Part shown: piece after piece, positions 1 through 36,338 of the stretch
Layout of the letters: each line of letters begins with the position of its first letter
Position numbering within the stretch: the stretch's first letter is position 1
The notes under the pieces: model-generated
Seen by the model: the letters and a program-made list of their open reading frames with translations, nothing else
The model's database searches: none
Told to the model about the DNA's origin: nothing
From: Candidatus Aenigmatarchaeota archaeon
GTDB lineage: Archaea; Aenigmatarchaeota; Aenigmatarchaeia; Aenigmatarchaeales; Aenigmatarchaeaceae
NCBI GenBank assembly: GCA_043814985.1
Contig: JBDRJK010000012.1
Coordinates: 1-36,338 of the forward strand
DNA: 36,338 bases
Direction: 5' to 3'
Position numbers and translations under genes: made by a program

Positions 1-41
1 AAGACTATCATTATTGTAATGTGTTCTTTGCCAAATTTCAT
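1..41 (-). CDS. possible 5' end of a gene running off the window (MKFGKEHITIMIV...)
   Basis: ATG at 41 on the minus strand, open to the window edge; basic then hydrophobic N-terminus; 31 nt downstream of the tspO stop. Confidence 0.3.
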   Translation of the reverse strand, partial: MKFGKEHITIMIV

Positions 42-72
42 TAAAATAAGAGGAACTCCGGAGCTTTTATTT

Positions 73-528
73 CTAATTCAAAATCAAGATATAATAATTC
101 AGAGCAGTGGCAACAGTGACCCACAATATGTACGGTATTAGAATCAAGCCTGCTTTCTTGTCAATCCTGTAGAACTTGATGATTGTAAGAAGTATCGCAA
201 ACCACAAGGGTATTATTCCAGCAAGCCCGTAGAGTGGGTTCTGTAAGCCAAAGAACAGTAATGACCAAATCGCGTTAAGACCTAGCTGTATTGAAAATAA
301 TGAGATAGATATCTTGTCTCTCTTGTCCCAAACAAGATACAGTGATATTCCCATTAGAGTGTACAAACTAATCCACACAGGACCGAACATCCAGCTAGGC
401 GGCGTGAAGAAGGGTTTGTTTAAGTCAACATACCACTCTCCAATAGAGGGTGCTGTGAATATTGAGCCGAATATGCCTGCTCCCTGGCATATGAGAATGA
501 ACAGTAACAATTTGATCCATTTGTTCAT
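73..528 (-). CDS. tspO: TspO/MBR family tryptophan-rich sensory protein
   Basis: WY..LNKPFFTPPSWMFGPVW, LNAIWSLLFFG and LIPYILWVTVATALN motifs; about 5 TM segments. Confidence 0.93.
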   Translation of the reverse strand: MNKWIKLLLFILICQGAGIFGSIFTAPSIGEWYVDLNKPFFTPPSWMFGPVWISLYTLMGISLYLVWDKRDKISISLFSIQLGLNAIWSLLFFGLQNPLYGLAGIIPLWFAILLTIIKFYRIDKKAGLILIPYILWVTVATALNYYILILN

Positions 529-599
529 GGTAAGTAATTTCTTTTGGTCATTTAAAAATCAATTCAACGCTTAAATTTCTAATTGAACAAATATTTGGT

Positions 600-797
600 A
601 TGGATTTTGGCATGGACTTATTGAGAAAAATTCATTATCCTTGTTCTCACAGCAGCGAGAGTGATTGTTCATTGGGAAATGAATGTAATTACAAAACTTG
701 TCCCAACTACGATCCAAAAAAACTTGGTCTCGGCTCTTCCCCATTTTTAACATATAGAGAAATTACAATGATTGGTGGACTAGTAGTAAAAAAATAA
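600..797 (+). CDS. small Cys-rich hypothetical protein, possibly metal-binding
   Basis: 65-aa ORF with four Cys (C-x6-C-x5-C-x4-C); first of three closely spaced + strand ORFs. Confidence 0.45.
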   Translation: MDFGMDLLRKIHYPCSHSSESDCSLGNECNYKTCPNYDPKKLGLGSSPFLTYREITMIGGLVVKK

Positions 798-813
798 AAG
801 ATAAAGAGATTGA

Positions 814-1110
814 ATGTCTGCTAAAAGGCAAAAAACTTGTGTTTTGATTGATCTCCATCTACCTACTAAAGATAATTGCTTGGAAAATGTAAAAAAAATA
901 CCTAGTGTTAAATATACAGAACAGGTCTACGGTCTTTATGAGGCTTTGGCAATGATTGAGACCAGCAATGCTGATGAATTAGATAAAAGCTTGTACGAAA
1001 TAAAAAACGACGATAGTGTGAGATCAATCAATGTCCTCCTTCTTACATGCGGCTGGAAAAGGGAAAATGATGGAAGAATAATAGAAGAAGACTACTTGGG
1101 TACTGAATAA
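814..1110 (+). CDS. Lrp/AsnC ligand-binding (RAM) domain protein without HTH
   Basis: VKKIPSVKYTEQVYGLYEALAMIE..NADELDKSL..IK..DSVRS pattern resembles stand-alone AsnC C-terminal domains. Confidence 0.65.
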   Translation: MSAKRQKTCVLIDLHLPTKDNCLENVKKIPSVKYTEQVYGLYEALAMIETSNADELDKSLYEIKNDDSVRSINVLLLTCGWKRENDGRIIEEDYLGTE

Positions 1111-1143
1111 TAAGAATAAAAAATTTACTGTTGTAATAGAAGC

Positions 1144-1854
1144 ATGGCAAATTTGTTTGATGTAAAAACAAGTGTGAGAACTCTTATTCCAAATATGCCT
1201 CTTGATACAAGAGGCATTGATGAAGATGCGCTAATGCTTGCAGTGGGCAAAAGGAGCGATAAGGACAAAAAAACATCAGTATACTTAATCAGAAAGGAAA
1301 GTACCGATATTGTTAGAAGAAATTTAGACCATAATGACATACCTCTCGTAGCAGTGGAATTTTTAGGCAAGCACTTCGGGAAGCAAATATGCCCGTTTTA
1401 TTTTCTAAACAGTGTGCCTGCCAAACTAAGGCGTTTAACAGGGCATAAAGACGGTTCCTTTGCAACTTATGAAGTACTAGAAGACCCATTTTCAAATCCA
1501 ATAAAGGGAAAATTAGATGAAACAGAACAGTTGCAAAGAGTAATGCCAAAGGAAAGCCTAATTCCCGAAGATCTTGAAGGAAGATATGCAAGACCTTCAT
1601 CAACGGAAACCACTTCAAAAAATTACATGAAAAAGCCGAATAATACTTATCTTAAGGCATGTAAATTATTGGAAAACGGCTTAACTTATCAAAATGCAGA
1701 GGAAGTTTATTCCAACGCTGAAAAGTACTGTGATAAATGCAAAGAGCCTCATAATTCTAACCCAATGACAACATGTGTAGAGGGCTGCGATATCTGGAAA
1801 ATTAAGAATGTTGCCTTGAATATTAGAACAGAGCCTCTGGAATTCTTGAAATAA
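1144..1854 (+). CDS. hypothetical protein with C-terminal Cys cluster
   Basis: 236-aa ORF; CDKC...CVEGC near the C-terminus; no family recognised. Confidence 0.6.
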   Translation: MANLFDVKTSVRTLIPNMPLDTRGIDEDALMLAVGKRSDKDKKTSVYLIRKESTDIVRRNLDHNDIPLVAVEFLGKHFGKQICPFYFLNSVPAKLRRLTGHKDGSFATYEVLEDPFSNPIKGKLDETEQLQRVMPKESLIPEDLEGRYARPSSTETTSKNYMKKPNNTYLKACKLLENGLTYQNAEEVYSNAEKYCDKCKEPHNSNPMTTCVEGCDIWKIKNVALNIRTEPLEFLK

Positions 1855-1894
1855 CAGTTCCAACATATTTAAACCAGGTCATCAAATTTTATCT

Positions 1895-2644
1895 ATGAGC
1901 ATTGCATTTTCTCTTGGCTTGGCGCTTCTTGCCGGTCTTTCCACAACAATAGGCAGTCTTTTCGCCTTCCTAATAAAGAAGAAAAACCCCAAGTTCTCCT
2001 ATCTGTGCGTTGCCTTTGGCTTCTCGGCAGGAGTAATGATATTTGTCTCGTTCACAGAGCTGCTAGCCTATGGCATACGTGCCACTAACATGCTGACTGC
2101 TATTATAGGCTTCTTTGGAGGAATCCTTTTGATTTACCTTGTGGACGTCTCAATACCTCACATTTACGAGGAGGAGAAGCACGGCATGGGAAAGCTGAAA
2201 AGGACAGCACTCATGATTGCCTTGGGAATTGCCATACACAACTTCCCGGAAGGCATAGCAGTCATGTTCTCCTCAATAACAGACGCGAGGCTGGGAATAC
2301 TTATTGCCTTGGCAGTTGCCCTCCATAACATTCCTGAGGGCATTGCAGTTGCCCTCCCAATATTCTATTCGACCAAGAGTAGGAAGAAGGCCTTCTGGTA
2401 CTCGTTCCTTTCAGGCATTGCAGAACCAATAGGAGCTATCCTAGGCTTTTTGTTCTTGTACCAGTTCCTTAACGAGTTTATTCTCGGAATCATACTCTCT
2501 GCGGTTGCTGGCATCATGGTCTTCATAAGCTTTGACGAGATGCTACCCTTTGTCTACAAGCACAAGGAATCAAATGAACACTTATCATTATTGGGCATGT
2601 TTTTGGGTATGTTCATGATTGCACTAAGCATGATAGTTTTATGA
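1895..2644 (+). CDS. zupT: ZIP family zinc/metal transporter
   Basis: FSAGVMIFVSF, IAIHNFPEG, ALHNIPEGIAV and SGIAEPIGA motifs. Confidence 0.93.
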   Translation: MSIAFSLGLALLAGLSTTIGSLFAFLIKKKNPKFSYLCVAFGFSAGVMIFVSFTELLAYGIRATNMLTAIIGFFGGILLIYLVDVSIPHIYEEEKHGMGKLKRTALMIALGIAIHNFPEGIAVMFSSITDARLGILIALAVALHNIPEGIAVALPIFYSTKSRKKAFWYSFLSGIAEPIGAILGFLFLYQFLNEFILGIILSAVAGIMVFISFDEMLPFVYKHKESNEHLSLLGMFLGMFMIALSMIVL

Positions 2645-2666
2645 TTTCTATCAAGAATAAAAATAG

Positions 2667-3224
2667 CTATTTTCTGGAGACGAACTCATTCTCCTTTATG
2701 TAGAACCTTAGTAGCAATTCTTGCCCTTTGGAGAGTCCTATTCTGGTTGTTTTATGAATCTTTGGCTTCTCCTTTGAGTCCTCTATGAACAGCCTGTCCT
2801 TAGTCAAATCCAAGCCATCAAAGCTCTTGTCTATGCCAAAAGCTTGGGTCAGCTTGCCAGGCCCGTTTGTGAGGTCCTTTAGCTTATCCTTTCCTCTCCT
2901 TTTTTTCATCAGCTCAATTCCTTCAAGGGGCTCTAAAGCCCTTATGAGAACAGCGCTAGGCACACCCTCTCTTTCGGTGACAACATTGAACATCCAGTGG
3001 TTTCCATAGGTAAAGTAGACATAAGCTATCCCAGGCTTCTGGTACATAAGTATATTTCTCTTAGTGACCTTCCCAAAGGCATGGGAAGCAGGGTCAGTGG
3101 CCCCGAAATATGCCTCTGTCTCAACTATCTTGCCTTTGCACCTGCCATTGACCAGAATCTTTCCAAGCAGATCCTTGGCAATTGTTTTGGTGTTCCTTGA
3201 ATAGAACTTTCTGTTAAGCCTCAT
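2667..3224 (-). CDS. mpg: DNA-3-methyladenine glycosylase (AAG/MPG family)
   Basis: IVETEAY, DPASHA, AYVYFTYG, AVLIRALEP, GPGKLTQA and RIG motifs. Confidence 0.95.
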   Translation of the reverse strand: MRLNRKFYSRNTKTIAKDLLGKILVNGRCKGKIVETEAYFGATDPASHAFGKVTKRNILMYQKPGIAYVYFTYGNHWMFNVVTEREGVPSAVLIRALEPLEGIELMKKRRGKDKLKDLTNGPGKLTQAFGIDKSFDGLDLTKDRLFIEDSKEKPKIHKTTRIGLSKGQELLLRFYIKENEFVSRK

Positions 3225-3231
3225 AATAAAA

Positions 3232-4007
3232 CTATAGATTATTAAAGTTTAAATCTTAGCAAAATTTTCTCAACTTATCAATGTCTATAGATTCCAAATT
3301 TTCGTTTTTACAGATTTCCAGTGTTTCAAAATCATATTTTTAATTTCTATCAAATCTATAGATTCAATTTCATGAATTTTTCAAAATTTCACAAACCAAA
3401 TTTGCACATTATACAATTTTCACAAATTCTATAGGTTTTGAAAAATGGGGAAAATGAAATTTTTAATTCCTCAATTGTCAAAAAGCCATTGACTTAATTT
3501 TTTGCCTGAGAAAATTTATTGTTAAAATCAGGGAAGCCAGGTGCCAAAACAATCTATAGCGAGCCCCTAAAGCCACCCCTGGAATACCTGAATAATTTAA
3601 AAAGTTAGACAATCGTCTATTTTCCCGTTTTTAGCCATTTTTTATGCATTTTTGTAAAGTATGTAAAGTATTTTATTATTTTACTAAGGAAACAAGAATA
3701 CTTTATAAAGTATAATTCAAAATTGAAAAACATAATTTTAATTATTTTTCTTTCAACAGCCTCTCCAGCATATCCCCGAAAGATTCCCCAGCTTCCTTTT
3801 TTTCAGAAAGCCTTTTTTTCAAATCCTTTGTTATCATGATGGTTGTGAACTTGCCAGATTTTTTTACAGCCCTCTTTGCAGGTAATTTTATTTTTTCAAC
3901 AGAGGCTGGCTCTTCTAGTGGTTTTTCTATAGGAATTTCATCTATAGCAGGCTTTTCTATAGGTTTTGGTATATCTAACCCTACCTTAGTGGGAGGCTCT
4001 TCTATAG
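3232..4007. repeat. cluster of nine palindromic CTATAG-core repeats
   Basis: CTATAG at 3232, 3285, 3356, 3429, 3554 (intergenic) and 3927, 3942, 3957, 4002 (inside the 121-aa ORF); eight of nine are TCTATAG; AATCTATAGATT 3353-3364 is a perfect palindrome. Confidence 0.75.
3654..3713. repeat. TAAAGTAT motif cluster: tandem GTAAAGTAT x2 plus a 16-bp palindrome
   Basis: GTAAAGTAT at 3654 and 3663; ATACTTTATAAAGTAT at 3698-3713; GTAAAGTATTTT recurs at 4174-4185. Confidence 0.7.
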
Positions 4008-4107
4008 ATTTCACAGTTGCAACCCTGTTTTCCTGCTTTACTTTCTCAATCAGGTCCTTCCACAAGGAGTCATCAGACTTCTCCTCACCTTTCTTATTGT
4101 CAGCCAT
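3742..4107 (-). CDS. protein with low-complexity P/E/K linker and C-terminal ribbon-helix-helix-like DNA-binding domain
   Basis: C-terminus FTTIMITKDLKKRLSEKKEAGESFGDMLERLL fits the archaeal RHH/antitoxin-like pattern. Confidence 0.7.
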   Translation of the reverse strand: MADNKKGEEKSDDSLWKDLIEKVKQENRVATVKSIEEPPTKVGLDIPKPIEKPAIDEIPIEKPLEEPASVEKIKLPAKRAVKKSGKFTTIMITKDLKKRLSEKKEAGESFGDMLERLLKEK

Positions 4108-4198
4108 AATTATGATTACCAGTCCCTGCTTTTATATTTTTTCCATAATCTATAATTTTTTAAGGCTGAAACCGTAAAGTATTTTCATTAGTGATGCT

Positions 4199-5188
4199 AT
4201 GGTCTGGTACGAGAGATACGGATGGACATCTAATCCCTTTGAGCTAAAGCCAAAGCCAGATCTCATATCAGGCTTTGATGAAATAAGGGAAGAGCTCTTA
4301 GACTATATCAAGTCTGGCAGCTGCTGCCTCCTCTTGGGCAAGGAAGGCATGGGCAAGACCACTCTCCTAAAGTGGCTGGAGAAGTATGCTATATCAGAAG
4401 GCATCCCTCTTTATATCAACACCTCTGGTATGAAAGGAGTGGAGCTGAAGCAGATGGACCTTGACAAGCTGATTAAGGAGAAAACAGGCCTCCTGGGCAA
4501 GATGCTCAATAAAGGCAAGGAAATCATACTTCTCATTGACGAGGCCCAAGACCTGCCACCATTGATGGGAAAGGCCATAAAAAGGAGCTTTGACAACAAT
4601 GTCATCAAGGCAGTTGTTTTGGCATCTGAAACAGACAAACTTGAGAACCTTGGCAAAAGCCTCTTGGACGATGTTTCTAAAAGAAAGGTCAAATTAAGAC
4701 CTATGAAGCAGGAAGAAGCTTTGAATATGATATACAACAGGGTCCAGTTCAGGAACCCCTTTGAGATTGGAAGCCTCGATATCATCTTCAATAAAGCCGG
4801 TTACATACCAAAGGACATTCTCGAGCTCTGTGAGTTTCTGGCAAAGGAGAACCAGAAAACAACACTAACCAAGGCATTTCTTGTCAAGTACTTTGAAGAT
4901 GTGGAGACTGAGCCAGATTTAGAAGATTATATGGGGAAGTTCTCACCTCTCCAGAGGAAGATCATCAATGTTTTGAGATGGGAGAATGCCAGACCCAGTG
5001 AAATAGCTGCCAAGCTGGGAAAGCCAACAAAGACAATAACTGGCCAGCTGGCTTATTTGGGTCTTAAGTCTCGTGTTGAGGTCATGAAGAGAAAAGGAAT
5101 AGAAAAACCCATTGTTGAAAAGGCTTCTGAAAAGCCACCCGTCTACAGATTAACTAAAGAAGTAAGAGATTTCTTAGGCGACAACTAG
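4199..5188 (+). CDS. AAA+ ATPase with C-terminal winged-helix domain
   Basis: Walker A GKEGMGKT; Walker B LLIDEAQ; ExeA-like N-terminal YGWTSNPF; wHTH-like SPLQRKIINVL...PSEIAAKLGK. Confidence 0.85.
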   Translation: MVWYERYGWTSNPFELKPKPDLISGFDEIREELLDYIKSGSCCLLLGKEGMGKTTLLKWLEKYAISEGIPLYINTSGMKGVELKQMDLDKLIKEKTGLLGKMLNKGKEIILLIDEAQDLPPLMGKAIKRSFDNNVIKAVVLASETDKLENLGKSLLDDVSKRKVKLRPMKQEEALNMIYNRVQFRNPFEIGSLDIIFNKAGYIPKDILELCEFLAKENQKTTLTKAFLVKYFEDVETEPDLEDYMGKFSPLQRKIINVLRWENARPSEIAAKLGKPTKTITGQLAYLGLKSRVEVMKRKGIEKPIVEKASEKPPVYRLTKEVRDFLGDN

Positions 5189-5224
5189 AGTAATTTTAAA
5201 TCCTAAGTTTTCCATATTCTATAC

Positions 5225-5422
5225 ATGTCAAGGGAAAGGCCTGTATGGTTCTGGGCATTGATCGTTATTCTAATGATGATATGGATGTTGGGCGGAACCC
5301 AGGCAGTCATATACATTCTGGAAGGCCAGATAATCCTTGGCGAAATAGTCATAATAATATCCACCATTATTATAGTGGCGTTATACTATGGCTTTGAGTG
5401 GTGGTTTACCAGAAGGCAATAA
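5225..5422 (+). CDS. small membrane protein (2 TM)
   Basis: two hydrophobic segments; co-oriented with neighbours. Confidence 0.65.
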   Translation: MSRERPVWFWALIVILMMIWMLGGTQAVIYILEGQIILGEIVIIISTIIIVALYYGFEWWFTRRQ

Positions 5423-5455
5423 TTCTTTAATTCTAAAACTTCCTATATCTCTATC

Positions 5456-5650
5456 ATGAAGAACATAAGCTACAAGGTATTCCCCTGGCCAATGAGAACA
5501 GTTGATCTTGAAAAGACTCTGAAAAGTGTAGAGCAATTTGTCAACAAGCCAGGTGTGCTGGATGTCATATCGATTATTAACACGACTTTCGGCATAGTGG
5601 TCTGGTACAAGACAGTCAAGGGCTTCAAGATCATACAGAAGAAACCTTAA
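5456..5650 (+). CDS. small hypothetical protein
   Basis: 64-aa ORF with ATG downstream of a TATA-like element; codon usage similar to neighbours. Confidence 0.6.
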   Translation: MKNISYKVFPWPMRTVDLEKTLKSVEQFVNKPGVLDVISIINTTFGIVVWYKTVKGFKIIQKKP

Positions 5651-5722
5651 TTGGAACAAAAAATATTTAAGCTTAAGAACCTTAATTATGGAAGGCTTTT
5701 TCTCTCCCCTGAAAGTGATATA

Positions 5723-6232
5723 ATGACAACATGGGATAAACTTGTTAAAGGTTTGGCAAAGAAGAGCTTTGAAATCAATGAATTAAGAAAGGATTTGACT
5801 GAAGAGGATTTCAAAAAATATTGTAAAAAAATTGAAAGGTTTTATACAAGCAACAGATATTCTGGCGAAAACAATTCCACCCCGAATCTAGTTTCCTACA
5901 AGACACTAAGAGATTTCAAAGAAAAACATGCAATAACAACCGTGATTCATGATTATGGAAGTATTATAGATTTCTGTTATCCAAATGATTTAAATGGCGG
6001 TGAAACTGTCTGTAGACCTTTCCTATATGCTGGTGTCTTTACACAGAAATATAAACCAGAGCCTGAAACACCCACCATTGAATTATCAGAATTAGAAGAT
6101 TGGGGTATTATGACTGGAAATGTGGCATCAGGTGAAATTCTTGAGAAGCCAAAAAACTTAAGTGAAAGTGTTAAGAAAATAAATAAACAAATTGTCAGAG
6201 AACTCTTGGAAATGAACCTTATAATAAATTAA
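5723..6232 (+). CDS. hypothetical protein
   Basis: track ORF begins at TTG 5651; in-frame ATG 5723 preceded by SD-like GTGAT is preferred. Confidence 0.6.
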   Translation: MTTWDKLVKGLAKKSFEINELRKDLTEEDFKKYCKKIERFYTSNRYSGENNSTPNLVSYKTLRDFKEKHAITTVIHDYGSIIDFCYPNDLNGGETVCRPFLYAGVFTQKYKPEPETPTIELSELEDWGIMTGNVASGEILEKPKNLSESVKKINKQIVRELLEMNLIIN

Positions 6233-6291
6233 CTTTTTATTTGTAGTGCGTTGAAAGTCAAGTATTTAAAATTTAGTTTGCATTTCTTATT

Positions 6292-6558
6292 ATGGCAGAA
6301 AGAGTTGAGCTAAGCGCTTTTCTGAACGAGCTCATATCAATTCTAAAGAAAAAGTTCGAGGTCTACGACGGTAACATAAAATCAATGAGGCAGGACATCA
6401 ACAGGCTTTCAAATTCCCGGGACGATGCTTCTATCAGGGAACTGAATAACAGGATAAAGATATTAGAGAACACTTTGAACTCAATGAAGGCCAGGACCCA
6501 GGTTGACACGTCAATACTAAAGGTATTGGAGAGTGATAATGGTGAAAGAAAATCTTGA
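6292..6558 (+). CDS. coiled-coil hypothetical protein
   Basis: heptad-rich 88-aa ORF overlapping the next ORF. Confidence 0.7.
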   Translation: MAERVELSAFLNELISILKKKFEVYDGNIKSMRQDINRLSNSRDDASIRELNNRIKILENTLNSMKARTQVDTSILKVLESDNGERKS

Positions 6559-6904
6559 GCCGATAATAAAGGCCCAGATGAACACGCTGAAGGCCCAGAT
6601 AAACATACTGAAGGATTATGTTGAGAGCTCCGAGGAGAGCAATGTCAGGCTGAAATACATCATAGCGAACGAGCTTGTGGAAGCTCTGATTCAGAGGTTT
6701 GAAAAGAACGAGGACAAGATAGACTTCATAAAGCAAAAGATAGAGTCAATTGAGATGAAGCTGGAGGAAAAGATGTCAGAGTTACATAGGATAGCAAAAA
6801 TGGAGCTTAGCGAAGAGGCCCTCTCCAAGTCAATATCAAAGCTGATGAAAGAGAAGGAAGTAGAGGTCGACTCGAAGCCCCTTCTTGACCTGAAGAATAT
6901 TTAG
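6533..6904 (+). CDS. coiled-coil hypothetical protein
   Basis: E/K-rich helical ORF; GGAGAGTGAT upstream of ATG 6539 suggests coupling to the previous gene. Confidence 0.7.
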   Translation: MIMVKENLEPIIKAQMNTLKAQINILKDYVESSEESNVRLKYIIANELVEALIQRFEKNEDKIDFIKQKIESIEMKLEEKMSELHRIAKMELSEEALSKSISKLMKEKEVEVDSKPLLDLKNI

Positions 6905-7000
6905 TCTTCTAAAAGAGTGATAGGATTTAACTTCTCAAAAGATAGCTTTAAATATTTCCCTAGTCCTAAGAAAATTAAAACATCATTGGGGGTTATTTGT

Positions 7001-7075
7001 ATGTATGACGTATTTGATGAAGAATTTGAAAAAGAAGAAACAGAAAAACCTGAAAACGATTTTGACGACTGGTGA
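7001..7075 (+). CDS. 24-aa highly acidic micro-protein MYDVFDEEFEKEETEKPENDFDDW
   Basis: ATG 7001 to TGA 7075; GGGGGT SD-like element upstream; TTTAAATA box near 6947; not in the ORF track. Confidence 0.55.
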   Translation: MYDVFDEEFEKEETEKPENDFDDW

Positions 7076-7095
7076 AGTTGCCCGTTTTTGTTCTT

Positions 7096-7809
7096 TTATT
7101 TTTCTATGAATAATTGTCCGAATAGGCTAAAGGCTATTGTGCTTGATATGAAAAATGTTGCTGCAGAGCCTATCCATGGCCCAAGCCACAGTATAAGAAC
7201 AGATTTGAGTACCATTGCTATTATTACTGATACAAGCCAAGCCAAAACATACTTTGACTTGAATGCCTTCTTGGTGACTAAATTCAGGTCGAATGCCTTG
7301 CCGAACTTCTTGGTCTTGATGTAGTTCAATATGCCGATTGGAGACAGAAATACTGCAACCAACATCAATAGTAATCCAAGAAGTATCATTGGAATCACTA
7401 TGGCAGACATGCTAAGAAGTGTTGGTAGCATCTGCATCCAGTTCTGTGAGAATATCTCTCTTAATCCACCAGCTGCAACTGTTGTTGAAACGCCTTCTGG
7501 CATTAGCCCGATGAATGTCGGCAATAGGTACGCAGCTGTGTAGCCGATTGACAATGTCAAAACTATTAATGACGGAATTGCGTAGATGAACATTATCAGG
7601 TACGACATAAAGCCCTTGATGAACAAGTCTTCGAACTTATTCCAGCCAGGCATCTTTCTTGAAGGCTTGTTACTTCCCACGCCCGAGCATTCCAAGACAA
7701 ATCCCTGCGTTACCCAGTTTATCACTGGAACAGCGCTGAGTATAATTCCAAGGAACAGCTTTCCAAGATCAGTAAAAGGTTTTTTGACAGCATCTTCGTA
7801 GTTTATCAT
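7096..7809 (-). CDS. DUF4013-like membrane protein
   Basis: AVKKPFTD..KLFLG..L...PVINWVTQGF...MPGWNKFEDLFIKG...FGKAFD pattern; 4 or more TM segments. Confidence 0.8.
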   Translation of the reverse strand: MINYEDAVKKPFTDLGKLFLGIILSAVPVINWVTQGFVLECSGVGSNKPSRKMPGWNKFEDLFIKGFMSYLIMFIYAIPSLIVLTLSIGYTAAYLLPTFIGLMPEGVSTTVAAGGLREIFSQNWMQMLPTLLSMSAIVIPMILLGLLLMLVAVFLSPIGILNYIKTKKFGKAFDLNLVTKKAFKSKYVLAWLVSVIIAMVLKSVLILWLGPWIGSAATFFISSTIAFSLFGQLFIEK

Positions 7810-7860
7810 TTAATACCCCCTTATTTTATAATTATACTTTGTTTTCCAGTATAAAAGCAT

Positions 7861-8952
7861 TCACAGAAGCCGAATAATGTTTTCCTTGAGCTTCTTCCAG
7901 TCCTTTGCCATTATTACTGCAGCAGCGGCAGGTGCATGCCCCCCACCGTTTGCATTCTTCAAGTCTTTGATAGATTTTCTTGCAAGCTCACCGCAGTCAA
8001 CCTTTCCGTCCTGCCTTCTAAAGCTGACATGCATTTTGTCCTTGCTCTTCCTTGCAACAACAAGGGTGCAGTTCCTGTTCTTCATGCTTATTTTTGTTGA
8101 GATGGGTGATTTTATTGCGAATTTGGTTTTTAATTCTAGAATTATCAGATTTTTATTTTTAAATATCTCAGCTTCCCCTTTCCAATTTTTCATGACACAT
8201 TTCATCTCTTCCTCGATCTCATCGTACATTTTTTTGAGCTTTTTTGCTGGTTCTGTTTTTAGTTTGATGACATCCATTGGAGATTCCGACTTCATGTAGA
8301 TTTTATACCCAAGTTTTATTGCTCCAATGCCTGAATGGAAATAGCCAGAGGTAATCAAGTTGTTAATGTAACCGAGTTTGTTATCAAATGTGTAGAGATT
8401 TTTACCTTTCAGGTAGGGATACTTTTTGTATATCTTATTCAGAAAATCTTTCCACGCTGGTCCAGAGCAGTCGTTAATTATTCCCAGGCCTGCCACCCAG
8501 TCCATATCTTCTATGTCTGCTATCTTCTTGCAGATGTCAAAGGTCATCTTGCTTGCAGCGTATTGGGAAGGCTTTATCTTTGATTTCCAGAAAGAAGAGT
8601 TGACATGAACAATGTTCTTGACCCTGTTAAGATTTCTTTTGACTTGATGATGGTCTATTATCAGAATCTTGTGCTTTTTGGCAAGCTTCAGCATGTATTC
8701 AGGGTGTGCGTCCGCAGCTATGTCAACTATTATTATGTTGTCCTTTCCCTCGGACAGCTTTTTGTAACTGCTTTCCATGGTGGCATTGAACATGTCATGG
8801 TAGGCTGGAATCGCCTTCGGGTATTTTCCAAAAAGCCTCTTCAGAGTCTTGGCAACAATGACAGCAGCCCCTATACCATCTCCATCAGTATCATAGATAA
8901 TGACAGTTTTACCTCTGCAGTTTTTTATAAATTCAACAGCCTTCTCAAACAT
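7861..8952 (-). CDS. DHH/DHHA1 family phosphoesterase (RecJ-like/NrnA-like)
   Basis: DTDGDG, IVDIA, IIDHH, SFRR and GGGHAPAAA motifs. Confidence 0.9.
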   Translation of the reverse strand: MFEKAVEFIKNCRGKTVIIYDTDGDGIGAAVIVAKTLKRLFGKYPKAIPAYHDMFNATMESSYKKLSEGKDNIIIVDIAADAHPEYMLKLAKKHKILIIDHHQVKRNLNRVKNIVHVNSSFWKSKIKPSQYAASKMTFDICKKIADIEDMDWVAGLGIINDCSGPAWKDFLNKIYKKYPYLKGKNLYTFDNKLGYINNLITSGYFHSGIGAIKLGYKIYMKSESPMDVIKLKTEPAKKLKKMYDEIEEEMKCVMKNWKGEAEIFKNKNLIILELKTKFAIKSPISTKISMKNRNCTLVVARKSKDKMHVSFRRQDGKVDCGELARKSIKDLKNANGGGHAPAAAAVIMAKDWKKLKENIIRLL

Positions 8953-8988
8953 ATAGAATATTTTCCACGACTACTTAAAATCTTGAGT

Positions 8989-9399
8989 CTACTTGCTCTT
9001 CTTTGCAAAAGGCAGCGGTACTGGCGAGGGCAGCTGCAAGTCGTCACTAAGTATTATGGACTTCTTCGCGCACTTGTTGAATATGGTGTTCACAACCTGG
9101 AGGCTGATGTCTTCCGGAAGCTTCTTTTCCTTCTTCCATAACTCCAGCATCTCCTTGTACTTGTCGTCAACAACCAAGACATCCCCACCAATGATGAACT
9201 CAGCCACTTTCTTGTCTTTGGGAGCTAGATATTGTGTTGAGAACACAAACTCAATTAACAGAGCCTTTTTGTCAAAGCCTGGCAAGCTCTGCTCCTTGAC
9301 ACTCTTCAAGTCTGTAGTGCTGTTAACCTTTACTCCAAAAGTAACTTCTTCATACTTCTTTGCGTCTATATTCTTTATACTCATTCCAACTACTGGCAT
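8989..9399 (-). CDS. conserved archaeal protein, possibly SecB-like fold
   Basis: alternating beta-strand pattern followed by a helix and C-terminal LQLPSPVPLP, reminiscent of SecB-like proteins. Confidence 0.6.
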   Translation of the reverse strand: MPVVGMSIKNIDAKKYEEVTFGVKVNSTTDLKSVKEQSLPGFDKKALLIEFVFSTQYLAPKDKKVAEFIIGGDVLVVDDKYKEMLELWKKEKKLPEDISLQVVNTIFNKCAKKSIILSDDLQLPSPVPLPFAKKSK

Positions 9400-9462
9400 A
9401 ATATCACTGTAAATAATGAGAGCAACAACTATTTATTTGTTTTAGAACTGCTAATAATCTTT

Positions 9463-9966
9463 ATGAGCAAAAGAGTTTTGATGGTAATCGCGCCCAATGA
9501 TTTCAGGGACGAGGAGTTCTTTGAAACCAAAGGTGTTCTGGAGGATTCAGGAATAGAGATAACTGTCGTCAATTCCACAGGCCAGCCCTCAAAAAGCATG
9601 TTCGGCAAGATAGTCACGCCGGACAAGAACTTCTATGATGCTGAAAGTGAGGAATATGATGCAATAGTCTTTGTCGGGGGTCAGGGAACGCATGCTTACT
9701 TCGACAATAAGAGAGCTCTCAACTTGGCTAAGGAATTCAACGAGTCAGGAAAGATAGTTGCGGCAATATGTATAGCCCCTGTGATACTTGCTCGCGCAGG
9801 TTTGCTATCTGGTAAAAAAGCAACAGTGTTTCCATCTGGCAGGAATGAGATTACTGCTGTGGGAACATACACAGGATCTAAAGTTGAGAAGGACGGCAAT
9901 ATAATAACAGGTAATGGTCCAGAAGCAGCAGTTGAATTCGGGAAAGCGATTGCTGAAGCCCTTTAG
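9463..9966 (+). CDS. DJ-1/PfpI family protein
   Basis: FRDEE, YDAIVFVGG, AAICIAP (nucleophile Cys) and IITGNGP motifs. Confidence 0.93.
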   Translation: MSKRVLMVIAPNDFRDEEFFETKGVLEDSGIEITVVNSTGQPSKSMFGKIVTPDKNFYDAESEEYDAIVFVGGQGTHAYFDNKRALNLAKEFNESGKIVAAICIAPVILARAGLLSGKKATVFPSGRNEITAVGTYTGSKVEKDGNIITGNGPEAAVEFGKAIAEAL

Positions 9967-10063
9967 TAAATTTCTTAAACAATGGATTCATATTCTTAAT
10001 AGATAGCCCCGTCGTCTAGTGGTCAAGGACAATGGCCTCTGGAGCCGTAAACGGAGGTTCGAA

Positions 10064-10477
10064 AGATTTATAAGGAGGTATGTTCCTCTTTAAGTCATGA
10101 ATATAAGAACAGCTGGTTTGATAATATGGAAATGTGAAGGAACTAAGAGGGGAAATAAAAGAATGGTTGAAATGTGTAATTCAGATGATTGGATAATTTC
10201 CACCTTTATGAAGTTTCTAATCAAAGAGATGAAAGTTCCAAAAGGAAAGATTAGATTAAGAATATTCCTTCATAAAGACGATGTTGAAAATGAAGCAAAA
10301 AAACATTGGAAAAAAATTACAAACCTAAAAGCAAAAAACTTTACAAAAACGATGTGGAAAAAAAGAGGAAAGTGGAATAAAAAGAAACTCCTCTTTGGAA
10401 CTTTAGTCATAAGAGTACATGATAAAAATCTTTTTAATAAAATAAAAGAGGAAGCTAAAACCTTATAAATCCGAATA
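10064..10477 (+). mobile_element. protein-coding BHB tRNA intron (candidate homing intron)
   Basis: BHB: T-stem, central helix TTCG(10058-61)/CGAA(10472-75), bulges AAA(10062-64) and TAT(10476-78), 11-bp perfect intron helix GATTTATAAGG(10065-75)/CCTTATAAATC(10461-71). Confidence 0.9.
10097..10468 (+). CDS. intron-encoded single-motif LAGLIDADG-like putative homing endonuclease
   Basis: N-terminal helix TAGLIIWKCEGTK (LAGLIDADG-like, acidic E retained), CNSD..II..F..FL, W..IT and GTLVIRV strands; very basic; lies wholly inside the intron. Confidence 0.78.
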   Translation: MNIRTAGLIIWKCEGTKRGNKRMVEMCNSDDWIISTFMKFLIKEMKVPKGKIRLRIFLHKDDVENEAKKHWKKITNLKAKNFTKTMWKKRGKWNKKKLLFGTLVIRVHDKNLFNKIKEEAKTL

Positions 10478-10524
10478 TCCTCCCGGGGCTACTTTTTATT
10501 AATAAAAAAAGCTATTTCTCATAC

Positions 10525-11352
10525 ATGTGGATTGTCAAGGCTTCAGGAGAGACAGAGAAATTTGATATTAGAAAAATCAAAAGAACCTGTTTAAAGTCCG
10601 GGACTTCTAGGAACCTGGCAAACAAGATAGCCAATGAAGTTAAGAAAAAAACTTACAGTGGAATGTCAACAAGGCAAATCCTGCAGATGACCTTGAAACT
10701 TCTTGGAAAACAGAAACCCTTTATCGCAGCAAGGTACGACCTGAAGGGGTCACTGTTCAGGCTGGGACCGGCAGGCTTTGCCTTTGAGAGGTTCATTGCT
10801 GAAATACTGAAGGATAATGGTTTCAAGACAAAGTTGGATACGATGAACAAAGGGTTCTGCGTTGATCACGAGATAGACATAATCGCAACATTGAAAAACA
10901 GGAACTACATGATAGAGTGCAAGTATCACAACCTTCCCGGTATCTACACAGGATTAAGGGAGGCCCTGTACACGTATGCAAGGTTCTTGGATTTGAAAAG
11001 CGGATCAAAGAAGGGATTGTGCAAGGACTTTGATCAGCCTTGGCTTATCTGCAACACCAGATTCTCCGAGGATGCTGTCAAGTACTCAAAATGCGCGGGC
11101 TTGAATCTGGTTGGGTGGGACTACCCAAAGAAAAAGGGCTTGAAGGACCTTATGGAAAAAAACAAGCTTTACCCAATAACCATGATAAGGAATCTTGACA
11201 AGTTCTCCCAGGAAAAGCTGTCAATAGCGGGCTTAGTCTTAATAAAAGACCTTACTGAATTATCTATTAAGGAACTGCACAAGATCACAAAGATTCCCGT
11301 AAAGAAATTAAAAACACTTGTCAACGAGGCAGAGAGGATAACATATGGTTGA
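10525..11352 (+). CDS. ATP-cone plus Mrr-like (PD-(D/E)xK) restriction endonuclease domain protein
   Basis: N-terminal IVKASGETEKFD..KI (ATP cone); GFAFERFIAEIL, HEIDIIA and MIECKYH. Confidence 0.85.
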   Translation: MWIVKASGETEKFDIRKIKRTCLKSGTSRNLANKIANEVKKKTYSGMSTRQILQMTLKLLGKQKPFIAARYDLKGSLFRLGPAGFAFERFIAEILKDNGFKTKLDTMNKGFCVDHEIDIIATLKNRNYMIECKYHNLPGIYTGLREALYTYARFLDLKSGSKKGLCKDFDQPWLICNTRFSEDAVKYSKCAGLNLVGWDYPKKKGLKDLMEKNKLYPITMIRNLDKFSQEKLSIAGLVLIKDLTELSIKELHKITKIPVKKLKTLVNEAERITYG

Positions 11353-12046
11353 TGCAATAGCAATCATACAGGAAAGTTATACATACATCTTTAATCAGAT
11401 ATCTCCAATCATAGGAGAGACCTATTTCCAGTTGTTTTTATTCACATTCGGCTTGTTCTTTTACGCGGTTTTTGTTTGGTACTTCTACAAAACCTTGTCC
11501 AAAAGAGATTTGTTCAAAATAGATTTGGAAAAATACAACCTGCCTTATGTTAAGCATAAAACTTTAGGAAAGGTAGGGAGCGTTCTGGCATATATTTTGA
11601 AGTACGGCCTTATTTTCCCAGTTTTCATATTCATCTGGTTTTTAGTGCTGTCAATATTCTTACTAATACTGACAGAAGAGGCTGTTGTAAGCCAGATACT
11701 CCTGCTTTCAATTGTTGTCGTTTCAACAGTAAGAATAACTTCATACTTCAAGGAGGATCTGTCAAATGATTTGGCAAAACTAGTGCCTTTAGCGCTTCTA
11801 GCAATCTCGTTAACAAAACCAAACTTCTTCGAAATAACAACTACGATAGCGAGATTATCGGAAGTTCCTGTTCTCTGGTCGCAAATATTAGAGTTCCTGA
11901 TATTCTCAATTGTTCTTGAATGGGTTTTGAGAATCCTTTACCTGTCTAAAAGGGGAATTAGTAACAAAAGAACAAGTAAGACTGAAAAACCGCGAGATAT
12001 TAGACAAAAAGAAGTCTACGATGCAGAATCTGTTAATAAGACTTAA
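11345..12046 (+). CDS. hypothetical membrane protein
   Basis: about 5 TM segments; overlaps the previous stop. Confidence 0.8.
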   Translation: MVDAIAIIQESYTYIFNQISPIIGETYFQLFLFTFGLFFYAVFVWYFYKTLSKRDLFKIDLEKYNLPYVKHKTLGKVGSVLAYILKYGLIFPVFIFIWFLVLSIFLLILTEEAVVSQILLLSIVVVSTVRITSYFKEDLSNDLAKLVPLALLAISLTKPNFFEITTTIARLSEVPVLWSQILEFLIFSIVLEWVLRILYLSKRGISNKRTSKTEKPRDIRQKEVYDAESVNKT

Positions 12047-13230
12047 ACCAGAGGGATTCCTGTTATCTTTTCTATTAACAAGCTCAGTGACCTCAAATCA
12101 TTCCTGTCAAGCTCGTGTACATTTACCTTTCCAATTGCTCCTGCTACCATCTTCACTTCCTCGTTGCATGCGTTCAGGAAGTTAGCAACCTTCTTAGAGG
12201 CATCTTCAACATTAAGATTCTTTCTCAGTTCAGGATCCTGGGTCGTGATTCCCATAGGGCATTTGCCTAGATAACATTGCTTGCAGTATGAGCATCCCAT
12301 AGCAACCAGCAGAGGGAATGACATGAAAACCGCATCAGCTCCCAAAGCCAAGGCCTTGGCAACATCTGCTCCCTTGTTGAACCCGCCACCTATTATCAGG
12401 TCTACCTTGGAATTCTTGCCCATGACCTTTCTTGCTTTCACAACTGCTGACAAGGCAGGCGTTCCAAAGTCGTCAAGCATTATTCTAGGTGCAGCTCCTG
12501 TTCCGCCTTCCATACCGTCTATTGCTATCACGTCAGGCTCTGCTTTCAGAGCTAGTTTCACATCCTCCTCAACATTGCCTGCACCTAACTTGATTATGAT
12601 AGGCTTCCCTCCTGTCAGTTCCCTCAACCACTTCACCTTTTCCTTCAGGTCGCTTATCGAGTTTATGTCAGGATGATATGGGGGTGAGTGCACATCCTGT
12701 CCCATTGGAACGTTCCTTACCTTGGATATATCTTCTGTCACCTTGAATCCAGGCAGAAGACCTCCTTGGCCAGGCTTTGCTCCTTGGCCTATTTTGACTT
12801 CAATCGCGTCTGCGCATTTCAGATAATCATCATTGACTCCGAACCTTCCTGTAGAATACTGTGCAATCAGAAGCTTGGCGTTTTCCCTTTCTTGAGGAAG
12901 CATGCCTCCCTCGCCAGTGTTTGTAGTTGTTCCCATAATTGCAGATGCCTTTGCTATTGCAATTTTGGCCTCCTTGCTGAGTGCCCCAAAGCTCATGGCA
13001 CCGACCATTATTGGTATTGAGATTTTCAACGGCTGCTTTGCGTTCTTCCCTATAACAGTCTCAGAAACAATCTTTTCCCTGAAGTAGTCTATTGGCTTTC
13101 TTGCCAGCTGGGCCGGCATGAAAACAAGGTCGTCAAAGCTTATCCTGTTGAGCTTGTCAGACCTGCCGCCAGATACAAGAGGCTTGCCCCTTACTGCTCT
13201 AAGTTTTATTTGAGTTACCCAGTCTTCCAT
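12043..13230 (-). CDS. FMN-binding glutamate synthase family protein (stand-alone archaeal GltB domain 2 type)
   Basis: AMSFGALS, NTGEGG, EVKIGQGAKPGQGG, DGMEGGTGAAP and C-x2-C-x2-C-x4-CP(MGITTQ) Fe-S motif. Confidence 0.93.
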   Translation of the reverse strand: MEDWVTQIKLRAVRGKPLVSGGRSDKLNRISFDDLVFMPAQLARKPIDYFREKIVSETVIGKNAKQPLKISIPIMVGAMSFGALSKEAKIAIAKASAIMGTTTNTGEGGMLPQERENAKLLIAQYSTGRFGVNDDYLKCADAIEVKIGQGAKPGQGGLLPGFKVTEDISKVRNVPMGQDVHSPPYHPDINSISDLKEKVKWLRELTGGKPIIIKLGAGNVEEDVKLALKAEPDVIAIDGMEGGTGAAPRIMLDDFGTPALSAVVKARKVMGKNSKVDLIIGGGFNKGADVAKALALGADAVFMSFPLLVAMGCSYCKQCYLGKCPMGITTQDPELRKNLNVEDASKKVANFLNACNEEVKMVAGAIGKVNVHELDRNDLRSLSLLIEKITGIPLV

Positions 13231-13282
13231 AAAAACCCCAATGAAATATCTATATATTATTCTAACCTTATAAATAATTTAC

Positions 13283-14242
13283 ATGACAGACTACGACATT
13301 ATAATTGTTGGCTTGGGGCCTGCAGGTTTGGCAGCTGGAATCTACGCTGCTAGGAGAAACCTCAAGGTTCTTGTAATTGGGGAGCTTCTAGGAGGCCAGA
13401 TGTCCTGGGCTCATACAGTTGAAAACTATCCAGGAATAGAGCCAATGCCAGGAACAGAGCTGGCTCAGAAAATGAAAAGCCAGGCAGAGAAGTTCGGCTG
13501 CGAAATCAAGATGGAAGCTGTCAAGGGATTTGAACTGAAAGACAAGGTCAAGAAAATAAAGACATCTTCAAAGGAATATGAATGCAAAGCTGTCATATTT
13601 GCCACTGGAAGTCATTACAGGAAACTGGGTGCTGAGGGCGAGAAGGAATTCATAGGCAAGGGCGTTTCTTATTGTTCTACATGCGACGGTCCTTTCTTCA
13701 AGGGCAAAAGGGTTGCTGTTATTGGAGGCGGCAATTCCGCTATCAATGCTGCACTGTATCTCAATGAGATTGCATCCGAGACCTATATAATACACCGCAA
13801 GGACCAGCTTACAGCAGAGGAAGCCAGCCAGAAGAAGCTAAAGGAAACTTCTGTTAAAATCATCTGGGACTCTGTTGTTGAGAAAATAGAGGGTGATCAA
13901 GTTGTCAAGAAAATCATAATCAAAAACATCAAAACTAATGAGACAAGCGAGTTGGAACTGGATGGAGTGTTTGTCGAGATAGGAGAGATACCGACCACTG
14001 ATATTGTCAGCGTTGCTGGGATAGAAGTCAATGAGAGGAACTTTATCAAGGTCAATGAAAACTTTGAAACAAGCATAGAGGGAGTCTATGCTGCAGGCGA
14101 TGTTACTGGTTCATTCGCTCAGATAATAACTGCTGCGGCAGCAGGGGCAGAGGCTGCAACTAATGCTTATCTCTATCTAAAAGGCGGAGTCTACGGCACA
14201 AAGATAACATTTGATTACGGGGAGAAAAAGGCGAAAAAATGA
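13283..14242 (+). CDS. trxB: thioredoxin-disulfide reductase
   Basis: GLGPAGL, VENYPG, GVSYCSTCDG, GGGNSA and YAAGDVTG motifs. Confidence 0.93.
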   Translation: MTDYDIIIVGLGPAGLAAGIYAARRNLKVLVIGELLGGQMSWAHTVENYPGIEPMPGTELAQKMKSQAEKFGCEIKMEAVKGFELKDKVKKIKTSSKEYECKAVIFATGSHYRKLGAEGEKEFIGKGVSYCSTCDGPFFKGKRVAVIGGGNSAINAALYLNEIASETYIIHRKDQLTAEEASQKKLKETSVKIIWDSVVEKIEGDQVVKKIIIKNIKTNETSELELDGVFVEIGEIPTTDIVSVAGIEVNERNFIKVNENFETSIEGVYAAGDVTGSFAQIITAAAAGAEAATNAYLYLKGGVYGTKITFDYGEKKAKK

Positions 14243-14697
14243 GGAAGTCGACCAAGAAGAAAATGATGGGAATATTTATTTCTTTTGCATTTCTGGCCAG
14301 CATAATAACTGGCGCCATATCCTTTGTGTTGCCGTCAGATAACCAGCAGGAAGTCTGGGCCGCCAGATTGGAGATAGTTGTTTTCAACGAACTACAGGAA
14401 ATACCAGCCGAGATTGGTGTTGCAAATGAGACAAGGGAGAAATTATTCACACTTAATAATGACAATATAATATACAAAGTTGTTGACGAGGATGTCAGTT
14501 TGAAGGAATTCTTTGAGATATGGGGAGAGACCTTCAACTCCACCTGTATCATGGACCATTGCAACACTGAGAACAACACTTTGAAGATGTATGTCTGCAG
14601 CAACTGCCTAGAAGTCTATACTGATTTTGTGGAGAACAAGGATTACCAGTTTTATAGAATAAAGGACAGGGATATTGTAAGAATTGATTACCGTTAA
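14239..14697 (+). CDS. membrane-anchored hypothetical protein
   Basis: N-terminal basic stretch plus TM; EIPAEIG and LKEFFEIWG; four Cys; ATGA overlap with trxB. Confidence 0.75.
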   Translation: MRKSTKKKMMGIFISFAFLASIITGAISFVLPSDNQQEVWAARLEIVVFNELQEIPAEIGVANETREKLFTLNNDNIIYKVVDEDVSLKEFFEIWGETFNSTCIMDHCNTENNTLKMYVCSNCLEVYTDFVENKDYQFYRIKDRDIVRIDYR

Positions 14698-16508
14698 TCT
14701 TCTAGAACAGCTCTTATCCTTCTCACACCTGAGGCAATGCTTTTTTCCTTGACTATCTTGAACTTGCCCAATTCTTTTGTGTTCTTGACATGAGGACCGT
14801 TGCATATTTCACAAGAGAAGTCCCCAACAGAATACACAAAGACTTTTTCTCCGTACTTTTCCTTGAAAACAGCTTGTGCTCCCATTTTCTTAGCTTCCTC
14901 AACTGTTGTTTCCATTTTGATAACAGGAATCCCCTTCTTTATCTGCTCATTGACTAAGTCCTCAACATCTTTCAATTCCTTCTCAGTCAGTTTTCTGTCA
15001 AAGTTGAAGTCAAACCTAAGCCTCTCTGGTTTTATGTTTGAACCTTTCTGCATAATATCCTTCTTCAGAACCTTTCTCAATGCTTCATTAAGCAAATGAG
15101 TTGCAGTGTGAAGCCTTACTGTTTTTTTAGAAGTGTCAGCAAGCCCGCTGCCGAATTTCTTTTCAGCTCCAGCCCTAGATAATTTCTGGTGTTTCTCAAA
15201 TTCCTCTTCAAAACCTTTAACATCAACTTCAATTTTGTTTTCCTTTGCGAGTTCCACTGTCATTTCAATTGGGAACCCGTAGCTCTGGAATAGTAGGAAT
15301 GCGTTCTTGCCGTCAATTCTTTTTTTATCCTTAGAGATTTCATTGAACTTTCTCAAACCCTTTGCTAGAGTTTTTCTGAACTTCAGTTCCTCTTTCCTCA
15401 ATTCATCAAGAATAAAATCCCTGTTACTTAACAAATGCGGATAATCGTTTTTGTTAATATCAATAACAACTTTTGCAACATCATTAAGAAACCCTTCTTC
15501 TATTCCCAACATCTTGCCGTGCCTTATTGCCCTTCTTATCAATCTTCTTAGGATGTAACCATGCTCCACATTCTTCGGTACTATCTTTTCTGCCAGAATG
15601 AAAGTCGCAGCCCGGATATGGTCTGTGATTATTCTTATGGAAATCTTCTGACTCTCATCAAGGCTCTTTAAATTTACAAATTCCTTTACCTTTTCTATAA
15701 TAGGCATGAAAGTTTCAGTATCAAAAACGGTTTCTTTTCCTTGGAAAACAGTTAGTACTCTATCAACACCTAGACCAGTGTCAACATTTCTTTGCTTTAG
15801 TTTTTCATAACTGCCGTCTGGTTTCTTATTATATTCCATGAATACATCGTTCCATATTTCAATGAATCTTCCACAGTCACAGCTGGGATGGCACACCTTT
15901 CCGAACTTGGGATTATGTTTCCTACAAGTATCATAGAACATTTCACTGTTCGGGCCGCATGGCCCTGTCTGACCAACAGGTCCCCACCAGCACATCTTCT
16001 TGTCATAAATGAAAATCCTACCGCCTTCAGAAAGAGGCACATTAACTTTCGGTTCAATGCCTACTGTTTTGAATAATTCTGACCAGGCTTTGATGGACTC
16101 CTCGTCCCTTGGAGCGTTTTCATCGCCTTCAAAGGCGCTTACATAAATCCTCTTCGGGTCTAGACCAAGAATGCTTGTCAGGAATTCAAAGCTCCATTCA
16201 ATTGCCTCTTTCTTGAAATAATCGCCTAGTGACCAGTTGCCTAACATCTCAAAAAAAGTAAGGTGTCTATTGTCACCAATCTCGTCTATGTCATCACACC
16301 TGAAGCATTTCTGGACATTCACCAGTCTCTTTCCCCGTGGATGCGGTTGACCCAACAGAAAAGGAACCAGAGGATGCATGCCTGCTGTTGTAAACAGAAC
16401 AGTAGGATCATTCTCGGGAATAAGCGAAGCATTGGGAATAACATTGTGCCCCTTCTGCTTGAAGAACTCTATGTACAGTTTTTTCAGCTTTTCCGAATCC
16501 ATTTTCAT
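14694..16508 (-). CDS. alaS: alanyl-tRNA synthetase, short form lacking the C-Ala domain
   Basis: LFTTAGMHP, HLTFFEMLGNWSLGDYFK, DTGLG, HTATHLL, CNGPHV and GVRRI; about 600 aa; start may be 16508 or 16502. Confidence 0.96.
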   Translation of the reverse strand: MKMDSEKLKKLYIEFFKQKGHNVIPNASLIPENDPTVLFTTAGMHPLVPFLLGQPHPRGKRLVNVQKCFRCDDIDEIGDNRHLTFFEMLGNWSLGDYFKKEAIEWSFEFLTSILGLDPKRIYVSAFEGDENAPRDEESIKAWSELFKTVGIEPKVNVPLSEGGRIFIYDKKMCWWGPVGQTGPCGPNSEMFYDTCRKHNPKFGKVCHPSCDCGRFIEIWNDVFMEYNKKPDGSYEKLKQRNVDTGLGVDRVLTVFQGKETVFDTETFMPIIEKVKEFVNLKSLDESQKISIRIITDHIRAATFILAEKIVPKNVEHGYILRRLIRRAIRHGKMLGIEEGFLNDVAKVVIDINKNDYPHLLSNRDFILDELRKEELKFRKTLAKGLRKFNEISKDKKRIDGKNAFLLFQSYGFPIEMTVELAKENKIEVDVKGFEEEFEKHQKLSRAGAEKKFGSGLADTSKKTVRLHTATHLLNEALRKVLKKDIMQKGSNIKPERLRFDFNFDRKLTEKELKDVEDLVNEQIKKGIPVIKMETTVEEAKKMGAQAVFKEKYGEKVFVYSVGDFSCEICNGPHVKNTKELGKFKIVKEKSIASGVRRIRAVLED

Positions 16509-16595
16509 AACTATCAATAATAAAATATTCGTAAGTCTTTTTATAAATCAATAACTAGAAAGATCAAAGGAAAAAATAAAAACACTCGGACGGGT

Positions 16596-18134
16596 TTACT
16601 TCTTGAACCAAAGTTCCCATCCAATTATAACAACTGCTGCTATTGCTATTATCACTACACCAAGTTGCAAAATGTTTTTAGGAATAGCCTCGAACAAACC
16701 TGTCGGTGGTAATCCCAAGGTCAATGTCACTTCCTTTTCTGCTGTTGCTTCCTCGTTTGAGGTTGCTGTGAAAGTCATTGTCTGGGTCTCTGTCACGTTC
16801 TCAGGAACATAGATTATTATCAGGTAGTCTTTCGACTCTCCTGCTCCTATGTCGCTTGACAACGGGAATACTAATACCCAGTCGCTTGGAACTCCTGCAA
16901 CCGTCATTTCAACTCCTGTCAGTCCTGTGTCGCCGTCGTTGTTAACAGTTAGAACCATCGTGTCATTCTGTCCAGGTTCTACTGCTATTGAGTTCTCGCC
17001 AGCTACTGACAGTGCTACTGTTGGTGTTACTGGTTCTTCTTCTACAGGAGATACAACTTCCTCTTCTACAGGTATCTCTTCTGGAACTTCTATTGGAACT
17101 ACAACCGGTTCTGTAGGTGCGATTTCTTTTCCAATGGCCAGCTCTGCTCCAGCAGTCAAGGTTGAGTATGTCCCATCAACGGTCCATATTCCCTCGTTCC
17201 CTGCTGTGTATGTGCTGTCGCTCCATTTTCCTCCAGCTCCATTGTCAATGTCCCATAATGTATTGTCTGTAACATCAATTTGGTTGCCGTATATGTCGCT
17301 TGCTATTGCACTAAACACGATTCCTTCCCCAGCATTCACTGCTGACATTTCTGGGATTATAGCTAGTGAAACTAACTTTCCAGCGCTGACACTCACGGTT
17401 GAGACTGTAGAAAGTTCGTTCACCTTGTCCTCTACTGTGACCTTCTGGCTTCCTGCTGTCTTCAGCTTCATTGTGAATATCTTGTAGCCGTTGTCTGCAG
17501 TGTTGAATGTGTAGGTCTCTGGCAGTATTGCCTTGGCGTCTGTGGAAGCAAAGCTTACTGTTCCTGTGTAGCCGCTATCTATTCTTCCGGAATTGTCATA
17601 GGCGAAGACAGTCACGCTTAGCGTGCTTCCTGCCTTTAACTTGCTTGCTGTAACCACTTTCAGACGTGCAGCGACTGATGTTCCGACCCTTGTTGTCATA
17701 GTTCCGGTCTGTACACCGCCTCTTGCGTCAACTGTCAACCATTCCATTCCATAGTTACCGCTTGCGCTTGGTGCCTGAACTGTCATGTCAAAATTCAAAC
17801 TCTGGCCGCTTGCTATTCCACTTCCACCCGTTGTCCATGTTATCCTGTATGGATACATTTGTCCTGTTCTTGTTGTGATTTTGTATGTCCAACCTTGTGG
17901 TGTGGTTATGTCCTGTACAGAGTACACTGGCTTTTGGTCCACTTCTGGAATCACAAGCTGTACGGTTACAATGCCGTCAGTGCCTGTGTTCTTTACGTTC
18001 AGAGAGATTTCCTCCATCATTCCCATAGGTATTTCTGAGGGGTTGATGGTCACTGTTGCTGCATGAGATGCCATAACTGCTGTCACTGAAAGAATCAATA
18101 ATAATACTATTGGTGCAAATTTTGCTAATTTCAT
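16596..18134 (-). CDS. cell-surface protein with Ig-like/NEW3-like domains and C-terminal TM anchor
   Basis: signal peptide; beta-rich domains; P/E/V linker; PTGLF then TM then KK at the C-terminus. Confidence 0.85.
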   Translation of the reverse strand: MKLAKFAPIVLLLILSVTAVMASHAATVTINPSEIPMGMMEEISLNVKNTGTDGIVTVQLVIPEVDQKPVYSVQDITTPQGWTYKITTRTGQMYPYRITWTTGGSGIASGQSLNFDMTVQAPSASGNYGMEWLTVDARGGVQTGTMTTRVGTSVAARLKVVTASKLKAGSTLSVTVFAYDNSGRIDSGYTGTVSFASTDAKAILPETYTFNTADNGYKIFTMKLKTAGSQKVTVEDKVNELSTVSTVSVSAGKLVSLAIIPEMSAVNAGEGIVFSAIASDIYGNQIDVTDNTLWDIDNGAGGKWSDSTYTAGNEGIWTVDGTYSTLTAGAELAIGKEIAPTEPVVVPIEVPEEIPVEEEVVSPVEEEPVTPTVALSVAGENSIAVEPGQNDTMVLTVNNDGDTGLTGVEMTVAGVPSDWVLVFPLSSDIGAGESKDYLIIIYVPENVTETQTMTFTATSNEEATAEKEVTLTLGLPPTGLFEAIPKNILQLGVVIIAIAAVVIIGWELWFKK

Positions 18135-18213
18135 ACTTACTTAATAAGTACAAAAAGATTTAAGCTTGTTTTTGTCTGGTTTGTGTAGTGTTTATGCACT
18201 ACAGAATAGAATA

Positions 18214-19293
18214 TTAAATGGGAACATAAATTGCTTTAAGCGCGTTCTTTGTTTCACTATTCGTTTCTATAACACTTTCAATAATTTTTTGTATGTTATG
18301 TGGTGTAAATGAACTTATTTTTTTATGATCAAATCCTTTGTCCAATTCTATTTCACCAGCTGCCATGTTCCTAAATAGAGGTATGAGACTTGACATATTA
18401 TTTGTTGCTACATTCATGTCTGAAAATTGTAGTGCGTGTTTGTTTGTCATGTTTACAGAAACACCCTTACCCGCATAATTTAATGCCATTGCATCTACTA
18501 TACTGTCACCCAGAAAACCTAATTTTCCCCTGTCATCAGTAACTGACCTCATGGCGTCGACTTTCCTATGACCTCCCATAATTCCTTCTTCAGTTAAAAA
18601 TAATCTTTTCAATGCGCTCCCTTGTTTACCTGAACATTTGTCAAATAATTCTCTTTGATACTCTAAATGCGTTTTAATCTGTCCTAATTTAAGAGATTGA
18701 TCATAAGCAACAGTTAGGCTTTGGCATGAAGCTAAATAATCTGATAAAAATTGACCTAATTCTTCCTTATTCTTGCTTAAAGCAGTTAATGGTGACCTTT
18801 GTTCTATCTCTTCAATTAAGTTACTTTTTGGTCTTTTTGGTTGAAAACCATTTGTGAAAACCTGTTTAAATGGAATGCCATAAATTTCAGCAATATTTAA
18901 TCCAATTGGTGGGTTGGAATTTGTTACAAAATAAACATTATCAACACCAAATTCTTCTATTGCCCCCTCCAATAGTGCACCAGCACCGGGATTCAAATTA
19001 TGCTTTACCATTTTTTCAGCAAGATAGTTAATTTCTTCATCAGTCTTACCATCATATGCTGCTATACATGTTACTAAAAGTGGTGTTGTTCCCGTGGAAT
19101 GGCGAGGATCACTTTTTCTTAACTCGTCAAAATACCTTTTGTCATCATAACCATCAAATTCATCAACTGCCTTGCCTGGAAATTTTGTCCTTGTCTCTTC
19201 TGATAATTTTTCATGGATAACATATGCAAAATCTCCCTTTGGATTTACAACAGGACCTTCCATGTCCAAGAAAATCTTTTCTGTATTCAACAT
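18214..19293 (-). CDS. HAD-superfamily protein, EhaR-like
   Basis: FLDMEGP (motif I), PGA, VTNS, GGHRK and GDSIVD motifs. Confidence 0.75.
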   Translation of the reverse strand: MLNTEKIFLDMEGPVVNPKGDFAYVIHEKLSEETRTKFPGKAVDEFDGYDDKRYFDELRKSDPRHSTGTTPLLVTCIAAYDGKTDEEINYLAEKMVKHNLNPGAGALLEGAIEEFGVDNVYFVTNSNPPIGLNIAEIYGIPFKQVFTNGFQPKRPKSNLIEEIEQRSPLTALSKNKEELGQFLSDYLASCQSLTVAYDQSLKLGQIKTHLEYQRELFDKCSGKQGSALKRLFLTEEGIMGGHRKVDAMRSVTDDRGKLGFLGDSIVDAMALNYAGKGVSVNMTNKHALQFSDMNVATNNMSSLIPLFRNMAAGEIELDKGFDHKKISSFTPHNIQKIIESVIETNSETKNALKAIYVPI

Positions 19294-19414
19294 GACACCT
19301 TGTCTTTTATTTGTTTACTAAAAGTTAAATACTTTTTCTAAATTACGGTAACACTACAAATAGAATTAGAAAACTGATTAGAGAAGCTTATGAAAGTCTG
19401 GCTAAAATAAAAAA

Positions 19415-19705
19415 CTAACCAAAGAGTCCAGCCAAACCTTCAACTGCTTGCTCTGCCTTCTTCTCTATATCTTCTTCCACTTCTGCTTTCTTCTCAGCCT
19501 TGCCCTCTGTGGGTACAGCTGCTACTGGCATTGCTGCCTTGCTTATAGCTTCTTCTATGTTGACTCCGTCCAGTGCGGCGACAATTGCCTTGACCTTTGT
19601 TGTGTCAGGCGTTAGTCCAGCTGCTTGCAAGACTTTTGTCACGTTTGCCTCATCAACTTTCTGTTTTGCTGAATGCAAAAGCAAAGCGCTGTATATCATA
19701 TTCAT
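19415..19705 (-). CDS. rpl12: 50S ribosomal stalk protein P1 (aL12)
   Basis: IYSALLLHSA...VKAIVAALDGVNIEEAI and C-terminal GLAGLFG. Confidence 0.97.
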   Translation of the reverse strand: MNMIYSALLLHSAKQKVDEANVTKVLQAAGLTPDTTKVKAIVAALDGVNIEEAISKAAMPVAAVPTEGKAEKKAEVEEDIEKKAEQAVEGLAGLFG

Positions 19706-19722
19706 TTTTACACCTCATTTTT

Positions 19723-20610
19723 TTACTGATTAGCATTATCCTCTGTTTTGACTTCTTCCTTGGGGGCTTCCTCAGCCTTTGGTTCTTCCTTTACTTCTTC
19801 TGTTTTTGTTTCTTCGGCTGGTTTCTCTTCTTTTGGGGCATCCAATTTTAGTTCAGCTTCCAATGCCTTTGCTTCCATCTGAGCTTTAGCTAGCATGAAG
19901 CCTATTGTCTCCTTTGTCGGGTAATCAGCATTGATGGACAAGTTGAATGCGTTTTGTATTGCCATTTGAATATCATTCAACAATTTAGTCTCGTCAACGA
20001 ACATGTCCTCTGCCTTATAGACAGTCCCTCTCTCATCAAAGACAACAACATTCAAGCCAACACTCATTGGCTGTAATTTCAGTAATTGTAAAGCTGAAGC
20101 AAGATCCAATGAAACTGGCTGTCCTGCCTTACAAGCCACAAAGTCCCTCATGACAGCAATCTTACCCTTGTCTACTTTCGCTGGAATTTTCACCTTGCTC
20201 AAGGTTGAGATGGCTGGTCCAGGCATCAGTTCAGTTGGCCCGGCCTTTATCTCTATGTCCTCTTCAGGCATATCTCCCGGCTTTGCTGACGCGGGAATTA
20301 TCTGCTTCTTTATCGCCATGAAAAGCTTGAAGGGGTCCTCGTTTGTCAATATTAATGCTGGATAGCCCTTGATGTATTCCTTGAGATTCTCCTTCTTGGC
20401 TTTTTCCATTGCGTATAGAATCATTCTCCTCTTGGCAACCCTTATCAGGGCCCTCCCTTTCAAATTCATCTTTATCTTCTGCAAAGCAGAAGCGGGTGTC
20501 TTGCACAAGTCCAGGACTCCTATGATAGGATACTTATTCATAAGGCTGGTCAGATCTTCAACTGTCTTTATTTTGTCCGGCCTTACAGTTTTTCTACCTT
20601 TTTTCTCCAT
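19723..20610 (-). CDS. rpl10: 50S ribosomal protein L10 (P0)
   Basis: LQKIK..LKG, ALILTNEDPFKL, AKPGD...I.IKAGPT..MPGP; acidic tail. Confidence 0.96.
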   Translation of the reverse strand: MEKKGRKTVRPDKIKTVEDLTSLMNKYPIIGVLDLCKTPASALQKIKMNLKGRALIRVAKRRMILYAMEKAKKENLKEYIKGYPALILTNEDPFKLFMAIKKQIIPASAKPGDMPEEDIEIKAGPTELMPGPAISTLSKVKIPAKVDKGKIAVMRDFVACKAGQPVSLDLASALQLLKLQPMSVGLNVVVFDERGTVYKAEDMFVDETKLLNDIQMAIQNAFNLSINADYPTKETIGFMLAKAQMEAKALEAELKLDAPKEEKPAEETKTEEVKEEPKAEEAPKEEVKTEDNANQ

Positions 20611-20614
20611 TAAA

Positions 20615-21253
20615 TCACACTCTGAATTTTACAGGCTTCCCCATTGTCATTTTGATAACACAGTTCTTTATCTGTTCCCTGTTTTTCGGAAGCAACGGGA
20701 TAACAGCATTTATTACAGCATCAATATTCTCCGCGATCTTGTTGTCGTCCATGTCCTCTGTCCCAACACTCAAGTGAATAGCCGGAGAAGTCTTCAAGTG
20801 TATCTTAATAACATTCCTCTTGCTGTTTACAATTGACTTCAAGTCAGCAGAAGGGGCAATTGGTGATGGCATCAGGTTTCTCGGAGCAAGAATTGGTCCC
20901 AAGAACCTTCCGACCAGAGGCATAAGTGGTGCCTCGGCAATAAAATATGAGCACTGCTTTGCGATATTTCTGATGGACTTCTTGTCCTTTCCCATTTTCT
21001 CAAGTTCGTCCTTACTGATAACAACAACGTTTTCCAGACCCTTTGTTTGTGGAATAAGATTGTCAACTATAAGAGCTATCTTGTTCTCCCTACCATAGCC
21101 ATGGGGGAGGCTCACCTCTGCCTTGACCCTGTTCTCAGGCCTTTTCAGGTCTATGTTCTTCATATTGATGGCTAGGTCAAAGCTCTGCTTGAAGTTCCTC
21201 TTTTTCATGTCCCTAGCTTTCTTAATAGATTCTACTATGTTTTCTTTAACCAT
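20615..21253 (-). CDS. rpl1: 50S ribosomal protein L1
   Basis: KRNFKQSFDLAIN, LPHG, GRFLGPILAPRNLMP and KMTMGKP; GAGGTG lies 7 nt before ATG 21253 (alternative ATG 21259). Confidence 0.97.
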   Translation of the reverse strand: MVKENIVESIKKARDMKKRNFKQSFDLAINMKNIDLKRPENRVKAEVSLPHGYGRENKIALIVDNLIPQTKGLENVVVISKDELEKMGKDKKSIRNIAKQCSYFIAEAPLMPLVGRFLGPILAPRNLMPSPIAPSADLKSIVNSKRNVIKIHLKTSPAIHLSVGTEDMDDNKIAENIDAVINAVIPLLPKNREQIKNCVIKMTMGKPVKFRV

Positions 21254-21255
21254 TT

Positions 21256-21888
21256 TCATACACCTCTTTTATTAAGAACTTTAATCTTTTTAATCAGCAT
21301 TTTTCTCTTATTTTCTACCTTTTTAGATAATTTATAGTTTTCATTGGGTCCTTTTCTTAAGGTTTTGGAAAACTCTAATAGCAACTCAGCTTGTTTTCGT
21401 TTTACTATCAAATATGGTAAAATACATCTGCATAATTTTGCTGCTTTGGACCCAAAACATTGCCATCTGTAAGAGTCTTTGTGATTAGGTTTTGCTCTTT
21501 TTCTGAGAAGAATATTACCGCCAAAATATTTCACAAAAAATTCTAAAACCCTCTTATCGGTGTTCATAACATCCACACCACATAAGTAATTTTGTGTTCT
21601 AGTGAACGTTATAAAAACATGCCCCTCGCCATCAACAATACCTGCTATATATCCTTTCAAATCTTTAGGTATCTTCACTTTGTTTGCTTTCTCCATTATT
21701 GTTTTTACACTCAGTCTTGTGGGTATGTTGTTATGTCTGAGGATTTTATACATTGTATTTTTGTTTATACCAAACTTAGATGCTATGTTTATTGCGTTTC
21801 TATTTGTAGAAGTATAGTAATTTATGATTTTAGAAATATCATTAGGATTAAGATTCTTAAAATCAGTTTTTCGAAGACTTCTCATCAT
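21256..21888 (-). CDS. LAGLIDADG homing endonuclease with N-terminal HTH-like domain
   Basis: YIAGIVDGEG motif; PYLIVKRKQAELLLEF; C-terminal LNKRG; N-terminal IASKFGINKNTMYKIL; AT-rich relative to the rpl genes. Confidence 0.9.
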   Translation of the reverse strand: MMRSLRKTDFKNLNPNDISKIINYYTSTNRNAINIASKFGINKNTMYKILRHNNIPTRLSVKTIMEKANKVKIPKDLKGYIAGIVDGEGHVFITFTRTQNYLCGVDVMNTDKRVLEFFVKYFGGNILLRKRAKPNHKDSYRWQCFGSKAAKLCRCILPYLIVKRKQAELLLEFSKTLRKGPNENYKLSKKVENKRKMLIKKIKVLNKRGV

Positions 21889-21897
21889 GTTAATCTT

Positions 21898-21949
21898 CTC
21901 CTCCCTAAGGAGTAATTGTAAAAAATAATACAGTTGTCAACTATTTAAA
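21898..21949 (-). promoter_or_regulatory. TATA box and SD-occluding hairpin upstream of the endonuclease/rpl operon
   Basis: minus-strand TTTAAATA (21949-21942); CTCCTT-AGG-GAGGAG hairpin (21912-21898) contains the SD 9 nt before ATG 21888. Confidence 0.5.
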
Positions 21950-22442
21950 CGTTTTCTTCATCCTCATCCATGTAGACCAGCTCGCCAAGGGAAAACGACT
22001 CGTCCTTACCCTTCGGCTTCTCGATTTTCTCTAGCCTGCCAAAAATGTCTTCCTTGTGCTCGGCCAGGCTTGCGCCGAACCTGTTTATCTTCTGCTCAAG
22101 ATCTAGGGTTTTTCTGGAAAGCCTGTCCAGCATATTGTTCCTCTCATCCCTGTGCATGTTCATCTTTTCCTCCAGCTTTGCTATTGTAGGGTTTGTGCTG
22201 ACCCTGTGAAGAACATCCTGCATTATCTTTTCCAGGCTCTCGATTTTCTGGGCAACTATCTTGGATGCGTCAGCCTCTCTTTTTGACTTCTTTTTCTCTA
22301 TTTCTATCATTGACCCAAAGCCCAGTGAGTCGATTATAAGCAAGACTATAAGGACTTCCATAAAGTTGTATCCCAGCATCTGCAATAATGCTGATATTAC
22401 TGTCAAAAATATCAGTATCCAAAATGCTGTTCTGTACGGCAT
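21945..22442 (-). CDS. membrane protein with 2 N-terminal TMs and a cytoplasmic coiled coil
   Basis: hydrophobic N-terminus; heptad-rich C-terminal part; acidic end. Confidence 0.8.
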   Translation of the reverse strand: MPYRTAFWILIFLTVISALLQMLGYNFMEVLIVLLIIDSLGFGSMIEIEKKKSKREADASKIVAQKIESLEKIMQDVLHRVSTNPTIAKLEEKMNMHRDERNNMLDRLSRKTLDLEQKINRFGASLAEHKEDIFGRLEKIEKPKGKDESFSLGELVYMDEDEENV

Positions 22443-22479
22443 AAGAAATAGTGCTTCCCAAAAAGATTTAAGCTTATTT

Positions 22480-23244
22480 TTACCTTAATTTCAACCCTTT
22501 CAGTATTCTTTGTAGCCTGCTCTCCACCTTGTAGGTCTCCCCTATAAGCTTGGAAGATAGTTTGATCAGCTCCTTGCTTGCAGCGCTGTATGGCTTGAAC
22601 ATTACCACAGGCATCTTTAGTGTTAGACTTCTGTGCACGTTCCTGTCATGCGGTATTGTTGATATAACAGGTAGCTTTGTCAGCTCCTCTATTTCCTTGC
22701 TGGTCATCTCATACTTCTTGTTGTTGGACATGTTGACAACAACTCCAAGGGGCTTCACGCCGATTTCCTTTGCGACTTCCTGGCATCTTACAATGTCCAT
22801 CACAAATGGTATGTAAGGATTAGTCACATACAAAACCTCGTCGCTTGCTTTCAATGCTGCAACCCCTTCCCTTCCTAATCCAGGGCTGCCATCAAGAAGA
22901 ATAATGTCATTGTCACTAAAAAGTCCCTTTAGCTTGCTCCTCAATTCAGTTATGTCAACTCCGTCCAAATCAGACAATGAAAGAGACGCAGGCACTACGT
23001 TCATACCACTGTAGTGCTCGTTAACAGCTTCGTTAATATTATATTCCCCTCTTAGAACCTTGTTCAAAGTTATTGGGCAATAGTACATCCCCAAATAGAG
23101 ACCAACATGTGATGTTGTAACATTACAATCAACAAGAGTAACGTTCTTTTTGAAGTGCTTTGCCAGAGATGCTCCTAGATTTAGGCCTACTGTTGTCTTG
23201 CCAACTCCTCCCTTGCCTGATATTATGCTTATAATCCTTGCCAA
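22480..23244 (-). CDS. minD: MinD/ParA family ATPase
   Basis: SGKGGVGKTT, LVDCN and LLDGSPGLG; amphipathic C-terminal tail; TTG start with GGTGA SD. Confidence 0.9.
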   Translation of the reverse strand: MARIISIISGKGGVGKTTVGLNLGASLAKHFKKNVTLVDCNVTTSHVGLYLGMYYCPITLNKVLRGEYNINEAVNEHYSGMNVVPASLSLSDLDGVDITELRSKLKGLFSDNDIILLDGSPGLGREGVAALKASDEVLYVTNPYIPFVMDIVRCQEVAKEIGVKPLGVVVNMSNNKKYEMTSKEIEELTKLPVISTIPHDRNVHRSLTLKMPVVMFKPYSAASKELIKLSSKLIGETYKVESRLQRILKGLKLR

Positions 23245-23258
23245 ACAATCACCTTACT

Positions 23259-23543
23259 TTAAGTCTTTTCAGAGGGTTTCTCTACTTCTTTTTGTGGTTT
23301 TTCATCTTTTTTAACCTTTCCCTTACCCCCAAAACCGCCCAAAAAGCCACCTGACTTCTTCCTCAAGAATGGCAGTCCTGTTTTTGGTCCTTCAATAGCC
23401 TCGTAGCCTTTGGGTATGTCTCTGACAGCTCCTGTAGGATCTTTTGAAAAATAGTATATTCTGGACTTTCCCTTGATCTTGACATGGAGCCAAAACTTCT
23501 TGCCGTTCTTGTTTTTAAAAATAAACGTGCTAAAGAAACCCAT
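23259..23543 (-). CDS. small basic conserved hypothetical protein
   Basis: NKNGKKFWLH...IYYFSKD...IPKGYE....KTGLPFLRKK pattern. Confidence 0.75.
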   Translation of the reverse strand: MGFFSTFIFKNKNGKKFWLHVKIKGKSRIYYFSKDPTGAVRDIPKGYEAIEGPKTGLPFLRKKSGGFLGGFGGKGKVKKDEKPQKEVEKPSEKT

Positions 23544-23574
23544 AGTATAAGTATTTTTGCTGCTGTTTTTAAGC

Positions 23575-24861
23575 TTATGTTTCAGTCTCTTCAGTAGCTC
23601 TTAAAAGTTTGGGCCTTTTCACTGTCTTCTTTCTTCTGCTTAACAAGAACAGGAACAGTAATCCCAACAAAACTGCGATTATTAGTATCCAGAACGGGCT
23701 GAATGCTTGTGGTACAAATATCATGAATGATGCCTGCGCTAAAAGGAATACGCTCTCCTTTAGATTTTCCTTAACTTCGTCCAGCTTTCCCATTGCCTTT
23801 TCATAATCCCCAAGTTCGAAATAGTTTTTTGCACTCCCAATGTTTATTTTGGCAAAGTCTATGCTTTCCACAGCCATAGTAGTGTCAATATCTTTCATGT
23901 AAGCCTCCAAAATATCTATTTCCAGTTCTGTGATAAGATATTCATAGTTAAGAATCCTTCTTCTGACCTCTTCCTCAAGAGTTATGTTGTAAGGTATTAC
24001 ATTCAAGTTTATTTTATATGAACCCTTTACTTCTCTGGTTATGATTTCAAAATCAATAGGATATGTTCCAATGGGTATGTCAGAATCCGTGTCTATGTCC
24101 ATTAAAAATATTACAGTTTCATTGATGTCCAGATAGTAGTCCTGTTTCGGATTCACATCAATATCCAGAATATTTGATGCTGAAAAATGGAATTTGAGTT
24201 CATGTAAAGTCTGGTTGCCTATGTTTTTTACCTTTATATTCGTCAGTGTGCTTTGGCCAGGATACAAATAGATTTTCTCGGAATAGTTAACATCCATTCC
24301 TAAAGGTTGGGCGTCCACAAAATATACTGCGGGCGGCGTCCAGCCTCCCCCACCACCCCCACCTCCCGGAACATACGGACCAGGAGGACCAGGTGTTGTA
24401 TTATAAGTTATGTAACCAGCATAAAAAGATCCCCATGCCTCTGCCCTTTTAGTGCCATAGCTTATTTTTAATTTTATGTAATAGAAGCCTTGTTTGTATG
24501 CTGCGTATGTTGATGAAAAATACCTTCCCAACCCTGGAGTAAGATATACGTCTGAATCATAATAGTGGGCAACTTCTTTTAGTATGGAGTCCTCATAAAA
24601 ATATACATATGCTTCAATTTTTGCCGTGTAAGCTTCTGTCCCGCTGTTAAGGATTTCAATAGAGATGTTCTGCATTTCAAAGGGATTCAATACTATGAAA
24701 GGGTCATAATCAAACAATAGTATTTCTACTTCCGTAGAACTTTGTATGGACAAATCAATCTGGCTAAAAGCAAAGCCAGTTATTGCTGCCGGAACAGAAA
24801 GTACCAGAATTAGAATTATGAGTATTGATAGTGAAATGTCAAACCAAAAATTTTTACTCAT
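23575..24861 (-). CDS. membrane-anchored surface protein (Ig-like, P/G linker, NEW3-like, helical stalk, TM)
   Basis: N-terminal TM with ITGFAF; PGPPGP-G7 linker; C-terminal TM followed by RRKK. Confidence 0.85.
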   Translation of the reverse strand: MSKNFWFDISLSILIILILVLSVPAAITGFAFSQIDLSIQSSTEVEILLFDYDPFIVLNPFEMQNISIEILNSGTEAYTAKIEAYVYFYEDSILKEVAHYYDSDVYLTPGLGRYFSSTYAAYKQGFYYIKLKISYGTKRAEAWGSFYAGYITYNTTPGPPGPYVPGGGGGGGGWTPPAVYFVDAQPLGMDVNYSEKIYLYPGQSTLTNIKVKNIGNQTLHELKFHFSASNILDIDVNPKQDYYLDINETVIFLMDIDTDSDIPIGTYPIDFEIITREVKGSYKINLNVIPYNITLEEEVRRRILNYEYLITELEIDILEAYMKDIDTTMAVESIDFAKINIGSAKNYFELGDYEKAMGKLDEVKENLKESVFLLAQASFMIFVPQAFSPFWILIIAVLLGLLFLFLLSRRKKTVKRPKLLRATEETET

Positions 24862-24898
24862 ATAACTAATTTGAACTCCAGATATAAATTTCTCTTTA

Positions 24899-25537
24899 TT
24901 AAGATTTTCTGTATATTATGATTGATGCTAGAATAACTAGGATCACCACAGCAAGGTAAAAATAATCCTTATCCAACTCATTTTCAGCCGAGCTTATTGT
25001 TTTCAAACTCCCTTCTTCAGAAACAAATTCAGTAGAATCTTTAATATCTTTATTTTCAATACCGATTGAATCTTTGGAACCACTTAGATTAATTTGAAAA
25101 TTAAATAACCTTTGAGGAACAATTTCTATCCCGCTCGTTTCATCAGATGTTTTAGTTCCAGCCTCAATAACAACAGAATAAATGCCAGCTTCACTGTCTG
25201 AATCAGGCTTTACAAAAAGATTTACAACCTTTGCCTTTATGTTATCGTTCATATACGGTAAACTGATATACTCTTCGCCGATTGAGTTGTTCAAGACAAA
25301 CTCATCAGGGTCAATTATTGCTATCCAGTTTTCAGGAGCATCCTTTACTGACAATTTTAAAGTATAAGATTCACTATCAATATTCCAGAAAAGCATTTTG
25401 AACTTTACTGATTCATCATTTGATATTTCAACATAATCCTCCTTCACAATACTTCCAAGGCTTATGGCATATACTTCTGACGATAACAAAATGAAAAACA
25501 AAATAATAATTGATATTTTAAGGAGGATTCTCTCCAT
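24899..25537 (-). CDS. secreted, C-terminally anchored Ig-like protein
   Basis: ATG 25537 with GGGGTG SD; signal peptide; single beta domain; C-terminal TM followed by RKS. Confidence 0.8.
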   Translation of the reverse strand: MERILLKISIIILFFILLSSEVYAISLGSIVKEDYVEISNDESVKFKMLFWNIDSESYTLKLSVKDAPENWIAIIDPDEFVLNNSIGEEYISLPYMNDNIKAKVVNLFVKPDSDSEAGIYSVVIEAGTKTSDETSGIEIVPQRLFNFQINLSGSKDSIGIENKDIKDSTEFVSEEGSLKTISSAENELDKDYFYLAVVILVILASIIIYRKS

Positions 25538-26867
25538 TTTCAACACCCCATATAAAAACCGTTCCATTGTAGTAACCAGCATAGACAGCAGGAACATTTA
25601 TCCAATACCAAGTTGTAATATTCGTATTCTCGGGAACATCTAATTTAAGAACATTGATTGTATATGACAATTCGAATGATTCAGCATAATCATTTGTTGT
25701 GTTGCTCCAAGTCACATTATTAACTGGGATAAGAGAATTGTAGGTAGTGTTTGTCAGATTGGTTCCGTTTATGTAAAAATCCAAATTACAGCTACCTGGG
25801 TTAACAGTTATATTGTACTCATCGCCATCATTCCCATCTGCTCCGTTCTCTGTCGTTCCAGGAATCAATGAGCCGAAATTTATGGAAGGCCACTGAACAG
25901 TCATGTCTACAGTACAGTCGTTTATTGTTATGGTTGCACTATTTGTGCTGTTATCTAACATGTCTATGTAAGACGAATTGAACAAGACATTGATTTTCCA
26001 ATCACTATTAACATTGCCAGTAGCATTTATCGTCCAGTTAAGCTGGCAGAAATCACCCAATTTCATTGTTCCACACGATCTCATAGCATTGGCTGGAGAA
26101 TCTTGAATGTAAAATGGTTTATCACCTTCTGTTGTATTTATTGGAATATCTGGATCTGAGGACGAAAGATTGTACATTATTGTTCCGTTGACCTCTCCAC
26201 AAGGCCCATCCTTGCAAACTATTGTTGCGTTTACACTGAAGGTCTTGTTTTGTATTACATTTAGAGTTGCTGTAGTGTCAGGATTCGTTAGATTAACCTC
26301 AAGATAGCTTGGGTATCCAATATAGTACTGAATATAATCCTCCACCAGCAAGCCTGGATCAGCATTACCAGTTGAATTTATTCTTATTCTGACTACTCTG
26401 TCTGAAGAATTATAATTCATAGGATTTGTAGTTTTATTACACCACCATCGCGTTGGTGTATCAGCCAAAACATTACCAGAGTCGCAGTCTGAGGAGACCC
26501 AATTTGAGTTAAACCAATCATATATCTGTATACTGTAATCGTCAGATACGTTAGATGTGAAGTTTATAGTAACATTGATAAAATTAATGTTACCATCTAC
26601 TATTTGTGTGGAGTTATGCCAAATCTCAACTAAATAGTTTCCAAATCTAAAATCTTCCGGTATATTATAGGTTAAACCTTCTCCCAAAATGTTCAGATCG
26701 TCATAGTTTCCTGAAGGTGTTTCCCCATAAACTACAACCGGAGCTCCTGTTTGATTATACTGTATTATTGGATCAGGAACAGGGTCAGCAAAAACAATTA
26801 GGACTGTTATGAAAAATAAACCAGAGATTAAAAGAATTGTCCTTTTCATATCAAAAATGTTATTCAT
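25518..26867 (-). CDS. secreted N-glycosylation-rich protein with C-terminal pilin/WxL-like domain
   Basis: signal peptide; many NxS/T sequons; paired Cys; INFGSLIPG...WINVPAVYAGYYNGTVFI; no TM anchor. Confidence 0.8.
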   Translation of the reverse strand: MNNIFDMKRTILLISGLFFITVLIVFADPVPDPIIQYNQTGAPVVVYGETPSGNYDDLNILGEGLTYNIPEDFRFGNYLVEIWHNSTQIVDGNINFINVTINFTSNVSDDYSIQIYDWFNSNWVSSDCDSGNVLADTPTRWWCNKTTNPMNYNSSDRVVRIRINSTGNADPGLLVEDYIQYYIGYPSYLEVNLTNPDTTATLNVIQNKTFSVNATIVCKDGPCGEVNGTIMYNLSSSDPDIPINTTEGDKPFYIQDSPANAMRSCGTMKLGDFCQLNWTINATGNVNSDWKINVLFNSSYIDMLDNSTNSATITINDCTVDMTVQWPSINFGSLIPGTTENGADGNDGDEYNITVNPGSCNLDFYINGTNLTNTTYNSLIPVNNVTWSNTTNDYAESFELSYTINVLKLDVPENTNITTWYWINVPAVYAGYYNGTVFIWGVENGENPP

Positions 26868-26887
26868 AAGACTTCCTGTCAGGCAGA

Positions 26888-27655
26888 TTATTTTTTCCTT
26901 CCGAACAATCCCTTGAATTTAGCAAAGAAACCATCATCATACTTTACTCCAACAATCCTAGCAGCAATCTTGTAGAAGGCCTTGCTCGCAGAAGAATTCT
27001 TCTTAGAAAACGTAACCAAGGTTTTCCTGTTAAAATCTGCTAATACATTCTCGTCCTCAGGAACTATTCCAATAATAGGCAATTGTGTGAAATGCTTTAT
27101 CTCCTCCATCTTGATTTCATAGCTTTTGTTTCTAACTTTGTTGACTATCACGCCCATAGGGATTGGTTTGGAACTCAAAATGTTGATTACCTGTTTGCAC
27201 TTCTCTATATCCACCATGGAAGGAACGTGAGGGTTGGCTACAAACAGAACTTCATCGCTTGCCTCTAGAGCTATCATGGCCTCCTTCCCCAAACCTGGTG
27301 CAGAGTCAATGAAAACCAAGTCATAGTCAGAAAAAACATCTTTCAGAGTGTTTTTCAAGTTGTTGACATCAATGTTAACAATCTTGTCTAGATGCAGGGA
27401 AGCAGGTACAACACTCAGACCAGAGGCATGATTGTAAATAGCATTCTCTAGTTTTGCCTCGTTTCTCAAGAAGCTGTTCAATGTTACAGGATAAGAGTAC
27501 ATATCGAAATAGAGACTCAGATGCGGCGTAGTGAAATTAAAATCAATGACTGCGACCTTCTTATTAAATTTTTGAAGGGCCACTCCAAGATTGGCCGTTA
27601 CTGTGGTCTTTCCCACACCGCCTTTGCCTGAGCAAACACTTATTATTCTTACCAT
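26888..27655 (-). CDS. minD: MinD/ParA family ATPase (second paralog)
   Basis: SGKGGVGKTT, VIDFN and IDSAPGLG; amphipathic FFAKFKGLFGRKK tail. Confidence 0.9.
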   Translation of the reverse strand: MVRIISVCSGKGGVGKTTVTANLGVALQKFNKKVAVIDFNFTTPHLSLYFDMYSYPVTLNSFLRNEAKLENAIYNHASGLSVVPASLHLDKIVNIDVNNLKNTLKDVFSDYDLVFIDSAPGLGKEAMIALEASDEVLFVANPHVPSMVDIEKCKQVINILSSKPIPMGVIVNKVRNKSYEIKMEEIKHFTQLPIIGIVPEDENVLADFNRKTLVTFSKKNSSASKAFYKIAARIVGVKYDDGFFAKFKGLFGRKK

Positions 27656-30036
27656 TATTTATCACCCTTATTTTTTCTTAATTCTTTAGAGAATTCCATA
27701 ACATTGGGAAACTCCGTTATAATCAGTTTGTCATACGATCCAATGTTCTTAGAGTCAGGTTTATTAATCCTAGGCTTACTACTCCTTAAATAATTTCCAA
27801 CATCGAGCAAAAAACTACCTGAATGGGTTCCTCCAACCTTTCTGACTTTCCTTTTCTTTAAAATTACTGCCACAGAAAAGCACACTACTGCAAATATTGC
27901 AATGTAAACCAAGTCTAAATAATTGATTTGGGGTAAGGCAAAACCAGTTGCAAGGCCTGTGGGCAAAGCTTCGCTTTCACTCTCTTCAAATATGTTGAAA
28001 CCAAAAACCTTTTCTTCGACTATGCCACCGTTTTCAATTTTCAGAGTAGCGCTGGAAATCCCAGGTTCAGCATAGACAGGTACAAAGAAGTCTATGTACA
28101 AGGTCTTTTTTTCATCGGATTTCAAGTCTATGTTGCTAGAGACAATGTTGTAATAGCTTTCAGGAAGGCCTTCCAAGGATATTTTTATGTTTTTAATGTC
28201 CGCCTGCCCGTTGTTCAATATGTCAAACACTTGGCTGTAATTCTCTCCCCTGGCTATTTTAATTGTTTCCGGAAAGTCTATGAAAATGGATCTGCTCTTA
28301 ACAATTTCAAACTTTTCCTCACCGCTGAAATCTTTGTAAGGATGCTTCTTAGCCTTCAATACTAAAGAATAACCCCCCTCTTCTTTAGGAGAGGGAATTT
28401 CTATTGAGAAAACGCCATTTTCATCTGCGACAACATTGTAATCCTTCTTGGTGTTTTTGATGTAGGCGCTTATGCTGGCATTGCTGACAACACTCCCATC
28501 ACTGTCCTTTACTATCCCCCTCACGTTCACCTTGTCACCCAGATAGTATATTCCCTTGTCAAGGCTGAAGTCCACTGCTATGTCCTTTGTCTCGCCTATC
28601 ACAAAGGCTGAGAGCGTTGAGGAGGTTACCTTTACCCTGTTTCTTACAATGTCTGTCTCACCAATAACCTCCAGCCAGTTATCGTTGCATACTTTTCTTC
28701 CAGAATTCCAGTTTGAGCATCTGAAAACTCTCAGATTGTTTTCATTTATGATGTTCTTTTCAGTGTACCTCATCTCTATTTCAGCTCTAGAGTAAGACAG
28801 GTCTATCTCATAATCATGCAGACCGCCATTTCTTATGCCGGGCACGATGTTCTCCTCTGAGTAAAAATGTTTTATGGGATCATCAAAGCTGCTGATTGAA
28901 GCCCCGGACAGATATATTACGGAATTGGGAAAAGTGATTTCAAGGTCATAGACGCCTGGTGGAAGGGAACCTGTATAATGGCCGTAGGAGTCTGTTACCA
29001 AACTTAATTTTTCAACACCGCTCTGGATGAATTTTATTTGAACATTGATTACTTTGTTATCCCTATCAAGCACCTTCCCTTCAATTGACACGATGTAGTC
29101 TATTGGTTCGCTGTCAGAGTAGGAAGAACTCTTGTGATTTAGATAGGCTTCCAGCTGATACTTCCCTGAAGATATGCTAGGAGCAATGAACTTGACATCA
29201 AACAAGCTGTCATGCTGTGATACTGCGGTTATTTCAGCGTCAATAGAGTTTATTTTGATGTCAACATTGTCCTTGTTCAGGCCAATGAGACCTCCCTTTT
29301 CCAAGGCCTTTAGCGTGACAGTTATGTTGTCGCTGCTCTTGATCCAGCTCTTGTCTACAGAAACAATGCTGAATTCAATACTGTTTCTAACATCAACAGA
29401 GATGTAGTCTGTTGCATTTGTCCTATCATAGAATGCAGTAACTTTGACATCGTATATGTCAGATATTGTAGGAGAATCTATTTTTAGTATCCAGCCTTTG
29501 TTGATGTCATAAGCAGGGTCAATTTTCAAATTTTTCAGTTGATCATTGAATGAGACATTGAAAGCTACACCAGAAGATATTTTTGTATCGCCTCTTTTAA
29601 ATATGAAGTCTATTTCTATTGTGTCCCCGAAATAAGCAGGGTTGGGACTTATGGCATTGATGTAACCTGTGAGCTCGGAAACTGTAAAGCTTTTCACTGT
29701 TGTGTTAAAAACGCTTTCATTGTTCCTGCAAGTTATTGTTGCGTCAAACTGCCCAGTCCTGTCAAGGTACTCCTTGCTGACAGACAGGGTATATTTGCTG
29801 CCGGATTTTGTGAAAGATTTTCTTGGAATAGTAATATCAGGTCCTGTTATGTCAGCATAAACCTCTTCTATTGTCTTGTTTTCACTTTCAAAACAATTTA
29901 ATGAAATAGTGGCATCCTCACCCAACCAGAGATCGTCCGAGGGTGCGACAGTTGTGTTTTCAATTACAGGAGCAGCTGAGACTAGAGGAATTGCTATTAA
30001 AAACAGTACTAGTGGCAGGAGCATTGCCTTGCTCAT
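27655..30036 (-). CDS. large multi-Ig-domain surface protein with TM anchor
   Basis: signal peptide; carboxypeptidase-regulatory-like and NEW3-like segments; PTGLATGF then TM then KKRK; cytoplasmic tail. Confidence 0.85.
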   Translation of the reverse strand: MSKAMLLPLVLFLIAIPLVSAAPVIENTTVAPSDDLWLGEDATISLNCFESENKTIEEVYADITGPDITIPRKSFTKSGSKYTLSVSKEYLDRTGQFDATITCRNNESVFNTTVKSFTVSELTGYINAISPNPAYFGDTIEIDFIFKRGDTKISSGVAFNVSFNDQLKNLKIDPAYDINKGWILKIDSPTISDIYDVKVTAFYDRTNATDYISVDVRNSIEFSIVSVDKSWIKSSDNITVTLKALEKGGLIGLNKDNVDIKINSIDAEITAVSQHDSLFDVKFIAPSISSGKYQLEAYLNHKSSSYSDSEPIDYIVSIEGKVLDRDNKVINVQIKFIQSGVEKLSLVTDSYGHYTGSLPPGVYDLEITFPNSVIYLSGASISSFDDPIKHFYSEENIVPGIRNGGLHDYEIDLSYSRAEIEMRYTEKNIINENNLRVFRCSNWNSGRKVCNDNWLEVIGETDIVRNRVKVTSSTLSAFVIGETKDIAVDFSLDKGIYYLGDKVNVRGIVKDSDGSVVSNASISAYIKNTKKDYNVVADENGVFSIEIPSPKEEGGYSLVLKAKKHPYKDFSGEEKFEIVKSRSIFIDFPETIKIARGENYSQVFDILNNGQADIKNIKISLEGLPESYYNIVSSNIDLKSDEKKTLYIDFFVPVYAEPGISSATLKIENGGIVEEKVFGFNIFEESESEALPTGLATGFALPQINYLDLVYIAIFAVVCFSVAVILKKRKVRKVGGTHSGSFLLDVGNYLRSSKPRINKPDSKNIGSYDKLIITEFPNVMEFSKELRKNKGDK

Positions 30037-30263
30037 TTCTTTAACCTCCTTGGGATCATGTATATGTTGGACCTGCCGACCTTGTGGAGTTCCAGTTTCC
30101 CCTGGTTTTTCAGGGCTTCCATATAGCCAGCAGCAACATCTCTTCTTATGCCTAGTTTTTTAGCAATCTGAGAAACAGACAGCAGCTCCTTGCTTAGCAA
30201 ATCTAGAACCTTTCCCTCAAAATTGTTGTCAGTTAGCCCCTTGTCTGTCAAAGTAACCATCAT
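30033..30263 (-). CDS. small winged-helix DNA-binding protein
   Basis: VLDLLSKELLSVSQIAKKLGIRRDVAAGYMEALKNQGKLELHKVGRSNIY; ATGA-coupled to the next gene. Confidence 0.85.
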   Translation of the reverse strand: MMVTLTDKGLTDNNFEGKVLDLLSKELLSVSQIAKKLGIRRDVAAGYMEALKNQGKLELHKVGRSNIYMIPRRLKK

Positions 30264-30349
30264 CCATATAGCAGCTATATAGATAACACATAAAATTCAT
30301 ATATATATTTTTCTGTATCAATATAGATACTATATAGAGGCTATATTGA
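30264..30349. promoter_or_regulatory. phased array of CTATATAG-like boxes flanking a TATA element
   Basis: boxes at 30264, 30275, 30319, 30330 and 30341, all offsets multiples of 11; alternating AT run at 30299-30308. Confidence 0.7.
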
Positions 30350-30357
30350 AGAAAAAA

Positions 30358-31107
30358 TCACTTGAAAAAGGCTATTCTAAGGCTGTCCATGACATAAAGG
30401 AGCAGTCCAATAAGGTCCTCTCCCTTGCTCATTTCCACTCTTTCTTCTGTATGGTACATGCCTTTGTTGGAAACTATCTCCAGACTGATATTTGATGGTC
30501 TCCAGATGGTTGGTTGGTATTTTAATACGACCAGCTTAGACCTGGCCTTGGGTATCGCATCTATCACTGCCTGCTCGAATATCCAGCCAGGGGTGTATCC
30601 CTTTGGTATGACTACAATGTTTTCTGCATATTTCTTGCTGTAGAGGTCGAACACTATGTAGTCGTCGTAAGTCCTCAGGTCCCTTATCTCAAAATTGTCC
30701 TCAGGCTCTTTATGGCCTTTTACTATTATGTCAAAATTTTTGTATTCCTTGATATCATTGCCAAAATACACCTTCAATTTTGCAGAATAATCTCCTATAT
30801 TACTAGCATACCAATAGATGTATGAAACCTTTTTGTCGCCGCTCATGAACTCTGTTTCCTGGCCCCACCCACTGAATATCATCTCGCTTTCATTGAATAC
30901 CTCAGTTTTTATTCTGGCTTTGTAAGGAATGCTTCCAGTGTTGTAGAATTCTACTGAGAACTTTACAATGTTAGAGGAGCTGTCATAGTTCAATGAGCTA
31001 ATATTCCCCTCAAGAGTCTCGGTTATGCCAACTTCTACAACAGCAGAATAAGCAATGCTAATCAGAAGCAGGAAGAAAATCAATATCATAAGAGAGCTTT
31101 TCATCAA
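30358..31107 (-). CDS. secreted/membrane-associated beta-rich protein
   Basis: signal peptide; FYNTGS..YKARIK Ig-like strand pattern; hydrophobic/amphipathic C-terminus. Confidence 0.8.
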   Translation of the reverse strand: MMKSSLMILIFFLLLISIAYSAVVEVGITETLEGNISSLNYDSSSNIVKFSVEFYNTGSIPYKARIKTEVFNESEMIFSGWGQETEFMSGDKKVSYIYWYASNIGDYSAKLKVYFGNDIKEYKNFDIIVKGHKEPEDNFEIRDLRTYDDYIVFDLYSKKYAENIVVIPKGYTPGWIFEQAVIDAIPKARSKLVVLKYQPTIWRPSNISLEIVSNKGMYHTEERVEMSKGEDLIGLLLYVMDSLRIAFFK

Positions 31108-31614
31108 TCAAATTATAGACAAAAAATTATAAATAGCCTTCTTAGACACAACATCAATCTCTCCGGAGTAGTTCCCCGGTTCGGAGTCCTTGCTATACAA
31201 AAAGATTTCAATTGAAGCCTTCTCATCAGGTTTCAAAATAAAATTGTTTTTACTAAAGACAACCAATGGCGATATGTTTCCGTAGGCATTCAAGAACACT
31301 TCATTATTGTCCCCCCCCTTGTTTGACACTTCAATGGTCCTTGTTACATAGCTACCATTGCCAGGGATTATGCCAAAGTTGATGTTCCAGGGATCTGTCA
31401 CAAAGCCTATAACGATTGTTTCGTTAAGGTTCTCTATTGGCATTATTTCTACACTAGAGGGATATCTCAATATTTCATAATTGTGAAAAAAGGTAGAGTA
31501 ATTTTCAACGGTCCTGATACTCACAAACTCCTCTGGTACTGGCGGCTGCTTGCTGAATATAAACAAGAATGCAACAACCAGAAACACCAAGACAACAATG
31601 CCCACGACTTTCAT
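31108..31614 (-). CDS. N-terminally anchored Ig-like protein
   Basis: N-terminal TM; INFGIIPG...NNFILKPDE...PGNYSGEI. Confidence 0.8.
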   Translation of the reverse strand: MKVVGIVVLVFLVVAFLFIFSKQPPVPEEFVSIRTVENYSTFFHNYEILRYPSSVEIMPIENLNETIVIGFVTDPWNINFGIIPGNGSYVTRTIEVSNKGGDNNEVFLNAYGNISPLVVFSKNNFILKPDEKASIEIFLYSKDSEPGNYSGEIDVVSKKAIYNFLSII

Positions 31615-32543
31615 TTTATTCTCCTGTAAATTACTGCTGAGACAACAAAGATAATTATTATTACAATTAATAATAAAGACGTAAATAGCCCAGCCTCTTG
31701 TCCCAGGGACATTGTTGTCGGAGGGGTCAGTGTTATGAAGGAGCTTTTCTCTGCCCTGCCAGTGTTGTAGTCAATGACAGTGTAGATTTGATAGTCATCA
31801 AGAGGAAGTTCAGTTGTTGTCAAATACCCCTTGAGGGTCCTTATTTCCTTGGGCTTTACATAGCCCTTACCCAAACTGATTTCCTTTATTAGATTCCCGT
31901 TTTTGTCATACATTCTTTGGGTGCCAGTGGCGGAAACTGTCGTTGTGCCAGTATTCTGAAAATACGTGTTTATCTCTAGAATGTTGTTTACATGCTGCCC
32001 TGCCTCGACATCCAGAATCACTCCGTTCCTTATAGCACTTCCTATAACATCCAACAAGACCTTGACAGATGTTATGGCAACAACCCTGCTTCCAACAGGG
32101 GCTGTTGATTCTTGGGATGTTAGAGGCACAGGCTTTATACTTACTATATGCTCTCCTGGCTCTGCATTTTTCGGGATGTCGATCAGGAAGCTCACTTGCC
32201 TCTGGCCTTTTATCACCCCCCCTACTGTTTTTAAGGTCCCGTTGGTTGGCTCAAGCTCCACAGGGTTGTTTATTATTTTCACCCATGAGGTTATGTCCTC
32301 TTCAGAAGTATTATCATTAATAGAATCAGCATTCATAGTAACTCTTTCAGGTTCTAGCTTAATTAATATAGTTTCCTCAGAAGGCGTTATTATGTAGAAA
32401 TTTACTAATTTTGTCGTACCCGCTTCTACTTTCCCCAGATTCACTGTTCCTGGGGACACCCCGACAGCGCCTTGTGCAAAGGAAATGTAGGCTAGAATTA
32501 GAGAAAATATAATAAAAAAAACAGCTATAGAACTATTTTTCAT
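31611..32543 (-). CDS. two-domain surface protein resembling WxL-interacting (DUF916/DUF3324-type) or pilus-chaperone-like proteins
   Basis: GVSPG.VNL...VNFYI, SWVKI...VELEP, IDIPKNAEPGEH and FQNTGT...G..YDKNG; C-terminal TM followed by RRIK. Confidence 0.7.
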   Translation of the reverse strand: MKNSSIAVFFIIFSLILAYISFAQGAVGVSPGTVNLGKVEAGTTKLVNFYIITPSEETILIKLEPERVTMNADSINDNTSEEDITSWVKIINNPVELEPTNGTLKTVGGVIKGQRQVSFLIDIPKNAEPGEHIVSIKPVPLTSQESTAPVGSRVVAITSVKVLLDVIGSAIRNGVILDVEAGQHVNNILEINTYFQNTGTTTVSATGTQRMYDKNGNLIKEISLGKGYVKPKEIRTLKGYLTTTELPLDDYQIYTVIDYNTGRAEKSSFITLTPPTTMSLGQEAGLFTSLLLIVIIIIFVVSAVIYRRIK

Positions 32544-32632
32544 AGATTTCTATTGTATCTACAAAAATATAATAATATTTATATACCAAGCTAATTCAAT
32601 TATTATTACCTCTTATAAGGAGTCGTATAAAG

Positions 32633-33532
32633 ATGAGAACAAACTTATTGGTTTTCGGAAGTGTCTTTCTCATATTTTTGGTATTTTTTGCAGCGATTAC
32701 ACTGATAAGCACGACACTTGTTTTGGCAGCCGCCAATGACACAGTAACAATAGATGTCAATGTCACAGAAGCAGCGGCAATAGTGGTAATTCCAGATACA
32801 TTAAACTGGACAAGTGTTGCTACAGGTCAAGTGGGTGGAATAAAAAACCTGACTGTAAAAAACGCAGGATCTATAAACGTAACACAAATATATGCATATA
32901 TTGACACCTTGGTAACAGAAATTGCAAGGCCCTATGGAAGCAGCGACCCACTGGACTTCTCAGCAGGCGGGGTAATAACACTAAGAAATGAGACTGACAC
33001 AAAGTATTACTTTGCTGGTAGAATAGAGTGGAACTGGACACAAGACATACCCAACCACGATTGGTCTGCTTTAACTACATCAGATGCAACAGCTTGGGGC
33101 TACTTTAGGAACACGAGCAGCGACTATGTCTGGGTTTTAGGCAATGGGACAGCTGGGAGATGTAATGAGACAAACACACAGTTCTCTGTGGAGACTGATG
33201 TGGACATAGGTACAACAGGCACAAGAACTCCAACCAACACTATTAGCATAACCGCAAGTAGTAATGACCCAAATAATTGGGGATATGGAAGCATGATCAC
33301 TGGTCCTTTAACTGGACATTGTGTAGCAGTAACAACAAATTGCGATAAGATATTCATTTACAACTTTGACAGAAGAAGCAATTTCACTGACTGCGCAAAC
33401 ACTGATTACCTGTTTGCAGGTAATTTGACTCCAGGAAGTACCTTCATAACGAGAGTAGATGCCTGGGTTCCAAACGGATATCCAGCTGGCTTTTTAAACC
33501 AGACAACACTGACAGTCTATGCCAGTTCCTAG
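32633..33532 (+). CDS. secreted Thr/Asn-rich protein, candidate fibre subunit
   Basis: signal peptide; mature N-terminal strand DTVTIDVNV; LNWTSVATG; C-terminal WVPNGYPAG...LTVYASS; no TM; divergent from the cluster with AAGGAG SD. Confidence 0.8.
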   Translation: MRTNLLVFGSVFLIFLVFFAAITLISTTLVLAAANDTVTIDVNVTEAAAIVVIPDTLNWTSVATGQVGGIKNLTVKNAGSINVTQIYAYIDTLVTEIARPYGSSDPLDFSAGGVITLRNETDTKYYFAGRIEWNWTQDIPNHDWSALTTSDATAWGYFRNTSSDYVWVLGNGTAGRCNETNTQFSVETDVDIGTTGTRTPTNTISITASSNDPNNWGYGSMITGPLTGHCVAVTTNCDKIFIYNFDRRSNFTDCANTDYLFAGNLTPGSTFITRVDAWVPNGYPAGFLNQTTLTVYASS

Positions 33533-33534
33533 TT

Positions 33535-36336
33535 TTATCTTATTTTTTTATTCATTTCTTCTAATTTCTTTTCTAAGCTTTTTCTCATCTTATTGTAGGC
33601 ATTGGTAGTTATCATCCCTTCAGATTTCTCCCTTTCCAATACCTTTAGCATCCTGGTCAATTTATCTCTCTCTTCTTCCAGTTTTGGCTTGTCAACCTCT
33701 TTCCTCTTTACGCTTTCTGTTAGTTTGCTTATATGGATCATGTAAGGCCTTAGCAATGGCTTGAGCTTCTTTTTCTTCCTTAAGTAAACCAAAATAAATA
33801 CAATTATTATTATGACAATTAGCAGGATTAGGATTGTCCATATGGAAAAGAAAGGTTCTGGTATTGGAATTTCCAACAGGTCCAAGAATTCCCTAGCCTT
33901 TCTAAGCAAGGTTGTTGCGCTGGAAACCTTTTCCAATGCACTCTCAAGCTCCTCGTTCCTTATATCCTCCTTGGCCTCCCTTATGTAGGATTCAACAGTT
34001 TCAATGATTGATGATATGTCTGAAACATCCTTGCCTTCCCTCTCTGCTATTTTGACATCTACCTTTAGGTTTATCAATTCCTCTTCCAGCCTTCTAATTT
34101 CGTTTTCCAGAAGCTCTTTAATCGAACTATAGATGTTTATCTCCGTTGCTTTCTGATTGCTAACAACACCAGAAACAGCTAAAATGCTCGCCTTATAATT
34201 TCCAACATTTGCGTTGTCAGGTATGTCAAATTCTATCAAAAACACTGATGAATTATCTGGTGTGAGCGTAGAATATCTTTCTGGGCTAATGCTAAACCAT
34301 TCTGTTGGGATGCCTAATAGAAATAGGCTAACATTATTCAGTTTAACTCTTCCATTGTTCTTGACAATCACCTTTTCTATTCTTGTTATTCCTCTAGCTA
34401 AACTTATGTTGTTGTTATAGTCTGTTATTAGAATGTTTGCCGCTATTTCCGGTGTCTCATCTCTTATATAGTATGTGTCCTGTCCTCCCGGTGTTGGTGA
34501 TGGTGCAGGTTCCGGTGTTGTACCTTCTATTACACTGAATGTTGAGTTTGCATTAATTGGTGGCTGGACATAATCATAAGTCACCTTTGCGTTCAATATA
34601 TAGCTTCCTTCAAGTTGGTTGCTTAGAACATATGCTTGTCTTGTGAAGCTCTGGTTTGTGAATGCAGGAGTCAGAACAGCCTCTGACCCATAATAATAGT
34701 GATAAATAACTTCATTTTGGTAAAAATAACTTGTTCCACTCAAATCAGTGATATTATATTCAATAAAAACATCCTGCGTAACACTTCCCTTGTTTTCTAC
34801 TATTATTGCAAAATCTAGATAAGTTCCCTGAGGTACCTCATTTTCAAACAGACTTAGTCTAACATCATAAGGTCCGCCTTGGCTAACTCTGTATGCTTTG
34901 ATTTTAGCTGTGTTGAATTGCCCTTGTGTTATGTTCAAAACAGCTAGATACATACCTGGTGGCGTGCCATAGTCCATTTGATAGTCAAATGTGTAGTAAC
35001 CAGTGCTTTGCTTTGTCATGTTGCCTATACCATAGGAGAAATAAATCAGATCATCGGGCCTGTAAACTGTTAAGATTATATCGTCCGGATCAACAGGCCT
35101 TCCCTCGCCGTTGTAAACCAAGATTCCAAACCTCATCTCATTGTCAGGATACCAGACTACTGCAGTTTCAAGGTCGGCAAACAAACCAGTTACAGTTATT
35201 GTTCTCGATTGGACTTCAAATGTATTGTTATCTTCAACATCTAAAGTTTGATTTAGGACATCATCATAGAAACTATAGTTTGCCATTAAAGTGTAGTTGC
35301 CTATAGGAGCATCTGATGTTAAGGTGAATGTCGGCATCGGAGATATTGTCCCTTCAGAATCCGTTTGATAGTTCGAATAATAGGAAATATTGCCGTTTGA
35401 ATCAATTATGTTAAAAGTCACATCAATACCGTTCATTCCGTAGCCGGTTGCATTCTTGATTATGTAGTATATCGATCCAGTATCCCCCTGATAGTATATG
35501 CTAGATAATGTTGTTGATGTTAGGAGTACCTTTTTGTAAATCGTAAAGTTCTCAGTTAGATTGCCACTATTCCCTACATTGTCCATGGCAGAAACAGTTA
35601 CAGTATAGTTTCCCCTCAAGCTGGTGTTGCCTAAATCATTTGTATAGTTCAGGTACCATTGAGAGAAATTCCCGCTTGTGTTGACCAAAGACATTGTAGT
35701 TTGGTTACTGGAACTGTCCGGCGTTGTCACAGTTACATTGGTCCAAGATATGTTGGTACCAGACCTGTCTGTCGTATTCACAAAAAATTCTATAGTACTG
35801 TTCTGGTCAGTAAAATTCGGTACAATGGAAAGGTTTATTATAGGTGGCAGATAAGGAAGCAAAGCCACATCCAATGTCATGTTGTCTGGATTAGCATCAG
35901 ACTGGACAGCGTTGACAACAAAAGATGAATTATAAATGCCATAAGAGACATCGCTCACATTGTAAGTTATATTGAATGTGTAATTGAGACCCATGCCTAC
36001 AGTGAAGTTTGTTTCATTGACTTTGGTGTAGTTCCCTTCCTCAGGGGATATTGTAAAGTTTATCATGTCGTTTCCAAGGTTCATGACATCTATTTCACAA
36101 GCAGTTCCGATTAGAGGATCTTCATTTTTTTCACAATAAACTGGTGTCATATTCCATGTTCTATTTGAGAGGACTGTCACATTCAAGGTAATGTTAACAT
36201 AGTCATCGTTCTCAGCAGAGACATTAACAGTACCGTTGTAAGTACCGACAGGATAGCTTACTGGGACAGTAACAATGACAGCTACAGAGTAGTTCTCATT
36301 GACATTGATGCTTGAAATGTTGACAGGATCAAAACC
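33535..36336 (-). CDS. very large surface glycoprotein, 5'-truncated by the window edge
   Basis: frame stays open from 36186 to the window end (GFDPVNISSINVNENYSVAV...); Ig-like repeats; many NxT; P-rich linker; helical stalk; TM; basic cytoplasmic coiled tail. Confidence 0.88.
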   Translation of the reverse strand, partial: GFDPVNISSINVNENYSVAVIVTVPVSYPVGTYNGTVNVSAENDDYVNITLNVTVLSNRTWNMTPVYCEKNEDPLIGTACEIDVMNLGNDMINFTISPEEGNYTKVNETNFTVGMGLNYTFNITYNVSDVSYGIYNSSFVVNAVQSDANPDNMTLDVALLPYLPPIINLSIVPNFTDQNSTIEFFVNTTDRSGTNISWTNVTVTTPDSSSNQTTMSLVNTSGNFSQWYLNYTNDLGNTSLRGNYTVTVSAMDNVGNSGNLTENFTIYKKVLLTSTTLSSIYYQGDTGSIYYIIKNATGYGMNGIDVTFNIIDSNGNISYYSNYQTDSEGTISPMPTFTLTSDAPIGNYTLMANYSFYDDVLNQTLDVEDNNTFEVQSRTITVTGLFADLETAVVWYPDNEMRFGILVYNGEGRPVDPDDIILTVYRPDDLIYFSYGIGNMTKQSTGYYTFDYQMDYGTPPGMYLAVLNITQGQFNTAKIKAYRVSQGGPYDVRLSLFENEVPQGTYLDFAIIVENKGSVTQDVFIEYNITDLSGTSYFYQNEVIYHYYYGSEAVLTPAFTNQSFTRQAYVLSNQLEGSYILNAKVTYDYVQPPINANSTFSVIEGTTPEPAPSPTPGGQDTYYIRDETPEIAANILITDYNNNISLARGITRIEKVIVKNNGRVKLNNVSLFLLGIPTEWFSISPERYSTLTPDNSSVFLIEFDIPDNANVGNYKASILAVSGVVSNQKATEINIYSSIKELLENEIRRLEEELINLKVDVKIAEREGKDVSDISSIIETVESYIREAKEDIRNEELESALEKVSSATTLLRKAREFLDLLEIPIPEPFFSIWTILILLIVIIIIVFILVYLRKKKKLKPLLRPYMIHISKLTESVKRKEVDKPKLEEERDKLTRMLKVLEREKSEGMITTNAYNKMRKSLEKKLEEMNKKIR

Positions 36337-36338
36337 TA

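Follow-up and report, generated by a model that had tools for sequence, protein, structure and literature searches.

Introduction

It has long been asked where archaeal tRNA introns come from and by what means they pass from one tRNA gene to another. In the available excerpts of PMC2738675, archaeal tRNA introns are 11-175 nt long and non-coding, and the known mobile bulge-helix-bulge (BHB) introns, which carry homing endonuclease genes, all lie in rRNA genes. In a 36,338-nt stretch of DNA from Candidatus Aenigmatarchaeota archaeon (contig JBDRJK010000012.1; the window), the gene for tRNA-Gln(CUG) is interrupted by a far longer insertion that contains an open reading frame (ORF), which raises the question of whether a tRNA intron can itself be a mobile, protein-coding element. 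The reading preferred here, to which a probability of about two in three is attached, is that tRNA-Gln(CUG) is interrupted at position 59/60 by a BHB intron, that the intron's intact ORF encodes a small and divergent LAGLIDADG-type endonuclease of one domain, and that the intron spreads by homing. The features of the locus are as follows:

10005-10063, + strand: tRNA-Gln(CUG) 5' exon (sequence reading; ARAGORN on the joined exons; partial Rfam tRNA match)
10053-10075, + strand: 5' half of the BHB motif (fold and sequence reading)
10064-10477, + strand: BHB intron, 414 nt, at T-loop position 59/60 (MFE fold, cofold, splice-site scan, composition)
10073-10078, + strand: Shine-Dalgarno-like AGGAGG, partly within the closing helix (sequence reading; presumed function)
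10080-10100, + strand: mini-ORF of six codons (sequence reading; presumed function)
10097-10468, + strand: ORF for a 123-aa divergent single-domain LAGLIDADG-like protein, a putative homing endonuclease
10461-10483, + strand: 3' half of the BHB motif (fold and sequence reading)
10478-10491, + strand: tRNA-Gln(CUG) 3' exon (sequence reading; ARAGORN on the joined exons)
10493-10497, + strand: T5 run directly 3' of the tRNA, likely an archaeal oligo-T terminator (presumed role)
10525-11352, + strand: downstream gene with an ATP-cone and an Mrr/AF1548-like nuclease fold (Pfam), outside the element

Structure of the interrupted gene

The 5' exon comprises tRNA positions 1-59, i.e., the 5' acceptor strand, the D-arm, the anticodon arm with CTG, a 4-nt variable region, the 5' strand of the T-stem and the first six bases of the T-loop. 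The 3' exon supplies position 60, the 3' strand of the T-stem (CCTCC, 10479-10483), the 3' strand of the acceptor stem (10484-10490) and the discriminator A (10491), with no encoded CCA. When 10005-10063 and 10478-10491 were joined, ARAGORN recognised a tRNA-Gln(ctg) whose cloverleaf is regular and whose T-loop has 7 nt, bearing out the preliminary description of the gene as one split by a 414-nt intron at 59/60. A brute-force search of 25,600 splice pairs around the ORF produced a tRNA solely near 10063/10478, and all 69 matches were tRNA-Gln(ctg). The intron, which is present once in the genome, has a G+C content of 0.285 vs 0.60 for the exons. Both exons are undecayed, the 5' exon being 91.5% identical to that of a relative (G003).

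In the MFE structure of the full precursor (487 nt), the two ends of the intron form a strict hBHBh' motif, in which the T-stem (5 bp), a 4-bp helix and a perfect 11-bp closing helix are separated by 3-nt bulges, AAA and UAU, on opposite strands. On the 5' side, the GGAGG of the T-stem (10053-10057) and TTCG (10058-10061) precede the bulge AAA (10062-10064), with a predicted cut after 10063, and the 5' strand of the closing helix, GATTTATAAGG, occupies 10065-10075. Its partner, CCTTATAAATC (10461-10471), is followed on the 3' side by CGAA (10472-10475), the bulge TAT (10476-10478), with a predicted cut after 10477, and the CCTCC of the T-stem (10479-10483). A cofold of the precursor ends alone gave the same arrangement (-23.3 kcal/mol), so the motif of the preliminary description, with its 4-bp helix, 3-nt bulges and 11-bp helix, was reproduced by both calculations. 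The ORF takes up 372 of the 414 intron bases and its stop codon (TAA, 10466-10468) lies inside the closing helix, again as first described. A group I or group II ribozyme is not indicated, since Rfam at its gathering score reports no family at all in the window.

Signals that may serve expression are also present. The Shine-Dalgarno-like AGGAGG stands ahead of the mini-ORF, the TGA of which overlaps the ATG of the 123-aa ORF (ATGA, 10097-10100). Oligo-T runs terminate archaeal transcription, the basis on which the T5 run at 10493-10497 is presumed to be a terminator; a second, identical run lies inside the intron at 10431-10435 and could lower read-through.

Splicing machinery and need for the tRNA

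Which type of splicing endonuclease the genome encodes, and whether it holds another tRNA-Gln(CTG), were questions raised in the preliminary description. One EndA gene was found, on contig C1, which encodes a single alpha unit of 182 aa with N- and C-terminal domains (PF02778 and PF01974), and the ligase RtcB is also encoded (E=1.3e-173). Among the 38 Rfam tRNA matches and the 37 ARAGORN calls in this 91.2%-complete assembly there is no other tRNA-Gln(CUG); a second copy could lie in the missing part. The sole other glutamine tRNA, the gene for which is on contig C13 and has a 39-nt intron, is the UUG isoacceptor. CAG is the commoner glutamine codon (2024 occurrences vs 1476 of CAA in 275 long open frames), and the interrupted gene is apparently indispensable.

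The ORF and its protein family

The ORF belongs to a sizeable protein family, with 612 representative homologues at E<=1e-3, 20 of them at E<=1e-10. Its closest homologue is a 54-aa fragment (66% identity), and all others are at most 43% identical. The conserved residues of the family (E14-G15, N28, W71, F82 and G101) are all present and every near-invariant column is kept; E14-G15, near-invariant in 125 homologues, sits at the end of a helix spanning residues 3-14, the place that the catalytic acidic residue and the Gly after it have in the LAGLIDADG motif. The protein is lysine-rich (26 K in 123 residues), and its AF2 model (pLDDT 95.7) has the predicted order H-E-H-E-H-E-E-H, i.e., one helix more than the classical LAGLIDADG core, which is alpha-beta-beta-alpha-beta-beta-alpha. 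Most of its structural neighbours in the ESM Atlas belong to CPR bacteria. Twenty long relatives join the domain with HTH domains and resemble cellular DNA-binding proteins.

The claim that the protein is LAGLIDADG-like held in some comparisons and not in others. None of the Pfam, PHROG and NCBIfam models matches the ORF, with no match to Pfam LAGLIDADG_1, LAGLIDADG_2 or LAGLIDADG_3 even at E<=1, and no LAGLIDADG family is among the 25 listed of the 49 Pfam families matched by the 125 homologues. Foldseek, one of the comparisons suggested in the preliminary description, gave no match in the PDB at E<=0.001 and none to a LAGLIDADG protein, its best rows being weak OmpA-like ones (E ~0.02). By contrast, a PDB search with a profile of 46 short family members gave seven matches below E=0.001, all seven of which were I-DmoI chains (best 2.1e-4), with the family's 'YWCEGtK' aligned on the second I-DmoI motif, 'YVAEGDK'. 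Structural alignment with VIA-align against 48,161 chains ranked an intein homing-endonuclease domain first (Z 7.5, rmsd 2.6, 76 residues aligned) and I-DmoI second (Z 6.5, rmsd 3.1, 81 aligned), all Z values being below 8, a range attainable from a common arrangement alone. LAGLIDADG proteins made up 14 of the best 50 rows, with RidA- and OmpA-like folds interleaved, and WhiA and maturase-type LAGLIDADG proteins were among the matches. In the long relatives (298-538 aa), Pfam LAGLIDADG_3 directly follows the domain in 10 of the 17 scanned, as in two-domain enzymes, and one 191-aa relative has a LAGLIDADG_3 match within the domain itself (E=7.7e-4); such matches are limited to more distant relatives and fall mostly in the second domain.

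A homodimer of the ORF protein was also predicted, with a score of 0.66 vs 0.02 for the best of three controls. That mark is reached by 20 of 30 proteins solved as pairs of one chain and by 1 of 23 solved as single chains, counts that apply only roughly because a custom alignment was used. Contacts agreed between runs by at least 91%, and the pLDDT of the partner was at least 86. The predicted dimer is symmetric, as are the homodimers that single-domain LAGLIDADG enzymes form through their motif helices. Each copy contributes helix 1 (residues 1-14) to the interface, where residues 13/14 are in contact. LAGLIDADG homodimer structures have already been solved, and the prediction may reflect only a likeness to, or a memory of, these.

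The DNA around the insertion site was read for symmetry as a putative target. The best symmetry, at 6 of 9 positions, is centred on tRNA position 57, 3 bases 5' of the insertion site, a weak hint of a palindromic homodimer site.

Related ORFs in other introns

Related ORFs were examined at 42 loci, four of which lie in tRNA introns (the Gln locus and those of G088, G070 and G292) and nine in or at interrupted 16S rRNA genes. The tRNA-Ala intron of G088 (471 nt) holds an intact 144-aa frame, that of G070 (284 nt) a truncated ORF and that of G292 (435 nt) a frameshifted one; the tRNA-Ala(UGC) gene of G218 has a short insert only. Stages of invasion, decay and loss (intact, degenerate and ORF-less) are thus seen at the anticodon-loop intron of tRNA-Ala(UGC), not at the Gln site. 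Short introns in or near the T-loop position also occur in relatives, namely in a tRNA-Ala of G292 (~36-38 nt) and in tRNA-Glu(CUC) of G032 and G036 (~36-50 nt).

A brute-force splice search with ARAGORN around eight further loci (L022, L024, L025, L027, L052, L054, L055 and L062) rebuilt no tRNA, and L022, L024, L025, L027 and L052 are on that ground counted as free-standing; L055 lies in a 16S intron. At L058 and L061 the open frame reaches the contig end, which leaves no splice pair to try. Three of the free-standing relatives (L025, L052 and L027) adjoin tRNA genes. The flanks of L024, in G001, were considered as ends of a tRNA-Gln gene and set aside, the resemblance being too weak (the observed score was equalled by 1 of 500 shuffles on the 3' side and by 12 of 500 on the 5' side, post hoc).

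Presence and absence of the intron

The tRNA-Gln(CUG) gene is intronless in G003, which is of the same genus and syntenic, and in G019, G006, G010 and G023. In G001, also of the same genus and syntenic, it has a D-arm insert of ~31 nt and no 59/60 intron. The gene at 10525-11352 has a counterpart 3' of tRNA-Gln(CUG) in G003, G019 and G001, and because this downstream gene serves as a synteny marker, the intronless genes of relatives are taken to be orthologous. The intronless alleles to be expected of a mobile element were found: the 59/60 intron is missing from all six orthologues that were located, two of them same-genus and syntenic, a pattern that speaks for recent acquisition and against an ancient remnant.

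Neither 40 relatives nor 371 genomes of the phylum yielded a second instance of this intron, in the sense of a close ORF at an identical site, and the horizontal spread of the Gln intron is therefore not documented. Pattern scans of genome-contig and metagenome-contig collections, with a single protein and with a two-sequence alignment, gave pattern hits but no confirmed relative, and a DNA pattern in which the tRNA-Gln(CUG) 5' exon is followed directly by an A as position 60 had no match in metagenome contigs. Support for the proposal that the intron is mobile is indirect: close relatives lack it, and ORFs of its family occur, at different stages of decay, in further tRNA and rRNA introns. 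No second copy of it has come to light.

The same allele was recovered from other assemblies. A contig of X3 (record 17), a run from a different study, corresponds to 9500-10201 with zero differences and spans the 5' junction, and in X1, which may be the source sample, a contig of 944 nt spans both intron junctions. The interruption is therefore no artefact of assembly. Among the sequencing runs listed, the locus was found in DNA runs and in no RNA run. The joint 10063->10478 of an intronless allele of the same strain was absent from the contigs of four DNA runs, contigs being prone to lose rare variants. The sole joint in those contigs, 10027->10485 (X1 and X2), is that of a co-occurring G001-like species; this joint, together with loose ends matching G001, indicates that in both runs the tRNA-Gln(CUG) of that species is free of a 59/60 intron and uninvaded.

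Proposed mechanism and alternatives

In the proposed mechanism, the whole gene would be transcribed as a single precursor, in which the T-stem would serve as the outer helix, in the role that the anticodon stem plays for ordinary introns. The UUCG of the T-loop would pair with CGAA at the 3' end of the intron, and the 11-bp helix would close the intron to give the strict BHB motif. EndA would cut after the second base of each bulge, and RtcB would ligate the exons, which would give a normal tRNA, and would probably circularise the intron as well. Either the precursor or the excised intron would serve as the message for the ORF, and its product would dimerise via its first helix and make a cut around the T-arm of a tRNA-Gln(CUG) gene that lacks the intron. 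Repair of that cut from the intron-bearing copy would spread the intron. From sequence and structure models we infer splicing in vivo, translation, nuclease activity, the target site and homing. An intact endonuclease gene in a strict BHB tRNA intron that is absent from sister species offers a concrete, testable mechanism. The case gains weight from the family members in introns of tRNA-Ala and 16S rRNA, where the ORF has decayed to varying degrees.

The alternative that deserves most attention, though it is considered unlikely, is that the tRNA is spliced and works while the ORF protein no longer cuts, being either in decay or retained in another role, for instance as a maturase that helps this unusually long BHB substrate to fold or as a DNA-binding protein. 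The failure to find a second copy of the element in relatives, in the phylum or in the contig collections fits an immobile relic of this kind, as does the uninvaded G001-like species living alongside. Decay in place is common, to judge from G070 and G292, whose tRNA-Ala introns carry a truncated and a frameshifted ORF, respectively, and a change of function has parallels in the 20 HTH-bearing long relatives that look like cellular DNA-binding proteins and in the LAGLIDADG maturase or regulator (WhiA) proteins among the fold matches. Against this, the ORF is full-length, with the acidic E14 and all other near-invariant columns kept and a model pLDDT of 95.7, and the intron's absence from all six orthologues argues for recent gain. 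A loss of function in the tRNA itself is quite improbable. A free-standing endonuclease cassette would then have killed the gene, tRNA-Gln(UUG) would read both codons, and the BHB motif would be fortuitous or disused; a UUG gene does exist, and the free-standing relatives L025, L052 and L027 butt on tRNA genes. Yet the junctions fold into a strict BHB in the MFE structure of the full precursor, and excision at the canonical bulge positions yields a perfect 7-nt T-loop and cloverleaf. The exons of a disrupted pseudogene would hardly be expected to stand undecayed (91.5% identity to G003 in the 5' exon), with CAG as the majority glutamine codon and the allele unchanged in runs of two studies.

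That the ORF has nothing to do with LAGLIDADG proteins, being a small basic protein or a chance AT-rich frame in a long, non-mobile BHB intron, is very improbable indeed. The missing Pfam and Foldseek LAGLIDADG matches, the middling VIA-align Z-scores with RidA- and OmpA-like folds interleaved, and the lysine content (26 of 123) would suit such an origin; 612 homologues with conserved motifs, and a PDB profile search that below E=0.001 reached I-DmoI alone, and on its catalytic motif, do not. The pairing of the domain with LAGLIDADG_3 in two-domain relatives, the family members in 16S rRNA introns, which are the classical home of such enzymes, and the predicted symmetric helix-1 dimer point the same way. 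The homing intron thus remains the preferred explanation, and it suggests that archaeal tRNA introns are able to spread as selfish mobile elements. A wider generalisation is possible but less likely than not: archaeal tRNA introns at large, those at non-canonical sites such as the T-loop among them, would spread or have spread by LAGLIDADG homing, the 123-aa homodimer would recognise the partly symmetric T-arm DNA of tRNA genes, and the many short, ORF-less tRNA introns of DPANN, perhaps of archaea in general, would be decayed remnants of such mobile introns. If this were true, it would provide the mechanism that is missing for the gain and transposition of tRNA introns.

Comparison with known systems

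Mobile, endonuclease-bearing introns inside tRNA genes exist among the group I introns of bacteria, some of which have a homing endonuclease gene. I-Ssp6803I is the endonuclease of one of these, in a cyanobacterial tRNA-fMet. Such introns lie in the anticodon loop and splice themselves as ribozymes, and I-Ssp6803I is of a different nuclease class; unlike them, the Gln intron has no ribozyme (no Rfam match) and would rely on the EndA of its host. Group I introns count tRNA genes among their hosts in the available excerpts of PMC3984707.

Among the closest counterparts are the BHB introns of archaeal rRNA genes, which encode LAGLIDADG homing endonucleases such as I-DmoI, I-Tsp061I, I-Vdi141I and I-ApeI, as described in the portions available of PMC4496867 and PMC2738675. 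The Gln intron shares with them the BHB type (the known ones are cut by the tRNA splicing endonuclease and joined by RtcB), an ORF that fills the intron, and a presence that varies among close relatives; its protein probably falls in the class of I-DmoI, the motif of which its family profile matches. It differs in its host, a tRNA gene, and its site, T-loop 59/60, and whereas I-DmoI has two domains, the Gln-intron protein is a single domain of 123 aa from a family outside the Pfam LAGLIDADG models. The non-canonical 59/60 introns of other archaeal tRNAs have the same insertion position, and in them, too, the T-arm contributes to the splicing motif. They are short introns that encode no protein, frequently with a motif of the relaxed hBH form, whereas the Gln intron is 414 nt long, coding and strictly hBHBh', a form that by published work on such introns should be cut by any EndA type. 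No published endonuclease-coding BHB tRNA intron was found in the literature.

A single-domain LAGLIDADG endonuclease, I-ShaI, is described in the accessible part of PMC11270868 from rRNA insertion sequences of CPR bacteria. On that account, the two have in common a small single-domain protein, a homodimer (here predicted), an ultra-small uncultured groundwater host and a place within a stable-RNA gene. I-ShaI is a bacterial protein with a Pfam LAGLIDADG_1 domain, and the introns that house it are of group I and interrupt 23S rRNA genes, unlike the Gln intron with its predicted, protein-dependent BHB splicing and tRNA host gene. The 612 representative proteins define a widespread LAGLIDADG-like family that current Pfam models miss, and a homodimeric enzyme as small as the one predicted here would be of interest as a scaffold for genome engineering.

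Detection of the gene by tRNA finders

The unspliced tRNA-Gln(CUG) gene was called neither by ARAGORN, with or without its intron option, which covers only anticodon-loop introns, nor by Rfam at gathering score. The expectation that standard finders overlook it was thus confirmed with these two programs, and long introns of this kind imply that tRNA genes are under-counted in DPANN genomes. When the whole genome was scanned for further T-loop introns built in this way (12-1500 nt), 14 candidates emerged, among which only the one in the window had credible G+C-rich stems. A 'tRNA-Phe' at 16872-17076, called in the whole-genome ARAGORN run with the intron option, was rejected as spurious, its stems being mismatched and Rfam lending no support. 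On the unspliced Gln locus itself, the Rfam tRNA model leaves a partial match of 16.9 bits at 10014-10069.

A split tRNA-Gln gene with a bulge-helix-bulge motif

The preliminary description had placed a tRNA-Gln gene at 10005-10491, split by a 414-nt intron that is nearly filled by a 123-aa ORF, and all of the elements that it listed were found in the sequence:

10005-10063, forward strand: 5' exon of tRNA-Gln(CUG), read from the sequence, 3' end GGAGG-TTCG-AA
10064-10477, forward strand: intron of tRNA-Gln(CUG), 414 nt
10097-10468, forward strand: ORF, 123 aa, taking up 372 nt of the 414-nt intron and ending with a TAA stop inside the closing helix of the intron
10478-10491, forward strand: 3' exon of tRNA-Gln(CUG), starting T-CCTCC, followed by the acceptor 3' strand and the discriminator A

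The exons were joined by script and submitted to ARAGORN, and the product was called as tRNA-Gln(ctg): the cloverleaf is regular, the variable region has 4 nt, and the T-loop has the 7 nt that splicing had been claimed to restore. As a control, 25,600 candidate splice-site pairs around the ORF were joined by brute force; a tRNA was obtained only from pairs near 10063/10478, and 69 of 69 hits were tRNA-Gln(ctg). The strict bulge-helix-bulge (BHB) motif described earlier was reproduced exactly in the unconstrained minimum-free-energy fold of the whole 487-nt precursor, where it runs from the T-stem through a 4-bp helix (UUCG/CGAA) and one 3-nt bulge per strand (AAA and UAU) to a perfect 11-bp helix that closes the intron. 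When only the two ends of the precursor were cofolded, the identical structure was obtained (-23.3 kcal/mol). The same strand order (outer helix, central helix, bulge, inner helix) is found in the related tRNA-Ala intron of genome G088, which lies at the canonical 37/38 site; the T-stem in the window therefore replaces the anticodon stem. The unspliced gene was overlooked by tRNA finders, as had been anticipated: it received no ARAGORN call and no Rfam match at the gathering score, the Rfam tRNA model giving only a partial match on the window (10014-10069, 16.9 bits). The initial observation on the tRNA-Gln locus is thus confirmed. Elsewhere in the window, a 'tRNA-Phe(gaa)' with a 110-nt intron (16872-17076, reverse strand; ARAGORN intron mode) is probably a false positive, with stem mismatches and no Rfam tRNA match.

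The source genome, in which the window is contig C12, comprises 808 kb in 21 contigs and is 91.2% complete and 0.9% contaminated; archaeal rRNA genes are present in relatives of the same phylum. Contigs from two public runs, X1 (possibly the source sample; 944 nt, over 9883-10826) and X3 (a different study; over 9500-10201), each showed zero differences from the window, confirming the intron junctions, and the intron-bearing locus is not an artefact.

A search for another tRNA-Gln(CUG), which had been proposed as a check, found none among the 38 Rfam matches or 37 ARAGORN calls in the 91.2%-complete genome. The sole other Gln tRNA is the UUG isoacceptor on contig C13 (about 20278-20390; locus L015, 479-591). 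In 275 long open frames, Gln is encoded more often by CAG (2024) than by CAA (1476), and tRNA-Gln(CUG) is probably needed by the organism. The UUG gene carries a 39-nt intron beside the anticodon and is misread by ARAGORN as 'tRNA-Stop(tta)', as are its orthologues in G002, G020, G014 and G011.

As to the splicing endonuclease, whose type had also been in question, the genome encodes one EndA of 182 aa with both Pfam domains, and hence a single alpha unit; the ligase RtcB is also encoded. PMC5829648 describes alpha4-type EndAs with an extra loop as common in DPANN lineages having disrupted tRNA genes, and 59/60 as a known non-canonical tRNA intron site. A strict BHB of the kind in the window should be a substrate for every EndA type.

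The intron-encoded protein

The ORF had no match in Pfam, PHROGs or NCBIfam, and a word-indexed search with its protein returned only itself. When 1.84 billion representatives were searched exhaustively with HMMER, 612 homologues reached E<=0.001 and 20 reached E<=1e-10; the top match is 39% identical, aside from a 54-aa fragment at 66%. Many homologues are about 120-145 aa long, many others, of about 190-260 aa, have an HTH N-terminal to the ORF-type domain, and a few have that domain in duplicate. Two alignments were built: A1, of 125 of 151 homologues (fragments and the longest left out by hand), and A2, of 46 of 48 homologues of 100-160 aa. Six residues (E14, G15, N28, W71, F82 and G101) are fully or almost fully conserved in these alignments, and the window's protein has all of them. 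With A1, the ORF was modeled by AlphaFold2 at pLDDT 95.7.

The description of the ORF as LAGLIDADG-like is supported by profile and domain comparisons and by middling fold matches, but not by curated models or Foldseek. No Pfam LAGLIDADG model matches the ORF, no LAGLIDADG family is among the 25 listed of the 49 families matched by the 125 homologues, and Foldseek gave no LAGLIDADG match with the ORF model, which has one extra helix. When the A2 profile was compared with the PDB, however, only I-DmoI chains (the LAGLIDADG endonuclease of an rRNA BHB intron) fell below E=0.001 (7 of 7, best 2.1e-4), with the family's 'YWCEGtK' aligned to the second I-DmoI motif, 'YVAEGDK'. In VIA-align, which is independent of Foldseek, the top match was an intein homing-endonuclease domain (Z 7.5) and the next was I-DmoI (Z 6.5), every Z-score being below 8; 14 of the 50 matches listed were LAGLIDADG proteins, among them two enzymes of archaeal introns, I-Tsp061I and I-Vdi141I. 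Among 17 relatives of 298-538 aa from the same phylum, ten have a Pfam LAGLIDADG_3 stretch directly after the ORF-type domain (seven of them above the curated cut-off), and in one 191-aa relative LAGLIDADG_3 matches within the ORF-type domain itself (E=7.7e-4). A structural neighbor in the ESM Atlas (TM 0.90), automatically named a LAGLIDADG homing endonuclease, is a lead only.

A homodimer of the ORF was predicted with a score of 0.66, against 0.02 for the best of three controls; as a rough guide, since a custom alignment was used, 20 of 30 proteins solved as one-chain pairs and 1 of 23 solved as single chains score as high. Contacts agreed to at least 91% with pLDDT of at least 86, and the predicted interface is formed by helix 1 (residues 1-14) of both copies, bringing the two E14 residues together. 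Because LAGLIDADG dimers have already been solved, the prediction shows likeness to LAGLIDADG rather than binding. The ORF probably belongs to a divergent LAGLIDADG-type domain family that lacks a curated model.

The ORF contains zero Gln codons (chance about 0.044 at the genome's Gln frequency), and its N81 stands where the family consensus is Q. The same genome encodes a 403-aa paralogue (contig C11, 60956-62167, reverse strand; L064, 657-1868) comprised of an N-terminal region, an ORF-type LAGLIDADG-like domain (motif 'AEATK') and a second LAGLIDADG-like region. Its class, proteins of 298-538 aa with HTH domains found at 20 of the examined loci across the phylum, may represent domesticated DNA-binding proteins.

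Distribution of the intron and of related ORFs

Intronless alleles were sought in 40 relatives, and the resulting loci and eight further regions were inspected. Orthologues of tRNA-Gln(CUG) were found in six genomes, and 6 of 6 lack the 59/60 intron. Five are intronless (G003, of the same genus, G019, G006, G010 and G023), and the ATP-cone/Mrr-like gene downstream in the window also lies 3' of tRNA-Gln(CUG) in G003 (directly) and G019 (after one extra ORF). The sixth belongs to G001, again a same-genus genome with that gene downstream; its T-loop is normal, and about 31 nt are inserted in its D-arm. The most economical reading of these comparisons is that the intron was gained in the window's lineage. 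Its G+C content (0.285) is well below that of the genome (about 0.39-0.40) and the exons (0.60). No second copy of the Gln-site intron was found in the 40 relatives, 371 phylum genomes or collection scans, and the T-loop of a G001-like species co-occurring in the same samples is uninvaded. The syntenic G001 gene (L013, G001:C4, reverse strand, about 44157-44246) brings to three the states of one orthologous gene within a genus: no intron, a D-arm intron, and a T-loop intron with an ORF.

A search of the 371 phylum genomes with A2 gave 87 matches in 62 genomes, and 42 loci were examined (the 30 given by the search and 12 more that cover the short open frames left over).

Genomic context of the 42 loci examined
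tRNA introns, 4 loci:
window tRNA-Gln: 414-nt intron, intact ORF
G088 tRNA-Ala(UGC), 16S-23S spacer: 471-nt intron at 37/38, intact 144-aa frame
G070 tRNA-Ala: 284-nt intron, truncated ORF
G292 tRNA-Ala: 435-nt intron, frameshifted ORF, and a second, short T-loop intron
Interrupted 16S rRNA genes, within or at the gene: 9 loci
Short free-standing genes: 5 loci, 3 of which abut opposite-strand tRNA genes
Long multi-domain proteins: 20 loci
Undetermined context: 4 loci

At the tRNA-Ala site there are intact, truncated and frameshifted copies as well as a short insert without an ORF, a pattern that would be expected of a homing cycle.

In the spacer tRNA-Ala(UGC) of G292 (L026, G292:C21, reverse strand), the 435-nt intron lies in the anticodon loop, and the short T-loop intron (about 36-38 nt; bulges AAA/TAT, central helix TTCA/TGAA) resembles the window's intron in design. 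Short non-coding T-loop inserts of about 36-50 nt at or near 59/60 were also seen in tRNA-Glu(CUC) of two same-order relatives (L006, G032:C7, about 1240-1375; L011, G036:C9, reverse strand); both genes encode the CCA end and were missed by ARAGORN. Three free-standing relatives of 188-191 aa (L025, G098:C10; L052, G112:C48; L027, G052:C3) abut opposite-strand tRNA genes or overlap them by about 16 nt, the neighbor of L027 being an intron-rich tRNA with a CAT anticodon and no Rfam call. Two members in 16S rRNA introns (L055, G333:C18; L063, G218:C13), one of which has two domains and the classical 'GLIQGDG' motif, lie where the intron interrupts the conserved AAGTCGTAA/CAAGGTAACC stretch close to the 3' end of the 16S rRNA gene; this insertion site is, by our reckoning, near E. 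coli position 1498-1500. Position 1498 is listed as a LAGLIDADG insertion site in CPR bacteria in PMC11270868. A same-genus ORF relative (L024, G001:C7, 1480-1878 plus flanks; 35% identity) has no in-frame start before the first helix, and the sequences on either side of it show a weak likeness to the two ends of a tRNA-Gln gene (score reached by 12 of 500 shuffles at 5' and 1 of 500 at 3', post hoc); it may be a relic of an older invaded tRNA-Gln copy or a chance resemblance.

Proposed mechanism and comparison with known introns

What is observed is the structure of the gene, the host enzymes encoded in the genome, and an ORF that is intact and conserved. By analogy with rRNA BHB introns such as that of I-DmoI, drawn from established knowledge and from PMC4496867 and PMC2738675, the transcript would be spliced, the excised intron circularized and the ORF translated; its protein would dimerize in vivo and recognize a target, allowing the intron to home. 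The full explanation, a spliced tRNA-Gln intron spread by homing of its encoded LAGLIDADG-type endonuclease, is given a probability of about two in three. The earlier interpretation of the element is supported, its mobility and activity remaining putative.

According to PMC2738675, archaeal tRNA introns range from 11 to 175 nt and endonuclease ORFs are carried by rRNA introns. Searches of the full-text literature, which take in no subscription journals, turned up no archaeal tRNA gene with a protein-coding BHB intron, so that an earlier report may exist; further sources compared were PMC4090602, PMC6125680, PMC11270868, PMC4496867, PMC5829648, PMC11291895, PMC3984707 and the preprint 10.64898/2026.10.13.758758. 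In intron kind, the element resembles the known class of rRNA BHB introns with homing endonucleases, but its host is a tRNA gene, its site is the non-canonical T-loop, and its putative small LAGLIDADG-like family has so far gone unrecognized. These features, in a putative homing-endonuclease BHB intron, appear to be new.

The intron has several smaller features. A Shine-Dalgarno-like AGGAGG (10073-10078) lies partly inside the closing helix; after it comes a mini-ORF of 6 codons, and the stop of this mini-ORF overlaps the ORF start codon (ATGA). DNA symmetry in the T-arm is modest (6 of 9 positions around tRNA position 57), and a T5 run (10431-10435) within the intron could act as a partial terminator.

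Follow-up and report, generated by a model that had tools for sequence, protein, structure and literature searches.

A putatively mobile intron in the T-loop of an aenigmatarchaeal tRNA-Gln(CUG) gene carries a divergent LAGLIDADG-like gene

Results and discussion

The tRNA-Gln(CUG) gene of a Candidatus Aenigmatarchaeota archaeon (GenBank assembly GCA_043814985.1) has a 414-nt intron (10064-10477) inserted in its T-loop, between positions 59 and 60, and a 123-aa open reading frame (ORF) nearly fills this intron. We propose, with a probability of roughly 0.55, that this is a mobile-type archaeal bulge-helix-bulge (BHB) intron in the T-loop of the assembly's sole tRNA-Gln(CUG), filled by a divergent single-domain LAGLIDADG-type endonuclease gene through which the intron would have homed into its site. 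Positions given without a contig refer to the window, by which we mean the whole stretch of DNA that was analysed (contig JBDRJK010000012.1, positions 1-36,338 of the forward strand); the features are collected in Table 1.

Table 1. Features of the interrupted tRNA-Gln(CUG) gene and ORF-less T-loop introns of the phylum (^ marks a splice site)
Feature	Position or genome	Strand	Basis
tRNA-Gln(CUG) gene, interrupted, A1 to discriminator A73	10005..10491	+	ARAGORN after in-silico intron removal; hand numbering
5' exon, tRNA positions 1-59	10005..10063	+	BLAST matches to relatives' tRNA-Gln end at 10063
T-stem 5' strand GGAGG, outer helix h of the BHB	10053..10057	+	MFE fold; motif scanner
TTCG (T54-G57), 5' strand of central 4-bp helix H	10058..10061	+	MFE fold; motif scanner
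Bulge 1, AA^A; 5' splice site after 10063	10062..10064	+	MFE fold; motif scanner
BHB intron, 414 nt, tRNA position 59/60	10064..10477	+	In-silico removal, fold, scanner
Helix h' 5' strand, GATTTATAAGG	10065..10075	+	Scanner; MFE fold
Intron ORF, 123 aa, single-domain LAGLIDADG-like, motif GLIIWKCEG with E14	10097..10468	+	ORF list, homologues, model
Helix h' 3' strand, CCTTATAAATC; overlaps the ORF's last codons and stop	10461..10471	+	Scanner, ORF list
CGAA, intron-derived 3' strand of central helix H	10472..10475	+	MFE fold; scanner
Bulge 2, TA^T; 3' splice site after 10477	10476..10478	+	MFE fold; scanner
3' exon: T60, T-stem 3' strand CCTCC (10479-83), acceptor CGGGGCT (10484-90), A73	10478..10491	+	
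tRNA-Leu(CAA), ORF-less T-loop intron	G187, G188		ARAGORN or reading after in-silico splicing
tRNA-Ala(UGC), ORF-less T-loop intron	G298, G292		ARAGORN or reading after in-silico splicing
tRNA-Arg(CCU), ORF-less T-loop intron	G314		ARAGORN or reading after in-silico splicing
tRNA-Leu(CAG), ORF-less T-loop intron	G322		ARAGORN or reading after in-silico splicing
tRNA-Gln(CUG), ORF-less 47-nt intron at the window intron's very site, core TTCG AA^A ... CGAA TA^T	G301, another family		

The interrupted tRNA gene and its splice motif

With the intron in place, ARAGORN called no tRNA genes in the window, Rfam at gathering score returned no matches there, and a whole-genome tRNA model gave only a partial match to the unspliced gene (16.9 bits, 10014-10069). 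When 10064-10477 was deleted in silico, ARAGORN called a cloverleaf tRNA-Gln(ctg) with an AGCCCCG/CGGGGCT acceptor stem, the anticodon loop CTCTGGA and a discriminator A; removal of the intron in silico restores a normal tRNA. Around the insertion the T-arm reads GGAGG (10053-57), TTCGAA (10058-63), T (10478) and CCTCC (10479-83), and because the intron's first base is an A, the insertion can be placed equally well at 58/59 at the DNA level, with the same product. The span 10053-10483, marked out in a sequence-only reading of the window, runs exactly from the 5' strand of the T-stem through its 3' strand. Elsewhere in the assembly, which is 91% complete, just one tRNA-Gln signal appeared, a UUG isoacceptor on contig C13, so the intron-bearing gene is the only CUG copy seen. 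Since standard tRNA finders miss it, the genome would be scored as being without tRNA-Gln(CUG), which is an annotation gap.

A strict hBHBh' motif can form in the pre-tRNA. A scanner that we wrote for this geometry returned one strong solution at the intron junctions, with an outer helix h of 5 bp (GGAGG/CCTCC), a central helix H of 4 bp (TTCG/CGAA), two 3-nt bulges and a perfect 11-bp helix h' in which the last codons of the ORF are located. Unconstrained minimum free energy (MFE) folding of 10005-10491 reproduced the motif at -118.6 kcal/mol (z = -4.98), and none of 100 shuffled sequences was as stable. BHB cleavage falls after the second bulge base. The same genome encodes the splicing endonuclease EndA, with one catalytic-domain gene (PF01974, 97.6 bits, C1:47369-47650), and the ligase RtcB (575.8 bits, C19:62448-63752). 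The sequence-only reading had held that the T-arm provides half of the BHB motif and that the element needs to supply only CGAA and a closing helix. Scanner and fold both bear this out: the exon T-stem supplies h and exon TTCG one half of H, while the intron adds an A, the closing helix and CGAA-TA.

A divergent LAGLIDADG-like protein

The intron protein had no match in Pfam, NCBIfam or PHROGs, and a word-based homologue search recovered the protein itself alone. An exhaustive HMMER search brought up 612 representative homologues at E <= 1e-3, of which 20 reach E <= 1e-10, the closest being a 54-aa fragment (P0013) with 66% identity. Short forms of the family (about 115-145 aa) consist of the domain alone, and longer forms add an N-terminal HTH_23/HTH_28. 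When a profile built from 43 short-form sequences was compared with solved structures, its only match was I-DmoI (E 1.3e-4), the profile segment lYwcEGtK..NsD being aligned on the second I-DmoI motif, GLYVAEGDK..NKN. In this alignment E14-G15 fall on the E-G of the I-DmoI motif, and the motif helix ends in an acidic residue and a glycine, as is characteristic of LAGLIDADG proteins. W71 is invariant among the 43 sequences, and E14, G15, N28 and F82 are conserved in at least 90% of them; the window ORF covers profile positions 3-129 of 132 and retains E14, G15, K17 and N28. One homologue, encoded in a tRNA-Asp intron (L162), scored 21.0 bits on the Pfam model LAGLIDADG_3 against a cut-off of 22.5. 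Because a match to a curated family is absent, we file the ORF as LAGLIDADG-like, outside any named Pfam family.

Structure prediction agrees with this assignment. An AlphaFold (AF2) model made with the family alignment reached a pLDDT of 94.8 and shows the alpha-beta-beta-alpha-beta-beta-alpha order of the LAGLIDADG core fold plus one extra helix; a model from the single sequence (pLDDT 48.6) was discarded. Foldseek found nothing in the PDB at E <= 0.001, with OmpA-like rows ranked first. VIA-align, a search that does not depend on Foldseek, placed the endonuclease domain of the TliVMA intein first (Z 7.4, rmsd 2.6, 76 aligned) and I-DmoI second (Z 6.6, rmsd 3.0, 81 aligned), then WhiA, E-DreI, I-Tsp061I, PI-PfuI, I-MsoI, I-Vdi141I, I-CeuI and I-CreI, with about ten LAGLIDADG entries beyond TliVMA and I-DmoI among the top 43 rows; all of these Z-scores are below 8, a middling range that the tool calls common, yet they agree with the sequence profile. 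In the ESM Atlas, one structural neighbour cluster bears the name LAGLIDADG protein.

The protein is also predicted to dimerise. Two copies modelled together gave an ipSAE of 0.67 against 0.02 for the best control, a value to which likeness to solved LAGLIDADG dimers may contribute; of the proteins whose solved structure is a pair, 20 of 30 attained that mark, as did 1 of 23 solved as single chains. The dimer runs share at least 89% of their contacts, with a partner pLDDT of at least 86, and the predicted interface is formed by residues 1-14 together with 28-36, residues 9 and 13 on helix 1 each touching their counterparts (9-9 and 13-13). Since solved LAGLIDADG dimers exist, this prediction shows likeness rather than binding. 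We describe the intron protein as LAGLIDADG-like and single-domain, and as probably dimeric. That the ORF encodes a single-domain LAGLIDADG-type protein is supported by the I-DmoI profile match, the AF2 model, VIA-align and the near-threshold score of L162, and the homodimer that the sequence-only reading assumed agrees with the predicted symmetric dimer joined through the motif helix.

Homologues in and beside tRNA genes

Members of the family occur in 22 of the 371 genomes of the phylum, a set that coincides with that of the class. Besides the window, six of eight short-form loci in the phylum lie in or against a tRNA gene, while none of 15 long-form loci (>= 222 aa) is near one. The link extends to a subgroup with the motif [ML]YWCEG[ST]K, represented by 74 loci in species genomes of many phyla, 71 of which have a tRNA gene within about 210 nt and 69 within 100 nt. 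In this set the bacterial genes, of about 205-250 aa, immediately precede tRNA-Ser(GCU), tRNA-Trp or tRNA-Gln(UUG) on the same strand, often with the end of the frame inside the tRNA; they are found upstream of tRNA-Gln(TTG) at 15 actinomycete loci, mostly in Micromonospora. Metagenome contigs gave a similar picture, with a tRNA directly beside the frame at 12 of 13 loci, in 11 cases downstream at no more than 10 nt or overlapping, and at one locus (L146) overlapping the start of the frame. One other profile pattern had 84 matches in metagenome contigs, none of which was confirmed.

The genes of Nitrososphaerota, 131-146 aa long, are separated by about 90 nt from a divergent tRNA, mostly tRNA-Gly(CCC). 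When 11 loci, from Nitrososphaerota and other short forms, were scanned for BHB motifs, no intron was detected. Among 112 homologue loci other than the window, three are intron-borne, and most of the others flank tRNA genes. All three lie at the canonical position 37/38: in strict BHB introns of tRNA-Ala(UGC) in two genomes of the phylum (471 nt in G088 and 435 nt in G292) and in a strict 567-nt BHB intron of tRNA-Asp(GUC) in G443, which came from a 401-genome phylum sample around a Nitrososphaerota genome in which four genomes gave a match. The copy in G292 covers HMM positions 26-113 only and is without the N-terminal motif region. The homologue in G012 was ruled out as an intron ORF, since it stands as a gene of its own some 160 nt downstream of a tRNA-Ser. 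The strong link of the family to tRNA genes does not extend to T-loops, in which none of the 112 loci is found.

Recent gain of the intron

We compared the locus by BLAST with 42 genomes of the order and ran ARAGORN on the matched loci. Matches to the tRNA-Gln 5' exon stop at window position 10063, and five genomes (G002, G004, G011, G017 and G037) have an uninterrupted tRNA-Gln(ctg). One of these (G011) belongs to the same genus and has, as in the window, a DJ-1/PfpI gene upstream of tRNA-Gln; in another (G002) the T-arm and 3' acceptor strand are identical to those of the window. A further member of the genus (G012) instead has about 31 nt inserted into the D-arm of its tRNA-Gln. A search for the intron in the 42 genomes matched none other than that of the window. 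This sporadic distribution, with close relatives that have uninterrupted alleles, is that of a mobile intron, and absence of the intron from five relatives in the order indicates that its gain was recent.

Homing into tRNA-Gln(CUG) fits what is seen: a T-loop BHB intron that encodes an endonuclease-type and probably dimeric protein, with empty alleles nearby. On the predicted models, the protein would dimerise via its N-terminal motif helix, bringing two E14 residues to one active centre, and the dimer would cut uninterrupted tRNA-Gln(CUG) DNA at or beside the T-loop, whereupon repair from an intron-bearing copy would install the intron. The recognition site would have to span the junction and would therefore include T-arm DNA.

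The alternative that survives best, though we consider it unlikely, is that the ORF has ceased to be, or never was, an active homing nuclease and encodes a remnant in decay, an aid to splicing or a protein that binds tRNA genes, in an intron that is now inherited vertically. Contigs of three other public runs, which come from two studies, carry the identical intron-bearing allele, unchanged across the 5' junction, and a search of such contigs for a clean intron-less joint found none; from the identical allele and the missing joint, there is no sign of ongoing homing. (A single joint from 10027 to 10485, in one contig and with a side of 23 and 4 other letters, most likely belongs to another organism's tRNA.) The many HTH-fused members at fixed positions upstream of tRNA genes look like stable residents, and because the family lies mostly beside tRNA genes, often with an N-terminal HTH, a non-nuclease DNA-binding role is possible; the shortened copy in the G292 intron would also suit decay. 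Against this, the window ORF is of full length and has kept the four conserved residues named above, and the five intron-less relatives speak for a recent gain.

ORF-less introns at the same T-loop position

The tRNA-Ala of G292 carries, besides its ORF-bearing 37/38 intron, a 39-nt intron at 59/60 with the core TTCA AA^A ... TGAA TA^T. A pattern made from this design gave 58 matches in 54 of the 371 genomes, and all 58 were examined. Nine are flanked by a 5-bp T-stem across the insert, whereas chance, at (6/16)^5 per match, would yield about 0.4; the other 49 are without a T-stem and were set aside as chance matches. As the bulge letters of the pattern are fixed, it is uninformative on T-loop introns with other letters. 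Nine genomes thus have ORF-less 59/60 introns with the same intron-supplied letters, in at least five tRNA identities (Table 1); an identity could be assigned for seven of the nine, those of G216 and G325 being the other two. These introns are consistent in design with the window's and support the view that a T-loop would need only an A, a helix and YGAA-TA to become spliceable.

Such introns raise a second alternative, that the endonuclease gene invaded a short T-loop intron already in place, in which case the short introns would be older and an ORF-less intron allele would have been the original target. The 47-nt intron of G301 has the same tRNA-Gln(CTG) site and the same core, eight further ORF-less T-loop introns occur in the phylum, and G292 holds both kinds of intron in one tRNA-Ala. 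The closing helices of the window and G301 introns have nothing in common beyond CGAATA, however, and ORF and helix fill the window intron with no spare intron sequence. The five relatives in the order are without any intron here, and loss of the ORF from a homing intron would give an equal pattern. We regard prior occupation by a short intron as improbable.

Symmetry of the T-arm and the recognition site

A third alternative, which we hold to be about as improbable, was the expectation of the sequence-only reading: to a homodimer the T-arm would be a symmetric pseudo-palindrome, any similar T-arm would be a potential target and the element would spread between isotypes. The predicted homodimer would suit such a site, and the letters of the 17-bp near-palindrome GGAGG-TTCGAA^T-CCTCC are as had been stated. 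Every T-arm hairpin is, however, an inverted repeat in DNA, so the near-palindrome does not exceed what the architecture of a tRNA by itself would produce. Cleavage by LAGLIDADG enzymes leaves 4-nt 3' overhangs and is centred on an axis between base pairs. Around an axis that passes through G57, the spliced 33-mer is symmetric at 7 of 16 positions, and at 6 of 8 if the T-arm alone is counted; around the axis between C56 and G57 it is symmetric at 5 of 16, three of these five being TTCGAA. The latter symmetry is weak because the 7-nt loop sets the stem halves one base pair out of register.

In favour of a symmetric site, TTCGAA is a perfect 6-bp palindrome with the insertion point (58/59 or, equivalently, 59/60) 2-3 bp from its centre, and the tRNA-Ala(UGC) targets of two homologues have, read by eye, a perfect 10-bp palindrome, CCTTGCAAGG, with the insertion likewise 2-3 bp from the centre; the target loop of tRNA-Asp, CTGTCAA, lacks an even (between-base-pair) palindrome, which speaks against a general rule. 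We take palindrome-centred insertion as a lead drawn from two or three independent cases.

The wider claim of spread to other tRNAs finds support in one respect: ORF-less T-loop introns of the same design occur in nine genomes, in tRNA-Leu(CAA), Leu(CAG), Ala(UGC), Arg(CCU) and Gln(CUG). It falls short for the ORF-bearing element. The association of homologues with T-loops that was to be checked is missing at all 112 other loci, the three intron-borne ones being at 37/38. The genome of the window (G000) contains one T-loop intron only, while nine other tRNA-like T-arms with a TTCGAAT loop, read by eye from a list, are intact. None of the nine has a GGAGG/CCTCC stem; the closest is that of tRNA-Gln(UUG), GTAGG TTCGAAT CCTAC CGGGGCTA, which differs in one stem pair and has an identical 3' acceptor strand. 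With little symmetry at the relevant axis, homologue sites elsewhere and tRNAs of the same genome uninvaded, a symmetric T-arm as the recognised target that allows general spread is not supported. For the homing intron that we propose, the recognition site probably extends into tRNA-Gln-specific flanks.

The intron might also have moved as RNA, if the splicing endonuclease and ligase worked backwards and the product was then reverse-transcribed, the ORF being a passenger; this appears very improbable. BHB motifs are transplantable and a review passage calls the mechanism of tRNA intron transposition unknown (PMC4090602), but DNA homing better explains an endonuclease-type ORF.

Relation to known systems

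The archaeal rRNA BHB introns of I-DmoI, I-Tsp061I and I-Vdi141I are, like the window's, of the BHB type excised by the tRNA splicing endonuclease and nearly filled by a LAGLIDADG-type ORF, and I-DmoI is the best sequence match of the window protein and among its best fold matches. The window intron differs from them in having a tRNA host and a T-loop site, and in encoding a protein that has one domain of 123 aa rather than two and lies outside the Pfam LAGLIDADG models. With I-CreI, I-MsoI and I-CeuI, encoded by group I introns, the protein shares one motif per chain, the predicted motif-helix dimer and a fold similarity of Z 4.3-4.9, whereas its carrier is a protein-spliced BHB intron rather than a self-splicing one, its similarity is below Pfam detection and the symmetry of its candidate target is weak at the expected axis. 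I-Ssp6803I is the homing endonuclease of a bacterial group I intron in the anticodon loop of tRNA-fMet; that intron likewise bears an endonuclease and targets a tRNA gene, but it is of another type, encodes another nuclease fold and sits in the anticodon loop instead of the T-loop.

The DNA-binding regulator WhiA combines LAGLIDADG and HTH and was matched at Z 5.9, 5.5 and 5.4, and the long forms of the window family also add an HTH. WhiA has its HTH at the C-terminus, and its LAGLIDADG domains, which are duplicated, are inactive; in the window family those members that have an HTH carry it at the N-terminus, and the acidic residue is conserved.

Position 59/60 is a known non-canonical site of archaeal tRNA introns (PMC4090602). 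The window intron shares the position and BHB logic of such introns, of which the phylum has nine short examples, but those are short and ORF-less, whereas this one is 414 nt long with an endonuclease-type gene. Our literature search for endonuclease ORFs in archaeal tRNA introns, which had partial coverage such that an earlier report is possible, returned no case and rRNA introns only, and a search for free-standing LAGLIDADG genes beside tRNA genes likewise returned none. Many archaeal rRNA introns encode LAGLIDADG enzymes, according to excerpts of PMC4496867, and in passages of that paper and of PMC6125680 LAGLIDADG genes are attributed to rRNA BHB introns and group I introns.

Implications for tRNA intron movement

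The wider pattern, an unnamed tRNA-linked LAGLIDADG-like family together with multi-isotype ORF-less T-loop introns, is the more interesting result. As a tentative extension, it is possible, though doubtful, that this unannotated family specialises on tRNA genes in both prokaryotic domains: in archaea it would reside inside BHB introns (59/60 and 37/38), where loss of the ORF would leave short non-canonical introns, and in bacteria, which are unable to splice BHB introns, it would be parked against the 5' end of tRNAs. If so, the family would be a driver of the processes, hitherto unexplained, by which archaeal tRNA introns are gained and transposed. In any case, the analysis exposes a large unnamed protein family (612 representatives) that is tied to tRNA genes in bacteria and archaea.

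Archaeal tRNA introns have moved between tRNA genes by a mechanism that the review passage cited above leaves unexplained (PMC4090602), and an excerpt of another paper calls for snapshots of insertion events (PMC4033280). Such a snapshot is given here by a tRNA BHB intron that holds an intact endonuclease-type gene, while sister genomes have the uninterrupted allele and ORF-less introns of the same design occur elsewhere in the phylum. The question of tRNA intron movement thereby becomes testable with one protein and a few DNA substrates, and the finding may help to explain how archaeal tRNA introns move.

tRNA genes beside members of the domain family

A tRNA gene is almost always found beside members of the LAGLIDADG-like domain family, the homologues of the intron-encoded endonuclease-like protein. 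It lay at most 100 nt from the domain-family ORF in 69 of the 74 loci drawn from species genomes of many phyla (L070–L143), and directly beside the domain-family frame in 12 of the 13 metagenome loci (L144–L156). Patescibacteria, Gammaproteobacteria and actinomycetes, Micromonospora among them, have a gene combining an HTH with the domain directly 5' of tRNA-Ser(GCU), tRNA-Trp or tRNA-Gln(UUG), and the frame of these bacterial genes often ended within the first 10 bases of the adjoining tRNA. The second domain copy in the window genome belongs to a frame that carries a TrmB-type HTH at its N-terminus, and no tRNA was found near this copy.

Direct repeats of tRNA sequence were observed around two homologues. 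In L046 (G112:C18, about 1040–1660), a complete tRNA-Ile(GAU) is followed by a 144-aa homologue, 3' of which lies a degenerate direct repeat of the last 17 bases of the tRNA, with 3 differences; this arrangement looks like an insertion scar in the 3' part of tRNA-Ile(GAU). In a Nitrososphaerota genome (L143, 1300–1960), the homologue ORF is bordered on one side by tRNA-Gly(CCC) and on the other by a 46-nt direct repeat 91% identical to the 5' part of that tRNA.

Features located in the window and in compared genomes
Feature	Location	Strand	Description
Second domain copy, locus L068	G000:C11:61364-61744 (window genome)	-	Distant copy inside a 409-aa frame
Gene just 3' of tRNA-Gln(CUG)	Window 10525-11352	+	ATP-cone, Mrr-type restriction-endonuclease domain, AF1548-like C-terminal domain
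tRNA-Ala(UGC) intron 1, L051 (G292:C21, same phylum)	Position 37/38, 435 nt	reverse	Contains a homologue without motif helix
tRNA-Ala(UGC) intron 2, L051 (G292:C21)	Position 59/60, 39 nt	reverse	

Sequence preceding the endonuclease ORF

Within the window, positions 10074–79 repeat the GGAGGT of 10053–58, which comprises the T-stem and T54. A mini-ORF of six codons follows at 10080–10100, and its terminal ATGA overlaps the endonuclease ORF at its start codon, an arrangement that may reflect either translational coupling or chance.

tRNA introns in the window genome and its relatives

ARAGORN identified 30 tRNAs in the whole window genome, versus 35 above the cut-off of the Rfam model. Many of these tRNAs contain introns, because of which several were mis-called, among them tRNA-Gln(UUG), which was reported as 'tRNA-Stop(tta)'. 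In a genome of the same phylum, a single tRNA-Ala(UGC) gene carries two introns (L051; see table). The D-arm of tRNA-Gln(CTG) holds an insertion of ~31 nt in a same-genus relative (L032, G012:C4), and in another genome of the phylum (L202, G301:C17) tRNA-Gln(CTG) combines a D-region insertion with a 47-nt T-loop intron. Judging from these genes, non-canonical introns seem to accumulate in tRNA-Gln(CTG).
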